A DNA stretch of 18,439 nt from an uncultured Nitrososphaerota archaeon (GTDB taxonomy: Archaea; Korarchaeota; Korarchaeia; Korarchaeales; Korarchaeaceae): positions 1 to 18,439 of the forward strand of contig CAZUBM010000030.1 in the NCBI GenBank assembly GCA_964618805.1, in the 5' to 3' direction. A program made the position numbers and the translations under genes. The notes beneath the pieces are model-generated. The model did not search any database, was not told the DNA's origin, and was given only the letters and a program-made list of their open reading frames with translations. Each line of letters begins with the position of its first letter. Positions within the stretch are counted from its first letter, which is position 1. Positions 1-18,439 of this stretch are shown one piece after another.

Positions 1-2
1 TT

Positions 3-788
3 GATGTTATTGATGACTATACAGTGGGTGTAGCCCTTAACAAACCGTATGCAGCCTTCCTAGACTACATTGCAACGCAGCAAATAATCCCAAAGCACAT
101 ACTTGAGGATGTTCCTCCAGCAGACCTTGTAAACCACTGGACCAACACAGGAGAGGGCGGGCGATATCCAATAGGAACTGGACCGTACAAAATTGTGGAA
201 TGGAAAGTAGATGAGTACATCAAGCTGGTTGCGAATGAGGATTACTTCATGGGAGCGCCTAAAACCAAAGAGATATACATGATGGTAATTCCAGAATCTG
301 CTACAGCGCTAGCGGCTTTGCAGAAAGGAGATGTAGATATCCTTAATGACTGGTTTGGCTGGACTCCGGAGCAAATAAATGAAACCAAGCAGAATCCTAA
401 GCTAACTACAGCCTCCTATCCAATTCCAGGACCTCAGCTTATAGGGATAAACTGCGGTCACCCAATACTCAGCAATAGATACGTCAGATGGGCTATAAAT
501 TACATAATACCTAGGGAGAAGATCATAAAAGAGCTCTGTGGAGGGGTAGCTGGAAGAGAAGCTTACCAATATTTGGCTCCCGAAACACTAGGACATAATC
601 CAAATCTTCCGAAAGTAGAATATTCCATAGAGAAAGCTAAAGAATATATGGAGCTTGCTGGTTACAACTATGAATGGCTGGAGCCACCTCCTCCGCCTCC
701 AGCTATAACAACCACAGGAATAGCTATAGCAGTGATTTGCTTAGTAGTGGGCATAGCCATCGGATTTGTAATAGGAAAAAGGAGATAA
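3..788 (+). CDS. ABC transporter substrate-binding protein, family 5 (oligo/dipeptide, OppA/DppA-like); 5'-partial, with C-terminal Pro linker and TM anchor
   Basis: The frame is open from the window start (DVIDDYTVGVALNKPYAAFL). It carries family-5 motifs PIGTGPYKIVEW, ALQKGDVD, VRWAINY and YSIEKAKEYMELAG, and ends PPPPPP + hydrophobic helix + KRR. Confidence 0.9.
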   Translation, partial: DVIDDYTVGVALNKPYAAFLDYIATQQIIPKHILEDVPPADLVNHWTNTGEGGRYPIGTGPYKIVEWKVDEYIKLVANEDYFMGAPKTKEIYMMVIPESATALAALQKGDVDILNDWFGWTPEQINETKQNPKLTTASYPIPGPQLIGINCGHPILSNRYVRWAINYIIPREKIIKELCGGVAGREAYQYLAPETLGHNPNLPKVEYSIEKAKEYMELAGYNYEWLEPPPPPPAITTTGIAIAVICLVVGIAIGFVIGKRR

Positions 789-790
789 GA

Positions 791-814
791 CTTTCCCTTT
801 CTTTCTTTTTTATT
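791..814 (+). terminator. Pyrimidine/oligo-T tract, probable archaeal intrinsic terminator
   Basis: ctttccctttctttcttttttatt directly follows the SBP stop codon. Confidence 0.55.
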
Positions 815-818
815 AGCT

Positions 819-1352
819 TTGGAATATATTAAATCTGATTTATTTTTAATGGCTCTTTCAATGGTCCCATCAGCTATTGGCTCTCGAATTGTTATGGTAA
901 CAAATAGAGCTTATCCATATGTGACGGTAACGGGCGAAATAATTCAGAGGGAATTGAAGCTCGCTGAATATTCGGAGAAGACAAAGAAGGAGTTAAGAGA
1001 GCAATTGCCTTCTTATGCCCAAGTAGGAAATCCAGTTGATTTAACAGGAAGCGCAACTGCTAGGGCTTACGAGATTTCTATGAGATCTTTACTTTAGGAC
1101 TTGGGCGTTAACATTTTGATGGTTTCTTTGTCTTTCAAGACACTCCTTTAGAGGAGAAGATTGCCGATATTGTTCCGAGAATGAAAGAACACGACAAACA
1201 TATTCAAGCCTAGCTGTAGCTTCTGAAGGACTATATACTAAAAAGAAGTCTAATAGACTTGAGAGGAAAGGAATATCAGTTTTTCTTCTCCGAAAAGGGC
1301 AGTTTCAGCAGCACATGCCCTTTACTTGGCGGCAAAATTCTATAATAAGTGA
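819..1352 (+). pseudogene. Decayed C-terminal fragment of ADP-forming acetate/acyl-CoA ligase alpha subunit
   Basis: Homology-like text runs across frames: RIVMVTN...LKLAEYSEKTKKELREQLP...GNPVDLTGSA, in-frame TAG at 1095-1097, DLGVNILMVSL, shift to FQDTPLEEKI, shift to AVASEGLYT...LERKGISVF, shift to SPKRAVSAAHAL...NK-TGA (1350-1352). This matches the family's NPVD and GIPVF.SPERAV.A patterns. The N-terminal CoA-binding half is absent. Confidence 0.85.
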
Positions 1353-1420
1353 AATGCATATTGTTAAGCATTTATGAATAGAATCTCTATAATCACAGTT
1401 ATCGAAGAAATATCAAAATG

Positions 1421-1663
1421 CTAATCCTCTTTCTTAGTTGCTTTTTCCCTTAACCACCTAGATAAGACCTTAATGGCCATTTTCTTAAGAGGAATCCAAG
1501 CAACAATTGTCAAAGAGAAACAGAATAGCGATGGCAATAATCCAAATTCAAAGTATAAACCTATGGCAATCAAGATAGCTCCCAAACAGTAAATTAAAGC
1601 TAATCTTCTCAGCAGCCTTTCCCTTCTGACCACTTGTTGATAAGTTTCCAAAAACTCAGCCAT
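1421..1663 (-). CDS. Small hypothetical membrane protein (~80 aa, 2 TM helices)
   Basis: Two hydrophobic segments (LALIYCLGAILIAIGLYF; LLPSLFCFSLTIVAWIPL) flanked by basic residues. ATG at 1663 preferred over the TTG at 1687. Confidence 0.6.
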   Translation of the reverse strand: MAEFLETYQQVVRRERLLRRLALIYCLGAILIAIGLYFEFGLLPSLFCFSLTIVAWIPLKKMAIKVLSRWLREKATKKED

Positions 1664-2000
1664 GTAGATCAATTCAATAAGAACCAAGAAGATTTTTATG
1701 TTCTTCTAATCCAAACCTGTTTGTTTTAAAGCGTACAAAAATGAGGAAGATCTTTTTGAAGAGAATTAGTAATAAGAGATATTACCTAACGAGCGAGATG
1801 AATTTAATAAAGCAGCATTACGCCAACAATAGCCTGCTTAGAAAACTTTTTCTCAGAGTTAACAGAGGACTCCTTAGGGCAGGAAATAAGCTCTCACAAC
1901 AATTGCTGAGCATGTATCCCTTTAGAATATCAAGAATTTAGCTTTACTCTTTTAGAATAAAGATTAAAATAGAGGATATTTTAGAGCAACAAGATCGAGC

Positions 2001-3431
2001 TTGATCGAAGATTTTTTGACAGGACCAGACACGGATGAGATAGTTAAAGAAGGGATAAGCATTCAAGCATTAGAAAATCTATTAGATCGTGGATTGGAAA
2101 TGCAAGAAAGGTTGTTAGGCATAGAAACTGATGAAAAACTTAGTGTAATGTCAGAACTGGCCGAAAAATGGCGATTAGCTTTGGATATGGGTGAATTAGG
2201 TGATATAATTGCTCTTCTCTCAAGAAAAACGGGTTATTGTGATAAAATGATTAGGATGGATTTAGAATATATATCAACGGTTCTCGATCCTGATGTAATC
2301 TCCATCTCGCTTGAGCAATCCCTGCCCGGTGGAATCGAATCATTAGATGCTTTTGTTGAGATAGAGTCCGGGGAGATGTACAAATGCATGCCAGCGGGTC
2401 CTGTTTTGATAGTAGGATCAGGAAACAGCGTTCTTCCTACTATAATTTCTGGAATTCTTTCTTTGATGACTAACAATTTTACGCTAGTAAGACCATCAGA
2501 AGTAAACTCAGAAGCTGTTTTTGCTTTATTCAGAATGCTTAAGGAGACGGCTATGGAAGAAACTCCGATAGCGGAAATTGCTAGGGAGTTAAATAATGCA
2601 ACTTTCATTTTCTGGGCTGAAAATAATGACGAAATGTTGCAATATCTGCTCAAAAGAGGCAGAATTGGAGTTGTTAACTTCTGGGGAGATGAACAAATTA
2701 TCTCAAAAATAGGAAGAGCCGTTTCAACCAATCCAAATCATCCTAGGCTCTGCCTTTTAGCCCCTATGACCGGATATGCAGTGATTCATCATGGGATAGA
2801 TCTAAGAGAAGCTGCTCGTGCCTTAGCAGAGGCAATGGTTTATTACGATCAGCAGCTTTGTAGCTCCCCGACCGAAGCAAGCTTTATTGGAAGTTTTGAA
2901 TCGGCTAAGGAATTTGCAGAACAAGTAGGAAGGGCTTTAAATGATTTAACGAGTGAATTTCCTGCCAAGAAATCTGAACATGAAGCGAAGTTGATTCAAA
3001 AAGCTAGAAATAAACTTAGGATGAGCGGTTCATATGTTCTTGTCCCACCAGACAGCGGACCTGAATGGACTCTGGCTGTTAGCGAAGGACAAAGTAATCT
3101 CGATAGGATATTTCCAAGCATAAAGGAGTTTGGGCTCAATGTCAGACGAAGATTCATCGAAATTATTGCTGTTGAGTCAGAATCCAATGTTGTTGAAAGG
3201 CTGAGGATCTTAAAAGAAAAGGAACCATTCAAGGGAATTATGGGAATCCAGTCAGTAGGTTTAGCTGTACCAGATACCGTTTTTGAAGTTTTAACACCTA
3301 AGCTTGCTGAAGCAGGTGTCCACAGAATTATTCCAATAAAAGACATGCATCTTCGATCGCCGATCGAACCATTTGACGGCAAGCACATGGCAAGGGAGTT
3401 CGTTAACATTCTATACGTAAGGAGGGAGTAG
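2001..3431 (+). CDS. LuxC-family acyl-CoA reductase (aldehyde dehydrogenase superfamily)
   Basis: 476 aa. Motifs P.GPVLIVGSGNSV, N.TLVRPS, VNFWG, catalytic Cys context YYDQQLCSSP, and C-terminal QSVGLA...LAEAGVHRI.PI..M...EPFDG, all typical of LuxC-like proteins. Confidence 0.8.
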   Translation: MIEDFLTGPDTDEIVKEGISIQALENLLDRGLEMQERLLGIETDEKLSVMSELAEKWRLALDMGELGDIIALLSRKTGYCDKMIRMDLEYISTVLDPDVISISLEQSLPGGIESLDAFVEIESGEMYKCMPAGPVLIVGSGNSVLPTIISGILSLMTNNFTLVRPSEVNSEAVFALFRMLKETAMEETPIAEIARELNNATFIFWAENNDEMLQYLLKRGRIGVVNFWGDEQIISKIGRAVSTNPNHPRLCLLAPMTGYAVIHHGIDLREAARALAEAMVYYDQQLCSSPTEASFIGSFESAKEFAEQVGRALNDLTSEFPAKKSEHEAKLIQKARNKLRMSGSYVLVPPDSGPEWTLAVSEGQSNLDRIFPSIKEFGLNVRRRFIEIIAVESESNVVERLRILKEKEPFKGIMGIQSVGLAVPDTVFEVLTPKLAEAGVHRIIPIKDMHLRSPIEPFDGKHMAREFVNILYVRRE

Positions 3432-3622
3432 CCATATGTCAACAAAGAACTATCCAACTAAGGATTGATCAGCGTTATTCCTCAAATGCTCTAATTGCAG
3501 TATTGAAATTTTGCTATGGATCGGAAAATCCTTGTTTATCCCTAAAAAGAATTCTTTTTAATGTAATGTTGAGGAGATGGCTCAAGTTTATTTTTCTAAC
3601 TACCAGAAAAGGTCGAGCCAAT

Positions 3623-5350
3623 ATGGCAAACACTGATATTTCGGTAATGATTGCTGGGGAGGCTGGGGATGGCATAAGACAGGCTGGCCTTCTTTTTAGT
3701 CGAGCTTGTGCGAGAGGAGGGTTTCATACTTTCTCTATGTTTGATTATCGCTCTCTCATAAGAGGAGGCCATAACTCACACCTTGTCAGAGTTTGTGACA
3801 GGGAAGTATATTCTCACAGGAGAACCATAGATATCTTACTCTCTTTTAACCTTGATTCCATAAAGAGGCATGCTCCGAAACTCTCCCCTATTTCCGGGCT
3901 GATTTATGATTCAGACTCGGTTAAGGAACCTCCAGATCTTAGTTCAAGAGCATTAATGATTCCGATTCCTTTGAGAAGCATGGTAAAAGAGAAAGGAGCT
4001 CCTCTAATTACTAGAAACTCTGCTGGACTTGGTGCAATCTTTGCTCTGCTTGGATATGATCTAAATTTATTCCTAAGTGTGATTGAGGATCAATTCAAAG
4101 CTAGACCCGAGATAGCTAGACTTAACAAGGATCTAGCTCAGGAGGGATATGATTATGTTGCGAAAAATTTTGATGAGAAGTTCACCTTAAAATTAAAGCC
4201 GATCTCCAAGAAGCAGAGATATGTCCTAACTGGAAATGATGCGATAGCTTTAGGCGCATTAAAAGCTGGAATGAAATTCTTTGTGGCTTATCCAATTACT
4301 CCTGCTTCTCCAATACTTCATCTCCTGGCTTCTCTGCAAAGGGAAGCCGAAATAGTTGTCTTGCAGGCTGAAAGCGAATTAGCAGCAATAAACATGACAA
4401 TAGGAGCAGCTTATGCTGGCGTTAGAGCAATGACTGCAACCTCTGGAGCAGGATTTTCTCTAATGGTAGAAGGACTAGGGCTGGCGGGGATGTCTGAGAC
4501 ACCGGTTGTGGTGATTTTAGCACAGAGACAGGGACCAAGCACTGGATTGGCCACATATACGGCACAAGCCGACCTTAGATTTGTTATTCATGCGTCCCAA
4601 GGGGAATTTCCAAGGGTTGTAGTAGCTCCAGGTGATGTGGAAGAGGCCTATTACAGAACGATCGAAGCATTCAATCTGGCTGAGAAATTCCAGATTCCTG
4701 CCATAATACTAACTGATAAACATCTCTCTGAAAGCTATAAATCAATAGATGGTCTTTCTGAGGAGGTAAGGATAGATAGAGGTCAGCTTATCCTTGATAA
4801 ATTCGAAGGTGAGTACAAGAGATACTTAATTACTGAAACAGGGATTTCTCCCAGAGCCATACCAGGGATTAAAGGGCTTGTTGTGAAACAGGACGGATCT
4901 GAGCACAATGAGCGGGGTTTTGCTACTGCGGATGCAACTAATGCAAAAATGATGCAGGATAAGAGGATGAGAAAAATGAAATACTTAAGGGAGGAGATCT
5001 CAAGACTCAATCCTATCAAGTCTTATGGTAAGAAGAATGCAGATCTAACAATCATAGGATGGGGTTCAACAAAAGGAGCCATTCTAGAGTCGCTTCTGCT
5101 TCTGAAAGATAGAGGAATAGATGCCAATTTTGTCCAAGTGATTTATCTCTGGCCGTTTCCTGACTTGGAGGTAAGAAATGCAATTAAAGAAGCCAAAAAA
5201 TTATTTTTAGTTGAAAATAATAAGACAGCACAATTGGGAAGTTTGCTTAAGGAGTTCCTATGCCTAGAACCCGACGAAACTATTCTGAAGTATGATGGGA
5301 GGCCGTTTACGCCCGAGGAAATTGCTGAACAGATTGAGGAGGCGATCTAG
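3623..5350 (+). CDS. korA: 2-oxoacid:ferredoxin oxidoreductase alpha subunit (gamma-alpha fusion type)
   Basis: IAGEAGDGI and SLIRGGH (gamma domain), GNDAIALGA, YPITPAS, QAESELAA, ATSGAGFSLM.EG.G, QRQGPSTG, VENNKTAQL. ATG 3623 preferred; the ORF-track extension from 3503 looks non-coding. Substrate specificity is not determinable from sequence. Confidence 0.93.
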   Translation: MANTDISVMIAGEAGDGIRQAGLLFSRACARGGFHTFSMFDYRSLIRGGHNSHLVRVCDREVYSHRRTIDILLSFNLDSIKRHAPKLSPISGLIYDSDSVKEPPDLSSRALMIPIPLRSMVKEKGAPLITRNSAGLGAIFALLGYDLNLFLSVIEDQFKARPEIARLNKDLAQEGYDYVAKNFDEKFTLKLKPISKKQRYVLTGNDAIALGALKAGMKFFVAYPITPASPILHLLASLQREAEIVVLQAESELAAINMTIGAAYAGVRAMTATSGAGFSLMVEGLGLAGMSETPVVVILAQRQGPSTGLATYTAQADLRFVIHASQGEFPRVVVAPGDVEEAYYRTIEAFNLAEKFQIPAIILTDKHLSESYKSIDGLSEEVRIDRGQLILDKFEGEYKRYLITETGISPRAIPGIKGLVVKQDGSEHNERGFATADATNAKMMQDKRMRKMKYLREEISRLNPIKSYGKKNADLTIIGWGSTKGAILESLLLLKDRGIDANFVQVIYLWPFPDLEVRNAIKEAKKLFLVENNKTAQLGSLLKEFLCLEPDETILKYDGRPFTPEEIAEQIEEAI

Positions 5351-6196
5351 TTGGAGCTAAGAGATCTAGAGACAGGAGCTGTTAACACTTGGTGTCCAGG
5401 GTGTGGGAATTTTGGCATACTTCAGGCTTTCAAGGAAGCGCTGGTCGAACTTGGACTGAAGAGGGAGGAAGTTGTCATCGTTTCTGGCATTGGATGTCAT
5501 GGAAAGATCCGCAATTACGTAAATGTGAATAGCTTTCATGTTATACATGGGAGAGTGCTCCCGGTGCTGACAGGCATAAAGCTTTCGAATCCTGAGCTTG
5601 TAGTAGTTGGTTTTGCTGGTGATGGGGATGCCTACTCAATAGGGATAGGGCATCTTCCTCATACAATCAGAAGAAACATAGATCTCACGTATATAGTGCA
5701 CAACAACATGGTTTTCGGTTTAACCACCGGTCAGACTACTCCAACAAGCCCATTGGGCTTTAAAACAAGATCAACCCCCTTTGGTTCTCCTGAGGAGCCT
5801 ATAAACCCTCTTACCTTTGTTCTGGCCCTAGGAGCTACGTTCGTAGCCAGAGGATTTCCTGGAAGATTGCTTCATCTCAAGTCTCTGATAAAACAAGCAA
5901 TCATGCACAGAGGATTTGCCTTTATAGATGTTTTGCAGCCCTGCGTAGCCTTCAACAACACCTGGCGGTTCTATAACGAGAGAGTATATGAGCTTGAGAA
6001 GGAGGGACATGATCCTTCAGATTGGGAGGCGGCATATAAGAAGGCATTGGAGTGGGGTGACAGGATACCAATAGGACTGTTCTACAAAGAGGAAAGGCCG
6101 ACCCTTAGGGATCGCCTTCCCCAACTTGCAGGAGAGCCCTTGGTAAGAAGGCCCTTAGAGATAAAGATCGGGAGGTTCTTGAAGGAATTCAGGTAA
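5351..6196 (+). CDS. korB: 2-oxoacid:ferredoxin oxidoreductase beta subunit (TPP-binding)
   Basis: WCPGCGNFG, SGIGC, HGR, GDGD...NN TPP motif, GLTTGQTTPT, LQPC. The TTG start abuts the alpha stop codon. Confidence 0.93.
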   Translation: MELRDLETGAVNTWCPGCGNFGILQAFKEALVELGLKREEVVIVSGIGCHGKIRNYVNVNSFHVIHGRVLPVLTGIKLSNPELVVVGFAGDGDAYSIGIGHLPHTIRRNIDLTYIVHNNMVFGLTTGQTTPTSPLGFKTRSTPFGSPEEPINPLTFVLALGATFVARGFPGRLLHLKSLIKQAIMHRGFAFIDVLQPCVAFNNTWRFYNERVYELEKEGHDPSDWEAAYKKALEWGDRIPIGLFYKEERPTLRDRLPQLAGEPLVRRPLEIKIGRFLKEFR

Positions 6197-6251
6197 AGTC
6201 AACCTGTCCAAAAGGTTCATATAGGTACAACCTCAGCATTTCAAGATCGAA

Positions 6252-7337
6252 TTGGATGTAGAGACAAGGATCGAACTAATAACTCGCTTACCAACTGAAG
6301 AAGTTATAACCCCATCCGAATTGAGAGAATTGCTCGAAACTAAGGAGACTCCCATCGCATACAATGGCTTTGAACCCTCTGGTCTTGCCCATATTGGGAC
6401 AGGTCTCATAACAGCGCTAAAAGTGAGGGATTTCACCGAGGCTGGGGTGAAATACATCCTTTTCTTAGCTGATTGGCATGCATGGGTGAATAGGAAACTT
6501 GGTGGAGACATAAAACTCATTAGAAAGGCTTCTGAGTATTTTAAGCACGTATGGCTCTCTTTAGGGGTGGATCCTACTAAGGTAGAGTTTAAGCTGGCAA
6601 GCGAGATAGCAGATCAAGACTATTGGGCTTTGGTCCTTAAAGTAGCACAACATATGTCAATGAACAGGGCAATGAGGGCAATGACCATTGCAGGAAGGAC
6701 TATGAAAGAGGAATTACCCTTAGCAGCTTACTTCTATCCTCCAATGCAGGTCTCTGACATCTTTACAATGAAAGTCGACATATGCCAGCTTGGAATGGAT
6801 CAAAGAAGGGCTAACATTCTTGCAAGAGAGATTGGACCTAAACTTGGCTTCTGGAAGCCAGTATGTGTTCATCATCACCTTCTAATGGGACTTCAGGGTC
6901 CTAGAAAGATGGGATATGAGGATGATGAACTACTTGACGTTCAGATAAGTGCTAAAATGTCAAAGAGCGTTCCTACTTCTGCTATTTTCGTTCACGATTC
7001 TCCTGAAGAGATAAGGAATAAAATCAGGGCAGCTTTCTGCCCTGCCAGGGATCCAAACAGTCCAGTCATGGAACTTGTCAAATATGTGATTATGAGAGAC
7101 GGCAAGACGCCTTTTACCATTGAAAGACCTGAGAAATATGGCGGAGAGATAACATTTGAGAACTATGAAGAGCTTGAGAAGGCTTATGTTGAAGGGAAAT
7201 TGCATCCACTAGATCTGAAGAATGCAGTTGCTGAATCCTTAATAAAGATCCTAGAGCCATGTAGAAGGCATTTCGAACAAAATAAAGAAGCCAAAGAACT
7301 TCTAATGGCATTGAGTTCAGCAGAGATCACTAGGTGA
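6252..7337 (+). CDS. tyrS: Tyrosine--tRNA ligase, archaeal type
   Basis: AYNGFEPSG.AHIG (HIGH-like), LADWHAWVN, YPPMQVSD, LGMDQRR, KMSKS, LHPLDLKNAVA. Confidence 0.96.
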   Translation: MDVETRIELITRLPTEEVITPSELRELLETKETPIAYNGFEPSGLAHIGTGLITALKVRDFTEAGVKYILFLADWHAWVNRKLGGDIKLIRKASEYFKHVWLSLGVDPTKVEFKLASEIADQDYWALVLKVAQHMSMNRAMRAMTIAGRTMKEELPLAAYFYPPMQVSDIFTMKVDICQLGMDQRRANILAREIGPKLGFWKPVCVHHHLLMGLQGPRKMGYEDDELLDVQISAKMSKSVPTSAIFVHDSPEEIRNKIRAAFCPARDPNSPVMELVKYVIMRDGKTPFTIERPEKYGGEITFENYEELEKAYVEGKLHPLDLKNAVAESLIKILEPCRRHFEQNKEAKELLMALSSAEITR

Positions 7338-7343
7338 GCTAGA

Positions 7344-8045
7344 TTGATCCTGCGGAAAATTAGGCTTGTGGCTGTAGATGTAGCTGGCACTTTAACGGAC
7401 GAAAGGAGACGCATTTTCCCAGAAGTAATTTATGCCTTAAGAAGGCTTGAAGATGCTGAAATACCAGTTTCTATCGTTACAGGAAACTCATTCATGGCTG
7501 CTTACAAACTAGCTCAATATTTTGGTTTAACCGGACCCATAGTTGCTGAAAATGGAGCTGTTATATATGATCCTAAATTAAGGAAAAAGGTCTTAGTAGG
7601 CAACCCAGAGGTCAGTAAAAAGGCATTAGATCTGATAAACAAAAAATTGGGCTTAAGGCCCTCTTTTCTTAATAGATATAGGGATGTGGATTTTATCTTC
7701 GAGAAAAATGGCAAAATAAATGTTGAACAGATCCGTAGGATATGCGCGGAGAACAACCTTGAGGTACGGGTCTCCGACTCAAAATTCCTGATTCATGTTT
7801 GTGACAAGAAGGTGAACAAAGGAATTGGCCTAATAGAGGCGTGTAAACTGAGGCAGATATCCCCAAGCGATGTCGCAGCTATCGGGGATAGCTGGATTGA
7901 TCTAGATATGTTGAAAGTGGTGGGTTTGCCTATCGCTGTGTCCAACTCTCCCGATGAATTGAAACGTATAGCTAAAATCGTTACCACAAAACCCGATGGT
8001 CTTGGGGTCATAGAGGTCGTTGAAGAGTACTTGCTAAGAGTGTAG
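7344..8045 (+). CDS. HAD-superfamily hydrolase, archaeal phosphoglycolate-phosphatase-like (subfamily IIB), with atypical motif I
   Basis: AVDVAGTLTD (motif I), VTGNS (II), IVAENGA, VNKG.GL (III), GDSWIDLDML (IV). SD-like AGGTGA just upstream of the TTG. Confidence 0.85.
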   Translation: MILRKIRLVAVDVAGTLTDERRRIFPEVIYALRRLEDAEIPVSIVTGNSFMAAYKLAQYFGLTGPIVAENGAVIYDPKLRKKVLVGNPEVSKKALDLINKKLGLRPSFLNRYRDVDFIFEKNGKINVEQIRRICAENNLEVRVSDSKFLIHVCDKKVNKGIGLIEACKLRQISPSDVAAIGDSWIDLDMLKVVGLPIAVSNSPDELKRIAKIVTTKPDGLGVIEVVEEYLLRV

Positions 8046-8129
8046 CCTATCAGTCCTTGAATTTCGTACTTCTTGGACCAGATCATCTCTCCAGAGATCA
8101 ATGATTTTGAATTTTGAGAAACTGCTTGG

Positions 8130-8145
8130 CTTAGATTTAAATCGA
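8130..8145 (+). promoter_or_regulatory. TATA-like box for the longin/membrane/GTPase module
   Basis: TTTAAA at 8136-8141, about 22-27 nt before ATG 8163, consistent with a leaderless archaeal transcript. Confidence 0.4.
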
Positions 8146-8162
8146 GCGACGTAGATAGTCTA

Positions 8163-9059
8163 ATGGCTGGTAGTGCCTTGCCAGTTAGAGATGTAATAAT
8201 AACAAACAGCGCTGGTATGGTCATATTAAGAAGGAGTTATGGTTCCTTACCTCCAGAGCAGGTAGAGACGACTGCTAGCATAGTAAATTTGATTACCCCT
8301 TTAATGGAGCAGATTGGTAAGACTGACGTTGGAAAGGTCATGCTAGGATCCCAGTATTTGACTTTCAAGAGAACCAAGGACCTGCTGTTCATAGTGTTTT
8401 CAGACAAGGACGTAAAGATGGAGATAGCTGAAGCAATATGTGAAGAAATCTCCAAGAAGTTCCCGCCTACTTATGAAAAGGAGCATGAAGAAGTTAGAAA
8501 GTTTAAGAAAGAGATAGACACAACGGTCTTAAGCTATATCGGTCAAAAGGAATTCATTCCCTGCTTTTTCAGCGGTACATTAGGCGTCGAATTCATTGCT
8601 TATCGAGACATCGACGGTGAATGGTCAGTTAGGGCTCAAGCCAATGAGGCAGGGGTAAGGGGGACTTGTGAAAAGCTCCACAAAGAATTAGCTCAATCTA
8701 AAAGCTTAAGGAGGAATGCCATTCTTAGAATAGAATCAAAGATAGCTCCGATCTTGGTAGCTATGGTTGGGAATGGACTTCTCTTTCTAGGGATTAATGA
8801 GGAAGAAGCCGATTTGGACATCTTATTTGATAGGATAAGAGAGCTAAGGGAAATTATTTCTCTCTCAAGGCCGAGAATTACATTACATGTGCCTGCTGAA
8901 ATGAGGGACCTGTATGAACGGACATTGAGCCTATACCTGCTGTTATATGAGGATGGAGAAAGTGTTTTGAGAAGGGATCTATCACATTTGATGCGAAGAG
9001 GCATGGGATTTGGTGAAGCTTTGAAAAAGCTTTTTGAAAAAGCCGAGTCGCAGATATAG
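8163..9059 (+). CDS. Longin-like plus roadblock/LC7-like multidomain protein (putative small-GTPase regulator)
   Basis: aa ~7-125 follow the longin b-b-a-b-b-b-a-a pattern (VIITNSAGMVILRRSY; helix; KVMLG; YLTFKR; LLFIVFSD; helix ending ISKKF; FKKEID). aa ~128-233 follow a roadblock-like pattern (GVEFIAYRDIDG...ILVAMVG.GLLFLGI....ADLDILFDRIRELREII). Fold inferred by eye and from context. Confidence 0.6.
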   Translation: MAGSALPVRDVIITNSAGMVILRRSYGSLPPEQVETTASIVNLITPLMEQIGKTDVGKVMLGSQYLTFKRTKDLLFIVFSDKDVKMEIAEAICEEISKKFPPTYEKEHEEVRKFKKEIDTTVLSYIGQKEFIPCFFSGTLGVEFIAYRDIDGEWSVRAQANEAGVRGTCEKLHKELAQSKSLRRNAILRIESKIAPILVAMVGNGLLFLGINEEEADLDILFDRIRELREIISLSRPRITLHVPAEMRDLYERTLSLYLLLYEDGESVLRRDLSHLMRRGMGFGEALKKLFEKAESQI

Positions 9060-9067
9060 GATCATTG

Positions 9068-9718
9068 ATGGAAAGACCTGCATTTACTTTGGCTGACTAT
9101 GGCCTAATGCTTACTTCAAGCCTATTTATTTCGTTTCTCACGATCACTCTTGTAGTTAGAAAGATAGTGAGGTTTCCTTACTCAGAATTTATTATTCCTC
9201 CGCTCATAATACTTGGATCCATTGTATGGTTTGCATCCTCAAAGGCTCATAGAACAAAATCTCTTGCGAGGAAGTATTGTCTCCTCTTCGGTATATATTT
9301 GCTCCTTATTGGAGCACCAAGACTTCTACTCGTCCTCAGACCTGCTTGGAGGCTATTTGCTGTTCTAAGCACTCTTGAGCTGACATCCTATGTCCCTCTG
9401 GTTCTTGGATTGGCACTAGTTCTTTCGACAAGATTCGCTTTGATGGACTTGAAGGAAATTCTGATCTTGTTGCTGGTTCTCTTAGCTATCTTATTCCTTC
9501 TTTTTGATGTAATTGTGGAGAAAGCAGCCCCACCTTTTCAAAAGGAACGAACTATCCTCGATATACCTTCCATTTTGCTACTTCACATATCATTGAACTC
9601 TCTTTGCTTGGCTCTATCGACTGTTGGGAGCTTAACTCTCCCAAAAGCTTTTCATATCAGGCAATGGGGGAGTTGGAAAAACTTCTTTTTGCAGGAGATT
9701 TGCATTAGGAGTATTTGA
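9068..9718 (+). CDS. Polytopic membrane protein (~6 TM); possibly the N-terminal half of a frameshifted fusion with the downstream GTPase
   Basis: Six hydrophobic segments in the first ~190 aa. The last ~24 codons overlap the GTPase P-loop encoded in the +1 frame. Starts 5-8 nt after the upstream stop (TTG 9065 / ATG 9068). Confidence 0.75.
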   Translation: MERPAFTLADYGLMLTSSLFISFLTITLVVRKIVRFPYSEFIIPPLIILGSIVWFASSKAHRTKSLARKYCLLFGIYLLLIGAPRLLLVLRPAWRLFAVLSTLELTSYVPLVLGLALVLSTRFALMDLKEILILLLVLLAILFLLFDVIVEKAAPPFQKERTILDIPSILLLHISLNSLCLALSTVGSLTLPKAFHIRQWGSWKNFFLQEICIRSI

Positions 9719-10136
9719 TAAGAGCTATAAGATGACCATAGGCGTTGACTTTTACTCAAATGACATGATAATAGACAGAACGCTGTATAAACTAGTTATC
9801 TGGGACATGGCAGGTCAAGAAAGATTTGGGTTTATGAGGCCAGCGTTTTACAAGGGGAGTTCTGGAGGATTCATAGCCTTTAGCTTAGTGGATGATCAAA
9901 GCCTACAGGACGTGCCAGGATGGGTAAAGGAAGCTGAAGACAATATAGGCAAGGTTCCACTTATTCTTGTGGGAACAAAGCGAGATTTAGGGGCGAATAT
10001 AAAGAGAGATCCTAGAAAACTTGTAAAGGAGCTAGGTTTTGAGGGTTACATAGAAACGAGTGCTTTAAGCGGAGAGAATATAGAAGAAGCTGTTAAACTG
10101 CTAGTAACGAGAATAACACGAGAATCTACTAAGTAG
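9645..10136 (+). CDS. Rab-like small GTPase domain (Ras superfamily) lacking its own start codon
   Basis: In the frame of ORF 9732 the upstream sequence reads KLFISGNGGVGKTSFCRRFALGVFDKSYKM (G1 at 9660-9683). Then TIGVDF (G2), KLVIWDMAGQERF (G3), FYKGS, LVGTKRD (G4), ETSAL (G5). An in-frame TAA lies at 9633-9635, with no ATG/GTG/TTG between it and the P-loop. Confidence 0.9.
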   Translation, partial: KLFISGNGGVGKTSFCRRFALGVFDKSYKMTIGVDFYSNDMIIDRTLYKLVIWDMAGQERFGFMRPAFYKGSSGGFIAFSLVDDQSLQDVPGWVKEAEDNIGKVPLILVGTKRDLGANIKRDPRKLVKELGFEGYIETSALSGENIEEAVKLLVTRITRESTK

Positions 10137-10249
10137 GCTTCGAATAAGGGAGCAAGACGATTTTACTATTTACCTCCTCAATGCCTCCTAAAATCGTTGA
10201 TTTTCACATTTAGTTCAACTTTTTAACAAATTGGTCAAGTAAAGCTGTC

Positions 10250-10265
10250 CAAAAAGCCTTTAAAG
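10250..10265 (+). promoter_or_regulatory. BRE + TATA-like promoter of the liv-type operon
   Basis: AAAAAG-CC-TTTAAA (TTTAAA at 10259-10264), ~45 nt before ATG 10309, which has an SD-like AGGTG. Confidence 0.5.
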
Positions 10266-10308
10266 ACGCGACTCGTTGCAAACGAAATCCCTATCGAAGG
10301 TGTGGACA

Positions 10309-11583
10309 ATGGCAGAGGGAAGTAAACTTGGAAATACCCAAAAACTTGTTGCTATATTGTTTTTAGGACTGTTAATAGGTCTTGGAGCCGGATATGCACT
10401 ATTTTCAGGAGGTCAGCTATCAGCAGGGCCCGTAGAGTCCCCACAACCGGCTTTAGCTGAAGAGAAAGTCTATAAGATCGGCTTTACCATTCCGCTATCC
10501 GGTGAACTGTCTTCGGTCGGAAAGTTGTGGGAGAAGGCAATTTACATGGCTGTAGATGATCTAAATGAAGAAATTAAGGCGTACGGGCTAAACGTCAGGT
10601 TTGAGCTTGTTGTTCTTGATGACAAGACCAAAGAGGAGGATGCGCTGAAGAACATTCAAAGCCTGAATCAACTGGGAATCAAGGTAGTTATCGGCCCAGC
10701 TGCAAGCTCTCAGGTAAAAGCAGTCATGAACTACGCTGATTCGAATAAAATGGTGATAATCTCCCCTTCATCGACTGCTCCAACCCTTGCCATCCCCGGA
10801 GATTTTGTCTTCAGAAACACCGGATCAGATGCATTACAAGCTAAAGCTCTTGCTTCTTTAGTTTCTCACGAAGGTTTCAAGAACGTTGTGGTATTCCATA
10901 GAGATGACGAATATGGAAGAGCTTTTGCAGATTTCTTCAAGAAAGAGTTCTCTGCCATTGGGGGCAAGGCAGAATCAATGCCGTATGCAACTGGGCTTTC
11001 TGACTACGCATCTGAGGTTGCTGGATTGAGCAGCAAGGTTCAAGAACTCGGTGCAGATGCTGTTGTTCTGATTTCCTTTGACACAGACGGAGCAAACATC
11101 TTGTCTCATGCCAAGGACGATCCAGTGCTCTCTAATACAAGATGGTTCTCTAGCGAGGGAATTCATGGAGCTTCTGAATTATTGCAACCTGAAATGGCTA
11201 AATTCCTCATAAAAATAAAATTCCTTGGTACAAGACCCGTTTTCAGGGAAAATCCATTGTACAAGGAGTTTGCTGAAAGGTTCAAGAGCGAAACAGGGGA
11301 TTATCCGCCAGTTTTCACGGACAAAGTATACGATGCGGTCTTTTTGGCTGGATGGTCTATTCTTAGGGCTGGAGAGTATGATGGAGAAGCGATCAAGAAA
11401 GCGCTGCCATTAGTGGCTGAGAGATACTATGGGGTCTCTGGATGGTGCATATTGGACGAGAATGGAGACAGATTAATGCAGGATTATGCAATATGGGGCA
11501 TAGCACAGTCAGGAACTGCATATGAATTCAAGGACATCGGTTCTTGGTCTGCTGGAGCTTTAACGATGGAGGCAGGGGATTAA
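10309..11583 (+). CDS. livK: Branched-chain amino acid (HAAT family) ABC transporter substrate-binding protein with N-terminal membrane anchor
   Basis: N-terminal TM helix; YKIG..IPLSGELS..G, VIGPAASS, ISPSSTAP.L, FVFR, DDEYG, YDAV, G.SG...LDENGDR. Heads a liv-type operon. Ligand not determinable. Confidence 0.88.
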   Translation: MAEGSKLGNTQKLVAILFLGLLIGLGAGYALFSGGQLSAGPVESPQPALAEEKVYKIGFTIPLSGELSSVGKLWEKAIYMAVDDLNEEIKAYGLNVRFELVVLDDKTKEEDALKNIQSLNQLGIKVVIGPAASSQVKAVMNYADSNKMVIISPSSTAPTLAIPGDFVFRNTGSDALQAKALASLVSHEGFKNVVVFHRDDEYGRAFADFFKKEFSAIGGKAESMPYATGLSDYASEVAGLSSKVQELGADAVVLISFDTDGANILSHAKDDPVLSNTRWFSSEGIHGASELLQPEMAKFLIKIKFLGTRPVFRENPLYKEFAERFKSETGDYPPVFTDKVYDAVFLAGWSILRAGEYDGEAIKKALPLVAERYYGVSGWCILDENGDRLMQDYAIWGIAQSGTAYEFKDIGSWSAGALTMEAGD

Positions 11584-11674
11584 ATCTCTATACAAAGAGG
11601 CACATTCCCCCTCTTCTCTCAATTCTTATTTTGCTCTCATAGATCTTCAAAAACGAAAAATAAGGTGAAACTTT

Positions 11675-12622
11675 ATGGTTGGCCCAACTGAACTGTTGAA
11701 CACGGTTTGGATAGGGATAATCTACATGATCATAGCCATTCCGTTGACTTTAAGCTATAGGGTCACAAGAATCATAAACTTCGTGCACATAAACTTCATA
11801 ACAATAGGGGCCTACGTAGGGGTTATCCTCTTTTTGCAGGGAGTTAATAGCCTTCTACTCCTCCTACCAGCTTCCTTTCTTTTCGGCGCAGCAATAGCGG
11901 TTCTAAACCATTTCATAGCATTTTCTCCTTTAGAAAAGAGAGGAGCAAATCCTGTAATACTTATGATAGCCTCTCTCGGATTATGGATCTTCTACAAATA
12001 CATGATTTACGCCATACTCGACTTAGGTCAAAAAGTGTTCAGAACGAACCTATTTTCAGTAATTCCTAGGGCGACATCCCTGCCCAGCGTTTCTTTAGGG
12101 AATTATGTACTAAGTGGACACTTTTTTGCAGCACTCCTTGTAGCAGGAGTAATTATCACAATTCTCTACATATTGTTGTCAAAGACAGCCATAGGCAGAG
12201 CGATAAGGGCTGTTGCAGATAATCCAATACTTGCAGAGATCTCTGGCATACCTAGAGAGAGAGTCGTATCGATAACATGGGCTCTATGTGGCGGAATGGC
12301 TGCTATTGGTGGTCTCCTATGGGCTGTTTTTGCTATAGCAACCCCAGAAGTAGGAGATGCATTAATCCTACAGATATTTGCTGTGTCGGTTATAGGAGGA
12401 CTAGAAAGCCTACTTTGGACAGGTATTGGTGCCTTCATCATATCGGGGGCTGAAAATATATTGATGTCGATTCTAAATGCTACATTGGGTGTTCCAGTCA
12501 GTTTTAGGCCTTTCATTTCATTCTCAGCCCTTCTATTGATAATCTTGGCTAAACCTCCTTTAGGAGCAGGAGGAGGGCTTCCATACAGATTCAAGGTAGG
12601 ATTAGAGCGTTTTAAGAGGTGA
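11675..12622 (+). CDS. livH: HAAT ABC transporter permease (LivH-like)
   Basis: LTLSYRVTRIINFVH, KTAIGRAIRAVADNPILAEISGI, AVSVIGGL; multiple TM helices; SD-like AAGGTGA. Confidence 0.88.
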   Translation: MVGPTELLNTVWIGIIYMIIAIPLTLSYRVTRIINFVHINFITIGAYVGVILFLQGVNSLLLLLPASFLFGAAIAVLNHFIAFSPLEKRGANPVILMIASLGLWIFYKYMIYAILDLGQKVFRTNLFSVIPRATSLPSVSLGNYVLSGHFFAALLVAGVIITILYILLSKTAIGRAIRAVADNPILAEISGIPRERVVSITWALCGGMAAIGGLLWAVFAIATPEVGDALILQIFAVSVIGGLESLLWTGIGAFIISGAENILMSILNATLGVPVSFRPFISFSALLLIILAKPPLGAGGGLPYRFKVGLERFKR

Positions 12623-12627
12623 CTTGT

Positions 12628-13674
12628 GTGACGCTAGGATTCGATGTGTTAGGGTTTCTAATATCTTGGATTACCCTTTTTGGCACCTATGCAATAATAT
12701 CCATGTCATTAAACCTAGAAATTGGATTTACGGGAATGGCTGATTTCGGAAAAGTTGCTTTTTATGGTATAGGTGCTTACCTAGCGGCAACCATCACAGC
12801 TATCATCTTTTTAGTAGTTAATGGAATAAAGTGCCCCCTTCATTCAGTTGAGGCTATAGTTGCATTAAAGAAATGCGCATCTAAGAATCCACTGTTAAAT
12901 ATAGGGACCTTTGTACTTTGCCTCTTTGTCACATTCTTCGTAACAGGAGGCATTGGTTATTTGATCTCCTACCCTACTCTGAGAGTTGGTCCAGCTTTCC
13001 TTGGAATAACTGTCTTGAGCTTTGGAGAGTTGCTTAGGATATTCATGAGACACTTTGAGCCAACAGGTGGTACGAAGGGATTAGCAGGCATCCCCCATCC
13101 CTTAGCTTGGATTTCAAACCCAAGGCTTAGAGATGGAATATATGCGCTTGTAATACTCGCTATAATGCTGTTGACTTACTTAGTGTCGGAGAGAATCGCA
13201 AATTCGCCCTTCGGGAGGATAATGCGGACTGTTAGAGATGATGAAATTGCATCCCTCTGTCTAGGTAAGCACGTTCCTAGAATAAAAGCCTCTGTTTTCT
13301 TCCTGGCATCAGGCTTTGCTGGGATAGCTGGTGTGCTACTAGCTTATTATCTGGGTTCAGTAAACCCAGACATGTTTGTTCCTGCTGTAACCTTCAATGT
13401 ATGGGCAATGGTGATTTTCGGAGGGATGGGCAATAACAAAGGGGCAATAGTGGGTAGTGCTGTGATCACCTTTGTTGATAGGATATCTTTTGTGGTAAAC
13501 CTACTATTCCCTGAAGCCATCATAAGTCCTGATTACATAAGATGGATGATAATAGGGGTCCTAATACTGGTTACTCTTTTGTTTAAGCCTCAAGGCCTTG
13601 TGCCAGAGAGTCCAATGAAGAGCCCTGCACTCAAAATAATCTCAGATGAATTGGAAGGTGATAATGGTGCTTGA
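12628..13674 (+). CDS. livM: HAAT ABC transporter permease (LivM-like)
   Basis: SLNLEIGFTGMADFGKVAFYGIGAY, TGGTKGLAGIP, NSPFGRIMRTVRDDE, GGMGN..GA. GTG 12628 has SD GAGGTGA; GTG 12619 is an alternative start. Confidence 0.88.
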   Translation: MTLGFDVLGFLISWITLFGTYAIISMSLNLEIGFTGMADFGKVAFYGIGAYLAATITAIIFLVVNGIKCPLHSVEAIVALKKCASKNPLLNIGTFVLCLFVTFFVTGGIGYLISYPTLRVGPAFLGITVLSFGELLRIFMRHFEPTGGTKGLAGIPHPLAWISNPRLRDGIYALVILAIMLLTYLVSERIANSPFGRIMRTVRDDEIASLCLGKHVPRIKASVFFLASGFAGIAGVLLAYYLGSVNPDMFVPAVTFNVWAMVIFGGMGNNKGAIVGSAVITFVDRISFVVNLLFPEAIISPDYIRWMIIGVLILVTLLFKPQGLVPESPMKSPALKIISDELEGDNGA

Positions 13675-14419
13675 AGTCGTTGACTTAGCAAAATATTTTG
13701 GAGGAATAAAGGCATTAGATGGAGTATCTCTGGAAGTTAAGAGAGGATCAATAGTGGGACTTATAGGCCCCAATGGTTCCGGGAAAACAACTCTCTTTAA
13801 CGTCGTAACAGGTTTTTATGAGTCCACAAGGGGAGAAGTGTGGTTTAATGGTGAGAGAATAGATGGCTTGAACCCAAATGAGATCTACTTAAAGGGGCTC
13901 GTTAGGACCTTTCAAATTCCGAGGCTTTTTCACTCTCTATCTGTTCTTGAGAACGTACTGGTAACTCCTCCAAATCAAATTGGAGAAAGACCCTTAAATG
14001 CCCTTTTTAAAAAGAAGTGGACCGATCAAGAGGTAAATCTAGCAAAGCAAGCGGTTAACATCCTTAAAATGCTTGGCTTGGCCCCCTATGCTAATGTTAA
14101 GGTTTCCGATCTATCTGCAGCTCATATAAAACTCCTTGAGACCGCAAGAGGTCTGATGGGGGGAGCAAAGCTTTTGTTACTTGATGAGCCCACAGCTGGA
14201 GTCGCTTATACAACTGCAAAGGAACTGTTCGACTTCATAGTTGAATTGAGAGACGAAAAAGGCTTGACCTTCTTCATCATAGAACATAGATTAGAGGTCT
14301 TGATGGATTACGTGGAATATGTTTACGTCTTACATAACGGAAAGCTTCTATCAGAGGGAAGACCAGAGGAAGTTGTTGAGGATAGGAAGGTCATAGAGGC
14401 ATACATAGGTGAGGGGTGA
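13664..14419 (+). CDS. livG: HAAT ABC transporter ATP-binding protein (LivG-like)
   Basis: FGGIKALDGVS, Walker A GPNGSGKTT, GLVRTFQ, LLLLDEPTAG, IEH, VIEAYIG. Signature motif is degenerate (LSAAH). Confidence 0.92.
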   Translation: MVLEVVDLAKYFGGIKALDGVSLEVKRGSIVGLIGPNGSGKTTLFNVVTGFYESTRGEVWFNGERIDGLNPNEIYLKGLVRTFQIPRLFHSLSVLENVLVTPPNQIGERPLNALFKKKWTDQEVNLAKQAVNILKMLGLAPYANVKVSDLSAAHIKLLETARGLMGGAKLLLLDEPTAGVAYTTAKELFDFIVELRDEKGLTFFIIEHRLEVLMDYVEYVYVLHNGKLLSEGRPEEVVEDRKVIEAYIGEG

Positions 14420-15132
14420 TGGACGCGATTCTAAAGATAGATGAACTTTACGCAGGTTATGGCAAGATGGAGGTGCTACACGGGATTAACATGGAAGTTA
14501 GAAGGGAAGAGATCGTCGCCTTACTAGGACCGAACGGAGCTGGAAAGACAACTCTACTTAATAGCGTTTTTGGCATTGCTAGGGTTTTCAAGGGCAATGT
14601 AATGTTTGCTGGAGAGAACATAATAGGAAAGAGTCCTTATAGACTAGTTAGAATGGGATTAGGATACTCTCCTCAGCTCAACAACATATTTCCAAACCTT
14701 TCTGTCATAGAAAATCTCCTGATGGGCGCCTTCATAAGAAGAAAGGATCTTAGTGTTGAGGAGAGCATAGATGAGATATTTCAGCTCTTTCCAGAGATCG
14801 AAAGGAGAAAGAATCAGAGGGCTAAGACTCTTAGTGGAGGAGAAAGGCAGATGCTTGCGGTAGCCAGGGCTCTAATGGCTAAGCCAAGGCTGATAATGCT
14901 TGATGAGCCTACTGCAGGATTGGCTCCCAAAGCCGCTACAACCCTAATAAAAAAGATTTCTGAGATGCGAGAGATGGGAATAACTGTATTGCTAGTCGAA
15001 CAAAACATCAAAAGGGCTCTTGAAATTGCCGATAGAGCCTATGTACTCTCTAGTGGAGAAATAGTTAGGGCAGCCGAGTCAGAAGAGCTCCTTAAAGAGG
15101 ATATCGAAAAGCTCTTCTTCAAACAAAGCTAG
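14416..15132 (+). CDS. livF: HAAT ABC transporter ATP-binding protein (LivF-like)
   Basis: AGYG, GPNGAGKTT, LSGGERQMLAVARALM, LDEPTAGLAP, LLVEQN. Start is GTG 14416 or ATG 14419. Confidence 0.93.
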   Translation: MMDAILKIDELYAGYGKMEVLHGINMEVRREEIVALLGPNGAGKTTLLNSVFGIARVFKGNVMFAGENIIGKSPYRLVRMGLGYSPQLNNIFPNLSVIENLLMGAFIRRKDLSVEESIDEIFQLFPEIERRKNQRAKTLSGGERQMLAVARALMAKPRLIMLDEPTAGLAPKAATTLIKKISEMREMGITVLLVEQNIKRALEIADRAYVLSSGEIVRAAESEELLKEDIEKLFFKQS

Positions 15133-15168
15133 CATTCCCTTAAGTTTTTTAACAAAAGTGTTAGAGGG
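15133..15168. terminator. Short convergent intergenic region with T-tract (probable terminator between livF and glyA)
   Basis: T6 at 15145-15150 after livF; an A-rich stretch gives a short T-run on the minus strand; imperfect flanking inverted repeat CCCT-TAA...TTAGAGGG. Confidence 0.35.
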
Positions 15169-16503
15169 CTACGTTCTAAGTACTATGTGCTTATAAGCTT
15201 CATTCATGCTTTCAAAGCAGTAATGTATGTGCTTAAACCTTTCCCTAAGCCTTTTGACGTCTTTTGCCACGTTCTTTGGATCCTCCTTATCTAATAGGAC
15301 TCTCTTATAGAACTTGGCCATCTCCTCCATTTCTCCCTCCTTCATGCCAAGTCTCGTGATTTCTAACGTGCCTATTCTAATCCCTCCTGGATCTCTGAAG
15401 TTTCTCCCTCTCTTTATATCCCAAGGAAGAAGATTCCTATTTACTATTATGTTGGCTTCTTCTAAGATCTTCTCGGCCCATAAACCTCCTCCTATATCGG
15501 CTACATCAACAAGAACCTGATGACACTCTGTGAATCCTCTATCTGCACCAAGCACATTCAAACCCAAGTCATACATTGCTTGAGCAAGGGCCTTAGCGTT
15601 CTTTATGATCTGATTAGCGTACTCCTTTCCAAACTCCTTAAGTTCAGCCAAGGCTATTGCTAGGGCTGCAACTGCTCCTAAATGATGGTTGCTTAATAAG
15701 CCTGGGAAACATGCTTGTTTTATCAGCTCGAATTTTTCATCATCATTTGTAACGATCATGCCGTGCTGGGGTCCTGGTAACGTCTTATGAGTGCTCATTG
15801 TCATAGTATCTGCTCCCTCTCTAAGAGGATCCTGAAATCTTCCAGCACCGATTAATCCAGCAAGATGAGCTGCATCATAATTTACGATAGCTCCCATAGA
15901 ATGTGCAACATCCGCTATCTCTTTTACAGGTTGAGGAAAAAGAATTTCGGAAGCTCCAAACATTATGAGCTTTGGCTTATACTTTTCCATTCTCCTAATC
16001 GTCTTGTCAACGTCTATGTTCATTTCTTCATCATTGAAAGCTATGTACTTGACATCAAGGCCATGCACTGCTCCAGCCGTACCTCCTATTCTAGTTCCCT
16101 TTGATCCATAGAGGGGGCCCATGCTGATGTGCCCGCCTTTAGTTATAGGAAGGGCCATCATCACATCTCCTGGTTTTGTAAAAGCGGTATATACAGCAAG
16201 ATTTGCGATTACTCCACTTATTGGTCTTACGTCGGCATGTTTAGCCCTGTAGATTTCCTTTGCAAGCTCCATAGCGATCATTTCTACCTGATCTATGAAC
16301 TTGCAGCCAGCATAAACACGTTCCCCTACCCACCCTTCAGCATATCTGTGCTCGAAGTCACAAATTAGTGCTTCCCTAACAGCGTAGCTAGTCACGTTTT
16401 CACTAGCTATCATAGGAAGCGAGCTGTCAAACCACTTTTGATGCTCTTCTATAAGATGAAAGACCTTATTGTAGGCTTCCCTTGCTTCCACTATCTCACC
16501 CAT
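15169..16503 (-). CDS. glyA: Serine hydroxymethyltransferase, archaeal type
   Basis: MIASENVTS, RYAEG....RVYAG, RPISG..AN, GGHIS, YDAAH, PLP-Lys motif STHKTLPGPQ, SNHH, GIRIGT.E.TR.G. ATG at 16503 preferred. Confidence 0.95.
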   Translation of the reverse strand: MGEIVEAREAYNKVFHLIEEHQKWFDSSLPMIASENVTSYAVREALICDFEHRYAEGWVGERVYAGCKFIDQVEMIAMELAKEIYRAKHADVRPISGVIANLAVYTAFTKPGDVMMALPITKGGHISMGPLYGSKGTRIGGTAGAVHGLDVKYIAFNDEEMNIDVDKTIRRMEKYKPKLIMFGASEILFPQPVKEIADVAHSMGAIVNYDAAHLAGLIGAGRFQDPLREGADTMTMSTHKTLPGPQHGMIVTNDDEKFELIKQACFPGLLSNHHLGAVAALAIALAELKEFGKEYANQIIKNAKALAQAMYDLGLNVLGADRGFTECHQVLVDVADIGGGLWAEKILEEANIIVNRNLLPWDIKRGRNFRDPGGIRIGTLEITRLGMKEGEMEEMAKFYKRVLLDKEDPKNVAKDVKRLRERFKHIHYCFESMNEAYKHIVLRT

Positions 16504-16553
16504 GTTCGATGTTGTAATGAAAAATAAAATTGAGACCTTCAACTGACATTGAG

Positions 16554-16982
16554 ATGGGAGAAGAGAAAGAAGCTTATGTCACTTGCCAGAGGGATTGCCC
16601 TGATGCCTATGAACACATCCTATACAAGTTCGCTCCAACCCAAGCGAAACAAGGAGAAGTTTACACCCCAAGGGAAGCAATCCAGCTTTCAGTTGAAATT
16701 CTAGATCCGAAACCGGGGCAAAGCGTTTACGATCCCGCATGTGGCTTTGGAGGAATGCTAATAGTATCTTACAAGTACGTTAGGGAGAAATATGGCAATG
16801 GCAAAGCTGAAAAGCTCCTATTGTACGGTCAGGGGTACAATTCAGATATTTACGGACTTTGTAAATTGAATCTAATAGCCCACGGAATTACAGATGCTTT
16901 CATGGAATTCGGTGACAGCCTACTATATCCAAGGTTTGCAGAAGGAGGGAAATTAAAACAATTCAATTTAGTGATAATTTGA
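16554..16982 (+). pseudogene. hsdM: Truncated type I restriction-modification M subunit (HsdM / N-6 DNA methylase) fragment with a foreign N-terminus
   Basis: DAYE.IL.KFA...AK.GEVYTPRE, VYDPACG.GGML, LYGQ, LCKLNLIAHG, GDSL.YP. Stops at FNLVII*, just where the catalytic NPP(F/W) should follow. The N-terminal HsdM domain is missing and no hsdS/hsdR is nearby. Confidence 0.88.
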
Positions 16983-17064
16983 GAACTCAAAAATAATATC
17001 GATAGTGAGGGCGAAGAGCGAAGCGACGCAAAGTTCCGAACCCCACCATTTATTTTCTTTTACT

Positions 17065-17202
17065 CTAATATAATTTGTATGTAGCCAATACGACAAGGAA
17101 AATAATAGCCAATCCTGCAGAAATTTCTGGGTCAAGCATTGCTGAAAGCAACACGAAGAAAGCTGCTAAGATGGCAATTATTCCCTCTGTTTTATTATTC
17201 AT
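17065..17202 (-). CDS. Small membrane protein, 45 aa, helical hairpin (not in ORF track)
   Basis: Manual translation MNNKTEGIIAILAAFFVLLSAMLDPEISAGLAIIFLVVLATYKLY*: two hydrophobic helices around a DP turn. More protein-like than the overlapping + strand ORF 17075-17278. Confidence 0.65.
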   Translation of the reverse strand: MNNKTEGIIAILAAFFVLLSAMLDPEISAGLAIIFLVVLATYKLY

Positions 17203-17264
17203 ATCGATAGTTAGTCATTACTTCTCTTTATATCTTTTTATTTCAGGTCTCCCGAAGCCGATTG

Positions 17265-17278
17265 CTAGCGCGCGCTAG
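17265..17278. repeat. Perfect 14-bp palindrome CTAGCGCGCGCTAG
   Basis: Self-complementary, GC-rich, set in an AT-rich divergent intergenic region next to TTTAATAAAT. Confidence 0.8.
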
Positions 17279-17317
17279 TTTAATAAATAATAAAAACATA
17301 AACTGGCGGGAAATGGG

Positions 17318-17506
17318 ATGGAAAAAATTAAGATAACTATTGGAATAGTTTCGGCAATAGTAACAATTTTTGTTATCGCTTATCTTATAACATTGCCAAG
17401 ATCAGTTTTAGAGGAATTCAATTGGGTTTCGATCGTTGCGCTGCTTTTCCTATATTGGATAATTTTCGTTAATTGGTATTCTAAACATAAAAGAGAAAGC
17501 CCTTAA
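17318..17506 (+). CDS. Small hypothetical membrane protein (62 aa, 2 TM)
   Basis: Two hydrophobic helices, basic C-terminus, ATG preceded by G-rich sequence. Confidence 0.6.
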   Translation: MEKIKITIGIVSAIVTIFVIAYLITLPRSVLEEFNWVSIVALLFLYWIIFVNWYSKHKRESP

Positions 17507-17527
17507 GTATTGGAAGGAAATTAGGAA

Positions 17528-17956
17528 GTGAACTTAGAGGCATTAAAGTTGAAGACTAAAGTCCTCTTGTACTCTTTGGGAATTTGGCTGCTTCTTCTTG
17601 TATTGGCTATAATAAATGCGGGAATTAGGGAAGCGCTCTACAAACCAAAGCTTGGCGATAATCTCGGCCACGCCATCAGTTCAATAATCGCAATTGGCTA
17701 CACTCTAATTATAACGTATCTTTTTGTCAATTACATAAAAGTGAGCGTAACAAAAATCGATTTTCTTCTTATAGGAACTCTCTGGTTAACTTTAACTGTC
17801 GTATTCGAGTTTGGCTTCGGCCATTATGTTATGGGGCATTCTTGGGAGTACTTGCTTGCAGACTACAATATTTTTAAGGGAAGGCTCTGGAATCTAGTTC
17901 TTCTAGTAACATTCGTTAGTCCATTATTCTGGGGATACATAATAGGAGTAGACTAA
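17528..17956 (+). CDS. Hypothetical membrane protein (~4 TM)
   Basis: Pattern W...AIINAGIRE..Y...LG...H...IG.LWL.LT..FEF.FGHYV.G.SW..LLADYNI..GRLW.LVL. I recall this from a widespread uncharacterised prokaryotic family; not verified by search. Confidence 0.8.
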   Translation: MNLEALKLKTKVLLYSLGIWLLLLVLAIINAGIREALYKPKLGDNLGHAISSIIAIGYTLIITYLFVNYIKVSVTKIDFLLIGTLWLTLTVVFEFGFGHYVMGHSWEYLLADYNIFKGRLWNLVLLVTFVSPLFWGYIIGVD

Positions 17957-18033
17957 TATGAAAAACCCGAAAAGCATTGTCTTTATTGGAAGAAAACTCA
18001 ACTAACGGTGAGTATGGGTTAGGTGCAAAGGAA

Positions 18034-18439
18034 ATGTCCACGTATGAGAAGTTGCATTTCAAAATAATATCGTTTGTTCATGACACTCTTTATGGGATAT
18101 TTGTGAATCCCTATAAGCTCCTAGATGCGGCTGGGCTAAAGCCCGGGCAAAAAGTGTTAGAAGTTGGCTGTGGACCCGGCTTTTTCACGATCCCCGCAGC
18201 GAAAATTGTGGGAGCTGAAGGAGTGGTTTACGCGCTTGATGTTAATCCCTTCGCCGTTGAGACTGTTCAACGCAAGGTTGAGAAAGAAGGCCTAGATAAC
18301 GTCAAGATTTTATTTGCGGACGCTGCTAAAACAGGTTTGCCAGATGAAAGTGTCGATTTAGCCTTTCTTTTCGGTGTTATTCACGCCTTAGAAGATGTGG
18401 ATGCTGTTATGCGGGAGATGCATCGTGTTTTAAAGGCAA
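18034..18439 (+). CDS. Class I SAM-dependent methyltransferase (UbiE-like fold), 3'-partial (not in ORF track)
   Basis: Manual translation MSTYEKLHFK...GLKPGQKVLEVGCGPGFFTIPAAKIVG..GVVYALDVN...ADAAKTGLPDESVDLAF...MHRVLK; open to the window end; SD-like AGGTG upstream. Confidence 0.9.
   Translation, partial: MSTYEKLHFKIISFVHDTLYGIFVNPYKLLDAAGLKPGQKVLEVGCGPGFFTIPAAKIVGAEGVVYALDVNPFAVETVQRKVEKEGLDNVKILFADAAKTGLPDESVDLAFLFGVIHALEDVDAVMREMHRVLKA

Follow-up and report, generated by a model that had tools for sequence, protein, structure and literature searches.

A conserved gene module encoding a longin-like regulator, a membrane protein with about eight transmembrane segments (TM) and a Rab-like small GTPase very probably bears the scar of a recent deletion, by which some 0.6 kb was lost from the genome. 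The scar lies in the window, which is the whole 18,439-nucleotide stretch of DNA analysed here. Measured against the congeneric genome G002, the deletion would have cut 74 codons from the end of the membrane gene, corresponding to TM7-8, and removed a spacer of about 160 bp between the two genes; from the GTPase gene it would have taken the first ~71 codons, which comprise the start codon, a four-helix N-terminal domain (N-domain) and the beginning of strand beta1. The two ends are proposed to have been joined at the microhomology AAAG at 9644-9647, presumably through microhomology-mediated illegitimate recombination or replication slippage; a microhomology of 4 nt is typical of either process. 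Past the junction, the membrane open reading frame (ORF) would then read 23 codons of GTPase sequence out of frame before stopping at 9716-9718, and the G domain would be left intact in sequence yet lacking a start codon before its P-loop, with a P-loop-less 134-aa ORF from ATG 9732 as what remains of the gene.

The window is the whole of contig C30 of G000, a metagenome-assembled genome of 2.18 Mb in 62 contigs with an estimated completeness of 93.7%. The sequence contains a G domain of Ras type whose open frame extends over 9645-10136. This frame is also that of ATG 9732. In it, a TAA at 9633-9635 is followed by CTC TCC CAA AAG CTT TTC ATA TCA, eight codons (9636-9659) among which there is no ATG, GTG or TTG, and then by GGC AAT GGG GGA GTT GGA AAA ACT at 9660-9683, which encodes GNGGVGKT, the G1 P-loop; from there to 10136 the frame is free of stops. 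Its first standard start is ATG 9732, downstream of G1, which makes the longest standard-start ORF 134 aa (9732..10136), and this same 134-aa protein is the one predicted on the window's DNA in public collections (P0010), where four sources record it on a contig of 108 kb. The GTPase frame thus lacks what marks a translatable gene, a start codon ahead of G1. The P-loop stretch is overlapped in another frame by the membrane ORF (9065..9718, 217 aa). The translation of 9636-10136 scores 128.7 bits (E=2e-37) for the Pfam Ras family (PF00071), whose cut-off is 21.6, and spans positions 1-161 of the 162 in the profile, indicating that the in-frame coding before ATG 9732 is real and not due to chance, and that the P-loop belongs to the same G domain.

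These readings bear out several statements of the initial annotation, which had seen that the ORF at 9732 lacks a G1 encoded upstream in the same frame (the Pfam Ras match spans both parts), that the P-loop stretch overlaps the tail of the membrane gene, and that the frame is closed by the TAA with no standard start before the P-loop. Its conclusion that the P-loop can be reached only through a change of frame is correct as a description, given the TAA and the lack of a start before 9660; what it describes is the scar and not a mechanism. The TAA itself is an incidental out-of-frame stop in membrane-gene DNA and not the end of a gene. The features of the locus are collected in Table 1.

Table 1. 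Positions of the three-gene module and of the proposed deletion junction in the window.
Feature	Position	Strand	Evidence
Longin-like gene, 298 aa, intact; first of the three-gene module	8163..9059	+	ORF; 74% identity to the 294-aa G002 ortholog
Membrane gene, kept 5' part: 194 codons from TTG 9065 (193 from ATG 9068)	9065..9646	+	Collinear with the G002 ortholog
Probable deletion junction, 4-nt microhomology AAAG	9644..9647	.	Overlapping blastn HSPs; codon registers; X3 contig
Out-of-frame tail of the membrane ORF, 23 codons + TGA	9647..9718	+	No alignment to 3 homologs
TAA in the GTPase frame, left of the junction in membrane-gene DNA	9633..9635	+	Sequence, blastn
Rab-like GTPase remnant: complete G domain, 163 codons + stop	9645..10136	+	Pfam Ras, homologs
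G1 / P-loop GNGGVGKT, upstream of any standard start	9660..9683	+	Sequence
134-aa ORF without beta1, P-loop and helix 1	9732..10136	+	Longest standard-start ORF in the GTPase frame

The intact form of the module is known from relatives. The G-domain translation was searched in 41 genomes (G000 and 40 relatives; E<=1e-20) and found matches in 11 of them, all of one family (genera g1, g2 and g4), and the membrane protein is present in 5 of the 41, every one in genus g1. On contig C36 of G002, a member of the same genus, three separate co-oriented ORFs encode a 294-aa longin-like protein, a 267-aa membrane protein and a 238-aa GTPase; counted from its ATG the GTPase has 235 aa, of which ~70 precede the G domain, and it is 85% identical to the G domain of the window. 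G001, G004, G002 (contig C3) and G003 carry a paralogous set of three genes, encoding 304, 250-253 and 233-235 aa, and the gene order longin-like, membrane, GTPase recurs in G002, G001, G004 and G003. The GTPase frame was taken from 10 loci, leaving out L011, a contig-end fragment, and L012, L014 and L015, which encode distant GTPases of 36-37% identity. At all nine of the loci from other genomes (five in genus g1, four in genus g2) the N-terminal extension lies in the same open frame as the G domain; the eight uncut frames encode 230-252 aa, and the ninth, from G003, ends at the end of its contig. In our alignment of the family (A3) at least 45 residues precede beta1 in 18/18 sequences from outside G000.

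Metagenome contigs yielded 67 related loci, among which only L026 and L027 are close (83-84% identical); on both, a full 267-aa membrane gene and a full GTPase gene lie separately, ~165 bp apart, although the two are G002-like and do not count as independent of G002. The source names attached to the G002-like protein cluster are 'Thermoproteota archaeon' and 'Candidatus Korarchaeota archaeon'. A near-identical relative comes from protein collections: besides the 134-aa ORF of the window, the cluster formed at 90% identity contains a single protein, P0121, which has 234 aa and an intact N-domain. P0121 and the window share 96% identity over the G domain, and their last ~120 residues do not differ. 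P0121 was compared as a protein; its source is a single 1,469-bp contig, which is not among the 67 loci. The frame break thus appears to be unique to the lineage of the window, no fused or frame-broken relative being present among those examined.

The membrane gene tells the same story from the other side of the junction. Its homologs of 261, 267 and 253 aa extend ~70 residues beyond the point at which the window is joined, and the window's protein tracks all three of them as far as GSLTLPK, after which comes an unrelated tail of 23 residues. This tail, AFHIRQWGSWKNFFLQEICIRSI, aligns with none of the three homologs, and the same bases encode the G domain in the other frame. In a hydropathy profile the G002 ortholog has about eight hydrophobic segments, of which the window retains segments 1-6. 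Searches of Pfam and NCBIfam assigned the membrane protein to no family.

Comparison with G002 by blastn places the junction to within four nucleotides. The left high-scoring segment pair (HSP), window 8136-9647, matches the G002 ortholog up to the ...LPK codons of the membrane gene, and the right HSP matches the G002 GTPase from the KLF codons, beginning at window position 9644; the two overlap at 9644-9647, so that AAAG is common to the left (membrane) and right (GTPase) parental sequences. The codon registers agree with this: the lysine codon at 9644-9646 in the membrane frame is K193 of the G002 ortholog, and that at 9645-9647 in the GTPase frame is K72, counted from the ATG. The G002 segment with no counterpart in the window amounts to 602 bp, made up of 224 nt of the membrane gene's 3' end including its stop, 162 nt of spacer and 216 nt of the GTPase gene's 5' end (counted from the HSP ends only, the gap is 599 bp); since the parental sequence is inferred from relatives, the size of the deletion and the microhomology are both estimated. 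Because 602 leaves a remainder of 2 when divided by 3, the two stumps are joined out of frame.

Three public sequencing runs, none of them of RNA, contain the stretch, and the evidence from them consists of assembled contigs. A 13,308-bp contig of run X1 does not differ from the window over the compared stretch, and a 718-bp contig of run X2 covers 9494-10211; each spans the junction with no letter inserted or missing. Since the window itself probably comes from X1, and X2 is a second run of the same sample, the junction is confirmed in one sample and at contig level only. A contig of run X3 (151 bp, depth 2), from a different study, matches 9644-9774 with 4 differing letters, and its 20 letters before 9644 are unlike the window and encode LKGVRR(L), the end of the N-domain of P0121. 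This departure sets the right breakpoint at 9643|9644, or as far as 9647|9648 given the microhomology. The near-identical intact allele rests on two contigs, the 1,469-bp one of P0121 and the 151-bp one of X3 at depth 2. The locus therefore displays the marks of a deletion scar, namely collinear flanks with an internal gap, a junction reproducible at contig level, and an intact allele in a close relative.

The initial annotation had confined any junction to 9636-9653, an interval now narrowed to the four nucleotides of the AAAG, and had offered three explanations: a genuine fusion gene into which a 1-nt error has come, programmed +1 frameshifting, and a deletion joining two separate genes. The last of these stands, on the 602 bp missing relative to G002, the N-domain at 9/9 loci, the X3 contig and P0121. 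The first does not, since the fusion is seen in no relative examined and the X1 and X2 contigs have no indel at the A/T runs; nor does the second, since the break and its slip sites are not conserved but were made by the junction, and a near-identical relative is intact. The pattern named beforehand as speaking against a fusion or a frameshift, relatives with two independent genes and extra sequence between them, is what was found, for example in G002, L026 and L027.

The GTPase is Rab-like in its fold but is not a Rab. Ras-type G domains are defined by the motifs G1 (GxxxxGK[ST]), G2 (a threonine in switch I), G3 (DxxGQ) and G4 (NKxD), and the Rab family proper carries in addition a C-terminal cysteine prenylation motif. 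In the window frame G1 (GNGGVGKT), G2 (TIGVDF in switch I) and G3 (WDMAGQE) are all present. The G4 motif reads GTKRDL, that is, TKxD and not NKxD; the same variant occurs in 11/11 aligned members of the family, indicating a family trait and not decay. The window's protein ends in ...TRITRESTK, and no C-terminal cysteine motif is present there or in any family member of alignment A3. An AF2 model of P0121 (pLDDT 90.4, pTM 0.87) places four helices (residues 8-62) against a classical G domain whose beta1 spans 67-77; on this model the deletion would remove a folded domain and cut into beta1. When the G domain of P0121 was compared with the PDB, the best matches were Rab1b, Rab32 and Rab8a, with TM scores of 0.86-0.92 (target-normalised) at 28-34% identity. 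The family thus resembles these eukaryotic Rabs in the fold of the G domain, the TIGVDF switch I and the WDxAGQE form of G3, and differs from them in the extra N-terminal helical domain of its intact members, in TKxD, and in the lack of the cysteine motif. The protein families are small: the 298-aa protein and the membrane protein form 3 clusters apiece, and the GTPase with the N-domain forms ~10; among the best 150 matches from 1.84 billion representatives, only P0003, P0135, P0150 and P0268 reach into the N-domain.

The first gene of the module encodes a 298-aa protein to which no family could be assigned, the nearest Pfam match being Longin with E=0.052, below threshold. Its AF2 model (pLDDT 78) consists of two beta-beta-alpha-beta-beta-beta-alpha units followed by C-terminal helices, and Foldseek matched the model best to subunits of Mon1-Ccz1, CPLANE and BLOC-3 and then to zeta-COP, sigma-adaptins, Ragulator and Roadblock, with E-values down to 6e-6 but low global TM scores. 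The protein is accordingly read as cytosolic, its two longin/Roadblock-like domains being followed by a helical C-terminal portion. In genus g2, a single-domain longin-like protein of 138-173 aa (Fuz_longin_1, E=0.0015, below the cut-off) is encoded directly before the GTPase, with the membrane protein ahead of it. From the predicted folds and the gene order, it is likely that in the intact module the longin-type regulator and the membrane protein control or anchor the Rab-like switch. A complex prediction for the 298-aa protein with P0121 scored 0.01 against a mark of 0.32, a result that says nothing for or against binding. With the korarchaeal longin/membrane/Rab-like GTPase operon the window shares the gene order, the two-domain longin-like neighbour and the type of GTPase, which in its intact form has the four-helix N-domain. 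It departs from that operon in that the membrane gene is cut after TM6 and the GTPase is decapitated; the window's module therefore consists of the gene order and the first gene, with the second and third present only as truncated remnants. In the literature collection searched, no paper contains both 'tri-longin' and 'archaea'. Broader relatives include the prokaryotic Rup family (PMC4316618) and the Rab-like small GTPases of Asgard archaea, which occur with longin and Roadblock proteins (PMC10933270).

The remnants point to a young event. The remnant G domain has no change at family-invariant positions, and its lineage-specific changes, counted for the window and for G002 with five outgroups, are 3 vs 6, 4 vs 7, 3 vs 5, 2 vs 7 and 6 vs 4. 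For the upstream genes the corresponding counts are 23 vs 23 in the 298-aa gene and 22 vs 14 in the kept part of the membrane gene, the latter difference being not significant (p=0.24). Amino-acid counts by lineage were used in place of dN/dS, synonymous sites between G000 and G002 being saturated (pS 0.75). The lack of any excess of substitutions, together with a near-identical relative in which the gene is intact, argues that the deletion is recent, probably younger than the split from the strain carrying P0121. Both truncated genes are presumably non-functional now. However, a run of 163 codons free of degenerative mutations is just as compatible with a G domain that is still used in some way.

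Such use could take several forms, each of which we consider improbable. One is a translational bypass, in which +1 slippage at the junction, either programmed or tolerated at a low level, would yield the truncated membrane protein plus a fusion of ~356 aa combining six TM segments with the G domain. The two sites at which +1 slippage keeps the same residue (AAA-G to AAG and TTT-C to TTC), pointed out in the initial annotation, are indeed both present, and both lie in the 0-frame of the membrane ORF; the downstream G domain, moreover, carries no disabling mutation. Programmed +1 frameshifting of the prfB/RF2 or antizyme type shares with the window two overlapping frames and a P-site tRNA that could re-pair at +1 with the same amino acid. 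In the known cases, however, the sites are conserved across relatives and accompanied by a stimulator, such as an in-frame stop or rare codon or an upstream rRNA-pairing element, whereas the window's break is absent from every relative examined and would have been created by the deletion. It occurs in 0/9 homologous loci of other genomes and in none of L026, L027 and P0121, and the 'slip sites' are the deletion's microhomology plus the first codons of beta1 and do not represent an evolved signal. The product would also be peculiar, as the fusion would do without the N-domain kept in 18/18 members from outside G000 and would set beta1 directly on a transmembrane segment; no fused form was found among the N-domain-matching hits (near-length hits, best 150). 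A bypass of this kind is therefore extremely unlikely. The same slender chance is given to its unprogrammed counterpart, a fresh junction that is occasionally bypassed at CCA-AAA-G or GCT-TTT-C to give a little membrane-anchored fusion of six TM segments and a Rab-like domain, newborn and accidental; if bypass did occur, selection could later fix the fusion by a 1-nt change. A less exotic variant considered with this reading is that the lineage is losing the only two Ras-like GTPase modules it has, through one deletion here and a separate one of ~2.2 kb on contig C34 of G000, because the module has become dispensable or harmful there.

It is also very unlikely, by our estimate, that translation begins at a non-canonical codon within 9636-9659 (for example CTC 9636, CTT 9648 or ATA 9654) so that a Rab-like G domain lacking the N-domain would be made on its own. 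The sequence of the G domain is indeed undamaged, and the second copy in G000, on contig C34, likewise lacks most of the N-domain and yet has an ATG four codons before the conserved KLF. The window offers no ATG, GTG or TTG in the eight available codons; at most eight residues would precede the P-loop glycine, the frame lies within another ORF, and a recent deletion explains the intact sequence without selection. Comparably small is the probability of an artefact, either a mis-join of two intact genes or an in-frame fusion with a 1-nt error in an A/T run. The source is a metagenome-assembled genome of 62 contigs, in which the junction is seen at the level of contigs and not of reads, but separate assemblies of two runs give the same indel-free junction, the 134-aa call recurs in four source collections on a 108-kb contig, and an in-frame fusion is found in no relative. 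From the way de Bruijn assemblers work, a 4-nt overlap, far below their k-mers, would provide no mechanism for a mis-join.

The recent deletion is not the only one to have affected this module in G000. The genome's only other Ras-like match, on contig C34, is 68% identical to that of the window and belongs to the paralogous clade, and its two upstream genes are absent. Relative to contig C3 of G002, ~2.24 kb is replaced there by ~30 bp, a loss that takes in both upstream genes (the 304-aa gene and the membrane gene), cuts ~36 codons from the start of the GTPase and reaches into the 5' end of a neighbouring gene in divergent orientation. This copy also departs from the family at 3 invariant positions; two of these changes lie in switch I, where TIGVDF has become TISVGF. 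The 298-aa gene and the membrane gene are each present in a single copy in G000. Deletions at the window and at C34 together mean that both modules are damaged in G000, and both are intact in its congener G002. Two other accounts were considered and dropped: that the N-terminal extension of the C34 paralog derives from the C-terminus of the 298-aa gene, and that the membrane gene is an insertion flanked by a 10-nt repeat; neither was kept once the intact relatives had been compared.

An event of this kind is ordinary and well documented. Deletion pseudogenes and junction scars of other prokaryotes have the same collinear flanks, a missing segment, a short microhomology, out-of-frame stumps and a downstream gene without a start. 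The window shows no essential difference from them; here the event appears unusually fresh, with an intact allele within the same 90%-identity cluster, and the second copy of the module in the genome has been hit by a deletion as well. For annotation, 9065-9718 and 9732-10136 should be recorded as the remnants of two genes (truncated/pseudogene), and neither as a 217-aa membrane protein with a 134-aa 'GTPase' nor as a recoding candidate. With both copies hit by deletions in an uncultured hot-vent archaeon and both intact in G002, the rare longin/membrane/GTPase module would seem not to be essential in nature; strains with an intact and with a broken module form a natural knock-out pair.

The window's deletion is not the only one in this genome. 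Comparison with the paralogous, intact module on contig C3 of the same-genus genome G002 shows that the second module copy of the window's genome, on contig C34, has been struck by deletion as well; about 2.24 kb is gone and about 30 bp stands in its place (about 9264-9293 of extracted locus L023). By reference to G002:C3, the missing segment comprises a 304-aa longin-like gene, the membrane gene, codons 1 to ~36 of the GTPase gene and the 5' end of the divergent neighbour. Three positions that are invariant elsewhere in the family are changed in the surviving C34 GTPase: two of them lie in switch I (G33S, D35G), and the third change is P92L.

The otherwise intact GTPase allele of a near-identical relative, P0121 (234 aa), has Arg for the P-loop Lys at G-domain residue 16, giving GVGRT; every other member of the family, the window's remnant included, reads GVGKT. 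The source contig is 1,469 bp long, and this Arg may be a genuine inactivating change or a sequencing error.

Elsewhere in the window, the initial annotation had claimed other decayed genes, and this is consistent with two partial-domain ORFs, Ligase_CoA_2 and N6_Mtase, neither of which is followed by an ORF of at least 90 aa (scanned 1098-2000 and 16983-17527, respectively). Window positions 10340-15183 have no blastn counterpart in G002:C36, the contig with the orthologous module, which has ~6.1 kb of different sequence between the same syntenic flanks; this window stretch starts with a periplasmic-binding-protein gene, followed by four more ORFs.

Coordinates of the features discussed in this part
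Feature	Position	Strand	Domain and profile coverage
92-aa ORF	window 819-1097	+	partial Ligase_CoA_2, only profile positions 2-66 of 162
298-aa longin-like neighbour gene	window 8163-9059	+	
Periplasmic-binding-protein gene	window 10276-11583		Peripla_BP_6 / ANF_receptor
150-aa ORF	window 16530-16982	+	partial N6_Mtase, only profile positions 8-130 of 311
Surviving C34 GTPase ORF, 197 aa	L002 1486-2079	-	

The longin-like neighbour was assigned to no Pfam family in a Pfam search. Its structure model predicts two longin/Roadblock-like domains followed by a helical tail, and the top PDB fold matches of the modelled protein are tri-longin Rab-GEF subunits (Mon1-Ccz1, CPLANE and BLOC-3), with low global TM scores. 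At loci L007-L010 of the sister genus g2, the GTPase with its N-terminal extension is preceded by a single-domain longin-like protein of 138-173 aa, ahead of which lies a membrane protein of 203-230 aa, whereas in g1, the genus of the window's genome, the two-domain regulator comes first and is followed by the membrane protein and the GTPase. Both the two-domain regulator and the regulator-membrane-GTPase order are thus specific to genus g1.
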